Part shown: piece after piece, positions 1 to 64,000 of the stretch
Numbering within the stretch: the stretch's first letter is position 1
How the letters are laid out: each line of letters starts with the position of its first letter
Assembly: GCF_002113885.1 (NCBI RefSeq)
Contig: NW_018408780.1
Coordinates: 245,543 to 309,542 of the forward strand
Direction: 5' to 3'
Length of the DNA: 64,000 bases
From: Mizuhopecten yessoensis
Lineage: Eukaryota
The notes under the pieces: model-generated
Seen by the model: only the letters and a program-made list of their open reading frames with translations
What the model was told of the DNA's origin: nothing
Databases searched by the model: none
Position numbers and translations under genes: made by a program

Positions 1-357
1 ATTTATTATGGTTTATAATGGCAAATGATACTTTGAATATTACATGTTAATAACTTGATTGGAATTATAACCTTGAGTTGACAGTTTGATACTTTGAAAA
101 TTTTGAGCCAGCCCTACCCCCAAGGGCTGTAGGGTGGGGCCCAAAGGAGTCAGTGTGCTAAGATTTCATTTTCCTTGTTTAGAATCAGAGGTGCTAGTTT
201 CAAATTCTTTTTAGTCTTAAATCTGTATGCTAGATATTGAATAAGGTGATTTTATTTTTTTTGTCACTTTGAATAATATTTCTGTACATGTTAAAAACAA
301 AATCAACTCTCTGTATACATATATCAGGTGACCGTTAAGGCCAGTGGGCCTCTTGTT
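1..357 (-). mobile_element. Partial bivalve-type non-autonomous repeat (Helentron/HINE-like)
   Basis: Terminus aacaagaggcccactggccttaacggtcacctg on the minus strand resembles the termini at 27890 and 18590. Confidence 0.45.
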
Positions 358-1130
358 GAGAAATAGCACAAACAAACTTCAACTCTCAACATGATTGTGG
401 TTGGCTAAATAATACTGGCTAAGGTGTGATTGGCTAAATAAGACTGGCCAAGGAGTGAAATATTATTTTGAGCAAGACAAAAAGTGTATAAGCGTAAACC
501 ATACTTTATGCTTGAGTTTTGAATTCTGCAGGTGAACTTGTGTTAAGTTTTGTCAGTTTACAGAAGATGCGCAAAAGTTTAAAATATCCTCATGTATTGT
601 CAAGCAGGTCATGTAGTCACAAGATACAGCTTGATGACAATGACCGCACAGAAATATATAACGCTAAGAAACCTATGACAAGACCAAACAATTGAAAACA
701 ATGAAAAAATATTTCGACACATTCTCATCTTAAATTTAATAGTTTCTTTTACAGTTTTATGATACAAAAACATTTTGGTAGAAAACAGTGTAAAACATAT
801 AAACAATATTTACATGTAAATATCGTCCGACACAACCAAGTTGTGGAAAAATATCACAAAGCAGAATGTTGTTCCTCGATCATTCGTGGAAATATCACAA
901 AGCAGAATATTGTTCATCCATGCTCAGACAGTCCAGGACACTTATCTGTCGAACTTGCTCATTATTGTATAGTGGCAAAATGTTATGCAAAATTTTATTT
1001 TCGCTTTATTCACAGTCTTGTCATCTGTGAATTATAAAACAGTATTTGGCCCATTGAGAGAACAATAATAAAAGTGACACCGTGACACTTACACTACTGT
1101 GAATATGGTATTGATATTAGACCCTGTAGG

Positions 1131-1445
1131 AATTAATTACTATACAGTACTGTGAACTGATCACTACCTACCACTGTATCACTATTACACTACAATTAAT
1201 TACTATACAGTACTGTGAACTGATCACTACCTACCACTGTATCACTATTACACTACAATTAAATACTATACAGTACTGTGAACTGATCACTACCCACCAC
1301 TGTATCACTATTACACTAAAATTAATTACTATACAGTGCTGTGAACTGATCACTACCCACCACTGTATCACTATTACACTACAATTAATTACTATAAAGT
1401 ACTGTGAACTGATCACTACCCACCACTGTATCACTATTACACTAC
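1131..1445. repeat. 63-bp minisatellite, about 5 copies
   Basis: Unit aattaattactatacagtactgtgaactgatcactacc(t/c)accactgtatcactattacactac. Confidence 0.95.
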
Positions 1446-2295
1446 TTTACTTCTACACTGTCCTGTACGTAACCAACTTCATACAAAGTCTAATTCTCAA
1501 TAACAAAGAGAAACAGACACATGAATACACTTTGTAGCTGCTATGACACAAAATGTATAGATTTTGGAGGGGGATTTATTTAAGAAATAAATAATCAATT
1601 ACCTTACAAATAATTTGAAATTCTGTAAAAACAGTTGATAGAAAATACACCTCCCAATAAATGGAGTTTACCGGGTATGTTGAGCAAGGTTTCTGTCAAA
1701 AGATTTAAAATTAATGTTCCAGTGTATTCATTAAAATAAATCTTTGAAAAGAAGTTTAATATAGAATCTATATACAAAAATGTTGTTTGCATGTGCTGAA
1801 ATGCAGACCTTCATGAAATATTGCAATTTGTGATGGGCATCTTGCGAATAAATAGAAATATGTACATTTACCAAAAATAACTATTTACAGTTGTCAACAG
1901 TATTGCATCATTCACCCCACACAGTGACAGTGTTCTCCTTTCTGGTAGGAGTTCACACTGACAAACCAGTTAAAACTAGAAAATGTCTGTAAAATATATG
2001 TATGCGCATGCCCCTACAACCACTTTGACAGAACCTGAGCCAAAGACAAAGTCAGTACATGGATTGAATAAATGTAGGTGACACTGATCCCTCAAAGTTT
2101 ATCCACATGTGAAGTTTGATAACTTTTTAACATCTGGTAAAAGTGCAATTGAACAAAACACGAAGTCTAACAATTATGTTGTACGAACAGACTGATGGAA
2201 AAGGAAAACACTAAACATTGTAAGGGCAGAAAATCAATCCTGTATGGTCATCCAGTTGTGTTAGTAATTATTTATGAAGGAACACAAGAATGTTC

Positions 2296-2464
2296 TATTC
2301 CGTCTTTGCGTATTGCAGAGTTATCTTCTCTTGTGAGCAGGTATGTGTGAGAAAACTACGTCGTTTTCTCAAAAATTGATGATGTTTCTCTCACAAACAA
2401 ATGACGAAACAATCAATACCTGCTCACAAGAGAAGATAACTCTGTTGTACGCAAAAACGGAATA
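2296..2464. mobile_element. Palindromic MITE with TA ends (Tc1/mariner-like), copy 1
   Basis: TATTCCGTCTTTGCGTATTGCAGAGTTATC...GATAACTCTG..TACGCAAAAACGGAATA inverted arms. Confidence 0.85.
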
Positions 2465-3021
2465 GTATAATGATAACATTTTTAAAGGGAGATAACTCTA
2501 ACATAAAATCACTGGTATACTGTATTTGACCACAAATATGCACCTACTTAAAAATGACTAATAAAACCCCTCCCCACTTTGGTAAATAACCCCAAATGTT
2601 ACAGGTTCTAGTTTTAGGTGGTTTATAAAAAGGAAATAATCATCCAAACTGGATAATTTGTTTTTAAATTTTATGTAGATTTTTAGACAACCAATGCATT
2701 ACTTATAACGGAATGATTAAAAAATGAATCAGGAATATTTTCATTACTCTCTATGAAGTGCACATATTTCTATTGTACATAAACGGAGTATAAAATTTCA
2801 AATAAATCAGGCATTTCGTTTTGACCAAACCACAGTGTGTGAATAGGACATTGAGAGTAGTGAATCCTACACCAAAAATTGCAACTGGTCAGTGAGTATC
2901 AATGTTGATCAAAACGCTGTAAATCTGTCGGTGTGGTAACATAGGTCTTTGTGTCAATACACACTATTTTATGTGCTAACATTACACAATATCATACAAT
3001 ATCATTTCAAAATGTAATTTT

Positions 3022-3268
3022 TCAGTTTGTGTCATCACTGCTTTCTGTGTCTGAATCCGAACTACTTTCATCTGAACTGTCTTTTCTCTTCTTTGTTTTC
3101 CTTGAATTGATATGAGAGTTCTTTCCCTTGACAGAATGGGATGAGAGGGAGCCACTGGGTGGCTGTGTGGTGTACACGTTCTGTGTACTGGAGACACGAT
3201 CTGTGCTAATCTTGCTGTTCCCCGTCGCTGATACTGGCCTTGTCTTGGTTTTCATTCGAATTGTTGGG
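3022..3268 (-). CDS. CSTPP1: CSTPP1 main terminal exon (PTIRMKTKTRPVSA...RKTKKRKDSSDESSSDSDTESSDDTN*)
   Basis: ttttttcag acceptor, phase 2; basic-then-acidic Ser-rich tail resembling the human C11orf49 C-terminus; lies within ORF 3022..3306. Confidence 0.85.
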
Positions 3269-6200
3269 CTGAAAAAATACAATTGAAAACTTTTTGTATC
3301 CTTCATATATAACTGTTTTACAACTGAACTGATAAAATGCTTAACTTTAAATAACTCCAGTTACAAAAACTTTCAGCACTCGAACAAAACAAACCCTGTC
3401 TACCATTTAAATGATATTCCCAAAGTCAAACCTTGTTCGTCCCAACACTGAAACACACATTCATTGAAGAATTTTGTAGGATCTGGTCAAAGATTCTACA
3501 AGTGAACAAATCATTCTTAGGAAATTAACAACACAAACAATTCAATTTAGTATTGCGCAGGAGCTGTATCTTTATGTGCAAGCCACTAGTCTTTTTTCAA
3601 CCTGGTTAATATCTCATGTATAAGCCTGCTTGTGCTGGAGATGTTATAATTGGGTTCCCCATGCTTCCAAAGGCAGTATTTTTTTTATAGAACCACCTCA
3701 TTCAAAGGTTACAACACAGGCACAGGACACCCACCCCTAGCTGTTTTGTATACTCGGGGTGGGGGTTGGGGTCTGTCTTCATTACATCGTGTTGATGATG
3801 TGTGGGAAAGAAGAAAAAACACTCTTTCTCTGAAAATTCCAGGCAACGATAAACCCCAACTGTCTTTGAAGTTTGTGAAAGGCTAGAGTATTAACTATGT
3901 GGTTATGCTGGTGGAAATTTGATCGACAGTTTTGCAGTATAGATATTTCTAGATGGACCATAGTTAATTTTGAGAAATGTGATCATCAGCTGCCAATACA
4001 TATAGTCTTCTGGAATGCAAATTTCCTTATTATTAACAAGTAAAAATAGTAGGTACAAAGGTATAAAGATTTTTCTCAAGATTAATGGAGCTCGGATTGA
4101 TGATGTTTGACTGTACACAATAAATCCAGAGAACTAAAATCGGTAACAAATCTCAAAATAAAAACATGCAGAGATGTAATTTCCATTATCATACAAATCT
4201 GAAACTTTTCATTTGTTAAACGGAAATTCTGCACAGTCTCTTTCACTTGTAAACATAGTTTCTGAAAGGAAATTGCGCACAAATTAATATAGAACAGTTA
4301 ATGTTAAAACATCTCACGGGTATCTGTGCTTATGACTATATAAAAGATAATTCAGTTCACAGGCTGATTATATTATATAGTGTGCAGCAGTGAGGCAGAT
4401 AGGTCGTGATAATATAACACAGTGAGGCAGATAGGTCGTGATAATTAACACAGGTAAGCACTTATCATCAAGGGTAAGGTATACACACACATGAAGACAG
4501 AAAGTACACAGGAGATTAGGAAATTAGAATATTGCAGCGATCATTTTATTATGTTGAGTGTAACCTGTGTAAACTCAATCCTGTATATATCATTTAACCT
4601 ATTCCTAAACATCTAAATGTAACTTCTCTACACCGAACCCTATATAATCTGGAACCTTGCATGAGCTTGATTTGTGTACTTGTGACCTGTTACACTGACC
4701 TTTGTCAGCAAAGTTGTGCTTTATACATTTCTATGTAGAACCTGAGTAAATCTAAAACATTTCTAATCTGACAGGAAGTTTTGTTCATTGTGTGTTTGAG
4801 GCAAGTTTAATGGTACAAATATGGAAAGAAAAAGTAATAATCTTAGAATCATTCAGTTACAAATCAAATGTATTTTCAGAAAATAAAGATTATACAGCAT
4901 TCAATGTTTTTGTGAACTTTGTAAAGTTATATGCAAAAAAAATATATATAAAATTATATAAAATTATTTTCTTTATAATAATCATGCAGAGTTTCAATGA
5001 ATTATTTTATTCCTTGATATTAAAATGAATTTCAAACAGAATATTTAAATACATGCATATTTGAATAATATTACAAATATAGTAAATTCATCAGTAGATA
5101 TATTGAGATGACTATGCTAAAATGTATACCATGCATCTGACTACATCTAGGATTACAAACCAAACTTTAGCAGCTTGAGATATGTACATACATATAAAAT
5201 TTGATATAAAATTTCAGAAGAATACTAAGTGCAGTACATGTTTTCAAAACATGAAAAGGCATCACAATGCTTTTTAAATCTTCACTATAATACTGTTTAA
5301 AATGTTTGCATACAGAAATAACTTGTGGGTGCAAACTTGATGCTTCATTCATATTACTTCTATATTAGTAATATTACTTTCAGAAGGCCTAGGGACAATT
5401 CCTTGTGCAAGAAAATACAAGAAGAAACTCAGCTCAAAAATATAGGTGCACAAATCCCATCTTTTTTGTTTGATAGTACAATTTTTGCACATCAGAAAAA
5501 TGAGGGTGTAGGAAATTAGAAAATACTAATATTAATAAAGCCACTTTGTCAATTTCTATATTTTTTTCTATCAAAATCAGTCAAATTGTCTAAATTTAAA
5601 TATCACTTACTGACAACATTTATTAGACTGGAATTATATGTGAGCCTGTTTAGATTATTTATGCTGTCGTTATAGATAAACATTCTTCCTTTATTTTTCA
5701 CGGACAGGAGAAAGTGCACTTGTAGGGATGAACATAAGTGTCACCAGTCAGAAACTTCACTAAGAAATAAAAACATTTGTTCAGAGAAATGTTATATAGA
5801 CAGTCAATCAGAATCAGAATGTATTGATATAGAAGTACTGTATTTGTCCAGCAATAAGCCCATGCCTGATAATAAGCCCATCCAATACTATCAAATGATA
5901 TATTCCGTCTTTTCGTATTGCAGAGTTATCTGCTCTTGTGAGCAGGTATTGATTGTTACGTTATTTGTTTGTGAGAGTAACGTCATCAATTTTTGAGAAA
6001 ACAACGTAATTTTCTCACACAAACCAATGACGCAACAATCAATACCTGCTCACAAGAGAAGATAACTCTGCTATACGCAAAGACGGAATAGCATGACAAT
6101 CAACCAGCATCACTATGTATTAATATAGATGTACTGTATTTGTCCAGCAATATGCCCATGCCTTGTAATAAGCCCATCCATATCAAATACAGTCCAGTAA

Positions 6201-9200
6201 AATCAATACTATCACATGCTATTTCTTTGTCTTGCAGTAAGACCTACCCCTACTTTTCCAACACTTGTTTGGCCCCCTGGCTTACTACAGGTTAAATACG
6301 GCATGACATATAGAAGATATCAACGAAGCGAAGGTTGGTTTGGAGTTGTATACATTACAGTGAGTTAATTATCAAGTATTATAACTAACAACCTTCAATT
6401 ATAGGTTAAAATTGAGATTTAACTCATGGAATATAAAGTGAATATAAATCACATTCAATCTGTTCCACCCAACACACAAATTATTAAACCAAAATCGTGT
6501 GATATCATGCCATGTCAGGTTATTTCACGGTGTGAAATTACCTATATAAAATAAAGCCGTGGGTAGCGAGTGGTGAAATTATTGGAGAAATGAAAGTGTT
6601 TTACAGAATATAGACATTTGCAGCTTTGTCTACAGAAATAAATAAGCAGATAATACAAACAAATCTTTACCTAGGTCTGAAGCACAATGGACATGCAATA
6701 AAACATGAAAATCTGTTAGTTTACACACAAGCAAAATAAAAAAGGTAGTCTTTACAATGACTCATGATCCAGATTATGATCAATTAGTAACACCTATTAA
6801 TTAGGCATAAATAAAATGTCACCTAGTTTACAGTGTTGAAACTACAGAGACAACACTTAAAAAGGGTGAAAAAAGAAGAATGTGAAAAAAAAGTTCTGAT
6901 AAAAAATTCACTGCTTCCTTCACATTTTACTTGTTATATTTTCTGTTATTTTGTTTATTTAAAAAAAACTAACTAAAATAAGCAATGTTAATATTGAAAA
7001 AAAAATATGAAGTTGCCACATTTAATTCTATCTATAGGTGTAGTAATGTATATGCGATGTTTATCTACATTTGGGTGATAAAAATACTACCAGTTCCCAT
7101 GCATGAAATAACAAAAGTCACAGGGGGTTGTAACATTCTTTTTCGTTCGGCTCACAGGGTACAGTAAATTGAGATCGGTGTAAACATTAACATGCTGAGG
7201 TGATTTACACTCTTTACACACTGTTCATTTCATACATAATTTTTCAAAAACTGCTTTAAAATTAATTACTGACAATATGAATGTGTCTGTCAGAGTTTAT
7301 GAAGAGAACATTGGATAAGAGCACCTCACCAAAATACCCATTCTTACACTATGTCAATACACATTAATCAAACCACCACCACCACTAACCCAGCCAGTAC
7401 TAATCCAGTTCTCTCAGTATCCAACCTGTATTTTAGGAAACAAGTTGTCCCACTATTAAGCCAGTGTTTTAGGGAAAAGATTTTTTCCTGGTCCATCTAT
7501 GCAGCTAGCATCGTAGTGTTTCAGGAGACCCATATATCTTTCCCTATGTTAAAATGTACCAGTAACCAAGTTATCTCACTATCCCGTTAGGTTTTTTTGG
7601 AGTGAAGGTGTCCGGATTACTGACGACCCTTCGTACATATTTTTTATATCTCCAGTAAGATAAAAGAAATATACAAGGCCCTGTGACTCAAGTCTACAAC
7701 ATCAGTTCTACCCTTTGACCTAACTACTGACAAGACATGTGCATTATACATACAAATTCTCTACCTGCTTTTACCATCTACATATACCGGTATATACGTT
7801 ATGTATACTTTAAGCAAAACCCAAATATACAAATTTCTACAAAATTACAATAAGAAAATTCTACCTCATTTTCCAAACAATGGATTTGCTTCCTTTTATT
7901 TGCAAATATTTGTAAATATGTGTGGGAAATATCCGATACTTGCACCAAAGTTAAGTGAGACTTTTTCTTTTTCCTGAAAAAATATGAATACTACAATGTT
8001 TGTTTTCCTTACTTTATTTCTTAAAATATATTCTTAACTCTGATAACCACTGTTGCCGAGTATCATTCAAACAGAATTGGAAGCAAAGCATTAAAAATGG
8101 AATTTTTAGAAAATCAAGTCTATTTTGTTTTCTTTTATAAACAGGTACTAAACTGAATAAGGTTTTTTTATTAATCCTATTTTTACAGAGAATACCATTA
8201 GCCTACTTGCCTGTGCCTTAACTGAACAAGTTTTAATGGTTGAAAAGCTCAGGACTATGTGCAGTAAACATCCCCCCCCCCTGATTAAGCTTCTAAATTA
8301 AAATAGGGTAATGAATCAATTGTTCTTTTCTTGTGCTTTCTAGAAATGAATTATGAAGTTATATTTTAGTAATTAATATCGCATATATTTTTATTGGATG
8401 ATAATTTGACCTGAAGATAACATAATATCAATATATAATGTTATATAAATATAGAGTGTACAATATGTGTGAATGTAATAAAGTATACCATATTTGCCGT
8501 ATGTTTCAGCAGTGAAATAAGGGGCCATAACTCTGTTAATAACAGTCTGATAATGTAGTTATCAAACTTCTCACAACTATCAAGACTATCAACCTACCTA
8601 TGAAGGCTGGATTTTATCTGTTGATAATTACCCAAGATATTGAGCAGACACTGTTTCAATAGTTGAATAAAGAGCTGTAATTCCATAAATTACAGTAAGA
8701 TAATTTTGTTCATCAAATCTGTCCAAGTTGTCATGGTAATTAACCTATATATGAAGTTTGAAGTTAATCTGTTGAAAAATACTTCAGACATGGAGCAAAC
8801 ACTCTTTTGGCAAATAAGTAAAGGGCAGTAACTCCTTAAAATATGCTTGGATAATTCTGGTTATCAAACTTGTCTGAGGTTTCGTGGTACCTTCTTCTGA
8901 AGTTTAAAGTTATCCATTGAAAAGTACTCAACATATCGAGCGGACACTATGTGCCTACCCACCTACCTGTCCACCCACATAACATATTACACCTGTCTTT
9001 CAACGAGTGTATTATTACCACTGAAGATAATCTGCATCTGTTTTCTACTTTAAAGCACTAGTCATTGTCTGTTATGGGCTATAACCTGAACCCTTTCACC
9101 ACTGTAGACCATAATGGACTCATCCTGATCAATGGGTGGAAGTGTCTACTAAAATTACATAGGGTTGAAAGGGTTAAGATTAGGGTATCTGAAACTATGG

Positions 9201-12200
9201 AGACCATTATATAAGGACTACAGTGGTATAAAAACCTGGTGACAAGTTTGGTCGAGGGGGTACAGTGTTGAACACTCAGGTGCTCCAGGCATGTTCTTAC
9301 TGATAAAATATAGGGTGAGGGTTGACTCTCACGGCAAATACGGTACCACTCTATTGTTTGTGCAAATGACTGGGTAAACTGCTTAAATTAATTGTGTGTC
9401 ATGTAAGCAATTTTACCGATTTAATGTCATTTATAAGGAATACATATTAAATTTGATTTCATTACATTTTCATGTTAAAAAGATAAGTAGCAATGATCAA
9501 ACGCAAGGCAGTGTAATTGCCAAATTTCAAGACAATAAAATTTGCAAAGCAATGTTGAGTGACAAATTAGGTTTTCACATCAGCAGCTGATAGATACCTG
9601 GCATGAGCTTGGGGATTTGGCACTGTCAGTTGAGGATTAATAGCCACAGTTTGACCGCTAGGATTTCTGTAAAATGGTCAACATGGTCACACAACACACT
9701 TTATACAGAAAAGAATTATTAATACATATACAAAAGAAAATAATTCAAAATAGTAAATAAATATATCGACAATATCAAACAACATCAAGTAGCTATATAG
9801 TATATACTTTATATCAATATTATATTAGTCAAGGCCATTATGGCTTTACAGTATCTAGGTCAAGCATGATTAAAAACAGTAACATGCAAAACAAAGTATG
9901 TCTATATTCCTTGTATATAAACAAGGTTAAGCGTCACTTAAAAATTGTAATAGTCAAGGTCAAGCTTCAGTTTACATTATATTAGTCAAGGTCAAGCATC
10001 ATCATAGATTAATTGTAATATTCAGGGTCAAGCTTCAGGATACATTATAACAGCCAAGGTCATGCATCAGTGTGTATTATATATAATCAAGGTCAAACAT
10101 CAGCATGTTTACATTATAATAATAGTCAAGGTCAAACATCAGCATGTTTACATTATAATAGTCAAGGTCAAACATCAGCACATATACATTATAATAGTCA
10201 AGGTCAAACATCAGCACATGTACATTATAATAATCAAGGTCAAAGTCAAGGTCAAACATCAGCAGGTTTACATTATAATAGTCAAGGTCAAACATCAGCA
10301 TGTATACATTATAATATTCAAGGTCAAACATCAGCACGTATACATTATAATAGTCAAGGTCAAACATCAACACTTATACATTATAATAGTCAAGGTCAAA
10401 CATCAGCCCTTACACATTATAACAGTCAAGGTCAAACATCAGCATGTATACATTATAACAGTCAAGGTCAAACATCAGCATGTATACATTATAATAGTCG
10501 AGGTCAAACATCAGCGTGTATACATTATAATAGTCGAGGTCAAACATCAGCACGTATACATTATAATAGTCGAGGTCAAACATCAGCGTGTATACAATTA
10601 TAAAAGTCAAGTTCAAAGCAACACAAAACTGACATATAATATAGATCTCTTCATAAAACCATTTCTTCTAACAGAAATTATATAAGATTATGTGTTGCCT
10701 TCCAGGACTCTATAAATACAGCATCAATCGCTACTACATATTATAGGCATTCCTGTCTTATAATGTATGTTATCCTGTAAGTGAACTTCTCTGATAAAAC
10801 GGGCTGCAGAGAACATGATCATCAATTGTTTTCACTTTTTCTGTAAAAAAGATCATTTTCAGGTTCCATACCATCTATGTACATGTATCAAATCAGATTG
10901 GAAAAAATTACCCTATCAACAAAGTCTAAAGATGATCTGTTAAACAGGTAAACAAAATATATCTGAAAGGTCAATTATGATGCATGTACCATAATATTAA
11001 AATACATGGAAACATGAAGGAGGTAAAATGGTGTATATGTATATCAAAACTACATAACTCACATTTCATTTCAACAAAACTGGTATATTTTATTTCAAAC
11101 AAATTATACAAGCTCTATATATTATAAAATCCACTGTATATATGAAAACATAATCTGTTGTACATACATTCTTGGTTAGGTATAAAATGTAATAACTAAG
11201 TACCAATATGTACAGTTATAAACGTGTTTATAAAGAACCCAACAGTGGACAGATGACCATGCATTTGATGATGTCCAAGGAACGATACCTAGTGGACAGC
11301 TGACCGTACGTGCATTTGATGATGTCCAAGGGACGATGCCTTAAAATCACATGTGTTCATTATAAACATATTTTACAAATGTACATGGAACTAATTACTA
11401 ATATATATGTATAAACTTGATTTCTTTGGCAAAATCATACATTCAAATCCCTACATCAGTAACCACATAAGTAAACACATATCACTGACCTGTCCACCAA
11501 TGTAGAAAATTAATTTGTCATCTCTCTGAAAGTCTAGGTGCTTTAGATTTCATGGAGGACTTTTCAACCAAAATAATTATGACAGAAAAATAGCCTGTAG
11601 GCAATGTTAACAACATTGGTGAGAATTGTTTCTCTTTGAACACCAGGCAAAGTAGGTGGAGATTATTCAATATGTTTATACAGAGAAACCTCTATATAAC
11701 GTCCCTCACTTTGTTTTCCAACCCACTTTATTGCCAAACTTTACACATACTTCAAAGTTCCCTTTTCCCTATGAATATTTCTTTTTATTCCTCCCTTAAA
11801 AACATTACCAAAACCCTTTATAATTGCAAACTCCTTTGTAATCCAAAACTTTTTTATAATCCCAGACTCGGTTGTGACACCTAAGTCTATGAAATGCTTA
11901 ATTAAAATAATACAAACGGGGGCAGTATACACGATAATACAAACGGGGGCAGTATACACGATAATACAAACGGGGGCAGTATACACGAAGGGTTTACCCC
12001 ATTCTCACCTGTATAACACACAAACTGGTAACTAACCAAACATAATTCAGGGTTTACTTTCAGACAGGTGACAAAAAAATATATATACAAACTTCGATCC
12101 ACACAACATTCTGAACACAATTTTTTTACATTGTTGAACACATATATTACATAAAGACGATCATTGAAAAAATTGGCTTAAAAATATTACTCCAGACTCA

Positions 12201-15200
12201 AAAGGTGACTGTCCTTTAAAGTTAAAACAATGATTGTTCAAGCTGAAATATGACTATCACCTGGATAAATATAATTCGTTATTGTAGTAAATGCCACTTA
12301 TCTCACTAAATATGATAAAATACTATTAATATATAAACTTATATATATGATTACTGGCAATTAAAGCAAAATGTATGGCAAATAAATGATAAATACTGTC
12401 ATTTAATAAAAAAATTATACCCGAATAAATTATTGGTTTGTAGCACTGCGTTATAACCTGTAAATAACATAAGCTTTTAAGAATGTCAGAAAATGGACAG
12501 CAACTTTGGAGTGAACTTTCAGTGTTCTCAGGAAGGGTTTCCATCCGTTTTAGTTTGTAAATGGTCAGAAGATCATTGCACAATTACCGAGTCAAGTTTC
12601 TTTGATGTATAATGGCTAATTATACAGATATCTTATGAGTTTGATTGGCAACAGTGACCAAAGAAAGTAACTCGCGGGAAAGACATTGAAAATACTAAAA
12701 CAAAGTATTGGTAGATATTTTCACTGGGATAATGTTACTTTTTTGACCAGCAAGAGTCCCACTTCACTGAGTGGTAAGCTCTTTCCCGAGGCCAAGGACT
12801 ACAGTCTGCCTTCAAGGGATACTAGTGCGTTATATGTAATACATTGACTATATTTCGTGAGTGTCCATTCTGCAACATTATTTTTTATTAAGCCCAACAT
12901 TTAGACTAACGCTTGTGTCGACCTTACGACCACCACTAGAAATATAGATCCCGTGGAGGGGGGGTTACAAACTTACAAGAATCTGTAACCAACATCTGTA
13001 TCAACCAAGATACTGATATCACTGCAAATGGTAGTAAAAGTTTGCATCTTGTGGCTTGGAATGTTGTTTTTTAAGACATTTTAAACATAGATAGAATGTG
13101 TGTATATACCTGCTAGAGACAATACTTTCAAAAATGACATATTTTGAGTTGTTCTTTCAGATAAAATCATTAGTTCTTAGATTACAGGAACAGTTTAGCA
13201 ATAATTCACTGGTTGAAAATACGTCACCCACCTAAGGGAGAGAAGGCAAGCATGACTACAAAGGTATAATAACAACAAAAACATATACCGGTAGACTTAA
13301 ACATTTTTTATGCAAATAATTATGATTAAGTGTTAGATGGCCCCCTGTGATAAATTTATATACAGTTATAGACTGGGCAGGAGGCAAATAGTTTTTTTTA
13401 TTACCCTTGAAGGCAAACTATTTTATGAGGCCAAAGGCATGCAAGAACTTCATAAAGTAGTGTAGACTGTATTTTGTGTGACTATTCTACTTGTAAACAA
13501 CTAACCTCCATACTTACTTAGCAAGCTGTACGGGTGGCCTGAGAAAGAATCACAGAGCATCTGGATATACTGAAATACTTGTAAGCCTAGCATGACCAGA
13601 TGCATTGTGGGGATGAATTTGTATCTCCGATTAAATTCTTTCAATTCAAAATCATATTCCTCTAAATAACACAAAGACAAAAAGAAAAATTTATAACTTT
13701 ATCTGCATGTCCAAATAATTATTCAAATTCTTTTACAGAAAATCTTTTGAACAAAAATTTTCAAATTTTAATTATATTCAATACTTTGTTAATATTTTTT
13801 TTTAAATCACAAAATGTTAATCTGAACATTTTTTTATGAAATTAAAACCATTTTTAGTTAAAACGCTCAGTCTTAATTATAAAGATTATGTTATGGAAGA
13901 AATTGCTTTGACCATATTTATGTGAATTGGCTATAGGTCTTGTCTTTGGGAAGATATTGAGTCTACGAAGGAAAGCATGCAAACACACAGTTATACGTAC
14001 ATTACTGCAAAGAAATGTACACGACTGAAGTACAGAATAGATAGTTACTGGCACTGATCTACCTAAACATCACCGACAGAAGTTCTTCTGCAACTAATGG
14101 TGGATTATCTAATGTTCATTTAACACAAGTTTGTTAAAAACTGTATAAAATACTATTTTAAAATTAACTTATTAGAGTTGGATAAACATAATAACCATTT
14201 TTGTTGGAAATACTATACAAGATTCCTATTTTTGATGAGGTTCCCATTTACCATGAATCATTACACCACAATGGAGGAGGGCTGGCCAATGACAAGTGTG
14301 TGTGTGTGTTGGTGTGTATGTGTTTGTGTGTGGGGAGGGGAGGGGCCCCTGTATGGCTTGTTTGGAGTTATTATATGTGTTCTGCATGAAAAATTCAGTT
14401 AAAAAAACAAAACTTATATTGAGAAAATTTTTAAACTGAATTTCTACAATCAGACTGGGGGGAAAAGTCCACATATAATTGGTAAGGAGCTGAACATCGG
14501 CATAATTTATAGAAGGAGCGAGTGCTTGTCTGCTACTAAAAGTTTGGTTTGCCCATTGATACAAATATATTCATTTTTGATAAAAAAAAAAAACTTATTT
14601 AATAATCATTACCATTAATTGTTTTGCAATTAGCAAACATACATAGATATACAGCTAAACCTGCCTTATCCAACCCCTGAGTATTCTGTCAACTGTCAAA
14701 TCTGACATACAGCTGCAATTCATTTCTTATGAAAGCTAATTAATAATGCAGGTTTAATTAATCTTTCACTTCCTTGTCGGATCCAAGAGGGTCTAAGATT
14801 TGACAGGTTTTTCTGAAATAATCCAAGCAATTGAAAATAAGCAGTGAGCTTCTATGACTTTCTCTCCTAACATTGGTAAAATAAAGAATTATTTTTTGAC
14901 TAGGCAACTATAAATTAATTCTTTGCTCATTGGAATTTCTAAAACTTAACTAATTCAGGTGTTCCTCATCATTCCATTTATAATTATTTGGCTGTGATGG
15001 AAGGGGAAACACTGCCCCTCTTTGCCTTATTTCAAAGAATAAAAAACAAATATTTAATTTATTTGGATTACCTCCCTTTGTGCTGCATATATATAAAAGG
15101 TAAACTTTGCTCCTTTTTTAATTTATTTCAAGGTTTCATCAGAATCTGAAAATATTCGTTAGGGTATTGAATGGAAACCATCAATCAATTAAAGTGATGT

Positions 15201-18200
15201 ATGGTTTATAATTTTACATATTTTTGCCCAATTTCAAACTCAGTCTGAGCCTGCGAACAGATTTGACGGGCAGAACACGAGAAACAGGCATGTGAACAGA
15301 TTTGACGGGCAGATCTCGAGAAACAGGCATTCTCCATACCCTAATCGGACACAATTTTGACAGATATGTTATACAATTTATTACCTAAATCTGGTTGATT
15401 TTTCTTGTTCAGCGAGTCATTTTTTATTAGTATTTTTATTAAGATAACTGGATAGCTGTTTATTTCATCACAACCTAAGAAACATAAAAACAAGGAATTG
15501 AAATTTCAGTGTCCATGTACTTTTTTAGGCAAAACAAAAACTCTGTTTAAATAAGGTAAAATGTATACATTTTTGCAATATATTATTTTCTTTCATAACT
15601 GAAATTCAAGAAGTTTTGGTCCACAAAAACTGTGGCTAACAAGGGAACTATATGTAAGGATAAAACTAAAGCAGGAAGGATTGGACTAGAGGTTACATAT
15701 ATTGATGTGTGTATATAGACATATCAGCTTCAGATTCACTGATAACTTACTTTGTTGGCTTTTTACTGTAAACATAGTAATGGTAATGTCATTAGTCTGT
15801 CATCTGTAGAAAATTAACATAAATATTATGTAACTAAAAATGTCCATCTCCTTGTTAAAAAATAATGTCCGTCCCCAAATCCACCTCCTTGTTAGAAAAT
15901 AATGTCCATCCCCAAGTCCACCTCCTTGTTAAAAAATAACATCCATCCCCAAGTCCACCTCCTTGTTAGAAAATAATACCCATCCCCAAGTCTTCATCCT
16001 TGTTAGAAAATAATACCCATCCCAAAGTTCATCTCCTTGTTAAAAATTAACATCCAACGCGAAGTTCACCTCCTTGTTAAAAAATAACAACCATCCCCAA
16101 ATTAACCTGCTTGTTAAGAAATAACATCCATCCCCAAGTTCACCGCCTTGTTAAAAAAAAACATCCATCCCCAAGTTCACTGCCTTGTTAAAAAAATAAC
16201 ATCCATCCCCACGTTCATCCCCTTGTTAAAAAATAACATCCATCCCCAAGTTCACCGCCTTGTTAAAAAATAACATCCATCCCCAAGTTCACCTCCTTGT
16301 TAAAAAATAATATCCATCCCGAAGTTCACCTCCTTGTTAAAAATTAACATCCATCCCCACGTTTATCCCCTTGTTAAAAAATAACATCCATCTCCAAGTT
16401 CACCGCCTTGTTAAAAAATAACATCCATCCCCAAGTTCACTGCCTTGTTAAAAAAATAACATCCATCTCCAAGTTCACTGCCTTGTTAAAAAATAACATC
16501 CATCCCCAAGTTCACTGCCTTGTTAAAAAAATAACATCCATCCCCAAGTTCACTGCCTTGTTAAAAAATAACATCCATCCCCAAGTTCACTGCCTTGTTA
16601 AAAAAATAACATCCATCCCCAAGTTCACCGCCTTTTTAAAAAATAACATCCATCCCCAAGTTCACTGCCTTGTTAAAAAATAACATCCATCCCCAAGTTC
16701 ACTGCCTTGTTAAAAAAATAACATCCATCTCCAAGTTCACTGCCTTGTTAAAAAATAACATCCATCCCCAAGTTCACTGCCTTGTTAAAAAAATAACATC
16801 CATCCCCAAGTTCACTGCCTTGTTAAAAAATAACATCCATCCCCAAGTTCACTGCCTTGTTAAAAAAATAACATCCATCCCCAAGTTCACCGCCTTGTTA
16901 AAAAATAACATCCATCCCCAAGTTCACTGCCTTGTTAAAAAAATAACATCCATCCCCACGTTCATCCCCTTGTTAAAAAATAACATCCATCTCCAAGTTC
17001 ACCGCCTTGTTAAAAAATAACATCCATCCCCAATTTCACTGCCTTGTTAAAAAAATAACATCCATCCCCACGTTCATCCCCTTGTTAAAAAATAACATCC
17101 ATCCCCAAGTTCACCGCCTTGTTAAAAAAATAACATCCATCCCCACGTTCATCCCCTTGTTAAAAAATAACATCCATCCCCAAGTTCACTGCCTTGTTAA
17201 AACGTTTTATTTGCACGCCTTTAAAAATGTTATTCAGAAAGAGGACAAAACAAGATCAATAACTATTTTGAAAAACATACGCTTAGGGTGATTCTAGTAA
17301 ATGCATCCTGTCTACTTTGTGCTGGATAAACACATGGTGGGTATAGATTTTCAACAATCAAAAACACTGCATGGGCCTTTTGGAGAGCAAAACTTTTGAT
17401 TGGAAGAGATTTTGTTTTTCCCTGCTGGAATTTTTTTGTGGGGGATGTGATCAATCAAATGTGAGAGTCGTCTACAAACAAGACATTTGGAATTGTCATC
17501 AAGGACACAAATGGTAAATCTTGGTTCTATATATTCTTAGTCTTTGGAATGTACACTGTAATATGGTAATTAGTCTACTTTCACAATCGCATATTATAAT
17601 TAGAGTTACTTCCCCTGAAATTTACAAGAACAAGGCTCAGCCACAAATCAGTTATCTGTACCTTCCTTTAGGCATCTAGCAATAGTTGGAATATGGAATA
17701 TATATAAAGCATACTGACTGGAGGGTTTAGCTCATTCACCCCTGAAGACACATTTTAACTCTTCCAAATCAAAGGTTGGAATAGTTCATTTTGAAATTTC
17801 AGGGGTGAATGAGTTAAGTGAACAACTGTATATCAACAACATATAACACACGGTTTGTTATCACACCACACAGCACTCCAACCCGCTACCACTAGTAAAG
17901 CACCAGAAGCAACAGAACAATGCCAGTATAAAACTGTACCAATACTTGACAGAGAAAATCCAATTATGAAATAATAGATTTCATTAAAAATCCATTTGAA
18001 TGAAAGCAATACAGTATTGTACCAAAAACTATCAAATGATATAGACTTCTTGAATTTTTGGAAGATAATAATCAAATAATCTAGCAACGCTGCTTACAAA
18101 ATTTCTCAAAAAAGTAGCAATTAAACAAATTAAAGTTGTGTACAAATATTTTACAAGCCAAATAATTATGTTTTCCGCATTAAAAAATCTTCTTCATGAA

Positions 18201-21200
18201 ATATTACTTTAAAAAACAAAAATTGAAACTGTACAAAAAATGTTTTGTGGCAAAAAATAATCATATTAATTGACAATAAAGTTTGTAGAGTTTGTTTTTG
18301 AGATGAGACAGAGAAATCAGCTCCACTTCCCCGAGTGCTACCGCTAGCCCCATTGTATCAGGAGCATTAAGATATACTCCCATTGACTAGACAACTTTTC
18401 AACTCATGGATCCTTGGAAATCTGAGAAAAAGAGAAACGTGACTGTATTACCGATATGTATATACTGGAGAACTGTTTTCTTCATATTTACCATAGATTT
18501 CATAGATTTAAAGCATTGGAGATCTACATTTGCCACTTTAAACCCTCAGTCAGATAAAAATATCGTAATGTTTTTACCAACAACAAGAAAGAAGAGGTCT
18601 AAAGGGTTTTGAATCGCTCACCTATGATTTTGTTAATGTATGATTTATAAATACCAATGAAAGCTATCTTGGATTTCAAATATGTACAAAAAGTAAATAG
18701 CACTACTTTTTTACCAATCTACATGATGAAACTGCTAGATTGAGTGGAAAAAAAGACCCAACCCATCAGGGGTCATGATCATGGATGTGAACTTTGAACT
18801 TTGATTGGACTCAAAAAAGAAAAAAAAAAAGAAAAAAAACATTCATTTGGAGTCATACATATGAGGACCTTTCCTTAAACGATATGTCAAAAAACTTTTA
18901 TTATCACAATGACTAGTTTGAATAAGATTTGAAAAAGAAATTGAAAGACATATTGAAATGTACTATGGCATAATGCATTTAGTTCATTTAATTGGACTAA
19001 GTGATATATAAAAATGGTAAAATGAAAAATAAATATAACAAAATAACTGTTTGGATCAGAAAATGTAATTTGCTATTTCAGAACCTGACTCATAACATGG
19101 AACTCACATAAACCCTGACACTACTTATAAGTCATAATCAGTCATTACTTGATTGGTAAATAATGATAACATTGTAACAAACGTTGTTGATTGTCTTGGC
19201 ACTTCCCATCACTACTGAAACGAGTAAAATAGTCAGTAGAAGTGACATCCGCTCCCCACAGAAGCTCCTGGGTTGTGGGTGTAAGCATAATAATTATGCT
19301 GGAAAATGAACATTTGTTCAGATTCCATACCATAATATGCCACCTTGTCACCTCAAAATTAACAGCGATATTCCTCTTCCAACATTTGGTTTAGATCGGA
19401 TGTATTGTTCAAGTGATATCAACCAGAAAGCATCATTTTCACAAAATTTCAATTAATTTATAGTTAGTATGACCTTGACCTTTGACCTAGTATTTCCAAA
19501 ATGGATTGAAAAGTACACCAGCCTTATGCTATGATAGATATAACTCTACAATCTCCATATTTCAGTAATTTTGATGCTATATGTGATTTGCCTGAAGTAA
19601 ATTTAAGTGAGCAATATTATGTCCAACATACTGACACATAATCTAGGTCACATGTAACTGTTTTCTCTGTAGTTTAAAAATTACTATTATTTTATCATCG
19701 ACAATCTGTTAGACACTTGTGTGTTTTTTTCAACATTTAATGGTTCATAAGTTTTCATAAAAGATTCCATTTTGTAAACAACTGTAATTCTGAACAGCAA
19801 TTATAGACTGATCACATTCAACAAATCACAGGAGCTGTAACATTATCTACTGAACATTCAACCAATCACAACCAATCACAGGAGCTGTAACATTATCGAC
19901 TGTACATTCAACCAATCACAGGAACTGTAACATTATCGACTGTACATTCAACCAATCACAGGAACTGTAACATTATCGTCTGTACATTCAACCAATCACA
20001 GGAGCTGTAACATTATTGACTGTAGTATTATAAGCCACACAAGCATCTTGTGTACCATGTATTGTTCTAGGCTCGGTTATAACCGGAACAAGGACGTAAA
20101 GCCCCACCAATCAATCAATCAATCATGTGTACCATGTATCTATATCATAGACATACAGTGTAGAGTCTGAACTGTGCCCTGTACAAATACTGTGGTTACT
20201 GGTAACTGAGAACTGTGGTTAACTGTTATGCCTTTACTCAGCTTAACCTTCATCAAATCTTAGCATAGCAAAATGTAAAGAAAGGAGGTTTTGTTTCTCC
20301 TTCCAAATGGTTTTCAACATTAATTAACTATCAACTTTTGCTTAAGAGCAATAATATGGACCTGGCTAATTAAATGATGAAAAAGTTACACAGTAATACA
20401 TGCATACATGCTGACCTCAGTTATCTAAGGGAGCTTAACTAACATAAACTACATGTAAAATGTGTCATATGGTACACCAATATATCCTTCAAACTAAGAT
20501 CAAACTGTCACAAAATCACATGCATAATTGCTAAATATCGTCCTGCATATTTAGCCAGGTCTTAGGTATAAAGTATTTTAAAACATAAATTAATATAAAG
20601 TGATCATGATCTTATTAACTTATTATAACATCAAATATATATCAGTGTTCCCTCAGAATTTTGCATTTTGGGGTATATTTGATACATTGATCTTCAAGAT
20701 TCTGTACCCCCTAGGTATGTATAAGGCAATTCTTGAAAACTGAGGGTACAGCCAACTGTTTTGGCGGTGAAAAACCCCTCATTTAGGGTTTCTAGGAACA
20801 CTGATAGATACATACATGTATATAGTAATTACATCTGAAATGTGAAATTAACACTGGCCAAATATGGACTTTACCATTAAAGTTTGAACACATGATTGGT
20901 GAAAGTTTCACAATACACAATTGTCCTCAGGAATCCTGGAGGAGGAGTAAAGTTGAGTACATGTGTTGAGGTTTTGTGAAGGAGGAGTGAAGTTAAGTAC
21001 ATGGGTTGAGGTTTTGTGAAGGGGGAGTGAAGTTAAGTACATGGGTTGAGGTTTTGTGAAGGAGGAGTGAAGTTAAGTACATGGGTTGAGGTTTTGTGAA
21101 GGAGGAGTGAATTAAGATCACACATGAGTCTACCCTTTATCACAGATGCTAAGCCTGTGTTTGGTATTACGCTACACCCACTTCCACTTTGTTGAACAGA

Positions 21201-24200
21201 AATTTTACCATAATTCACCAGCAATAAACACCCCTTGTTAAACCCATTCACCACTGTAGACCATAATAGACTCATCCAGATGAGTGTATGGTAGAGTCTA
21301 CTCAAGTTACCTAGGGATGAAAGGGTTAAAAGAAAATTTTACCTTAATTCTAGTATCCAGAATAAAGATTTTTTCTGGATTAATGACACTGATTTTGTAA
21401 TTGAAAATCAGTCCTCACCCTCCCTTCCACTTCTACTTCTTTACCCCAGTAAAACACACCATTTGTATAGAGAACCATTGGGACACCAGGTGTATATATA
21501 TGGGAGAGAAAGGGATAGCTTACGATGTTAATTCGGAGTCAGCTCCTTCTAATAGTTCAGCCTTCGGAGGGAGTCTCCCTGAAAACAGTGTAAAACGTTC
21601 AAGCTACAATAAGTGCAATGCAGAATTTTAAAGTCACAAGACAGAAAAGACAGTTAAGCGATTGTGAATGACAAAAAAACATTAAGAAAAATGAACCTTA
21701 TATGCATGTTATGAATTTTATTGGAAAAGTTTATTTTTAGTATGTTCTGGTTTCACGTCATGCCTATACTTTCAAATTTTTACAGAACTACCAGGTATCT
21801 GAATATCGATTTAAGGGATGATTCTTACTGTTGTAATATGTTAATAAATATTGTTCTGAATACTGAAATTTGTATGTTTATTGGTAATAACAATACTATA
21901 AGTGATATATGATTTAAACAATATGTTTGGTTGATATTCTTTGTGGGACTCAAGTAGGTCACAATACCATCTGTTTGATGTTTTGATGTACAAGTATTTC
22001 ATCTTTATAAAATGTTTCAGGAATAGAATGGGATACTTAGAAAACAAGACAACACTCGTTCATAGAAAAAAAAGTTAGATACAATGTATCGGTATATTAT
22101 TCAATGTTGAGGAAATAGTTTCTGGAAAAAAAGTATTGGGAGAAAAGTGCAACACCATATAAACACAACTGGTTTTCTATTCATATTCACTCTCTAAACT
22201 CTAAACAAACAAAATAACTGGGATTTTTATTGGAAAAAATCAAAACAAATCAGAAGAAAAGTTTTAAGTGCAATTGTGCCAAATAATTGTGGTATCACTG
22301 TACTGAAGTCAAAAAAGGCGTGCTGAAACGATCTGGTAATAAAGACATAATAAGCACACCAGCTCTCCTTACAAGGCTATTTCCGACTCTGGTCCCTCCA
22401 AAAGTTCCGACTTTTGGGGCATCCATCCTGTAAACAGATCACCATACTACTGTACTACTGTACACACTACTGTCAAATAACTGTACACATTACTGTACAT
22501 ATAACTGTACACACTACTGCACATATCACTGTACATATTACTGTACTACTGTACATATAACTGTACACACTACTGTACATATTACTGTACTACTGTACAT
22601 ATAACTGGACACACTACTGTACATATTACTGTACTACTGTACACACTACTGTACATATTACTGTACAAATTACTGTACTACTGTACATATAACTGTACAC
22701 ACTACTGTACATATTACTGTACTCCTGTACATATAACTGTACATATTACTGTACAAATTACTGTACTACTGCACATATAACTGTACACACTACTGTACAT
22801 ATTACTGTACTACTGTACATATATGTATGCGAGATGTTATCTCTCTATTGTAGAGTTTCCGGATCCACTGTATGTCTACATGTTTTAGATTATGTGTGTT
22901 ATCATTCTTGTGTCCTTAAGTATCCAAATAGAAAAAATGACCATATGGTGAAGTAAAAATGTATTCTTTGCTTGTCGTTCTGTATCCATATTTTCTTTTT
23001 ATTGAATAGGTGCTTCATTACAATTATTTGGTTATAATGACAGCCAACTATGTAAACTGAATTAAATTTGCCAAGATTCCCTATTTGATGATGTCTGGTC
23101 ATCTCCTCTTTTGAATTTTTTGGCTAGACCATCCTCGATATCCAGGGGTTACGCTTACTTTCGCTCTCTACACCCCTGGAATATGTCATGGCAACATTGA
23201 AGGCACGAAGATAGCTGTTTGATTGGTCTCAGGTATAAAAAACTGACCAATCGCTAGGCTGATACCTGTCCTTTGAAGATTTCAAAGGAGAGACGCCCGA
23301 CTTCAAAGCCTGTCAATTTTTACCGTTACGTTACATGAACGCGAGATTCTTTTGATGTACATCAAAGGATCGGAATTAGTCTTGAACAAGGTGGCGCACA
23401 TCTATTTTGCCATGACATATTCCAGGGGTGTAGAGAGCAAACGTAAACGTAACCCCTGGATATCGAGGATGTGGCTAGACTAGTGAACTCCATTTAAGAA
23501 TCCCTTAACTGGAGTAAGCAGAATTTCGCTGAACATTCACTAGCAGATGTTGGATCTAATTTTCCTTTGTATCCATAATTATTTTTCATTTCAAGTGATT
23601 ATGACTAGTAAATCTATACAATTTAACTGATTATAGGATGGTGCCACAATAATCTTAACTACTGCCTTACGAGGTCAAGGCCAATTTTTCCTGAAAGTGC
23701 TATACAAATAGTCTACATAATATAATATGACTATCTAAGTTGTCTAAATAGTTGATTTTAAAATAGGTAGAGACGACAAAAAATTATATCTATCATATTG
23801 TTGATACTGAAAAATGCTTTAATTTCGCAGGATTAACTTATCAGACTGGTTACTGTCAAATTCACCCTATAATGCTATTAACAGTCAAGCCTTTTTTTTT
23901 CAAAGTGGAATTTTTCATTGTATATTGTTCACAGATCTATATATTTATATACCAGATATGTTAATTTTAACATGTACAATATACTGTCAAATGTATAATA
24001 TGCAAAAGGTTGAATAAAAACATGTTAATTTGAAAACAGTCAAGGCTTACTTATACTGTATCACAATGGTAATTAATGTGTAATGAAGGGTAAATATTTT
24101 GAATATATTTTCAGGCCATAAGTTTTAAGCAGATTTGACCTCTGTGATATAAAAGCACTATACATCATCCTTTCCTACAAGCTTTATATATATAATCATC

Positions 24201-27200
24201 TACATATATTGTACTATATATGTGACTACTTGAACCATCATATACTGGATCAGGTGCCAAAGAAAACCTACCTATGTGGTCGTTGATAGATTCACTCTTA
24301 GCAAGGGCCATTAGGAACCCGTAGAAGGACACCCTCGGAACATTAAACAGAATCTCCTTCAGATAGTTTCCTGGTGGTGTGCTGATGATAAATGAGATAT
24401 TCTGTTACAAGTTAGGTTATTTGTAGTGTAAACAACAAACATATATTAAAACTTCATCTTGATTGTATATCGTAAATCTTGAGAGTATTTATGGTGCCTT
24501 TTAACTTGGATACCCTCAGTACCTGTAGATTCCAAAGTTTTTCCAAGGTCCCATTAACATAACCAGGTTGGAATACATAGCCTAGAAAATTTTGAAAATA
24601 AAATCATCAAATTCTTCTGTATCTACATCCAAACTAAAATTACAAAATTTTGATTTTCACATGATGTTACATTAACAAACAAATTTAAAAGCACATTGTT
24701 TACTTTTGCCTTCTATAAATTCCTACGTTTGCTTCAAAAATACGAAAATTCTTCACTCTTCTGTTGTCATTGTGTAGTATACTGAAAAAAGAGCTGTGTT
24801 GCTCCGTTTCCCATTTTTTGTTCATTGTACTCCGTTTGTTGTTGTCTAGTAAACTAAACAAGGTTTAGAGTACTTCTTTCTTCATTTCCTAGTGTGCTTG
24901 ACAAGATTTCCGGTATTGCTTTCTCTGTTGTCTAGTGCTCTTGATAAGATTGTGAGTATACTCCCTTTTCAATGTTATTGGGTACTCCCTTCTCTGTTCT
25001 CTAGTATACTGCGATTTTTAAGTATTCCCTTTCCCGTTGCCCATCATAATTCAAGGACCATAATTTGGGCACTCTATTCCATGTCTTGTTTTCTAGACAA
25101 ATTATTTTATTAATCCATAAAAATAACAATACATTTACCTGATGGTCCAGTACATGTAATTAATCTAATTAAAATTCCGTCAAATATTAAGAATTTTGCA
25201 TAGAAGTGGTCCATACAGAAAATACTTACCTGAAGGTGGATCGATCACACAGAGGGTATACAGCCCTGAAATACTGCATGGCGTCAACGCCATCAGAAGG
25301 ATGGTGGCTATTCTGGTGGACCTTTGTGTCTTCTGTCCCTGATGGTACCACCACTGGGTCCCGAGGACTACGCTGGGTCTGCATCAGTGACAGGTAAATC
25401 TCATGGCACTTTTCCATAAACTCTAAAACATTGAAATAGTGTTCTTTTNTAATTATTTTTTCATTTTTTACAAGACAAGACAAAACATATATGACATTGT
25501 TCCTCAGTACATGATTGTTCATACAATTTAAACAAAGATCATCATCATCATCATCAGACATCATCATCATCATCATCATGTAAGATATTATTATTAACAC
25601 ATAAGCAGATATTAAGCAAAAAATTGCCCATGTCATGTACATACATAAAGACATACACCGAGACGCTGATGCAAAAACAATATATATAAACCTATGACAT
25701 CAAACACACAAGAGAAAAAACAAATAAACTGAAACAGAAAAAAAACCCCACAAAACATTACAGGGGATGGGGAGCACTCCTTGGTCATTATATTTTAACT
25801 TAAGCCTGGCGAATTAAAATGTATGAATATTTGATGATTATTATTACAATGAGGAGACGATAAAGTACAATAGATGTATATATGTATAGAACAAATATGT
25901 CATATATATATATATATAGTCATATTATAATTGCATCCAGTTATCTATTTGATGATTAAACTCATCCTTATTTATTAATTTATTCTGTTAGTAAAATCAT
26001 GATAAATGAATTGTATAATACTAAATTATGATGATCTTTTATTGAAAAACTGGTAACAAAAACTTGTAAAATCCTTTATTTTCAGTTTCAGATATTACAA
26101 CGATGTGCTGTTTTTAAATAACAAGAACTTTATTGACAACATCCATCATATACTGTGTGCCCTCCAGAACATGGTTTCAAAAACACTACTAGGATGCTTT
26201 TGACTTTTTAACTGTGATTGTGAACTTTCCCTTTTTTGATAGCAACACCTCTGTTTCCCTTACATACAGTGTCATCATGTCGCAGTTGAATAGCAACACC
26301 TCCGGTTCCCTTACATACAGTGTTGACATGATTCATGTCACAGTTGAATGGCTATTTAAATGTTTGCTCAGAAAATCATTATTTCTGATGGTTGACAGAC
26401 AAACTTACAACACAGAGCATCGAGATATGCTATTTTCTTGTGTGATTTATGAAGGTCAAAATATTTTATTATGCTCTTTTAATTTTTTGCTTTGTTGTTC
26501 CATTGTCACTAACTCAGTTCTTGCTAAGAAGATGTCACACCACTTGGATTTGACTTTAACTAACATGGCAGGCTTTAACAATGAAGCAAAAAATGCCTAC
26601 ACTTTCGTTTACATAAACAAAAAATCATGTGTATCATTATCTACCTTCATAATAAAACTGTACTTGGAAAGCATAGATGAAGTCAGCGAAGGATATTAGG
26701 CAGTCCAAGGCATCATCCAGCAGTATTATTCTGAAATCAGTAATATTACAATCAGTTTTGAATTACTAATCAGACCTGTCCATGTATATCAGTTGTTATA
26801 AGAAAGATTTATTTAAGATTCTTTCAAATTAACAATAACAAAAACAAAGGTGCTACGGATACTGGATAAGAGAACAGAACATCGAAGGTCCTTTATCAGT
26901 TATCACAAGGAAATATATCTTTTATAATAAGAAATATAATTTTCACCAAAGATTTTATTTTGCCTCTAAAATTTATTTCTTTACAGATCACAAGTCATTA
27001 TTTCTTTACAGATCACAAGTCATTATTTCTTTACAGATCACAAGTCATTATTTCTTTATAGATCACAAGTCATTATTTCTTGCTCACCTTGCAGTCTTCT
27101 GTACAGGTTCAAATGGAAAGTCTGGACACAACAGTGACAACAAAGAGTGATACTCCTGGATACTCAGTAGATCTACAACACAACAACAAGTACATCTACT

Positions 27201-29764
27201 GTACAACCACAGTACAGCAAGGGACGGAACAATCCATCAATCACATAGAAAATAGGGCTACACTAGAATGCTAATGTCGTAACTACATCATGTATTAAAT
27301 TACGGTGTACAAAATATCAGGATTCGACTGGTTTTTTTTTCCACAAATAAAGATTAAATAAGAGGTCGATCCTTTTGATAATCAAAAGATTCTTGAAACA
27401 TGAATTAGTATAAAAATAATGCTAAATGGTTAATATTGTTACAAAGCAACACTAAGTACAGCTGAAGTAATGTTTTAATTTCTTAAAATGCAAATATAAC
27501 ATATTGAAACAATATTGTATGTACATTTATGTAGTAATTGTTGTCAATGTATACTTAGTACTGACCTCCTTTTTTACCAATCTGTCTGTAGCACTTCCAG
27601 AAAAGTCGAACAAAGGAGGCTCTGTTATGTGGAGTGGACTTTACAAAATTGTACTCTCTAAACATGGTGTGGTTGCCATCTCGTAAACTGTTGAAGCTAA
27701 ACACAACAAAACATATACAAAACACAGTTAAAGCAAAATATTGAAAAGTAGTAGTATCATCTGATGATGTTGTGTGAAGAGAGTGTTATGCTGAACCATG
27801 AATAGTTTCTAATTGTGTGTGTGTGTGTGTGTGTGTGTATGTATATGTCATGTTTTGTAATTGTGTTTTAAAAAAAGACTTGAAAAAACACAAGAGGCCC
27901 AATGGGCTTGCATCGCTCACCTGGTATTCAAAAAATCTCACACTTGCAATCTTAAAAGTGGACTACAGTATAGCTACAAGCAGAATATCAGTGTTTGATT
28001 CATAAGAACCTATTAAAAGATTTAAACATATGACGCCTGTGACCTTGAATGTCGAACAAGGACATTAGGTAGAAAGTGAGTCAAGTTCATTTATTTGAAC
28101 AAACTTGGTAGCCCTTCATCCCAACATGCTACAGGCCCAATTTCAGTACCCTGGGCCTTTTGGTTATTGAGAAGTTGTTTGAAGCTTTTAAGACATTTGA
28201 CCCCTGTTACCTTGAAAGTTGGTCAAGGTCATTCAATTGAACAAACTTGGTAGCCCTTCATCCCAGCATGCTACAGGCCCTATATCTGAGTTCCCTGGGC
28301 ATTTTGGTTATCTAGGAGAAGTCATTTGAACAGACTCAACACTGCTTTCCCCAATGGTATCAATACCAAGTGATGATGATGACGTCACAATTTGTGAGGT
28401 CATGGTTTGATGACGTCATTGTGTTGTGTTGATGTCGTGGTAACAGTGTTATGACGTCATCAAGATCAGCGTCATAGTTACTCATCATGTTTGTCAAGAT
28501 GGATGTGACTAATGGAATCTTCCCCTACCTTGAGGGTGTGACAGAGAAATCTCCAACCCGAGGGGTGATGTGTTTTGGTTGTCTAACCCGAGGCTCTAGG
28601 AAATGATTATTTTTCTCCCATCCTATTATTTTAGTCACAACTCCACCGACAGCAGTCTGTGATGTTTGTAAACAAAAACACATGTGGGGTATGCATATCG
28701 TCATTCACTTTTGATGACGTCACAATGACCGATGACGCATTTTAATGATGTCACAATTGAACATGTGCTAATCGGCACGAGGCTATCTCCCCCTAGGGGA
28801 TGACAAGCTGATCTTTCCCGGCTAAAACGTGAGACACACCTGTGAAGGGTACATGGGAGAAATAGAGGTCCAGTGACATTTAAAGTTTCTTAATAAAGAC
28901 TGTTTATCTAACCAAGTCAGCTACTTGGTCACCAGGGATAGACTTAGTCCAGTTCCACTACAAATATACATAATTTATACTGTACTTACTATTCACTGAA
29001 GAATTTAACAGCATTTGTTTTAGGGTTCTCCTCTCTGTGCTCCAACAGCTGAGCAACACTGTCTTCTAAATACACAAGAATATTGTGTTTTGCTGAAAAA
29101 TAAATAATACAACAGATTGCACATCACAAGACAGTACGTGATTTATACTTGACTTTACTAGACATTAATTATCAGTCCCTCTAGCTATTAAAACCATTAC
29201 ATGTAGGTTATGCCATGTTTAATATAGAAGCTCAAGCATGCAGTTTCTTTTGATCTTTATAATTTCCAAATAAAGAATACATGGTTTAATTTTTTATGTT
29301 CTTCCACAATTTAAATTATTGCTGACAAGAACACCACAGTAATAGGTCACAACTTTTGTACATCTAGTTTCATGATACCTGTAACATGTAGTACTTCCTC
29401 AACCCATAGGGGTTTATTACAAATGAGACATGAAATTACTCGAGGCTTGTATTAGGAATATAAATATATGATCCAATCCATTTAATATATTCTCATTTGA
29501 AAAGGACCACCCTGCTCCAACATTATTGAAGTAAAATCTGGTGCTGAATTTTGGCACTCAATCTCGGCGATTCAGATAGTGAAAAGTTATGACATAAAAT
29601 GGTGTATCGACTTTTCAAAAACATTCCTCATTTTAATGATGGTTATTAAAACTCATAAGCGCAGCTGATTTAAATAAGTGGAAAACATTCAATGAATTCT
29701 TCCATTGCAAAATCTTACCCAGATACTTTTCAGCAGTCATGGAAAATCTGTCCTCTGTCGTCAT
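3022..29764 (-). CDS. CSTPP1: Spliced gene: centriolar satellite-associated tubulin polyglutamylase complex regulator 1 (C11orf49/UPF0705 orthologue); core isoform about 351 aa
   Basis: Exons 29719-29764, 28990-29092, 27566-27696, 27088-27172, 26645-26730, 25230-25422, 24272-24381, [22373-22427 or 21524-21578] and 3022-3268 all have GT-AG boundaries and compatible phases, totalling 1056 nt. Translation MTTEDRFSMTAEKYLAKHNILVYLEDSVAQLLEHREEN...TPHNRASFVRLFWKCYRQIGKKGDLLSIQEYHSLLSLLCPDFP...DDALDCLISFADFIYAFQVQFYY...SFYGFLMALAK matches human C11orf49 motifs as recalled (TPHNRVSF, LLCPDFP, DDAMDCLMSFSDFLFAFQIQFYY, TFYGFLMALSK). Confidence 0.95.
5901..6090. mobile_element. Same palindromic MITE family, copy 2
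   Basis: Near-complete fold-back; arms near-identical to copy 1. Confidence 0.85.
6671..6676 (-). CDS. CSTPP1: Candidate 6-nt micro-exon (ACCTAG)
   Basis: actaac branch point...ttgcatgtccattgtgcttcag|ACCTAG|gtaaag; phase 2-2. Confidence 0.5.
   Translation of the reverse strand, partial: T
9091..9173. mobile_element. 83-bp TTAA-flanked MITE, subfamily A (piggyBac-like ends)
   Basis: CCCTTTCACC...GGTTGAAAGGG; other copies at 21243 and 40671. Confidence 0.8.
9598..9666 (-). CDS. CSTPP1: Candidate 69-nt cassette exon (xNPSGQTVAINPQLTVPNPQAHAx)
   Basis: tgaccattttacag acceptor, CAG|gtatct donor; phase 2-2, open; GC-richer than its flanks. Confidence 0.55.
9940..10610. repeat. 36-bp minisatellite, about 18 copies including the degenerate left edge
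   Basis: Unit tagtcaaggtcaaacatcagcatgtatacattataa; source of the ORFs at 10062-10685. Confidence 0.95.
11907..11987. repeat. 27-bp tandem repeat x3
   Basis: ataatacaaacgggggcagtatacacg. Confidence 0.9.
12977..13021 (-). CDS. CSTPP1: Candidate 45-nt cassette exon (xDISILVDTDVGYRFx)
   Basis: cttttactaccatttgcag acceptor, TT|gtaagt donor; phase 2-2, open. Confidence 0.6.
13518..13538 (-). CDS. CSTPP1: Candidate 21-nt micro-exon (xPPVQLAx)
   Basis: atgctctgtgattctttctcag|GCCACCCGTACAGCTTGCTAA|gtaagt; phase 2-2, open. Confidence 0.65.
   Translation of the reverse strand, partial: ATRTAC
14650..14817. mobile_element. Degenerate TA-flanked MITE (pogo/Tigger-like ends)
   Basis: tacagctaaacctgccttatc vs inverted right end ttcagaaaaacctgtcaaatc; similar remnants near 4560-4830 and 36228. 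Confidence 0.4.
15751..15765 (-). CDS. CSTPP1: Candidate 15-nt micro-exon (xKKPTx)
   Basis: gactaat branch-like site...tatgtttacag|TAAAAAGCCAACAAA|gtaagt; phase 2-2, open. Confidence 0.6.
15835..17200. repeat. 37/38-bp minisatellite, about 36 copies
   Basis: Unit ttgtt(a)6-7taacatccatccccaagttcactgcc. Confidence 0.95.
17731..17813. mobile_element. 83-bp TTAA-flanked MITE, subfamily B
   Basis: 16-bp TIR CTCATTCACCCCTGAA; other copies at 49845 (inverted) and 59552. Confidence 0.8.
18367..18421 (-). CDS. CSTPP1: Candidate alternative terminal exon of CSTPP1 (xFPRIHELKSCLVNGSIS*)
   Basis: Strong acceptor gtttctctttttctcag; phase-2 entry is open to TAA at 18367-18369; no good internal donor. 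Confidence 0.5.
19808..20024. repeat. 40-bp minisatellite, about 5 copies
   Basis: ctgtacattcaaccaatcacaggaactgtaacattatcga. Confidence 0.9.
20063..20125 (+). mobile_element. 5'-truncated retroposon (SINE/LINE 3' end) with (CAAT)n tail and 14-bp TSD
   Basis: TSD tgtgtaccatgtat at 20049-20062 and 20126-20139; tail ...gtaaagccccaccaatcaatcaatcaatca. Confidence 0.75.
20643..20803. mobile_element. Degenerate hAT-like MITE
   Basis: TIR CAGTGTTCC/GGAACACTG; 8-bp flanks atatatat/atagatac (6 of 8 match). Confidence 0.5.
20938..21115. repeat. 40-bp minisatellite, about 4.5 copies
   Basis: gaaggaggagtgaagttaagtacatgggttgaggttttgt. Confidence 0.9.
21243..21325. mobile_element. 83-bp MITE subfamily A copy
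   Basis: Aligns to the 9091 and 40671 copies; right flank TTAA. Confidence 0.8.
21524..21578 (-). CDS. CSTPP1: CSTPP1 exon 8b (GRLPPKAELLEGADSELT), mutually exclusive candidate
   Basis: 55 nt, phase 1 to 2, gttttcag/gtaagc; paralogous to 8a. Confidence 0.85.
22373..22427 (-). CDS. CSTPP1: CSTPP1 exon 8a (GWMPQKSELLEGPESEIA), mutually exclusive candidate
   Basis: 55 nt, phase 1 to 2, tttacag/gtaagg; paralogous to 8b. Confidence 0.75.
22445..22822. repeat. Low-complexity (ACTGTAC)-based array
   Basis: Irregular repeats of actgtac/atatt/acact ending about 17 bp from the exon 8a acceptor. Confidence 0.9.
23130..23471. mobile_element. 342-bp MITE with about 65-bp TIRs and 9-bp TSD (Mutator-like by TSD length)
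   Basis: CATCCTCGATATCCAGGGGTTACG...CGTAACCCCTGGATATCGAGGATG; TSD TGGCTAGAC at 23121-23129 and 23472-23480. Confidence 0.9.
24272..24381 (-). CDS. CSTPP1: CSTPP1 exon 7 (STPPGNYLKEILFNVPRVSFYGFLMALAKSESINDHI)
   Basis: atcag acceptor, gtaggt donor, homology. Confidence 0.93.
25230..25422 (-). CDS. CSTPP1: CSTPP1 exon 6 (EFMEKCHEIYLSLMQ...YPLCDRSTF)
   Basis: ttttag acceptor, gtaagt donor; is the 3' part of ORF 25226..25654. Confidence 0.93.
26026..26435 (+). pseudogene. Decayed Penelope-like retroelement reverse-transcriptase fragment
   Basis: Reads KLVKSFIFSFRYYNDVLFLNN (cf. FRYIDDVLSLNN) and, after a frameshift/deletion, IVNFPFFDSNTSVSLTYSVIMSQL (cf. IVNFPFLxSNIPxxPAYGVYISQL). Confidence 0.7.
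26645..26730 (-). CDS. CSTPP1: CSTPP1 exon 5 (IILLDDALDCLISFADFIYAFQVQFYYE)
   Basis: tttcag acceptor, gtagat donor, homology. Confidence 0.95.
26976..27081. repeat. 25-bp tandem repeat x4 abutting the exon 4 donor
   Basis: tttctttacagatcacaagtcatta. Confidence 0.9.
27088..27172 (-). CDS. CSTPP1: CSTPP1 exon 4 (DLLSIQEYHSLLSLLCPDFPFEPVQKTAR)
   Basis: tgtag acceptor, gtgagc donor, homology. Confidence 0.95.
27566..27696 (-). CDS. CSTPP1: CSTPP1 exon 3 (FNSLRDGNHTMFREYNFVKSTPHNRASFVRLFWKCYRQIGKKG)
   Basis: ttag acceptor, gtcagt donor, homology. Confidence 0.95.
27890..28332 (+). mobile_element. Bivalve-type non-autonomous element with internal ~142-bp tandem repeat (Helentron/HINE-like)
   Basis: Start acaagaggcccaatgggc...cgctcacctg; repeated block tgaacaaacttggtagcccttcatccca at 28096 and 28238; related inverted remnant near 38690-39000. 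Confidence 0.55.
28990..29092 (-). CDS. CSTPP1: CSTPP1 exon 2 (AKHNILVYLEDSVAQLLEHREENPKTNAVKFFSEY)
   Basis: tttttcag acceptor, gtaagt donor, homology. Confidence 0.95.
29719..29764 (-). CDS. CSTPP1: CSTPP1 coding exon 1 (MTTEDRFSMTAEKYL, phase 1)
   Basis: ATG at 29764; donor G|gtaaga; joins exon 2 in frame. Confidence 0.9.
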
Positions 29765-29892
29765 TTTTGCAGCAGAAAATATAAATTTGTTCAAACGGTA
29801 CAGTTTTTATTTTGTTTTAACAACGTTAAACCGATTGTCAAGAAGACGTCTGGAAATGGCAAGAAAGTGTAAAAGTTCTCAGACAGTTAAGC

Positions 29893-29915
29893 GTCCATGA
29901 CACTTTCCTAGCAAC
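29893..29915 (-). promoter_or_regulatory. Candidate RFX X-box(es) in the CSTPP1 promoter
   Basis: GTTGCTAGGAAAG (minus strand, 29903-29915) plus adjacent GTGTCATGGAC, about 130-150 bp upstream of the ATG of a cilia-associated gene. Confidence 0.5.
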
Positions 29916-31226
29916 CGAGACAATTATGTCAAGACAATCGATAGAAATAATAATTATCGTGCAAGAAATGCATAATGAACACAGAAATGCCTTAACTATA
30001 GATAAAATAACAAGTTTTGTTTAGTCGAACACTGTTTGGCGCCGTGATTTCTCAAAATCTGTCTGTGCCTTTCGGTAGGCCTATCGTTTGGCCATTTTCG
30101 TTTTGACTATGTAAAGCTAGGACAAGTACCTGTTTTCTTATTTTCGTATAATAGAAAATGTTTCATAAATCCCATATAACAATATTATCATTTTCTGTTA
30201 TGAAATAAAAGGATAATTTAGATGAATCCTTCAACATTTTGTATTTATAGCGTCATTTAATTGTTGTTGATATGATCTATTTACGAAAATATTTCATCAA
30301 TCTACTAAAAATTAACTGTTCGTACAAATTACAAATGCATATTGAAACGAAACGCAATTATAATCAAAGTTCGTCTGCTAACATTTGCAATGAATTCAGA
30401 ACTCTTTTTTGAATAACTTAAAATATTATTTCTTTAGCAAATACACTAGATGAGTACAAATCAAAAAGTCTTAGCCTGGCAAATGATGAAGTACATGTAT
30501 AAAAAGAATGGTACTGTAGGGTTAGTGATGATCAGGTAAAATAATAATTATTATGTATTATTGTGTTAGGAAATACAATTTTGTTGATTAATTATCGAAT
30601 ATGATACACACATATCCTATTCTGTGCTATCTGAACCGTCACCGGATTGATTTTCTTCATTTTTTATTATTTTTCTTCCATTTTTAAAGGACCCCATTGG
30701 AAATAAGCCACTTTGTGGCTTTATGTGTAATCCTAGGTAAATGGCAATCACCACCACTCCTATTATGCGATCTATTTTTTATTTATAAATACCTTCATTT
30801 ACTAAAATAGTTTGTCTCATTTTGTCTCATTATAGTAATATCTGCCTTCTTTTTTTTACAGTGTATCAGACTTTTTAGATTTTCATACTGATATATGTCA
30901 ATGATTGAATTAAAAAAACTTTTATTAGGTCAGATCTATTATTATTCTCAGTCTTAATACAAAAAATCTTTTTTATTTACAAGCTGAAATGTGATTTTAA
31001 TTATATATTTTATTCTAAATTGTGATATCTTGTAATTACATTATTTTTAAAGTGAAAAGAGTGATGCGTAATTTAAAATGCATTGATTGCCCGCCACCAC
31101 ATGTCTTATTTATACGTCTCTGATTAAAATAACTTCATTAAATCATTGAATAAATGCAATACCACCTGGTAATATCCCTTCAATATAAATAATATTTCAA
31201 GCGGGAATGGAAATAGTAAATTAAAT

Positions 31227-31234
31227 CCGGAAGT
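31227..31234 (+). promoter_or_regulatory. ETS/GABP-type motif CCGGAAGT in the divergent promoter region
   Basis: Exact motif, about 380 bp upstream of the plus-strand ATG. Confidence 0.35.
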
Positions 31235-31609
31235 ATATATTGTGTTATTTTTAAAGGCCAAAAGGGCACTGACAGCTTTAAAGCTGTTGGTGCAAATAGC
31301 TGCACAGCAAGCTACTGTAAATTTTGTGGGCGGACCTTGTGATTAAACTCAACAGCACATAAGCCAATAACTGTTGGAGGACAACACTGTGATATCATTT
31401 ATTTCCGACCTTCGTCAAGTTCTCGTAGCGTGATCAAAAAGGAATGGTTCGTTTCGTTTTATAAGGCAATAGAGTAGATTCGTAAATTCAACACAACCAA
31501 TCTGATCAACTGTGCACTGATTACAAGCAGTGAAAAAGTTGTAAACATTGGTTTGTACTTGGATGTTTTTACTCTGAAATGAGAGCCCGTGCATTTCTAA
31601 GATGCGAAA

Positions 31610-31655
31610 ATGAAGATTTTGGTCGCAGTGGTATTACTATGCACCACTTTTAACG
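31610..31655 (+). CDS. First coding exon of a divergent secreted/membrane protein gene (signal peptide MKILVAVVLLCTTFN, phase 1); identity unresolved, LRP4 suspected
   Basis: aaaATGA start context, basic n-region plus hydrophobic h-region, strong G|gtaagt donor; lies in a CpG-richer stretch (about 31200-32050). Confidence 0.7.
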
Positions 31656-32940
31656 GTAAGTGTATCAAAAACCTTTTATTTGCTTCGTATGCAGACTTTG
31701 TTTCAGAACATACACGATCGAAAGTATCAGAGAGTTCAGCGTGCGATCAACTTTGAGACCCTTTAAACTTGAGTTGTAGACAAAGCCGCTGGAACAAGCT
31801 AGACAGATATATACTCATCATGATCATGACATAGAATGATAGTAGCGGCAAACCACTGCTGTCAAGCCAAGTTCTTAGCGAATTTTTGGAAATTGCAGTA
31901 CTTTTTGTTGGAATACACAGCGTTGTGTATTCCAAATGGAATACATAGCGTTGTGTATTCCATTGAAGACCATGCAAAGCCGACTATCCGTCGTTTTGAG
32001 ATAGTCTTTAAATGCTCGGGTCGTTGATGAGGATGATTCTGTACCATACAATTTTTTTCTTATCTCAAATTAAAAGATATTTGAGTTGTCAAGATTAACC
32101 AATTTTTCTTACAGAGACTTAATTTCTCTGTTTAAATGAATATCTATCAGACAAATACATGTTGATGTACTTGAAGTAGTAATAGATGACTACATATATA
32201 ATTGTCTCCAAAAAAGCAGTTTTCCTGAAATTTCTTTCAAGCATAGGAATTGGAAACATCACCAATATTTTACTACATGGAAATTATTGCATAATTTAAA
32301 TTTCCCTACCACACTATTTGTCATCTTCTTTTTCAAACACACTTTTCTTTAACTGTACGATCACTTCTGTTTAACTATTGGACCATCAGTGCATGAGTAA
32401 AATTATTTACAGGTAGGGAATATAATGAATTTGTGTTTTATGCACCTTATTTTACTTTCTAACATTCACAAATTCAGATGCAGATGTTTTATTTCATTTC
32501 ATGTTTTTGAAACAAAAAAACCCCATAACAGTCATATAAGAAATATAACTGTATTTGTTGAAAAAAACAGAATGCTTATTTATAACAAGAATTTATGTTT
32601 TTGGTCTGGTGATATGAAATCTTGTAATAATAAACTTGAAAAAACTTGTACAAGAATCTGCCATTAACTATCATTAAATTATCCTCTCACTCAAAGGAAT
32701 GGTGTGGTCTTAATACAGGACTATATAAAAGCATTTATACTGAACTATACAGTCAATATGTTGCTGGTACAATTTGCCACCTTATTGGACTTACTGTTGT
32801 ATTAATGTGGTAATCTGTGGATTTCAGAAAAAAAGTGCTGGTATCTTACTATCATTTAAAAAGTGGCTATTTTGGTTAAACTTATTTCAATAGAGTCTTT
32901 AGCTTGTAATTTATACATGTGGTTTTAAAGTGTTGTTTAT

Positions 32941-33525
32941 CCCAATCTAATTAAAATCAGATCCTAATTCCTGATTGTCTTCGAAGGGTATCGTAGAGGA
33001 ACAGGAATTAGGATACGAGTGTCGTAGAGGAACAGGAATTAGGATACGAGTGTCGTAGAGGAACAGGAATTAGGATACGAGTGTCGTAGAGGAACAGGAA
33101 TTAGGATACGAGTGTCGTAGAGGAACAGGAATTAGGATACGAGTGTCGTAGAGGAACAGGAATTAGGATACGAGTGTCGTAGAGGAACAGGAATTAGGAT
33201 ACGAGTGTCGTAGAGGAACAGGAATTAGGATACGAGTGTCGTAGAGGAACAGGAATTAGGATACGAGTGTCGTAGAGGAACAGGAATTAGGATACGAGTG
33301 TCGTAGAGGAACAGGAATTAGGATACGAGTGTCGTAGAGGAACAGGAATTAGGATACGAGTGTCGTAGAGGAACAGGAATTAGGATACGAGTGTCGTAGA
33401 GGAACAGGAATTAGGATACGAGTGTCGTAGAGGAACAGGAATTAGGATACAAGTGTCGTAGAGGAACTGGAATTAGGATACGAGTGTCGTAGAGGGAATT
33501 AGGATCTGATTTTAATTAGATTGGG
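32941..33525. mobile_element. TIR element (31-bp perfect TIRs, CCC...GGG) filled with a 31-bp satellite x~16
   Basis: TIR cccaatctaattaaaatcagatcctaattcc at 32941-32971 and inverted at 33495-33525; unit gtcgtagaggaacaggaattaggatacgagt. Confidence 0.9.
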
Positions 33526-33944
33526 TTTCTCCTAAGTATATTAACTATAGCAGACTTATATTACTGGAGCTTTATAATAACATTGTGTATATAACATTGT
33601 GATGTCATTCATCACTTGTCAGTTCATGCACAAGTTTACATGACATGTTTAGTACCTTAGTTTACTCTTATACTTACGACATCTAACAGCCATTGAACTT
33701 TATATGCTGATATGTCGTAAAGAGCACTATACCATGATATTAAACATATCCAAAAATAACAATTGTGTCCATTTATTAACAGGGTATCTGCACTGACCTA
33801 TAATTTCTATGTTATGTACCTGAGTTGTTAAGTATTATTTTTGTGTTTTATTTTACAAAAAATGACCATAATATAGTCATAACAGTGTCATACATGTGTG
33901 ACAGAGTATATGTCAGCACTCTCCTGTTACGCATGTATCAAATA

Positions 33945-34324
33945 TATGGCTGTCACAATATATCGGAAAACCTGTAGGTATATCGCAATACACGGGTATA
34001 TCGGTGTATCGCAATATTTTTCAAAAGCATATTTTTATGTATCTGCTTGACAAATTACTAAAAATTCTAACAGATATGCCAATAAGCATAAAGCAGGCTT
34101 TTAATAGTTAAAATTTTATAATCGATGATTGGTTTGACAAAAATCTTAAATCTATGTTATATAAATCCATATTATATATATATATGATTAAGTTTGATGA
34201 CATTGTGACAACAAGTTATTATAAAATTGAGCACATCCTTCCTATATCGGGATATGTATCGCAATATATTCATTCTGTATTGCAATATATCGTGATACAC
34301 TCTTGGCGTATTGCTACACCCCTA
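33945..34324. mobile_element. Non-autonomous hAT-like element with 8-bp TSD
   Basis: TSD ATCAAATA at 33937-33944 and 34325-34332; ends tatggctgtcacaata / tattgctacaccccta; subterminal tatcg repeats. Confidence 0.75.
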
Positions 34325-37300
34325 ATCAAATATATGTCTATAGTAAAGTTTAGTACAATTCACAATTTTGTATACGTACAAAAAATTACAGTAGAAGCTT
34401 TTCTTTATTGGTATGAAATCAACAATGGTATTTCCAAACTTATCTGTTGTGTGAAAATAATTTTATCATGCTACAAAACTAATAACTTACATACGACAAA
34501 GTCAATCTGATAATAGTGTCGTAGATTTAGTGATGATAAAGAACTTAAAGTAGTGAATACCAACGTATATTAACAATAATGTCAACACTATATTGTTGTC
34601 GATGTGTGATTTAGACATACTTACTCTTTAAAGGAGAGGCTTTGTAACTCATCCAGATCTTCCATAAAGTTACCACGGGTTCAACCAGTGCAGCTGTATC
34701 AGAGCGTACCGAAGTTGAATCCATACCATGTATTTTCTAGGGTTAGAAAATTAGGGTGACAAAATTGTTTTGTGAGAGTCGCTGAACCGATTCCTGAGTA
34801 CATACAGCCATGATCGGCTGAAATAATCTGGAGGTGCATGTATTTTAAGACACATCTAAGCTTGTAAATATATGATGAAAATTGAAATATGTTATAAGTA
34901 AAGCTGATATTTTGCACATGTCTATAGGTTTAATTAAAGCTGATGTGCTGTTTGATAGACATCCTGCTGCCTGATGTTAAAGGATTAGTTAGGTACTGTC
35001 AGTGAGGTTTCTGTGACATTTCTGCTATCTTTTACAGTCGGGCAATTATAATAATACAGGCAAATATATTGCAAGACTTTCACAAAATTGAAACGAAAAA
35101 TTAAAAAAAAAATATTGGTTTTGGTTCATGAATGGATGATGGAAGTGATGTATTCTATAACCTTGTTTTTATTTTCAAGGATCTGTTTACTTTAAAACTG
35201 TGGGAAAATATGTATTTATTTTTAGAAAATATATAATCTGAATTTTCATGGGAAATGTTAATTTTATATATCATGTATATTCTTGGTAACCTTCCCCCTA
35301 CCAACATCACCATTGCCAATAAGAACTGGTGTACTGGACTAAGTAACTGTTGAAAATGTTTAACAATTTATTTTGTCATCCTTTCACCCATTGTACAGAA
35401 AAACCTCATTGATTCTTACATTGATGATTGTTATTGTAAACTATTTTTAAGTCATATGAGAAAATATTCTAGAACATTGATGTTGACATTTAAATTAAGC
35501 CTTAAAAAAACCCACCACAAAACGTTCTTGTGAATGTAATGAAAATGCCTTTGATTTGGATTGATCACGTTGGTATGTATACAGTGCTTGTGTTTTTGCT
35601 AGCCACTTGATAATTATTTAGATTCCTGAGATTCAAACACATTCAATTTTACTTACAAAACTTTCTGCTTACTCCTCCTGACTCATGAGAATTTGAATGA
35701 GTAAGTATGGCTGGAAGCTAAAGTTTACTGAATATTGAAGAGAGCATTAAATTTACTGTTATAATTGTAGGCAACTCATTTAGATCTTCTACTGTAAATC
35801 TTATCTGATGTATGGTTGGTGTGTACTGAACTGGTAGACTACCAGTTACACTCCCCATTTAGATAATGAGAGGGGCATGCCCGATTCAGGTTTCAACTCT
35901 CACCTTGTGTATGGCATTCCCAATTTGTTGTGGGGGACAAATGTTGATAGCTTGTCAGTGTCAAATTTTTGTGTATCTGATTCTCTCGACCAGAGCACCC
36001 TTGATTGGGTACAGTTGTCAGTTATGGGGAAGTTTAGTGATTAAAGATTTAGGGTATGGCCTCCCTGCTGGATCCTGACAGTATGTAAACTAAAGTATTG
36101 ACCTTGGTTTAAATTGGACGTATTTCTTTTTCTTTCCTGTTATCATGACATGGTCAGCTTGAATACATTGGTAGTCATTCTTATATAAAGTTTCTCCTGG
36201 ATTTTCACAAATCCCATCAGTCTGAAATACAGTGTAATTGTCTAAACTGAACCCTTTATAAACCCGACATCTGACATGCTAAGTCCGACCTACAGCTACC
36301 TCCTCATACAATCATTGATTTACAATAGACATGCTTCAATCTATATTTTACTAGCATGCAAGCTAGGATAGCTGCTTTCCATATTTTTTCCAACATATAA
36401 TTATTGTAGAAAAAATAAGTTTACCAGGCATCTTGCTTGAAATTTATCTGGAATGCTATTTCCAGTAAAAAATAAAAATGCCATGAGCTTTTCTTATATC
36501 TCTAAAAAACAACAAAACTTTAATTATTAGGTGTGCATGCATGGTGTGTGTCCTGATAAGGATTTTAAATCTATAACCAACAGCAGAAATAAAACATTAA
36601 ATTATTACATATCAAACTGTACATTATAAACATCATTAGTGCAGCTGTATTAGTTTACATTATGAATTACATTTCAGAGAAACCATTTTTTTTTTTATCA
36701 AAATAGCAGTTCTAACATTAATGTTTGGAATATCAAGAATTTCTTTTCTGTAAATAGTTTTGCTTTCGCCAAAAAGTGTAAGATTTATTAAGTTAGTGGA
36801 GAAACAGTGATGGCCATGGGTGATAACACGATCCTGCAGAGACATCCCTATATAATATTTTCATTTCTTATAAACCAATCTTTGTAATTTTGTTGAAATG
36901 ACACTGCCAGATTTGTATGTAAATCGGGAGTACGGTACACAGGTACAGTAAATCTGCTTAATTTAAACTGACAAGAAAATGTCCACCCATATGAAAAGAT
37001 AAAATTCCTATGAAACCAGATTTTGAAGAAAAAATTACAAAGTTAAAAATGTTCATGTAGATAACATAAGGGTTATCTTCCACATTCATGGCAAATACCA
37101 ATGTAATGATATTGGAAAAAAAATCTTTCTAAAGATTAAAAATGAATGTATCAAAACATTATCAGGCTGCGATCATTAATTAGATAATATCATTCTATGA
37201 TCTCCCATCAGTTAAATGAAAATTTAAAGGGTTTCAGGTTTGCAATATGTCTGTCCTTTTCAGGATATTCCCCTTTTCTGTCCATTCCAAAAGTTTGTCC

Positions 37301-40300
37301 AAGCATATGTATATATACCTCTTGCTGTTTCATGTGGAATTGCTAATTTTGTAAATTTTGGTAAATTTTGAATGATGGAATGTTGCAGACCAAACTAAGT
37401 CACTGTTACCTATAGTTTGACCTCTGACACATATCTTGCACACTATTTCACTTTGACTCTTACCCAAATTTAGTATGCAAGTATACATGCATTTTGTGAT
37501 GTCGGGGTGTCACATTCCAAATGTAGGTCACTTTGACCACTGACATCAATCATTAAAAAAAATGTTTCCTTAAAGCAAATGAGCTTCTTTGTATCAGCTT
37601 ACTTTAGAAGTGGTTGAATCATACAGTATTAAAGTGTACACATATAGTGTCATAAAATAACGAATTCATTACTGGTGTTAGATTATAAATTTCATTCCAA
37701 TACTTTGATTTGTTTCTCAAAGTCCATGCATATAGTCTTAACAATGTCAAAATAACAAAGGCTTTATAACTTATGTGTGATTGTGAAGTTATCTACCAAC
37801 TTGGTTGATTTTTATGCAAGATTCAGACTATAATCCAGACCACTGTTTCATTTGGAATTTGAAACAAAATATCACTGGGGATCCACAAATCTTCCATGAA
37901 TATTATATTGCTATCTGATATAAAATTCACTTGATGCTCATGGATAAAATGCATTCTTTTACATTTAGAATTGAGAAAAAAGGAGATGCTGACTCAAACC
38001 CTACAAGCTTTCACTAAACCTAAAAGTATTAAAGTCGGGTTAAAATTTCCAGACAATGCTTATAGGTTAGTACAATAACTGGCATGCATGAGGAACACAT
38101 GGTTATCAGAGCTGTATGCTTGAATGGCTGTTGTGTCAATAAAAGTCAGGAGCACTGGAACACTGAGATCAGTTACCAGTCATATACACACTGATGATAT
38201 AGGCCTAATGCCCCATTACTGTCTGTCGGGGTGTAGTGGCCATCTGTTATTTTGGCTAAAATACCAAGGGGCAAGGGTGGCTGACCATAATATAAAAAGG
38301 AACAGCTATACTATCATATATAGGGGCAATGGCATGACTATGAACTGAAGTGGTTGACCATAACAGGGGGTCTGACTGTTAATGTACAAAAGTATAGCTA
38401 CTTTACAAGAAAATGGCATAGCTATAGCATATAGGGGCTAAGTTGGTTGACCATGATACAATTGTATTGCCTTTGTTGTAGGTTAAACACGATTCTTTGT
38501 TTCTCTCAAGATTAATCATGAACCATTGGGTGAAGGGTAAAAATATTGGCTATATAATACTTTCCTGGGTTAAAGGAAGTGGTCAAATAAATATGTAAAA
38601 AAAACTAATTTCAAAGAACATGTCTGAAGAACAGGAAGAACTAGACTCATCAAAAGAGTGATAAGTTAAAATTTACCAAACTTGGCCTTCACTTATATTA
38701 AAGGTCACAGGGGTTAAATTTGTTTGAACAATAAAACTTTTGAAGAACCAAGTGTCTTAATTGTTTGTTGGTCAGGAGCAGTTGCTGCAATGAAGTGCAG
38801 TAATGTTTATGAACAGAGATGACGGACCTTGGCCTATAAGGTCACAGGGGTCAAATGCTTTAAAATATTTTAACCGCTTCTTTTGAATAACAAAGAGGCC
38901 TATGTTTATAACATATGGCCATGCAGTAGCCTGATGTTGGGTTGCAGGACAGGTTATGAAGTTTATTCGATTAAATGACCTTCATGTATATTTCACAGGG
39001 GAAATAACATCTTCAAGGGACTTTTCGTTGTTCTTAAGATCCATTAGATCTAGAGTAACAAGTTTCCTAATAGCCTGGTGAAAAAATGTGTTAGGTGGCT
39101 GAAGTATTGGCTACCAGGCTGCTGACTATAGCTATATTACACCAGGGAATACATAGGAGAGGCTATGTAAGTAGGTTAGATGACCTGGGCTGTTGACTAT
39201 TCACACTGGGGAATACATAGCTAACGAGAGGACTATGCAGGAAGACTTAGTGTAAAGGTTACATGACCTGGATGCTGACTATAGCTATTACACCCGGGAA
39301 TACATAACTCATGGAAGAGGCTTGATTGCATGCAAACTTAGTGTAGTGGTTAGATGACCTGCAGACTGACACAGGGACTTATGTACACCTCAGGCTAACT
39401 ATTACAAAGGATTATGTATTTGACTAGGGTAACACAGGGATTGGTATCAATGCGACTGACATCCTCACTTGATCAGGGTATTTATATTGGTCGGCTTTAG
39501 ACCAGCTTGCTAATTAATCCTAGGGCTAGACGGACTGATCAAGATCACCTCACTGTGCAAATACTGTGTACTCTGGTCTCGATGCACTCAGCTGCATTTT
39601 AATCCGGTTAATGAAGATCAGACAAATAAATCTAGACTCCTGTAGATATAAAATGAATTGAATATTCATATCTGTCTTAAGTGCAATACACCTAGGCTAA
39701 ATGTACAAGCATGCTATGCCTACATTAATATTTACATTGAAATATGATTAATTGGCTGTTTATTAGTAAAATATTATTAATGAAGTGTCAATTTAAAATG
39801 CAGACTAGCTGCGTCATAGATTCCAAGCAGACATCTTTGAATTTAAAAGATATCTACAGATACGTCACTGCTGATCATGTGAATTGTGATTCACTGCTGA
39901 GATGTACATATTGTGTCACCAATTTATCAAACCGAGTTAATGACAGTTTCACAGAACTTGGTTCCAGATATAACACCTCTGGGTACACAATTTATTTCTT
40001 ATCCTGTGATGGATGACATGCTTACGCAGAGAAAATATTTGTGAGTAAATTGTATATCAAGTAGGGAAATGTTAAGCATTTCTTTTATAAACTGGAAAAA
40101 ATGAAATATCAGGAAAATGATGTGCTTGAAAAAGGCTCTAAGAGATGGTGTCAAAAGCTCATGACATGATAAAGTTTTGATCCTGAATGTATTGTGTTTT
40201 TATCATTTTCAATATGGTGGGATCTGGACTCAACCTATTCCCAAGCTCTTACATCAATGATTTTTTTTTATTAAACTTTATCATTTTGAGGCTATATGAA

Positions 40301-40361
40301 GCATAAGTTATGACACATTTATCTTAAATATGAAAGAATGTGCAACATCTGCATTTATTGG

Positions 40362-40481
40362 AGAAACACACAGTAAAGGGATAATTCCTGACCAGATACT
40401 CTGTCAATATAAACTGTGTGTAGAAACACACAGTAAAGGGATAATTCCTGACCAGATACTCTGTCAATATAAACTGTGTGT
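40362..40481. repeat. 60-bp tandem duplication
   Basis: agaaacacacagtaaagggataattcctgaccagatactctgtcaatataaactgtgtgt x2. Confidence 0.9.
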
Positions 40482-40670
40482 TCCTTTTGCTGGAGCTACC
40501 TCCTGTAAGAGTGGTTAATAATATAATTTACAGAAGAATGTATACCGGGATGTAAGATACATTATACCGTATTAGGCCTAAAGGTAGCCCATCTTGGAGG
40601 ATATGTTAAAAAAGATTTGTGTTGCATATACCATCATACCCTCAGATTTAGAATTTCTCCTCATGGTTAA

Positions 40671-40753
40671 CCCTTTCACCACTGTAGACCATAATGGACT
40701 TATCCAGATCAATGCATGGTAGAGTCTACTAAAGTTACATAGGGTTGAAAGGG
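40671..40753. mobile_element. 83-bp MITE subfamily A copy with perfect TTAA flanks
   Basis: TTAA at 40667-40670 and 40754-40757. Confidence 0.85.
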
Positions 40754-43700
40754 TTAATACAGATTTCACACTGCCATGTAAGGTAACTGACTGATCTTTG
40801 ACTGTATAACAGGGCAGAAAACTGTGTCAAATATGGTAGAGAAACCCTTCTAACTGAACAATGTCTAGTCCTCCCTATACATGTAGACATAATGGGCTCT
40901 TTGGTCATTGATCTGACCTGGTTTAAGGTTGTATGAGGGGGGTATCAGGATGATGTATGTGACCCTGTACATGTACTAGGTGTAGTACAGGGCAATGCCA
41001 GACTTGGAACATCTGGTCTATACATCTGGTGGGAGGCTGTGATGTTCTTTTTCTTTCATTATTTATCTCTGTCAGTTAAAAGGGTCCCAAGCCCTATAGA
41101 GTTCTCAAACTATGTGTTTGAGGTGTAGGACCCAACACCCTTTGTTGTCGGGGTTTGTTAGATTGAAAGAGAGATTTTGATGGTGTCGGTGCATGGGCTT
41201 CTACTATAACATCCATGGGGTACCCTGTCAATGCTAGCTAGGTGTTTACATGGGAAAAGTTGTACTTGTTGGGTCTGTATTACAAATGTATACATCCCTA
41301 GGATTCACCACTTAAAAGGTTATTTTGTAATGATGTTCAACGCCACTTGTAGCAACGTATTACAAATAGCTCAAATTTATGTCATTCTGTAAAATTTGAT
41401 TAGCAAACACGTATTTTCCTATTTAAAGCTAATACATGTTTGTAATTTGGATTCAAAATAATTCCTATCTGATAAGGAACATGACACTTTAAGGCTTAGA
41501 TATTTTCTACTTCAAATTTATTGATACTCTATCAGGGTTTATATGGGTTCTACTTCATTCAATTTTGGGCTGAATTTCCTATGGGATATAGTGTGTTTTT
41601 CCCTGAAGTTTTGTCCTAGATTTCCTCAATTGTTTTAGGGGAATTCCTGTTATTTTCATGTAGCTAGTATACCACTTTACAAAGTTACAATTTTGTAACA
41701 GGTGGCCTTACTGAGGAAAGAAATGCTTAAGTTATCCTTAAAAAAAAACAAAAAAAAACAATGTTACATATATAGCTAGCTAGCGCTAATCCAAGGGTTA
41801 AAAAATTGGAAATTTCACATACTCATATAGTCCATTATAAAAATGGCTCTAGGGAGTTACCTGAAAACCATGCGTGGTACGTATACCGAACCTGGAAATG
41901 ATATGCCTTTCAGGAGTAGTTAAAGCACTATTTGGCACTCTCTCTGTGTGCCACTAATCCTGAAAGCCGTGCTTTGCTGACAACAGACAATTCAAAACAC
42001 CATTTTCGCCAAAATTTGGTTTTAGACATCGCAATCATGGAAAATAATTCGATTTTGACTTTAAAATCACTTCCAAAAATTGTCAATTAGCTTGTTTTTT
42101 CACAAGAATTAATCTGATAAATGGAAGTTGAGTAATTCATTTCCTGTCATATTAGTATTCTGGAGAGGTAGTCCTGTAAATTGCAGTTGAGTTGTAATTA
42201 TTTTTCCCTAACTCTGAGCAAGTTAATACTGACACTGATCACTATGTCTTGGAACTCTAAGTCTCCGTACTAGTGAAGATTAAACAACAGTGGGTCATTT
42301 AAATTCTGATTCAAGTTGAAGAAGACATTTTGCCCGTAGATTCAGGGGAGTTTATCTCATTATGTCAAACATAATTTGTGTCCACCCAGTGTAATGACAA
42401 CTGTATTTGGGGTCATTATTGATAAGGGTGACAAATTGGCTCTAACAGCTCCAAAAATATTCTGTTTGCTCTGAAGATCTTGTTAACCTTCAGATAACTT
42501 ATCAAGGTGAATCTCGCGTGGGTATCAATGAGATTCTACGTTCAACATTTTTAAATACTTTACCTTAAATTACCATGTAATAGTGGAACAGGCCATTATT
42601 TAATTTGATCTGGAGCGTTTTAAGAGGTTTCAAATGGCTGACAGGCTGATTCGAATAAGGATAGAAACATTCCTTACAATTATTGCTTTTTAGGTTGCAA
42701 TCTAATATTAGATGAGAATTATTGCCAGTAGGAGGTAATTTAATGAACAAGGAAAGTTTGAATGTATTCAAATTGACTATTTAATTAAAACTCTAGATCA
42801 ATCATGTTGTCAAAGTTACAACATTTTTCATGTATTAATCATCATGTAATAGTGAACAGTAGACCATGCACATGTTTGTATTGCAAACTATGCACGTGCA
42901 GTGCTCTTCCAAATGCCTCCCCCATATTGCTAAAAGTGAGCAGTATGTGACTTGTCTGGAATATGTTAGCTTTGTCTTGCAGGAAACATTCATGTATGTT
43001 TGTATGTATTTGAAGATCTGTCAACAAAAGAGAAAAAAGTATCCATTTAACATGTAGAGTTACGAAAACAATGTCAAGTTCATAATCAAAACGTTAGTCT
43101 AACTTACTTTAAGGTTGCCTTAGATAATGTTTATAGTTTATCAAGTGTGGATTTCATGTGTTGATGAGTAATGTTGATCGATTGGGCATTGATTAAACAT
43201 TTTGTATGATGTCACAGTCCAATGTTGATTGTCTGCCACAACAACTAAGAAAATGATGACAGTTCATGTCGGGGATTTCAAACCCAAACTTTGAGACAGT
43301 TGTGGACTTTCATCAGCCCTACAAGACTTTTGCTAAACAGTTCACGGTAAGGGCACTGAGAGACAAGACAACAAAGCAGACTTCCTTTATCAAGTACTTA
43401 ATTAAGGATGTGCCTTAGCCAATCAATTCCTGTGACAGCCAGGAAGACAAAGGCATCAACTGACAATCGTTTGCATATTCTAAGATCAGTATAGTAATTA
43501 AAATAACTGGGATATCTGGGGTCACGTCGCATGATATAGTCAATGAGGTATAGACACGAAAGCACATTTCAGCACATTTTATGTGGCATAAAAGATATAG
43601 TCAACAAAAGTTTATATATTTTAGTGGAATATATATTATACAGGATTCAAAAAGTTTGGAAAAAATAAAATCAGGCCAATAATATCTTTCATTTATCTAT

Positions 43701-46700
43701 TTTTTTCCCCAACATTTTTCACACTTGTTATATTTTTTGCCATTATAAAGACATGCACCTACAGTACACTGCATTGATAATTCAGTTTCTAGGTCCCCAT
43801 GTACTAATTTCTATGTAACCTGTATAAACCTGACATTTGAACAGCTAAGTCCTCTTGTACACGTTGTACAAGATCTATAAGACATGACAGAGAGTCACAC
43901 TTTGGTCTTCTCCATTGTGTTGTGGTAAACGTGTCTGTGAGACATATGACAGAGAAGTACACTTGGGTCGGTAAATACCAGTCTGACAATGAGGAGGAAA
44001 AAATGGCTTGTCTATCATGTGATCAAATTGCATGATGGAGTATGTTTTGTTTGTTGTATTATATATAGCGGCAAACTACATCTGTACAAACGGGGATGTA
44101 ACAGGGCAATCGTAGGAACATTGTCAGGGAACTCGGCTAAGTCGACATTCTTGGAATCATTCCATGCATACAAAACAGGGATAAACATTGATTCCTGTGG
44201 CAGAGTTCACAAAAAGTAGCATGTATACAGGCTCAGGGCCCATAGGAGACTCGTTACAGCAACATACCACCTCCGTCTGATCTGATCAGGAGTCCTCAAG
44301 ACAAATAGACACTAAGACAGTGTAACTGTACGCAATGTATCCTGATCAAATCGAGGCTTATATTCAAGTTTGCAATTACATGTATTGGTTTTTTTCTTGT
44401 AAAATGAAATGCAGTTAAATGTAAAGAAAATTGGATAACAAGTGTTCCTATTTCTATACCTTATACTGTATAGAGGGTATGAATTATTTGGTAAGATAAG
44501 GCAGCATCAGGAAAGTCAGGGTTAAAACCTAAGAAACATGTCGTTTGCACGCAAAATCATGTTACAGCATATATATATTTTTACTGGTAAATATGTCCTT
44601 TAAAGCAGGTGTTTAGGTAATGTAACTTTTTTTCTTTGATTAATGAATGGTTTAAAACATTATCTATCAAATTGAATTGTTTCAGTTAAAAAACAATAAA
44701 ATTTTACATGATAATGGTTACAAAGGCGTTAAATTGTGTGACCAAAATATAAAGTAACTGGATCTACAAAAAGGTTAAAGCTGGGATGTATGTGTAACAT
44801 GTACATTTTGTAGATTTAAGGATGAGTTCTTCCAGAGAGTTTGTCCTTGGCCAAATTCCTGGATTGACATGTAAATTGTTCCAGAAATAAAACTTTCTAT
44901 CTTATGTGACCGTTCCTGGATAACTATAACCCATAATAAAGTTTACAAAAACTCAGTTTACTCCTGGGGAGTGAGATACAATACAATATGTTTTTCTCTT
45001 TGGAATTCAGGGAGAGTTACATGTGATTTCCCTCTGGCATTATAAGGACTTAATGAATATCAGGAGAGGTCTTTATTATTGGATTTTCACATCTATTGGA
45101 TTGGTGAATACGAATAACATCCCGGCCCCTGTGCCATTTTCTTGTGATTGTGTAGTGTATGGTGCTTGCAGAGGTATGATTTCTTGTATACATATATATA
45201 TATATATATAATGATGTGTGATGTAAAATTTGTCAGAACCATGATTATTAGAACATCAATATTCTAAATATTTCACTTGTTATCGCAAAAAAAGGAATGG
45301 CATTTTATTGAACATTCCCCCCCCCCCCCACAAAGAAATATAAGATGAAAGATACATTTGATCTTTGCTAATATGTCTTTGTTTTTTCCTTGCTTCACTG
45401 ATCATAATTAAGGCTTATAATTGTGCATATGAAACATGTAGTTTAGACTGTTCTGGTTGATTATACAAAGCTGAACTACACATGTATGGAATTCCTTCGT
45501 AGTTCTGACAGTCTCTGCTTGTGCCAATTATTTTTTTCTCTAAAATATTTTCTGTTGATATGCACCTACTGTAGGTAATTTGTATTGCTCATGGAAAAGT
45601 CTGTCTGTTGCCATTGAAATGTTTTCCAAATATCCTTTAAAAACTGACAGTTTTTACTATTGGTAAATTACAATAACAAATGGTACAGTAGAAAGAAATC
45701 TCTATGAACTTGATATTGTTAAAAGCTAAAAAAAAACATGAAATTCTTAACTCGATTTACATTGTAGCAGGGGGGCTGCTAGAAATGTGTAATGTCTTAT
45801 AGCTGCCTGTAGAAGGCAGTAATGTTAGGCTATATATTACACCTATATTACATAAATCTGGTCAAAAACTCTATAAAGATTTAATCATTAACCCGCAGGT
45901 AAGTATATTGTACCGGTTGACTGATTTACCTGCCCATCAACATACCTCGGCAATACCTTACCTTATTTCACTGTGTACTTTTATGTATTTCTCCGTGCTC
46001 ATCTCTATATTTTTCACCCTATTTCACTATATATATAAGTGCATTTTAATTCAACAACTGCAGATAAATGTCCACATTTGTTCAACTGTTTCACACTTGC
46101 CAACGTTTTGAAATTTCCATGGGGGAGATTCTGCATGCTCAAAATTAAAAGATAAATAAAATGAGTATGCAACCCTAGACACATAATAACCCTTTATTAA
46201 GGAACAGTTAAGCAAATTCACAGGTTGAAAACACTAAACTTACGGGTAAAAAAATATCGAGTCTCTCTCCTTAATAGGGAGGGTTGGCAGGTATCTAGTC
46301 TTTTACCCTGTTTCACTGTATAAGTGTGTCTACTGATTTCACTCTTTATACCCTTATTTGTTTAGAGCTGTATTATTTTTTGATAAAAATAAGATTTTGG
46401 GGAAAATAAAGTGATTTTTGTAATGATTTAGGGAAAGAACAGCAAAAATTATCCGGTCATTTTGGTTGTGTGGTTGTTATTCAATGGTCCTAAACTGTAC
46501 ATTCACTGCCAGGGGCGGTCTTCAACTATATTTTAAAAGTGGTTTTTTTGTAAGCTCACCCTGTTACCTAACCTGTTTGTTATGCTCATGTCCATCTCAT
46601 ACATTCTACCAAAGTTTACTATACTAGACAGAGAGTGCCTTCAGACCATATTTCACTATGTAAATTGATAAACACCCTTACAATATGCATGCCCCACTCC

Positions 46701-48778
46701 TTTCTCACCCCAATGTTGTACTTCAACTGTGTAAGCGCCTAAACCATTATACAAAAATATCTAAGTAATGCCTGCATGTTAAATTACACTTGTGTCATTA
46801 AAGCTGGAATGAAGTATTTGCACTGCAGATAAAATCATCAAATGCTATTCCATCCAACAATTACATTGCTTACAATAAATGCCACGCTATCTCTTGTATC
46901 ACACGTTGGAGCCGATAAAATCTCAACCTTAAATTTCAATCTGATATTTCCATTGAACGATTCAAATCTGTTTATTCACAAGATATCAGGGTGTATTGCA
47001 GGATTGTGTGGGTGCCATTGGCAGGCAGATACAAATACTCAAGTTAAGGAGTTATGCTGCATGACACTTTTAACACTCGCTTTCCTTCCAAATGAGTTCT
47101 TTTAACACCTGAAAAACTGGGAAATGTTTTTGATCATTATTTTGACACTTAAGGTAAAAAGAACCATCAAGTTACACAACGTTATTACCCTTGTCACCAT
47201 TGTGAAATATAATTGTTGAAACTTTTTTCCAAAGGGTGTTCAATAAAAATCACATGTTGCCATGCATGTAATGGCATTACAGTGGTTTGAAATTTAAATG
47301 TTTGAAAATTTATAGAAATGAAAGAGTGAACACAAAAAAAGCAGGATTTGAACTCTGAAACAACGTTACAAAGCCTATGCTTTATCGACTCTGCCATCTA
47401 GGAATTATGTCTACAAAGGATAAAGATATATTGTCCAATTTAAAGGCCCCAAATAAAGCCAATCACAATGAAAAAAGACAGGGGAAGATGCTCTAGCCAG
47501 AAAACTCCTTTGGGGCTGCTTTATCTTCTCAATGGAATGGAGAATATTCAAATTAAAATAAAAACCTCAGAAACTCAATTTTTGAGACTTTAACTGATTC
47601 AATATTGTTCCCTTTACCTTCAGAAAACTGAAAAATGTCTTTGATAGAAATTTAGATGCAATTAATTGGTTGTGATAGTTATATTTTCAATAAAAAATAG
47701 ACTCACTGAAATGAATGCATGCACTAACACTGTGCTAGTAATCCTGAATCGATGAGTAATGCTAATTGAATTAGAAGTGGAAGAACTCTTCAACCAATAT
47801 TAAAGGTATATTTTGTAAGGTAGCATACAGCCTTAAGTCACTTGTGCATTTCGTGTACTTGTAAGTCAAACACGGTTATTTCAAACTTAACAAAACGTTT
47901 CATTACAGTGAAGCTCTGATCGAGGCTGAGTGGGAGAGGTTTCCAGATCTCATTTCTTCTCCCATACAATTTTGAAATTAAGTAGCTTGAGAATGGGAAT
48001 GTATAAATTAAACAGTTCCTGTAAGAGTTATTTCCCTTCTCAATGAAGTTTTGCATTATAATGTGGTGTGCGCATGCCTTTCCAGAGTCTAAACATCAAG
48101 TATGTCCAAATTCAAGACATTTTACAGGTTACTATGATGAGTATTTCTTTTGGACAGGGGATATATCATCAGGGCAAGTATCATGTATCCTTAATTTTTT
48201 AAACATTTTTTATTCTGCCAAAACAAACAATCAAGTGCAGCAGCCTGACAGGTGTTCAAGCATATACACAAATATGTGGAAAGGGAAGACAGAAATCTGA
48301 AATAATATTGAGTGTATCTGATATATGAAATAGAACCGCTTCGTTAAATTCTCTATATAGTCTTCCAAACATTCTATTGTACTCTGCCAGAAAATTATAG
48401 CAGAGTGACTAGACATTGTAGATGTTTGTTATTGGAAGTCCATTATCGAAAACTGTGACATGGCGACAGTAGGATGCCAGTCTGTTTGTTGAACTGGAAG
48501 GGGCTTAATGTTACCGGGCTTAATTCCTTTGTGAATATGTTTACAAACGTTTTCTGATTAGTGTCTGGAACAAAATCATATTCAGTTGTGAAGTGTCTTG
48601 TTACTGGTATGAAAAAATGAAAAATATTAATCATAATATTATGAGTTCTAAAAAAAAAATAAGTCTGGATCTTGATATATTGGAGTAATGCCCATTTTGT
48701 GCTACATTGTATACAAAATTATGAATGTATATTATATGTCTTTGCAGGGACACAACATTGAATAAACACACCTTTTTT

Positions 48779-49138
48779 ATAATAATAGTACTAATAATAA
48801 TTTTAGGTTCTTATATACCGCATTATCACAACCTAGTTCGTAGGTCGTCTCAAACTGTTTCACAAGTTATTATCCTTGGTTAAAGGGCTTTTGCAACCAG
48901 CCAATATCTTTCTCAACTCCCTGGGAAGCATACAGCTGGTGCTGCCATTTCGGCGCTCACAGCTAGCATTCAACAATTCTAGCTCTGCCCAACCAAGTAC
49001 TCCTTTACAGCTGAGTAGACTGGAACAAGCGGAGTAAAGTATCTTGCTCAAAGATACAACACAGTGCCGTGAGTCGAACCCGCAACCCTTTGGTCACAAG
49101 CCCAGCCTCCTACCACTAGACTATACTACCGTGCCTCC
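48779..49138 (-). mobile_element. Full-length tRNA-derived SINE with CORE-like central domain
   Basis: Minus strand: A box tagtctagtgg, B box ggttcgactc, core-like gtatctttgagcaagatactttac, 3' end gcggtatataagaacc plus (tat)n tail. Confidence 0.8.
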
Positions 49139-49844
49139 TAAATGCTTTGTCACGGTCATTATATATAAATAGCAAATATAGGAAGACTCCAATTTAGACT
49201 TTAATGGAGAGAACTCAAATAAACACAAACTCAAAAACGCTTCTAGGATATATATATATATATATAAGGTAGCATACAGCCTTAAGAGCTACATTTGTAT
49301 ATAGTTAATGCCAAGTGGTTACCCAACCCCTATGTTCCATTTCAGCCATTGATTCTGGGGAGATTTACATCCAATATCTACCGAGCCAGTTTTAGCTGGA
49401 AAGGATTGTGGCTAGGTTAATGGATGCTCAATAGATAAAGCTCATAGTATATATATTGTTCAAATGGTCTGATGTGATTGTGTCAGCTTTGAGGTCTATT
49501 CAACAGTATTTGAAAGCATTATCAGTGCACTGGTAAGTACATGTAAGTGACAGCTTCGAGGAGCTTGTCCCAGATAAACTATAGAATGATGGTTTCAAAA
49601 TTGAATTTAAGATGAAATTTGGAAATTCTGATTACTTTACGATACTATTATTCACCTTGGTACAATGACACAGAATATCAGTACCCATCACCTGTGGCAA
49701 GTAATAAGATTTGAATTCTTACAATAGATTTGAATACATTGTATGTATGCATATATAGGTATACAAACCAATATAATTGACCTGGATTTTCTTAAAGTTG
49801 ATAAGAGAAAATCAATGAATAAATTGTATGAATGTAGAAGTTGA

Positions 49845-49927
49845 TTCATTCACCCCTGAAATTTCATACTAAACTATTCCAACCTTTGACTTGGAAGAGT
49901 TCAAATGTATCTTCAGGGGTGAATGAG
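49845..49927. mobile_element. 83-bp MITE subfamily B copy (inverted)
   Basis: Reverse-complement match to 17731-17813. Confidence 0.8.
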
Positions 49928-50044
49928 TTAAGACCACACAATCACACCATTCAACTTGTCATGGCAGGCCAATATTTGTTTGTAAACATGTGTACAGGAG
50001 TAGTTTGACCTTTATCAGTACTTTAACTGTTCTTGGAATAATAA

Positions 50045-50811
50045 CCCTGTTGTCCCTATAATTTCCCTATGGATTCGACTTGCGCTCACTCAGCGGCTAT
50101 TGATATCATTATTGTTGTTCTTTAGGGGAGATTGGTTTGATCAGGTCACACCCTGAACTTGTCCCTATAAATCTACAATGGACTAGACTCTCATTGATTT
50201 AGATATTGTAATTGTTGTTCTTTAGGGAAAGTTGGTTTTATCAGGTCACACCCTGTTGTCCCTATAAATCTACAATGGACTAGCCTCTCATTGATTTAGA
50301 TATTGGAATTGTTGTTCTTTAGGGAAGGTTGGTTTTATCAGGTCACACCCTGAACTTGTCCCTATAAATCTACAATGGACTAGCCTCTCATTGATGTAGA
50401 TATTGTAATTGTTGTTCTTTAGGGAAGGTTGGTTTTATCAGGTCACACCCTGTTGTCCATATAAATCTACAATGGACTAGCCTCTCATTGATTTAGATAT
50501 TGTAATTGTTGTTCTTTAGGGAAGGTTGGTTTTATCAGGTCACACCCTGCTGTCCCTATAAATCTACAATGGACTTGTAGCCTCTCATTGATTTAGATAT
50601 TGTAATTGTTGTTCTTTAGGGAAGGTTGGTTTTATCAGGTCACACCCTGAACTTGTCCCTATAAATCTACAATAGACTAGCCTCTCATTGATGTAGATAT
50701 TGTTATTGTTGTTCTTTAGGGAAGGTTGGTTGTATCAGGTCACACCCTGTTGTCCCTATAAATCTACAATGGACTAGCCTCTCATTGATTTAGATATCGT
50801 AATTGTTGTTC
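50045..50811. repeat. 97/100-bp minisatellite, about 8 copies
   Basis: Unit starts ccctg at 50151, 50251, 50348, 50448, 50545, 50645 and 50745. Confidence 0.95.
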
Positions 50812-51377
50812 CTCAATAGGAGAATGCATGCAGAAATTAGATTCTCTGTATAGATTTAATGCCATGGACTATTATTGGTAGTATCCTGATTATTGCTCCT
50901 TAGGAGGGGTGTTTAGTAGGACAGCTGACACTCCTGTAGCCTTTTTATTGGTGCTTGATTCATAATTATAAACTTTTAAAAATACGGTATTGATTTGTCG
51001 GTGAAATTTCACACTTTCCTTCAGTTCGGTAGTTTCCTGTTTTTGATTCGACAATCATTTTGTATTATTGGGTCCCCATTGTGCTTACAAATGTCAGTAG
51101 TATTTAGTACTCAGACCGGTGGCACCATCTGTCAGAAAGGAGATAGACCAACAAATTATTGTATGACCTACAGTGACACAGCCCTGAGAACCTTTATTTA
51201 ACCGGGCCACTACTTACACACTGTAAGCTATAGCTAGCTGGTCCTGGTATTGCGGACTTGGATAAAAGACCACCGGAAAGTGGTTGTTTTCATTGAAATC
51301 CAATTTCTTTTAACTTTTGCCGGTTTCTTTAAATATTCTTATGGAGATCTGTAACAGATAATATAACAACATGAACN

Positions 51378-51413
<36 letters not shown>

Positions 51414-52885
51414 GTTCCAGTTTTAATCCTTGTTTGACCTGTTGCCTGTTGTGAATAATTACCATCCTGCAGTTGTATGGAGATGTCCAAATGTCATAGC
51501 TAGCTCTTCCTTGAAATAGTTGATTTTTCTGTTGAATGTTCTCTGGTATTTTCATATTTCTGTTGAATGTTCTGGAAAATCTGATCGAGGAGTAATGATA
51601 TATACATGATAGGAGAATTCCTGAGATAGTCTGGGTTTGAAGGTTTCCAGATTGTTGTGCAGGTGTGTAGTTATCTAGGCAAGTAGTAACAATACTGTAT
51701 AATCATTCTGTTCTGCCTTGTAAGCCTGGGTGCAGGTACCACTACTACCAGGTATTGTAGCTAGTGTTGAAAGCAGTGGAATCTGGTATATAACCGTACT
51801 TTTAATACAACAAACAATGGTTAACCACAAGGTATTCTGGATGCTATTGTTTTTTTCCTGTTTAGTTCTTATGAAACAGCTCCAAGAGATAAAACTTTAG
51901 AATAATTTTTCTCCTCCATTACAGGTGTAAGGGATTCGTCTGAAAAATTTAACTCTGAACAAATTATGATTTACATTTACGCCACATAGATTTCCCCAAA
52001 AGACACTTCAAAAAATGCATGCCTACAAACTATGATCAGAGATCATACATGAGAAATGTACTGCCACATGTGGCCTGTGGAACAACAACTTTGAGGTAAA
52101 CGATTGCATAAAAATATACAAAGATGATGGATGATAGTTTCATGTTATTCCATTAAGTGTAAAATACATCATTTAACAGACATTCTTGTTTTAATTCACT
52201 GAATTGATAAGTGGTTGACATAAGATAGAATTTTAGTTTAGCTGTTTGATGTGACATTCTGTATATTACAGACGTTATTAAACATGTGATAATTGTTCCA
52301 TGTCTTTATGGCAAAAACAAAAGCTTGTATTATTGTAGTGAAATCAACAGGTATGATATTTAGGATATGTTTGGTAATTCCAAGTTCACCGTAGGTGACA
52401 CAACGTGTGTCTTATTAAGGGATAGGATATATCATGCTGCCAAACGATTTTCCATCCTGGAGCTTAGACTAACTTACCTAAAAGCCTGATTGGCTGGCAC
52501 AGTGGAGCCATTGGTATTCTTGGATTCCAAAACAAATTCACCACATATTTGATTATAGTGATCCCCTTCAAGTAAACTCAGGCCAAATGGGAGTTTTGAC
52601 CGATTTTTTTGTGTTTTTTGTTTTGTTTTTATAAAGAACCTTGGCAAGTTCCGACTATTTACTGCTTTTAAGTTCTTCATTATATTTTTATTTTACATGT
52701 AGATTTTGACAAGTGATCTCCACGTAGGGATATTACTTTGCCTTGAATACTTTCAGAGATAAACAACAGTTTTGTCTTAAGAACCTCTCCTGAGGTCTGA
52801 CACAGCTTTCCTTCGTTGCCTGTTATATTACCTACTAGCACAGGGCCTTATTAATGATCCCTGTTCCGCTGTCAAAAGCTGTAAC

Positions 52886-54921
52886 TGTAGTCAAACCTTA
52901 GCACCTACCAGCTCACTTTAATAGACATGATCAGCAGCTAGTCAATCTTTAGCACCTACCAGCTCACTTTAATAGACATGATCATCAGCTAGTCAAACTT
53001 TAGCACCTACCAGCTCACTTCAATAGACATGATCAGCTAGTCAANNNNNNNNNNNNNNNNNNNNNNNNNNNNNNNNNNNNNNNNNNNNNNNNNNNNNNNN
53101 NNNNNNNNNNNNNNNNNNNNNNNNNNNNNNNNNNNNNNNNNNNNNNNNNNNNNNNNNNNNNNNNNNNNNNNNNNNNNNNNNNNNNNNNNNNNNNNNNNNN
53201 NNNNNNNNNNNNNNNNNNNNNNNNNNNNNNNNNNNNNNNNNNNNNNNNNNNNNNNNNNNNNNNNNNNNNNNNNNNNNNNNNNNNNNNNNNNNNNNNNNNN
53301 NNNNNNNNNNNNNNNNNNNNNNNNNNNNNNNNNNNNNNNNNNNNNNNNNNNNNNNNNNNNNNNNNNNNNNNNNNNNNNNNNNNNNNNNNNNNNNNNNNNN
53401 NNNNNNNNNNNNNNNNNNNNNNNNNNNNNNNNNNNNNNNNNNNNNNNNNNNNNNNNNNNNNNNNNNNNNNNNNNNNNNNNNNNNNNNNNNNNNNNNNNNN
53501 NNNNNNNNNNNNNNNNNNNNNNNNNNNNNNNNNNNNNNNNNNNNNNNNNNNNNNNNNNNNNNNNNNNNNNNNNNNNNNNNNNNNNNNNNNNNNNNNNNNN
53601 NNNNNNNNNNNNNNNNNNNNNNNNNNNNNNNNNNNNNNNNNNNNNNNNNNNNNNNNNNNNNNNNNNNNNNNNNNNNNNNNNNNNNNNNNNNNNNNNNNNN
53701 NNNNNNNNNNNNNNNNNNNNNNNNNNNNNNNNNNNNNNNNNNNNNNNAATAGACATGATCAGCTAGTCAAACCTTAATTAGCACCTACCAGCTCACTTTA
53801 ATAGACATGATCAGCTAGTCAAACTTTAGCACCTACCAGCACACTTCAATAGACATGATCATGATCAGCTAGTCAAACTTTAGCACCTTCCAGCTCACTT
53901 TAATAGACATGATCAGCTAGTCAAACTTTAGCACCTACAGCTCACTTTAATAGAAATGATCAGCTAGTCAAACTTTAGCACCTTCCAGCTCACTTCAATA
54001 CACATGTTCAGCTTGTCAAACCTTAATTAGCACCTACCTGCTCACTTCAATAGACATGATCAGCTATTCAATCTTTAGCACCAACCAGCTCACTTCAATA
54101 GACATGATCAGGCCGGTAGTCAAACCTTCGCATCTACCAGCTCATTTTAAAGTATATGATCAGGTAGTCAAATCTTAGCACCTACCAGCTCACTTTGATC
54201 AGGTAGTCAAACCTTATTACCTACCAGCTTACTTTAATAGACATGATCAGGTAGTCAAACCTTAGTACCTACCAGCTCACTTTGATCAGGTAGTCAAACC
54301 TTATTACCTACCAGCTCACTTCAATAGACATGATCAGCTAGTCAAACATTATAGCACCTTCCAGCTCACTTCAATAGACATGATCAGCTAGTCAAACCTT
54401 AGCACCTACCAGCTCACTTCAATAGACATGATCAGCTAGTCAAACCTTCGCATCTACCAGCTCACTTCAATAGACATGATCAGCTAGTCAAACCTTAATT
54501 AGCACCTACCAACTCACTTCAATAGACATGATCAGCTAGTCAATCTTTAGCACCTACCAGCTCACTTCAATAGACATGATCAGCTAGTCAAACCTTAGCA
54601 TCTTCCAGCCCACTTTAATAGACATGATCAGCTAGTCAAACCTTATTACCTACCAGCTCACTTTAATAGACATGATCAGGTAGTCAAATCTTAGCACCTA
54701 CCAGCACACTTTAATAGACATGATCAGCTAGTCAAACCTTAGCATCTACCAGCACACTTTAATAGACATGATCAGCTAGTCAAACTTTAGCACCTACCAG
54801 CACACTTTAATAGACATAATCAGCTAGTCAAACTTTAGCACCTACCAGCACACTTCAATAGACATGATCAGCTAGTCAAACCTTATTACCTACCAGCTCA
54901 CTTTAATAGACATGATCAGGT
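52886..54921. repeat. ~48-bp satellite spanning an assembly gap
   Basis: tagtcaaaccttagcacctaccagctcacttcaatagacatgatcagc on both sides of the N run. Confidence 0.95.
53045..53747. other. Assembly gap (703 N)
   Basis: N run inside the 48-bp satellite. Confidence 0.99.
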
Positions 54922-55604
54922 CTGATACAGTGATTGATGTTGCCCTTGCAAATTGGCACTGGTAGTTGAATGGCCATGGGTAATATGCATGTCCCAAGTA
55001 TGCTGAGGGACAGTAGAGGCCAGATACTGTGTGACACGAGCAGACCAGTACTGCAGATATATAACTACAAGCACATGCAATTTGCATACAGAGGAAGAGG
55101 TCCAATATATTTTGGCTCTGACAGCTGGTAGTCAATTGTTCAATCAGTACCTTGCTGAGATTTAATAGGTGGCTGCTGTTATGATTATGAGATCTGTATT
55201 TAAGATTTACTGTATTAGAAATACTCTGAAACTCTGATATTATCATCACTTTTATATACATGTAAAAAAAATACATACATATATCATCATAAGTTCCACA
55301 TGTTCCACCAGTTGACAATTTGGCAACACCCTTAACTTACTCAATCCCTAGAATGTTTTCAGAAGCGGTTTGGAGCCAAGTTAATGACAAGGTTCAAGGG
55401 TTATCATCATAGATATGAGGCTCAAGGTTCTTCATATGAGTAAACTTGTCTGTGGTATAAAAAATGGTATTTATCTGGGAGGTCAATGAGTAACATCCAC
55501 CTTGCATCAGACTTAATTTGGCCAAGGCAGGGTCAGACAAGCTGACCGCTTACATCACTCAATAATGTATGGTCATTAAGCCAATAAGAACTTTAGTCAA
55601 ACAT

Positions 55605-57975
55605 AGGAGAGGGCACTCTATAATATCTTGGCTGGATGAAAGTGACAGTGCCTTATGATGAGAAGGCACTCTATAATATCTTGACTGGATGGAGGTGACA
55701 GTGCCTTATGGTGAGAGGGCACTCTATAATATCTTGGCTGGATGAAAGTGACAGTGCCTTATGGTGAGATATTGCTCGCTATAATATTTCGACTGGATGG
55801 AAGTGACAGTGCCTTATGGTGAGAGGGCACTCTATAATATCTTGGCTGGATGAAAGTGACAGTGCCTTATGGTGAGATATTGCTCTCTATAATATTTCGA
55901 CTGGATGGAAGTGACAGTGCTTTATGGTGAGAGGGCACTCTTTATATAATATCTTGACTGAATGGAAGTTACAGTGCCTTATGGTGAGAGGGCGCTCTAT
56001 AATATCTGGACTGGATGGAAGGGACAGTGCCTTATGGTGAGAAGGCGCTCTATAAAAAAGATCTGGACTGGATGGAAGTGACAGTGCCTTATGTTGAGAG
56101 GGCACTCTATATATAATATCTTGACTGGATGGAAGAGACAGTGCCTTATGGTGAGAAGGCGCTCTATAATATAGATCTGGCCTGGATGGAAGTGACAGTG
56201 CCTTATGGTGAGATATTGCTCGCTATAATATTTCGACTGTATGGAAGTGACAGTGCCTTATGGTGAGAGGGCACTCTATAATATCTTAACTGGATGGAGG
56301 TGACAGTGCCTTATGGTGAGATATTGCTCTCTATAATATTTCGGCTGGATGGAAGTGACAGTGCCTTATGGTGAGATATTGCTCGCTATAATATTTCGAC
56401 TGTATGGAAGTGACAGTGCCTTATGGTGAGAGGGCACTCTATAATATCTTAACTGGATGGAGGTGACAGTGCCTTATGGTGAGAGGGCACTCTATATATA
56501 ATATCTTGACTGGACGGAAGTGACAGTGCCTTATGGTGAGAAGGCGCTCTCTAATATAGATCTGGAATGGATGGAAGTGACAGTGCCTTATGGTGAGAGG
56601 GCTCTCTATAATATCTTGGCTGGATGAAAGTGACAGTGCCTTATGATTAGAAGGCACTCTATAATATCTTGACTGGATGGAGGTGACAGTGCCTTATGGT
56701 GAGATATTGCTCTCTATAATATTTCGACTGGATGGAAGAAAGTGACAGTGCCTTATGGTGAGATATTGCTCGCTATAATATTTCGACTGGATGGAAGTGA
56801 CAGTGCCTTATGGTGAGAAGGCGCTCTCTAAAATAGATCTGGACTGGATGGAAGTGACAGTGCCTTATGTTGAGAGGGCACTCTATATATAATATCTTGA
56901 CTCGATGGAAGTGACAGTGCCTTATGGTGAGAGGGCTCTCTATAATATCTTGGCTGGATGAAAGTGACAGTGCCTTATGATGAGAAGGCACTCTATAATA
57001 TCTTGGCTGGATGAAAGTGACAGTGCCTTATGATGAGAAGGCACTCTATAATATCTTGACTGGATGGAGGTGACAGTGCCTTATGGTGAGATATTGCTCT
57101 CTATAATATTTCGACTGGATGGAAGTGACAGTGCCTTACGGTGAGAGGGCACTCTTTATATAATATCTTGACTGAATGGAAGTGACAGTGCCTTATGGTG
57201 AGAGGGCTCTCTATATATATTATCTTGACTGGATGGAAATGACGGTGCCTTATGGTGACAGGGCGCTCTATATATATTATCTTGACTCGATGGAAGTGAC
57301 AGTGCCTTATGGTGAGAGGGCGCTCTATATATATTATCTTGACTGGATGGAAATGACAGTGCCTTATGGTGACAGGGCGCTCTATATATATTATCTTGAC
57401 TGGATGGAAGTGACAGTGCCTTATGGTGAGAGGACACTCTGTAATATCTTGACTGGATGGAAGTGACAGTGCCTTATGGTGAGAGGGCACTCTATAATAT
57501 CTTAACTGGATGGAGGTGACAGTGCCTTATGGTGAGATATTGCTCTCTATAATATTTCGACTGGATGGAAGTGACAGTGCCTTATGGTGAGAGGGCACTC
57601 TATATATAATATCTTGACTGGATGGAAATGACAGTGCCTTATGGTGAGAGGGCGCTCTATATATATTATCTTGACTGGATGGAAGTGACAGTGCATTATG
57701 GTGAGAGGGCACTCTGTAATATCTTGACTGGATGGAAATGACAGGGCCTTATGGTGAGAGGACACTCTGTAATTTCTGAGTTGGATGGAAGTGACAGTGC
57801 CTTTTATTTTATGTGAGAACATGCACACTCAGTAATATCGTTAAAGGAGGAAGCTGACAGTGCCTTCTGGTGAAAGGGAATTTATGATATATTCTGTACT
57901 GGAGGGAAACGATAGTGCTTTTTCGCAAGAGGGAACTCTAAAATATCTGAACTCAAGAGAGTTAATTGTGCCTGA
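55605..57975. repeat. ~53-58-bp satellite, about 40 copies, degenerating at the right edge
   Basis: Core gactggatggaagtgacagtgccttatggtgaga plus a variable TA-rich linker. Confidence 0.95.
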
Positions 57976-59551
57976 GATGAAAGTAAGGGCATTTCTTTGC
58001 AGAAAAAGCTGAAAGGTGATTTATAACTTTATGTCTGCTGTGTTTTTTATGCACTGTTGCAATGACCAGGCACCATGTCACTAATTCAGAGTACAAAGGT
58101 TGTGGAGAAAATCCTGATCTAGCAGTGCCAGTCTGTTTTCAATCCAAACATTATCAAAGATCACATTGACGGATTGTTTTTAAGAACAGGACCAAATGAT
58201 GTTAGGATTTGATTAATACAATATATGTACCCTTTATTTGACAAACCAACATTGACGTTTTCAGTTTGCGGCCTCATGTCAGAAACAATTTGTTCCTAAC
58301 AGAATAAAATGTCCTCTGGTCAAGCTTTGATGGTCACCATACATCAGTTTAACACGATACTGACTGGAGCTGTGGTCAAGACTAATCATTGTCTGGACGA
58401 GTGTTAAACACAAAAATATCTCGTAAATTATGTATGACATGGGACACTTATATACACATACAGAGAGTTTCTGTACAAAAGTGTCTATGTGATGTCACTG
58501 TGGAATTACCAGGCCCCCTACTAAAAGTATTGATGCTATTTCATGCGGTTTGAAGCCTTTATGGTGAATTCTTGATTCCAATACTAACACTCTCCATTCA
58601 CAGACTGATACCACTGACTCTTGTAAAAAAAAACAAAAAAAAAAAAAAAAAACTGATGGGTTATATAAACAAATTAACACAAAGTTGCTGAGGGAAAGCA
58701 TGAATCATGGACTCAAATATCTGAGTCTTCAAATTTACTACAGATATATAACAATTTGAGGGGCACAGTGCACACACCAAATTAGATATCGATGCTTGAT
58801 TGTTTCTTCCATTTAATTCGGATATTGTGGACAGGTCTTGAATACAGTCGAAGTACTAGTGTACTCGAGGTAGTACAGTGAGCTAACAATAGGCTCTGCT
58901 CCAAGATGTACATGTATGTTTGACCACAGAGTGTTGGCATGGAATGCTGTGGTTATAATGCCAGTAAGTCTAGTATATATCTCCATGATATTAATCTTTG
59001 ACCCTATTTTATACTCAATCATAATGCCAGGTATATATGTTTACCTGTATTTAGAGAAACAATTGTACCCGAAATTTTTATACAGCGTTTGTGTTATAGT
59101 GCTACCCATATATATCTGTCCCATCAGTTGTAGGAGATATTCTACTTCATCCCTTTGCGTTGTGTCCCATCCTGATTTACTTTCATCACTCTACTGTTTT
59201 GATTTCATGACAGATTTTCCCAAACTTCATACAAAGATCAAGTACAAGTACACAAGTTTGTGCTTCAGGGTTCTGAGGTCAATATCAAAATCACCACTTG
59301 TTTTTATGGAAATTTTATAGAAAGAGGGATCAGGTGTTAGGATAATACAGACCTATTCACCTGGAACAGTACAATTGTTTTTTTCTCCACAGTCAAACCA
59401 CACAGTGTGTCAATATAAACCAACCAGACACACTGTTACATAGATGCAGTGTAATGATTTGTGGGTGAGGTTAAAGGATAAGGAGAATGCTATAGAAGAT
59501 TATCAAGATATGTGGTGGACTGCCAGGTAGCCATAGGAAAGAATATGTTAG

Positions 59552-59634
59552 CTCATTCACCCCCGAAGACACATTTGAACTCTTCCAATTCAAAGGTTGG
59601 AATAGTTCATTATGAATATTCAGGGGTGAATGAG
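59552..59634. mobile_element. 83-bp MITE subfamily B copy
   Basis: Aligns to 17731-17813. Confidence 0.8.
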
Positions 59635-61824
59635 TTTAAGCCCATTGGTGGAGAGAAGTGAAAAAGAAGGATTGCAGGGCAGAGGAGAGGAAGGATAGTA
59701 TACATCCTACTAGACTGGCTTCCAGCCCCTAAGTTTTTATGAAGAATTTCTCTACTACTAGCTATAGCTTATCTCCCCCTAGTTTATCCAAGTGATCAAA
59801 CGTTTTAGAGTTTATTTTTTTTCTTAATAATTAAGTATTCTAGAGACGAGGGGGCCAGTCTAACATCCTACCTGAAATTACAGGTTTACGATCTATGGTG
59901 GAGAGGGGAGGAGGGAAATAAGTACTTTACCAGGAGTGACTGGGTTAGGTACAATTGAAGGCTCCAGTAGGATTAGTACAGGGTAGGATGATATCAGATA
60001 GTAAAGGGCACCTGTCAGTTGCCAACCAAGATTATTTTGACAAATCAAAAAGTTAATGCCATGTCACCCTCGTCTATGTATGATAAAGATAATTGTTATT
60101 GGCCTATTAAACCATTTGTATATGTTTTGATAGAGCTTTGTTCAAGCTAATCTAAAAGTACTTTGTCCTTTAGTCTATAAACTTCCGCTTGTTAGAATAT
60201 CACCTGATAACGTTTTGTCCTATTTGTCTGTCTATATGACCATGTATACATTTACTTGTATAGATTATATATATGGTCTCAAATCATAGATATATGAATC
60301 GATCTAAAAGGCAAAAACGAAAAACTGATTTTGAGTTAGTTGGTCATTTATTACATCGCATGTGTTTCTGTGCATCAGTGATAGTTTTTATGTTAGATAG
60401 TACCATACATCATGATTAAGACCTACAGCTTCCAATTACGTGCCTGAATATAATGGTTGTTACACTAGAGGTTCTATAGATTTACATTTTTTTAATTAAC
60501 CCAAAAAAACACTTGAATAATAAAAGATTGAAGGTTTATAGAAGGGGACACCGTCCATCAGTCCGTTTGTCCTTGTGACACGTTAATGTTGTCTCTAGAT
60601 CTAGAGATGAAGGCGTGTCTCTTACCAATATCAGGCATTTTGCATCTCTATACAGTGGCCCCTTCATGGTTTTTGATACCTTAATTTATCCAGAGATTGG
60701 GGCTATTGCTTAACCTCATTTCTTTGTCTTGTATGTATATATTTCACTCTTAAAATTGGAGTACATTTTGTATGTACAAATGTTTGAAAAAATTATGTCG
60801 ACCTTTTAGTTGACATTTTGTTCATATTATAGCAATTTATTACTATGTATTTTATGATTGGAATACGTCAAGAATCCTGCTTTAATGATTTCTGTGACTT
60901 TGACAGATGAGTTTTAATTTTACCTTATAATATAAAAACAATAATGCAATCATTGTAAACATACATTGGTACTATTCTGAAACTTTCTCATTTACAACGC
61001 ACTAGGGGGGAATTCAAACATCCAGAAATGATAAGCAGACCTGGCATTCATTATCACAAACCATTACAGAACGATTGAAAATCATTATCCTGTTTTCTGT
61101 AAGCCAGGAAGCTTGCCTCCCCACATATCTCCGGAACACCTGTAGCACATTACAATGTACATATCTAGCTGTCTTCACATACATCACTGCTATCTGTCTG
61201 TTTGTTGTGTTATATATATATATATGAAGGTAGAGTGGTGGGGGTCGTGTCAGGGGGTGGGAACCGCATGTGGCCCTTAGTGAATGTTATGACACATGAC
61301 TAGCTGACTGGTACACACAAATCACCTGTTGGATCCATATCATGCCACTTTCCTCTGAAAGAACATGTCTTTACCCAATTCTACCAACGATGATGTACTT
61401 AAGTGAGTATGTGTGTGGGATTTGTTTGTTTGCCTAATTGGGGTCATATGGGATGAAGGAAGAGCAGCCAATACATGGAACAACATATCAGTAAAATTAT
61501 ATAACAACACTTACACATTTTACACATTTGTGTGCATACGCTTCACTGGTCATTTGTCTGATGAAGGTGACAGTGTACATATCATACTAGTCATCGTAAA
61601 CATCACATAGAAATTGTTTATTGGTTGTGTAAAAAGAACTTTTCACAATCCATACTTACATGTACCAACCTAAAGAAAATGTTTAGAAACACTTAAAAGA
61701 GACATATGAGATGTGTCAAGTCATGTTTTTCCCTTCTTTGTGGAAGTGTCAATCAGTATAGACATACATTTTCATCCACTAACCATAGTTTGGTCATTAG
61801 GAAGGTCAGAGTAACAGAGAAATT

Positions 61825-62120
61825 CAGGACAATGGGAGATAATCAAAAAGAGCAGTGTTAAATAGAACAGGGGAGATAATTGAGTAAGGAAAGATAATCA
61901 GAGTGAAGGGGCAGTATTGAGAACAATCAGCAATATTTAATGCAATGGGAGATAATTAGAATAAGGGAGATAATCAAAATAATGAGAGGTAATAATCAGA
62001 GTAAAGGGGCAGTAGTGAGAACAATCAGCAATATTTAATGCAATGGGAGATAATTAGAATAAGGGGAGATAATCAAAGTAATGGGAGGTAATAATCATAT
62101 TAAAGGGAGATAATCATAAG
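61825..62120. repeat. Degenerate purine-rich gggagataat repeat with an internal ~120-bp duplication
   Basis: Recurring gggagataatca(g/a)a; block 61896-61997 is repeated at about 62000-62097. Confidence 0.75.
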
Positions 62121-64000
62121 AAACACTGTTTGTATCAATGGCTAAATTTTGGTTTTCAAAAAAAAATGTGCATATTGACAGGAACAAGTGTCCAATTAAA
62201 ATGATTTTTATTGCAATTCCAAGTTTTTGTTATTCAAATTTTGATATTTACAACAAACAAATCAATTCACTCTTAGTTGAATACAGAACAGGATTCAAAT
62301 GGTAGATAGCTTTATGTGTACATTAATATTATACAGGTATGTACTTACTTCATGTTACTAAAAACTCACTTCTGACTTAAGGATTCTCATTTCTTGTCAT
62401 ATTACTATGGATTTATATCAAGGATACAGCTCTTCTGATATTATATTTTAGGGTAAGAGAAATGGTGTTCTATAGACCTTATTGCAATCTGGTGGTGCTT
62501 ACTGGGAAGTTTATATTTCTGCTTTCAGCCGAATATTCTTCAATAATTCATGTATGCATAAATTTATCAAAATACTTTTAAATCAGTATGTCAATACAAA
62601 AAAAAATGTTTCAATTTTGGAGAGTCAGATGTAACTTAATAAAGATTTATTGCAATTTCAAGTAAATCATAGTATATATATAAAGTAATAGTGAGAGTAT
62701 AGAGACTGTAGCTCAGCTAGGCTTGATGTTGTATTGTAAAAATAAATTGAAAACAGATGAACCACAGTCATCAAAAGAGATATACATTTCTTATAAGTAC
62801 AACATTTGTTACTGAGGTTAGTTATATTAAGGGAATTTTAGGAGGTTTGCTGATGGGAACGTCCTGATTGAAGGAGTTTGGGATGGTCTGTACATGGCAC
62901 GCCGTACCAGTCTCACAAGTGTAGTTAGCACTGTGAGGCTGAGGACTGAAGTCATATTGTTTAAGGCAGGATTTAGTCATAACAACATATATATACATGT
63001 TGGGGACAAACATGATGTCGATTGGGATCAGTTGTAATAGATCTGTTATCATCCTTTCATGCAATTTAAACATACAAAGGGGATCACAGTTTTAATTCTA
63101 CTGACTTCAAGTGTACACTGCAAAATATAGGATTTACCTTTTTATGCAAATTTTGCAAGATAACGGTTATTAAGAAAAGTATTCAGAACATCCAAAAGCA
63201 CCCTTAACTTCCCTGCAATGTACAATGCAAGTATAAATTGCTATAAAGTTGATCATGAAGAAAGGTCATGTTTAACAATCATGTGTGAAGCCATTATTGA
63301 TGGTCTTCATACTATTGGAATTTTATCCGAACACAAAGCTATTTTATGGTAGATTTTGGTAATTTGGTAGTTTTAAGTACTTGCACATGATATCACAGCA
63401 TAAGAGTTGCAAAAAAACCAGAAACATTTCTCGCCCCTTGCTGAGATTGTTACCATGATTTAATGGTACCATATGGACTAGACATACCAGTAACAATATG
63501 TGTTTCAATTTACCAATTGTAGCCCACATTATTCAGTGGCTTCTCTCAATAAATCACAGGCTATTTGAGCAAATTGTAGAGAATGAATAATAAACATCAT
63601 GATAAATAAAGTTTTGATTAGTAGACTTTAATAGTATCCTATAAAATACACATTGTATATATGATTAACCGCGGAGTACAAATAATGTATGTCCAAGTCA
63701 TTAACATTTTGCCTCAGACTCATTTACTTGGAAACATGCTTGCTCTGTGTATATTAGTCTTAGATTAAGATGACTGGAATCTATAAAAAGAAAATGGAGA
63801 AAATCCATTTATCAACTTGAGCACAAATTCCTTTGCACAATTACCCAGCCTTTTTGTGTTTTACAGATTTGTGCTCGAATGAGTCAACTAATTTCAAAAT
63901 GCAATTCCTCATTTGTGAATATGAAAGTACTATTTACTGTTTGCAGTAGCTAGGAATCCATGGTATGTTTGAAGGAAATTGTCTTTGACTGCAGCTATTC

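What the first reader, a model, noticed from the sequence alone, without database searches (positions are those of the whole stretch)
3022..22427. Combinatorial C-terminal splicing module in a tubulin-polyglutamylase regulator (CSTPP1)
Seen: after constitutive exon 7, the minus strand carries two alternative 55-nt exons, a candidate early terminal exon and five short AG...GT-bounded segments of 15, 21, 45, 69 and 6 nt. All five are multiples of 3 and stop-free in the phase-2 register needed to join exon 8 to the last exon. Chained together they read ...ELTSKKPTKPPVQLANDISILVDTDVGYRFLNPSGQTVAINPQLTVPNPQAHARPSPTIRMK... (+52 aa). Caveat: I scanned by eye and discarded out-of-frame candidates, so frame preservation is partly a selection criterion; three have the ideal GTAAGT donor. 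Known: C11orf49/CSTPP1 associates with the TTLL1/TPGS complex and centriolar satellites, and frame-preserving micro-exons commonly tune disordered regions in neurons. Inference: a modular, tissue-regulated linker (up to 2 x 32 + 2 theoretical isoforms) that could adjust glutamylase targeting in cilia, sperm or neurons. I am not aware of this being described.
Basis: partly seen in the sequence, partly recalled or inferred. Interest (0 to 1): 0.85.

Follow-up and report, generated by a model that had tools for sequence, protein, structure and literature searches.

The report
Alternative tail exons of scallop CSTPP1
Four of the five tiny candidate exons are real, conserved, optionally used exons in the floppy tail of a scallop tubulin-glutamylase regulator, but public gene models already carry them and the fifth (45 nt) has no support.

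Summary
The window is Mizuhopecten yessoensis. Its minus strand carries the CSTPP1/C11orf49 orthologue (99% identical to RefSeq isoform X2).

That alone is chance level: about 650 such segments occur in the same 18 kb.

Independent evidence:
- **21, 69 and 6 nt:** cassette exons in RefSeq isoforms X1-X5 of this species.
- **15 nt:** used in Pecten maximus and Argopecten isoforms, and near-identical (90-100%), flanks included, in three other pectinid loci.
- **RNA reads:** one run joins exon 8a directly to the 69-nt exon, and the 69-nt exon to ACCTAG plus the last exon.
- **45 nt:** in no isoform, not conserved, no junction seen. Probably a decoy.

It makes the last exon read in a second, conserved frame. 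An unannotated conserved candidate terminal exon lies at 18421-18367.

The tail is predicted disordered. Tissue regulation and any effect on glutamylase targeting were not tested.

The module is real but already in automated annotation (17 isoforms in Pecten) and absent from the searched papers. Interest is modest.

The scan's earlier notes on this window (8a/8b pair, 6-nt exon) agree with this. They are notes on this same window, not on other DNA.

The parts
22373..22427 (-). Exon 8b (55 nt, GWMPQKSELLEGPESEIA), the alternative to 8a
   Evidence: cag|...|gtaagg borders. Used in Pecten maximus X6/X8/X15 and one Argopecten isoform. Conserved in all three other pectinid loci. Not in the Mizuhopecten RefSeq models.
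21524..21578 (-). Exon 8a (55 nt, GRLPPKAELLEGADSELTS), the default of the mutually exclusive pair
   Evidence: 100% match to RefSeq X1-X5. RNA reads join its 3' end to the 69-nt exon. Including both 8a and 8b, or neither, gives an early stop.
18367..18421 (-). Candidate alternative terminal exon (S/L-FPRIHELKSCLVNGSIS*), conserved but unannotated
   Evidence: Strong acceptor tctttttctcag. The in-phase reading frame is kept in four pectinids, with the stop at the same place in three and two codons earlier in Argopecten, and with synonymous changes AGG/CGG and GAG/GAA. Found in none of the 260 fetched proteins. Conservation also extends into the flanks, so a regulatory element is equally possible.
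15751..15765 (-). 15-nt cassette micro-exon (KKPTK)
   Evidence: ttacag|TAAAAAGCCAACAAA|gtaagt. Exon plus flanks are 90-100% identical in L001, L002 and L003. Used in Pecten X1/X2/X4/X9/X11/X12/X17 and Argopecten XP_069132656. Not modelled in Mizuhopecten, and outside the stretch where reads were laid.
13518..13538 (-). 21-nt cassette micro-exon (PPVQLA-K)
   Evidence: In Mizuhopecten RefSeq X1 and X2. A 21-nt exon with GTAAGTAT donor sits at the syntenic place in all four pectinids although the peptide varies: LPVRLG, LPIKQG, QPVKLA. No junction was seen in the few reads.
12977..13021 (-). 45-nt candidate (DISILVDTDVGYRFL): unsupported, probably a decoy splice-site pair
   Evidence: Good-looking sites, ttgcag|...|gtaagt. 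In no isoform of four species. No homologue in L001-L003, even with word size 7. No joint or listed loose end in RNA. Single copy in the genome.
9598..9666 (-). 69-nt cassette exon (NPSGQTVAINPQLTVPNPQAHA)
   Evidence: In RefSeq X1-X4 and skipped in X5. 88-90% conserved in three loci. RNA reads end exactly at 9666 and 9598 and continue into exon 8a and into the 6-nt exon plus last exon.
7865..7973 (-). 109-nt frame-switch cassette exon (RKKKKSHLTLVQVSDISHTYLQIFANKRKQIHCLENE)
   Evidence: ttttcag|...|gtagaa, open in phase 2. 88-92% conserved in three loci. Used in Pecten X9/X10/X12/X16/X17 and Argopecten XP_069132658. Not modelled in Mizuhopecten.
6671..6676 (-). 6-nt micro-exon ACCTAG (adds R-P; read as T-stop after the 109-nt exon)
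   Evidence: In Mizuhopecten X1/X3 and Pecten isoforms. RNA loose end at 9598 reads ACCTAG followed by the start of the last exon. Upstream intron is conserved: ACTAAC branch-point-like motif, TTATTGCATG, TGTGC near the AG. Variant ATCTAG in L002. Not found in Argopecten.
3022..3268 (-). Last coding exon, read in two frames
   Evidence: The main frame, PTIRMK...SSDDTN*, matches all RefSeq isoforms. The second frame, PNNSNENQDKASISDGEQQD*, has its stop at the same place in four pectinids. The first 63 nt are 84% invariant against 62% for the rest.

Best explanation
The 19-kb stretch is the 3' half of the Yesso scallop CSTPP1 (C11orf49) gene. It holds a genuine alternative-splicing module that rewrites the protein's disordered C-terminal tail.

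Shown here:
- Exons 8a and 8b (55 nt each) are homologous alternatives. Taking both or neither breaks the frame.
- Four frame-preserving cassettes (15, 21, 69 and 6 nt) are included or skipped in many combinations.
- A 109-nt cassette shifts the frame. The first 20 codons of the last exon are then read in a second, conserved frame that ends in a short acidic tail.

Inferred:
- The combinations change the length, charge and short motifs of the tail. The folded N-terminal domain, which by homology sits in the TTLL1 polyglutamylase complex, is left untouched.
- The conserved intronic motifs next to the 6-nt exon suggest regulated inclusion.

The 45-nt segment is most likely a chance splice-site pair and not an exon.
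For: Gene identity:
- phmmer and tblastn give CSTPP1 (PF27900 CSTPP1_N) with 99% identity to XP_021373690.

Isoforms:
- Mizuhopecten X1 = 21+69+6, X2 = 21+69, X3 = 69+6, X4 = 69, X5 = none.
- Pecten maximus X1-X17 and Argopecten add the 15-nt exon, 8b and the 109-nt exon.

RNA:
- In run X22, 6 reads join 8a to 9666, and 3 reads at 9598 continue into ACCTAG plus the last exon.

Conservation:
- 8b, 8a, the 15-, 21- and 69/72-nt exons, the 109-nt exon and the last exon lie in the same order in three other pectinid loci. The 6-nt exon is found in two of them.
- The part of the last exon that is read in two frames is more conserved, 84% against 62% invariant.

Frames:
- Checked.

Disorder:
- The AF2 model has a fold up to about residue 262 and pLDDT 41-63 afterwards.

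CSTPP1 role:
- Together with LRRC49 it forms a peripheral, fine-tuning module of the TTLL1 complex (PMC13376646).
Against: - RefSeq X-models are automatic. Each junction is read-supported, but full-length combinations may be inferred, so true combinatorial independence is not shown.
- In this species the 15-nt exon, 8b and the 109-nt exon rest on conservation and on relatives' models, not on reads I saw.
- My one read-laying run had low depth (6 and 3 junction reads, one sample) and showed no 21-nt junction.
- No tissue comparison was possible, so regulation and function remain inference.
- The 45-nt segment has an ideal donor and a fair acceptor, so a rare species-specific exon is not excluded.
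Confidence: 0.8

Rival explanations
1. All five segments, including the 45-nt one, are real cassette exons. The 45-nt exon is a young, Mizuhopecten-specific exon used rarely or in a tissue not sampled.
For: Perfect GTAAGT donor, ttgcag acceptor with 67% pyrimidines, open frame. Single-copy sequence, not a transposon. Only about 6 informative reads were seen.
Against: Absent from all 29 annotated pectinid isoforms examined. No homologous sequence in three related loci, although every other exon is found. No joint at 13021 or 12977. A GTAAGT in an intron almost always has an in-frame upstream AG.
Confidence: 0.1
2. The isoform diversity is splicing noise or over-modelling by the annotation pipeline. 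The small exons are occasionally spliced in but have no selected function.
For: The tail is disordered and fast-evolving. The 21-nt exon's peptide differs in each genus. RefSeq combinations are model-derived. The sampled run is dominated by one path, 8a->69.
Against: - Exon length, phase and splice sites are kept in four genera.
- The 15-nt exon is 90-100% identical with its flanks.
- Intronic motifs upstream of the 6-nt exon are conserved.
- The second reading frame of the last exon keeps its stop and shows extra constraint.
- Other molluscs also insert cassettes at this same junction: oyster QEAAIQN(H)V, mussel EADS, Physella 22 aa.
Confidence: 0.1

Closest known systems
RefSeq (Gnomon) isoform models of the same gene: M. 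yessoensis XP_021373689-93 (X1-X5); Pecten maximus XP_033751469-86 (X1-X17); Argopecten XP_069132656-60
   Same: They contain the same 21-, 69- and 6-nt exons (this species), and the 15-nt exon, 8b and the 109-nt exon (relatives), at the same junctions.
   Different: In Mizuhopecten the 15-nt exon, 8b and the 109-nt exon are not modelled. No model has the 45-nt segment or the 18421-18367 terminal exon. No paper in the searched library discusses these isoforms.
Frame-preserving (neural, SRRM3/4-dependent) micro-exons of bilaterians (known from the literature, my own knowledge)
   Same: They are 6-, 15- and 21-nt exons, multiples of 3, in a disordered region, with conserved flanking intron. A UGC lies within 10 nt of the 3' splice site and a UGCAUG lies upstream of the 6-nt exon.
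   Different: Neural or other tissue specificity and dependence on an eMIC-domain factor were not tested. The motifs are short and could be chance.
Mutually exclusive exon pairs kept exclusive by reading-frame incompatibility
   Same: 8a and 8b are both 55 nt, homologous (about half the residues are shared) and adjacent. Both or neither gives a premature stop. Isoforms carry one or the other.
   Different: No docking/selector RNA pairing was found. Use of 8b in this species was not observed directly.
Dual-coding exons reached by alternative splicing (for example CDKN2A INK4a/ARF, GNAS XLas/ALEX; my own knowledge)
   Same: One stretch of the last exon is translated in two frames depending on an upstream splice choice. 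Both frames are conserved.
   Different: The overlap is only 20 codons and yields a short acidic tail rather than a different folded protein.

Membership tests
CSTPP1 / C11orf49 (Pfam PF27900 CSTPP1_N) | Homology of the N-terminal helical domain to CSTPP1 proteins | tested here: met
   An exon-3 translation finds 121 CSTPP1-like proteins. Homologues carry precomputed PF27900 and source names 'centriolar satellite-associated tubulin polyglutamylase complex regulator 1'. tblastn of XP_021373690 gives 377/381 identical residues. The local Pfam copy lacks this model, so it gave no hits.
CSTPP1 / C11orf49 | Association with the TTLL1/TPGS complex and centriolar satellites | not testable with these tools
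   Known for the mammalian protein (PMC13376646; PMC6627244 listed, not opened). Nothing was tested for the scallop protein.
Cassette micro-exon | Short exon (under about 30 nt; up to 51 nt in some definitions) with canonical AG/GT and length a multiple of 3 | tested here: met
   6, 15 and 21 nt. The 69-nt exon is a small ordinary cassette, not a micro-exon.
Cassette micro-exon | Transcript evidence for both inclusion and skipping | tested here: met
   21 nt: X1/X2 against X3/X4. 6 nt: X1/X3 against X2/X4, plus a mixed loose end in reads (agreement 0.84). 69 nt: X1-X4 against X5. 15 nt: Pecten and Argopecten isoforms only. 45 nt: none.
Cassette micro-exon | Cross-species conservation of exon and flanks | tested here: met
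   15, 21 and 69 nt in all four pectinids. 6 nt in three. 45 nt in none.
Neural (SRRM4-type) micro-exon programme | Neuron-enriched inclusion that depends on an eMIC-domain splicing factor | not tested
Only sequence motifs were seen.
Mutually exclusive exons | Homologous adjacent exons of equal length, with exactly one present per mRNA | tested here: inconclusive
   Equal length, homology and frame incompatibility were shown. Annotated isoforms of relatives have one or the other. No reads over 8b were examined in this species.

The most novel reading that the evidence does not exclude
Pectinid scallops keep a conserved splicing 'switchboard' in the CSTPP1 tail. It consists of one mutually exclusive pair, four frame-preserving cassettes, a frame-switch exon that uncovers a second conserved reading frame in the last exon, and perhaps an unannotated early terminal exon. 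Its tissue-regulated use (cilia-rich gill, sperm, neurons) would tune where or how strongly the TTLL1 polyglutamylase complex acts. The same exon-8/last-exon junction is also a cassette site in oysters, mussels and snails, which would make it an old molluscan control point.
Probability: 0.2. Interest if true: 0.55.

Novelty: new member of a known kind. Interest (0 to 1): 0.3.

Why it matters
CSTPP1 with LRRC49 is the peripheral, fine-tuning module of the TTLL1 tubulin polyglutamylase (PMC13376646). How that tuning is set in different cell types is unknown.

A conserved set of optional tail exons would be a concrete handle on it. Isoforms could be expressed and compared for satellite or cilium localisation and for glutamylation level.

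As it stands the exons are already in public gene models. So the value is a curated reading plus one rejected candidate, not a discovery. The curated reading covers which exons are real, the frame-switch exon, the dual-coded last exon and an unannotated conserved element.

Tried and rejected
- **Local Pfam scans:** exon translations and the full protein gave nothing, because the local copy lacks PF27900.
- **Rfam:** no match over 1-32000, so the conserved intronic blocks are no known RNA family.
- **Docking/selector pairing for 8a/8b:** an inverted-repeat search gave only AT-rich chance pairs.
- **Repeat origin of the 45-nt segment:** rejected, since it is single copy in the genome.
- **Simple splice-site filter:** it did not separate real from false. 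It passes the 15-, 21- and 45-nt segments but fails the real 69-nt and 6-nt exons.
- **Pecten X4 locus look-up:** failed, because only the longest product is on record. X1 worked.
- **Early terminal exon peptide:** found in no fetched protein.
- **Read laying:** it could cover only 6,000 bases.
- **Joined models:** Joined translations were made only inside a local script to check frames.
Full report
**What is there**

On the minus strand they are:

| Segment | Coordinates | Sequence context |
|---|---|---|
| 15 nt | 15765-15751 | ttacag\|TAAAAAGCCAACAAA\|gtaagt |
| 21 nt | 13538-13518 | |
| 45 nt | 13021-12977 | |
| 69 nt | 9666-9598 | |
| 6 nt | 6676-6671 | ACCTAG |

All are AG/GT-bounded, multiples of three and open in phase 2. 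Three have GTAAGT donors. The two 55-nt exons 8b (22427-22373) and 8a (21578-21524) and the last exon (3268-3022) are also correct.

**Is that more than chance?**

By itself, no. Between exon 8a and the last exon the minus strand holds 4095 AG..GT segments of 6-75 nt. Of these, 1377 are multiples of three, and about 650 are stop-free in any one phase. GTAAGT occurs four times, about what base composition predicts by my estimate, no shuffle was run. Such a donor nearly always has an in-frame upstream AG. A simple splice-site filter passes the 15-, 21- and 45-nt candidates. It fails the 69- and 6-nt ones, which turn out to be real. The sequence pattern alone therefore decides nothing.

**Which gene and genome**

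- A translated exon 3 finds 121 CSTPP1-like proteins.
- A full-length oyster-like homologue then retrieves named CSTPP1/C11orf49 proteins carrying PF27900.
- The best match to the window is XP_021373690, 'UPF0705 protein C11orf49 homolog isoform X2 [Mizuhopecten yessoensis]', with 377 of 381 residues identical.
- The window's assembly has 987.6 Mb in 82,659 contigs.
- Exons 1-7 lie at 29764-24272. The finding covers the rest of the gene.

**Evidence from annotated isoforms**

| Species | Isoform(s) | Optional exons used |
|---|---|---|
| Mizuhopecten | X1 | 21+69+6 |
| Mizuhopecten | X2 | 21+69 |
| Mizuhopecten | X3 | 69+6 |
| Mizuhopecten | X4 | 69 |
| Mizuhopecten | X5 | none |
| Pecten maximus | X1-X17 | also the 15-nt exon (KKPTK), exon 8b, and a frame-shifting cassette |
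| Argopecten | 5 isoforms | the 15-, 21- and 69-nt exons, 8b and the frame-shifting cassette |

No isoform of any species has the 45-nt peptide.

**Evidence from RNA**

Only one read-laying run of at most 6,000 bases was allowed. I laid two raw RNA-seq runs and two contig runs on 9560-15559.

- In run X22, six reads end at 9666. They continue, with agreement 1.0, into the reverse complement of the end of exon 8a (...LEGADSELTS).
- Three reads end at 9598 and continue into ACCTAG followed by the first bases of the last exon (agreement 0.84, so a mixture).
- The 69-nt exon, the direct 8a->69 junction and the 6-nt micro-exon are therefore seen in RNA.
- No joint or listed loose end touches 13021/12977 or 13538/13518.
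- Depth is low, so absence is weak evidence.

**Evidence from conservation**

I fetched the orthologous loci of Argopecten (L001), a fourth pectinid (L002, GCA_031769215.1) and Pecten maximus (L003).

- 8b, 8a, the 15-nt exon, the 69/72-nt exon, the 109-nt exon and the last exon are recovered by blastn in the same order.
- The 21-nt exon is found by its peptide, with conserved length and a GTAAGTAT donor, although its residues vary.
- The 6-nt exon is ACCTAG in Pecten and ATCTAG in L002. It has a conserved upstream intron: an ACTAAC branch-point-like motif, TTATTGCATG, and TGTGC next to the AG. It was not found in Argopecten.
- The 45-nt segment has no counterpart in any of the three loci, even with 7-base words.
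- It is single copy in its own genome, so it is not a transposon fragment.

*A 109-nt cassette at 7973-7865.* It is bounded by ttttcag|...|gtagaa and open in phase 2. It encodes RKKKKSHLTLVQVSDISHTYLQIFANKRKQIHCLENE and is intact here. It is used in Pecten X9/X10/X12/X16/X17 and in one Argopecten isoform.

Because 109 is not a multiple of three, the last exon is then read in a second frame, PNNSNENQDKASISDGEQQD*. That frame keeps its stop at the same place in all four species. The first 63 nt of the last exon are 84% invariant against 62% for the remainder, as expected for a stretch constrained in two frames. If the 6-nt exon follows the 109-nt exon it reads T-stop, as in Pecten X17.

*A conserved block at 18564-18279.* It contains a strong acceptor and a phase-compatible 17-codon frame (FPRIHELKSCLVNGSIS*). 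This frame is kept in four species, with the stop at the same place in three and two codons earlier in Argopecten, and with synonymous changes. It is in none of the fetched proteins, and conservation also runs into its flanks. An unannotated terminal exon or a regulatory element are both possible.

**How it most likely works**

The AF2 model of isoform X1 shows a helical fold up to about residue 262 and no structure afterwards, with pLDDT 41-63. All optional exons fall after residue 270.

The module therefore alters only a disordered tail. It adds a basic KKPTK, a P/Q/N-rich 23-residue stretch and R-P. Alternatively it swaps the long basic Ser/Thr-rich tail with its acidic end for a short acidic tail.

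8a and 8b are kept exclusive by frame: both or neither gives an early stop.

In mammals, CSTPP1 with LRRC49 forms a peripheral, fine-tuning module of the eight-subunit TTLL1 complex (PMC13376646). That the scallop tail variants tune targeting or regulation of this complex is inference only.

**Comparison with what is known, and novelty**

The exons are already in automated RefSeq models, so the core of the finding is not new to databases. Three full-text searches found no paper on CSTPP1 splicing in molluscs.

The kinds of feature are all known: cassette micro-exons in disordered regions, frame-enforced mutually exclusive exons and short dual-coded terminal exons.

The same junction also carries optional inserts in oysters (QEAAIQN(H)V), mussels (EADS) and Physella (22 aa). 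Several molluscs also have isoforms that end early after exon 8.

**Verdict**

The module is real. The 45-nt exon and the isoform arithmetic are not. Regulation and function are untested.
- Interest is modest (0.3).

**Limits**

Exon joins were translated only locally to check frames. The 15-nt exon, the 109-nt exon, 8b and the 18421 element were not covered by the read-laying stretch.

Noticed in passing
window 18279-18564 (minus strand); L001 16650-16767, L002 13385-13649, L003 16399-16651: Intronic block conserved in four pectinids. It has a strong acceptor and an in-phase 17-codon frame (FPRIHELK...) ending in a stop. It is in no fetched protein. It may be an unannotated alternative terminal exon or a regulatory element.
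   Followed up: partly
window 17814-17909 and 11041-11188 (minus strand): Two further intronic blocks are conserved with L002 and L003 (76-88% identity) and have no obvious exon features. The second contains AAATAAAATA. Both are unexplained.
   Followed up: partly
window 17727-17817: A 20-nt inverted repeat (95% complementary, 51-nt loop) sits where L002 has two conserved blocks directly adjacent. It looks like a small insertion with terminal inverted repeats.
   Followed up: no
window 9946-10623: A tandem array upstream of the 69-nt exon reads as long repetitive ORFs (VKVKHQHVYIII...). It also matches repeated arrays at the syntenic place in Argopecten and Pecten, so it may be a positionally conserved minisatellite.
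   Followed up: no
window 16408-17291: A second tandem array (repeated LKNNIHPQVHCLVKKITSI ORFs on the plus strand) coincides with a strong negative GC skew (-0.37 in 16001-18000).
   Followed up: no
window about 13083-13218: A short element has very high depth in RNA-like contig runs (over 1000 in X14) and many loose ends at 13131-13135 and 13163. It is probably a dispersed repeat carried in many transcripts. It lies 60 nt from the 45-nt candidate but not in it.
   Followed up: no
proteins P0003/P0123/P0125 (oyster-like), P0135/P0136 (mussel), P0168/P0170 (Physella): Other molluscs show optional inserts at the same exon-8/last-exon junction (9-10 aa, 4 aa and 22 aa). Several have isoforms that end soon after exon 8. 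The junction may be an old splicing hotspot.
   Followed up: partly
window 9560-9666, run X14 contig record 8: One contig runs collinear through the donor of the 69-nt exon into the intron, yet carries 57 non-matching letters upstream of 9666 that may belong to exon 8a but were not shown. This suggests a retained-intron or partly processed transcript.
   Followed up: no

Follow-up and report, generated by a model that had tools for sequence, protein, structure and literature searches.

A tandem pair of 55-nt exons in the CSTPP1 gene of scallops that is probably spliced in a mutually exclusive manner

INTRODUCTION

The closest described counterparts of the exon pair reported here are the NMD-dependent mutually exclusive exons of Caenorhabditis elegans whose length is not a multiple of three (non-3n) (Kuroyanagi et al. 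2014, PMC4165533). In these pairs, adjacent homologous exons of equal non-3n length are separated by a long intron, and either inclusion of both exons or skipping of both shifts the reading frame to a premature stop. Fourteen of 19 non-3n mutually exclusive clusters in C. elegans need NMD for fidelity (PMC4165533); exons 4a/4b of F30F8.9 (83 nt each, 683-nt intron) are an NMD-dependent example (PMC4165533, Table 1). Exons 2/3 of alpha-tropomyosin and the C. elegans pairs with introns of <40 nt (PMC4165533) are sterically exclusive and likewise never occur together in a final product. Tandem exon duplication with one exon per transcript is also found in ATE1 (exons 7a/7b; PMC7797038), Dscam and 14-3-3 zeta, where the choice is made by competing RNA structures.

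Here, we describe a pair of this general type, exons 8a and 8b of CSTPP1 (C11orf49), in the scallop Mizuhopecten yessoensis. The human protein belongs to the TTLL1 tubulin polyglutamylase complex as a peripheral subunit; in human cells it forms a peripheral module with its partner LRRC49/CSTPP2 and stabilizes TPGS1 (PMC13376646). The scallop pair has the architecture of the C. elegans non-3n pairs and differs from them in belonging to a bivalve, in its host gene, in a role for NMD that we infer, and in a duplication that is confined to one of the bivalve families sampled. It is an ordinary kind of alternative splicing, and the same pair is already modeled in two sister scallop species, with CSTPP1 RefSeq models of Pecten maximus and Argopecten carrying 8a in place of 8b; the M. 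yessoensis models are without 8a, which appears to be missing from the annotation of this species. Among most of the papers indexed under the name CSTPP1, none seemed, from its title and opening lines, to deal with splicing in scallops or other molluscs.

RESULTS AND DISCUSSION

Host gene and exon model

The window (the whole stretch of 64,000 nucleotides of M. yessoensis DNA that was analyzed) carries CSTPP1/C11orf49 on the minus strand. M. yessoensis RefSeq isoforms X1, X3 and X5 mapped onto it exon by exon without mismatch (100%), placing exons 1 to 7 from 29764 to 24272, followed by 8b, the cassette exons and the last exon. The genome of this species holds a single CSTPP1 locus. Translations of single exons had no family match in a local copy of Pfam (the exons being too short, or PF27900 absent from that copy), and gene identity was therefore taken from homology searches. 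When a representative library was searched with the exon 3 stretch, 115 relatives were returned, including full-length CSTPP1 proteins of molluscs and vertebrates, and use of one relative (P0006) as a word-search query led to named CSTPP1/C11orf49 homologues with precomputed PF27900 (CSTPP1_N) assignments, many of them from molluscs. Together with the isoform mapping, these assignments place the host gene in Pfam family PF27900. When exon 7 was used in the same kind of word search, the matches were three genomic fragments that read through into the intron, and no spliced isoform was among them. The exons that flank the pair are as follows:

24272..24381, minus strand: exon 7 of CSTPP1, constitutive, 110 nt (M. 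yessoensis RefSeq isoforms map exactly)
13517..13538, minus strand: first of the downstream cassette exons (…PPVQLAK), included in M. yessoensis isoform X1 (isoform mapping)
9600..9666, minus strand: downstream cassette exon (NPSGQTVAINPQ…AHA) (isoform mapping)
3025..3268, minus strand: last coding exon (PTIRMKTKTRPV…SSDDTN) (isoform mapping)

Exon 7 encodes …LKEILFNVPRVSFYGFLMALAKSESINDHI plus G and ends in phase 1 (...ATA G|gtaggt), and the cassette at 13517..13538 is one possible acceptor for either 8a or 8b.

Relationship of exons 8a and 8b

The two copies and the intron between them were read directly from the sequence, and the exons were also identified by comparison:

22373..22427, minus strand: exon 8a, 55 nt, encoding (G)WMPQKSELLEGPESEIA; the diverged copy
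21579..22372, minus strand: 8a-8b intron, 794 nt
21524..21578, minus strand: exon 8b, 55 nt, encoding (G)RLPPKAELLEGADSELT; the ancestral-like copy

A first-pass annotation of this DNA had described both exons as exactly 55 nt long and running from phase 1 to phase 2, with a spacer of 794 nt. Direct reading gave the same lengths, phases and peptides, and counting from 22372 to 21579 gave the same spacer. Since exon 7 ends in phase 1, both 8a (...tttacag|GATGG...GCCTT|gtaagg) and 8b (...ttttcag|GGAGA...ACATC|gtaagc) begin in phase 1, and both leave two bases over. Once the final G of exon 7 is added, 8a encodes GWMPQKSELLEGPESEIA and 8b encodes GRLPPKAELLEGADSELT. The two are identical at 34 of 55 nucleotides in an ungapped alignment and at 10 of 18 amino acids, and 6 of the 10 identical residues are written with different codons.

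To put this resemblance in context, 8b was compared with every AG-55nt-GT segment that is free of stops in the relevant phase, 134 in all over the two strands of the window. Exon 8a reached a BLOSUM62 score of 47 against 8b, and the 132 other candidates all scored ≤4, the next best having exactly 4. On this comparison of sequences, chance is ruled out as the source of the resemblance between 8a and 8b. Both also align to the single corresponding exon of Pinctada, Mytilus and Tegillarca, as expected of adjacent homologous exons. The duplication had been called old in the annotation, and this agrees with a dN of 0.26 between 8a and 8b and a saturated dS. A possible third copy at ∼19299-19150 (LTPTTQELLWGADVTST, score of 27) was rejected, since AG/GT borders are lacking, the other pectinids have no counterpart and the score is at the noise level of the scan.

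Phylogenetic distribution and selective constraint

The M. yessoensis locus was compared with those of Pecten maximus (L001), Argopecten (L002) and a fourth pectinid (GCA_031769215.1, L003), with Pinctada (L004), two Mytilus assemblies (L005 and L006) and Tegillarca (L007) as outgroups; the Pecten and Argopecten loci were located through the longest isoform of each. All four pectinids have both exons, each 55 nt long and with intact AG/GT borders, at a spacing of 760 to 2608 nt in the three species other than M. yessoensis. Each of the four outgroup loci has one exon, of the 8b type. This distribution places the duplication after the split from the other sampled pteriomorphs and before the divergence of the sampled scallops. 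Relative to the outgroup consensus (RLP[TS]KSELLEGADSELT), 8b differs at 2 of 17 positions and 8a at 7, indicating that divergence of the two copies was asymmetric.

Among the four pectinid genomes, between-species identity is 84 to 96% for 8a, 89 to 98% for 8b and 82 to 88% for exon 7, and pectinid introns are 41 to 62% identical over the parts that align. The 8a-8b intron stands at 59 to 62% among three species, against 45 to 48% for the neighboring introns. Of the 10 sites that vary in 8a, nine are third codon positions (P ∼ 4 × 10−4), which argues that 8a is not a decaying pseudo-exon, and between species 8a has a dN of 0 to 0.05 compared to a dS of 0.2 to 1.1. Both copies are under purifying selection across pectinids (dN/dS of ∼0 to 0.08 for 8a and for 8b alike), and the constraint on both that the annotation had read from the window alone is thus borne out by the comparison between species.

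Isoform models and read evidence

RefSeq models from the four pectinids provided 29 isoforms (17 from Pecten maximus, 5 from M. yessoensis, 5 from Argopecten and 2 from the fourth pectinid). Exon 8a is carried by Pecten maximus X6, X8 and X15 (XP_033751475.1, XP_033751477.1 and XP_033751484.1) and by Argopecten XP_069132660.1, all of which are computational models. In the three Pecten isoforms the 8a peptide (GWMPQKSELLEGPESEIA) is identical to that of the window, and in Argopecten (GWLPQKSELLDGPESEIA) it differs from it at 2 of 18 residues. All remaining isoforms carry 8b; none of the 29 has both exons and none has neither. The ortholog of cassette 9600..9666 comes after 8a in Pecten X6 and X8, and in Pecten X15 and Argopecten the ortholog of the last coding exon is joined straight to 8a, giving …EIA-F-PTIRMK. 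Isoforms in which 8a replaces 8b thus support the mutually exclusive use that had been proposed for M. yessoensis. In M. yessoensis itself, all five RefSeq isoforms (X1 to X5) use 8b, so that 8a appears to be unannotated in this species. When the 8a segment of P0171, one of the isoforms with 8a, was made the center of a search, neither an additional cluster representative nor a Logan transcript-derived protein containing 8a came to light.

Four raw RNA runs of M. yessoensis, from three studies, were mapped. The junction from exon 7 to 8b (24271→21577) was covered by 14, 10, 1 and 2 reads in the four runs. No junction from exon 7 to 8a or from 8a to exon 9 was among the joints listed for these runs, in a list dominated by joints within two transposon-like repeats, at 21100-21499 and 23100-23499. 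The bin at 22300-22499, which holds 8a, had a mean depth of 1.16 in run X20 and 0.28 in run X21, with both neighboring bins empty. These values amount to ∼232 and ∼56 read-bases, respectively, and correspond to roughly four reads and one read over a 55-nt exon, unlike the footprint of an unspliced 150-nt read. Expressed per base, depth in X20 was ∼24 over exon 7, ∼21 over 8b and ∼4 over 8a, and in X21 it was ∼11.5, ∼11 and ∼1, so that in both runs the depths of 8a and 8b add up to approximately that of exon 7. These depths, from two runs of one study, put 8a at ∼10 to 15% of the level and, as indirect evidence, fit the replacement of 8b by 8a in roughly a tenth of transcripts. Elsewhere in the window, weak read depth at 19100-19499 and 19900-20300 matches no exon of the mapped isoforms and lies in or near tandem repeats.

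Reading frame and splice sites

Scripted exon joins served to test frames, database isoforms being used for the searches. In these joins, either 8a or 8b alone kept the frame open into each of the three downstream exons that were tried. When both are included, a TGA arises eight codons into 8b, at the same place in all four pectinids, and the reading of this join in the first-pass annotation (TTG GAG ACT CCC TCC GAA GGC TGA) was correct. Skipping both exons shifts the frame, as had also been stated, and leads to stops within 5 to 14 codons in two of the three downstream exons; the third, the 22-nt cassette, is too short to hold a stop. At the level of the frame, exclusivity therefore follows from an exon length (55 nt) that is not a multiple of 3. 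Products of double inclusion and of skipping would be truncated and/or, presumably, degraded by NMD. In a form that passes from 8b straight to the last exon, just ∼33 nt separate the TGA from the final junction, and so classical EJC-dependent NMD might not act on that form.

The spacer had been judged too long for steric exclusion, and its length here and in the other pectinids confirms this: the scallop exons differ from sterically exclusive pairs in being separated by a long intron that imposes no steric block. Neither do the splice sites impose U2/U12 incompatibility, as all four are ordinary (GTAAG…CAG) and no ATATCC/GTATCC donor is present. Of the enforcers that the annotation had listed (regulation, RNA pairing or NMD), frame incompatibility of the kind on which NMD could act was demonstrated by the exon joins, and no conserved pairing was found in the search described below.

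Conserved intronic elements

Sequence comparison identified three conserved stretches next to the two exons:

22428..22457, minus strand: 3' splice-site region of 8a, with CATGG(T)GATCTGTTTNCAG conserved among the four pectinids
22352..22372, minus strand: conserved intronic element just after the 8a donor (GTAAGGAGAGCTGGTGTGCT)
21473..21499, minus strand: conserved intronic element ∼25 to 50 nt past the 8b donor (ATATACAC-N-TGGTGTC)

The pyrimidine tract of 8a (11 pyrimidines in 22 nt) is weaker than that of 8b (15 in 22). The elements after the 8a and 8b donors have a TGGTGT core in common, and that at 22352..22372 is a candidate splicing enhancer. The introns flanking the two exons had been described as unrelated; this does not hold entirely, since a conserved element containing TGGTGT lies ≤45 nt downstream of both donors.

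Origin of the pair and alternative explanations

We consider it likely that 8a and 8b are a mutually exclusive pair of scallop CSTPP1 that arose by tandem exon duplication in the lineage to Pectinidae. In the course of events that we propose, one exon would have been duplicated in tandem in that lineage, and each mRNA would since have taken one of the two, the chosen exon supplying an 18-residue segment. Exon 8b would have kept the ancestral sequence and would serve as the default. Exon 8a would have changed early after its origin, at 7 of 17 positions, and then have been frozen by purifying selection, to become a minor and probably regulated alternative, with the conserved intronic elements beside it possibly helping to regulate its use. 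The two segments may differ in function.

Other accounts of 8a were weighed against this one. If 8a were an unused relic of the duplication, decaying as a pseudo-exon (the scenario by which the first-pass annotation had proposed that its reading could fail), its absence from M. yessoensis RefSeq X1 to X5 and from the listed junctions would be accounted for. Such a relic has next to no probability, however, given that in four genomes the AG/GT borders of 8a are intact, its length is unchanged and its frame is open, that its identity between species far exceeds that of introns (84 to 96% versus 41 to 62%), that its substitutions follow a codon-like pattern, that it is modeled in transcripts of two species, and that read depth of exon size is confined to its bin. 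Alternatively, 8a might be a poison cassette, included together with 8b so that the TGA arises and unproductive splicing, with NMD, reduces the output of CSTPP1. Conservation of the double-inclusion stop in all four pectinids and the minor share of 8a would both be expected in this case, and the reads do not separate 7-8a-8b from 7-8a-9. Against it, the frame set by exon 7 is one in which 8a shows constraint on its protein sequence (9 of 10 variable sites in third positions; dN/dS ≤ 0.08), and 8a retains the family motif G..P.K.ELL.G that it has in common with 8b. In addition, 8a runs directly into downstream exons, with 8b left out, in the RefSeq models of two species, and the depths of 8a and 8b sum to that of exon 7 in X20 and X21. 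We regard the poison cassette as very improbable.

A further possibility concerns how the choice is made, with competing RNA structures (docking/selector pairing) selecting the exon and frame and NMD acting only as a backstop. Tandem exon duplication can create competing structures (PMC6071210), and in scallops the short conserved elements with the TGGTGT core downstream of both exons, as well as a 15-nt inverted repeat linking 22347-22361 with 24375-24389, could be taken as traces of such a system. A search for ungapped words with Watson-Crick complementarity covered intron 7, the 8a-8b intron and the initial 3 kb of the downstream intron, which extends for a further 3 to 5 kb, and no complementary 8-, 9- or 10-mer was common to at least three of the four pectinids. 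The inverted repeat was rejected as a selector/docking pair, its arm in exon 7 being unconserved and differing in the other species without compensation. Within the scope of the 8- to 10-mer search, therefore, the scallop pair differs from ATE1, Dscam and 14-3-3 zeta in that no conserved docking/selector complementarity was detected, and a choice made by RNA structures seems improbable.

Encoded segment and possible significance

Under the favored reading, that of a mutually exclusive pair, the exchanged segment includes a motif found across the family, G-x-(L/M)-P-x-K. Across 34 aligned homologues, which span molluscs to vertebrates, G252 and P255 never vary, and L254 and K257 hardly do. For the 8b isoform of M. 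yessoensis, the AlphaFold model has a pLDDT of ∼83 at residues 251 to 260 and is disordered from ∼268. The pattern of pLDDT and the position of the motif indicate that the exon encodes the last ordered piece of CSTPP1_N, with the family motif, and the start of the tail. Exon 8a retains the G, P, K and ELL.G and has W in place of R, M in place of L, and GPE in place of GAD.

It is conceivable, though doubtful, that the 8a/8b switch is a pectinid-specific way to two versions of the tubulin polyglutamylase complex. Were this so, the 8a form (W-M-P-Q-K, with G-P-E for G-A-D) might alter partner binding or satellite targeting, with an effect in particular ciliated or neural tissues of the scallop and control exerted via the intronic elements beside 8a. 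The pair reveals no new splicing mechanism. Its value lies in being a clean and datable exon duplication with asymmetric divergence, in which one copy stayed ancestral and the other appears to have changed and then been preserved throughout the scallops. The altered motif is one that molluscs and vertebrates have kept, and the protein concerned is a poorly understood regulator of tubulin polyglutamylation. Exons 8a and 8b also offer two naturally occurring variants with which the function of the conserved G-x-L-P-x-K segment of CSTPP1 could be explored. The two forms also differ just beyond the exon: 8a is followed by L or F and 8b by S, because the two bases left over (TT or TC, respectively) are completed by the first base of the next exon.

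Repetitive sequence around exons 8a and 8b

The duplicated, probably mutually exclusive 55-nt exons 8a and 8b of CSTPP1 lie among stretches of repetitive DNA:

23130-23471, MITE-like element in intron 7
22443-22823, ACTGTACA-rich minisatellite built from 12-nt and 44-nt units
21100-21499 and 20897-21136, a second highly represented repeat and an adjoining 40-nt tandem repeat array, just downstream of exon 8b

Only about 15 nt separate the end of the minisatellite from the 8a acceptor downstream of it; on the transcribed strand the minisatellite carries numerous TACAG motifs that resemble decoy acceptors. It was not seen at the aligned place in the other three pectinids (Pecten maximus, Argopecten and assembly GCA_031769215.1), and it might affect the use of 8a in M. 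yessoensis. The MITE-like element has 71-nt terminal inverted repeats (93% complementary) separated by 200 nt. RNA reads over it reached a depth of 240-350, were mostly 90-95% alike and contained numerous rearranged joints; from this pile-up the element is therefore a member of an abundant transcribed repeat family. Over the repeat downstream of 8b, RNA depth was 270-400 and variant letters were plentiful. Together, this repeat and the MITE-like element dominated the read-mapping tables of joints and loose ends.

Alternative coding sequence elsewhere in CSTPP1

Other segments of the gene also bear on its protein isoforms:

3025-3270, minus strand, last coding exon of CSTPP1, with two reading frames in use
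about 7975-7883, counterpart of the alternative exon RKKKKSHL… of Pecten isoforms
15750-15764, minus strand, 15-nt open segment AAAAAGCCAACAAAG with borders cag-t / gtaag

The main isoforms translate the last coding exon as PTIRMKTKTRPV…SSDDTN. Pecten isoforms with the alternative exon instead have the C-terminal tail …EPNDSNENQDEASISDGEQQT, which maps to the second frame of the last coding exon (3259-3212); in the window, this shifted frame reads PNNSNENQDKASISDGEQQD and then meets a stop. The 15-nt segment codes for KKPTK and matches a small cassette of Pecten and Argopecten isoforms. All five M. yessoensis RefSeq isoforms lack the cassette, and the segment is possibly another unannotated micro-exon in this species. 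Isoform pairs of M. yessoensis and Pecten (CSTPP1 proteins P0185 versus P0189) were also found to differ by exactly two residues, …AHA-RP-SPTIRMK versus …AHA-SPTIRMK, a difference (entered under 6660-6725) that a 6-nt micro-exon would give.

Within exon 7, all reads of the M. yessoensis RNA runs X20 and X21 departed from the assembly at positions 24303 (A>G), 24315 (G>A) and 24364 (T>C), which probably reflects differences between alleles or strains.
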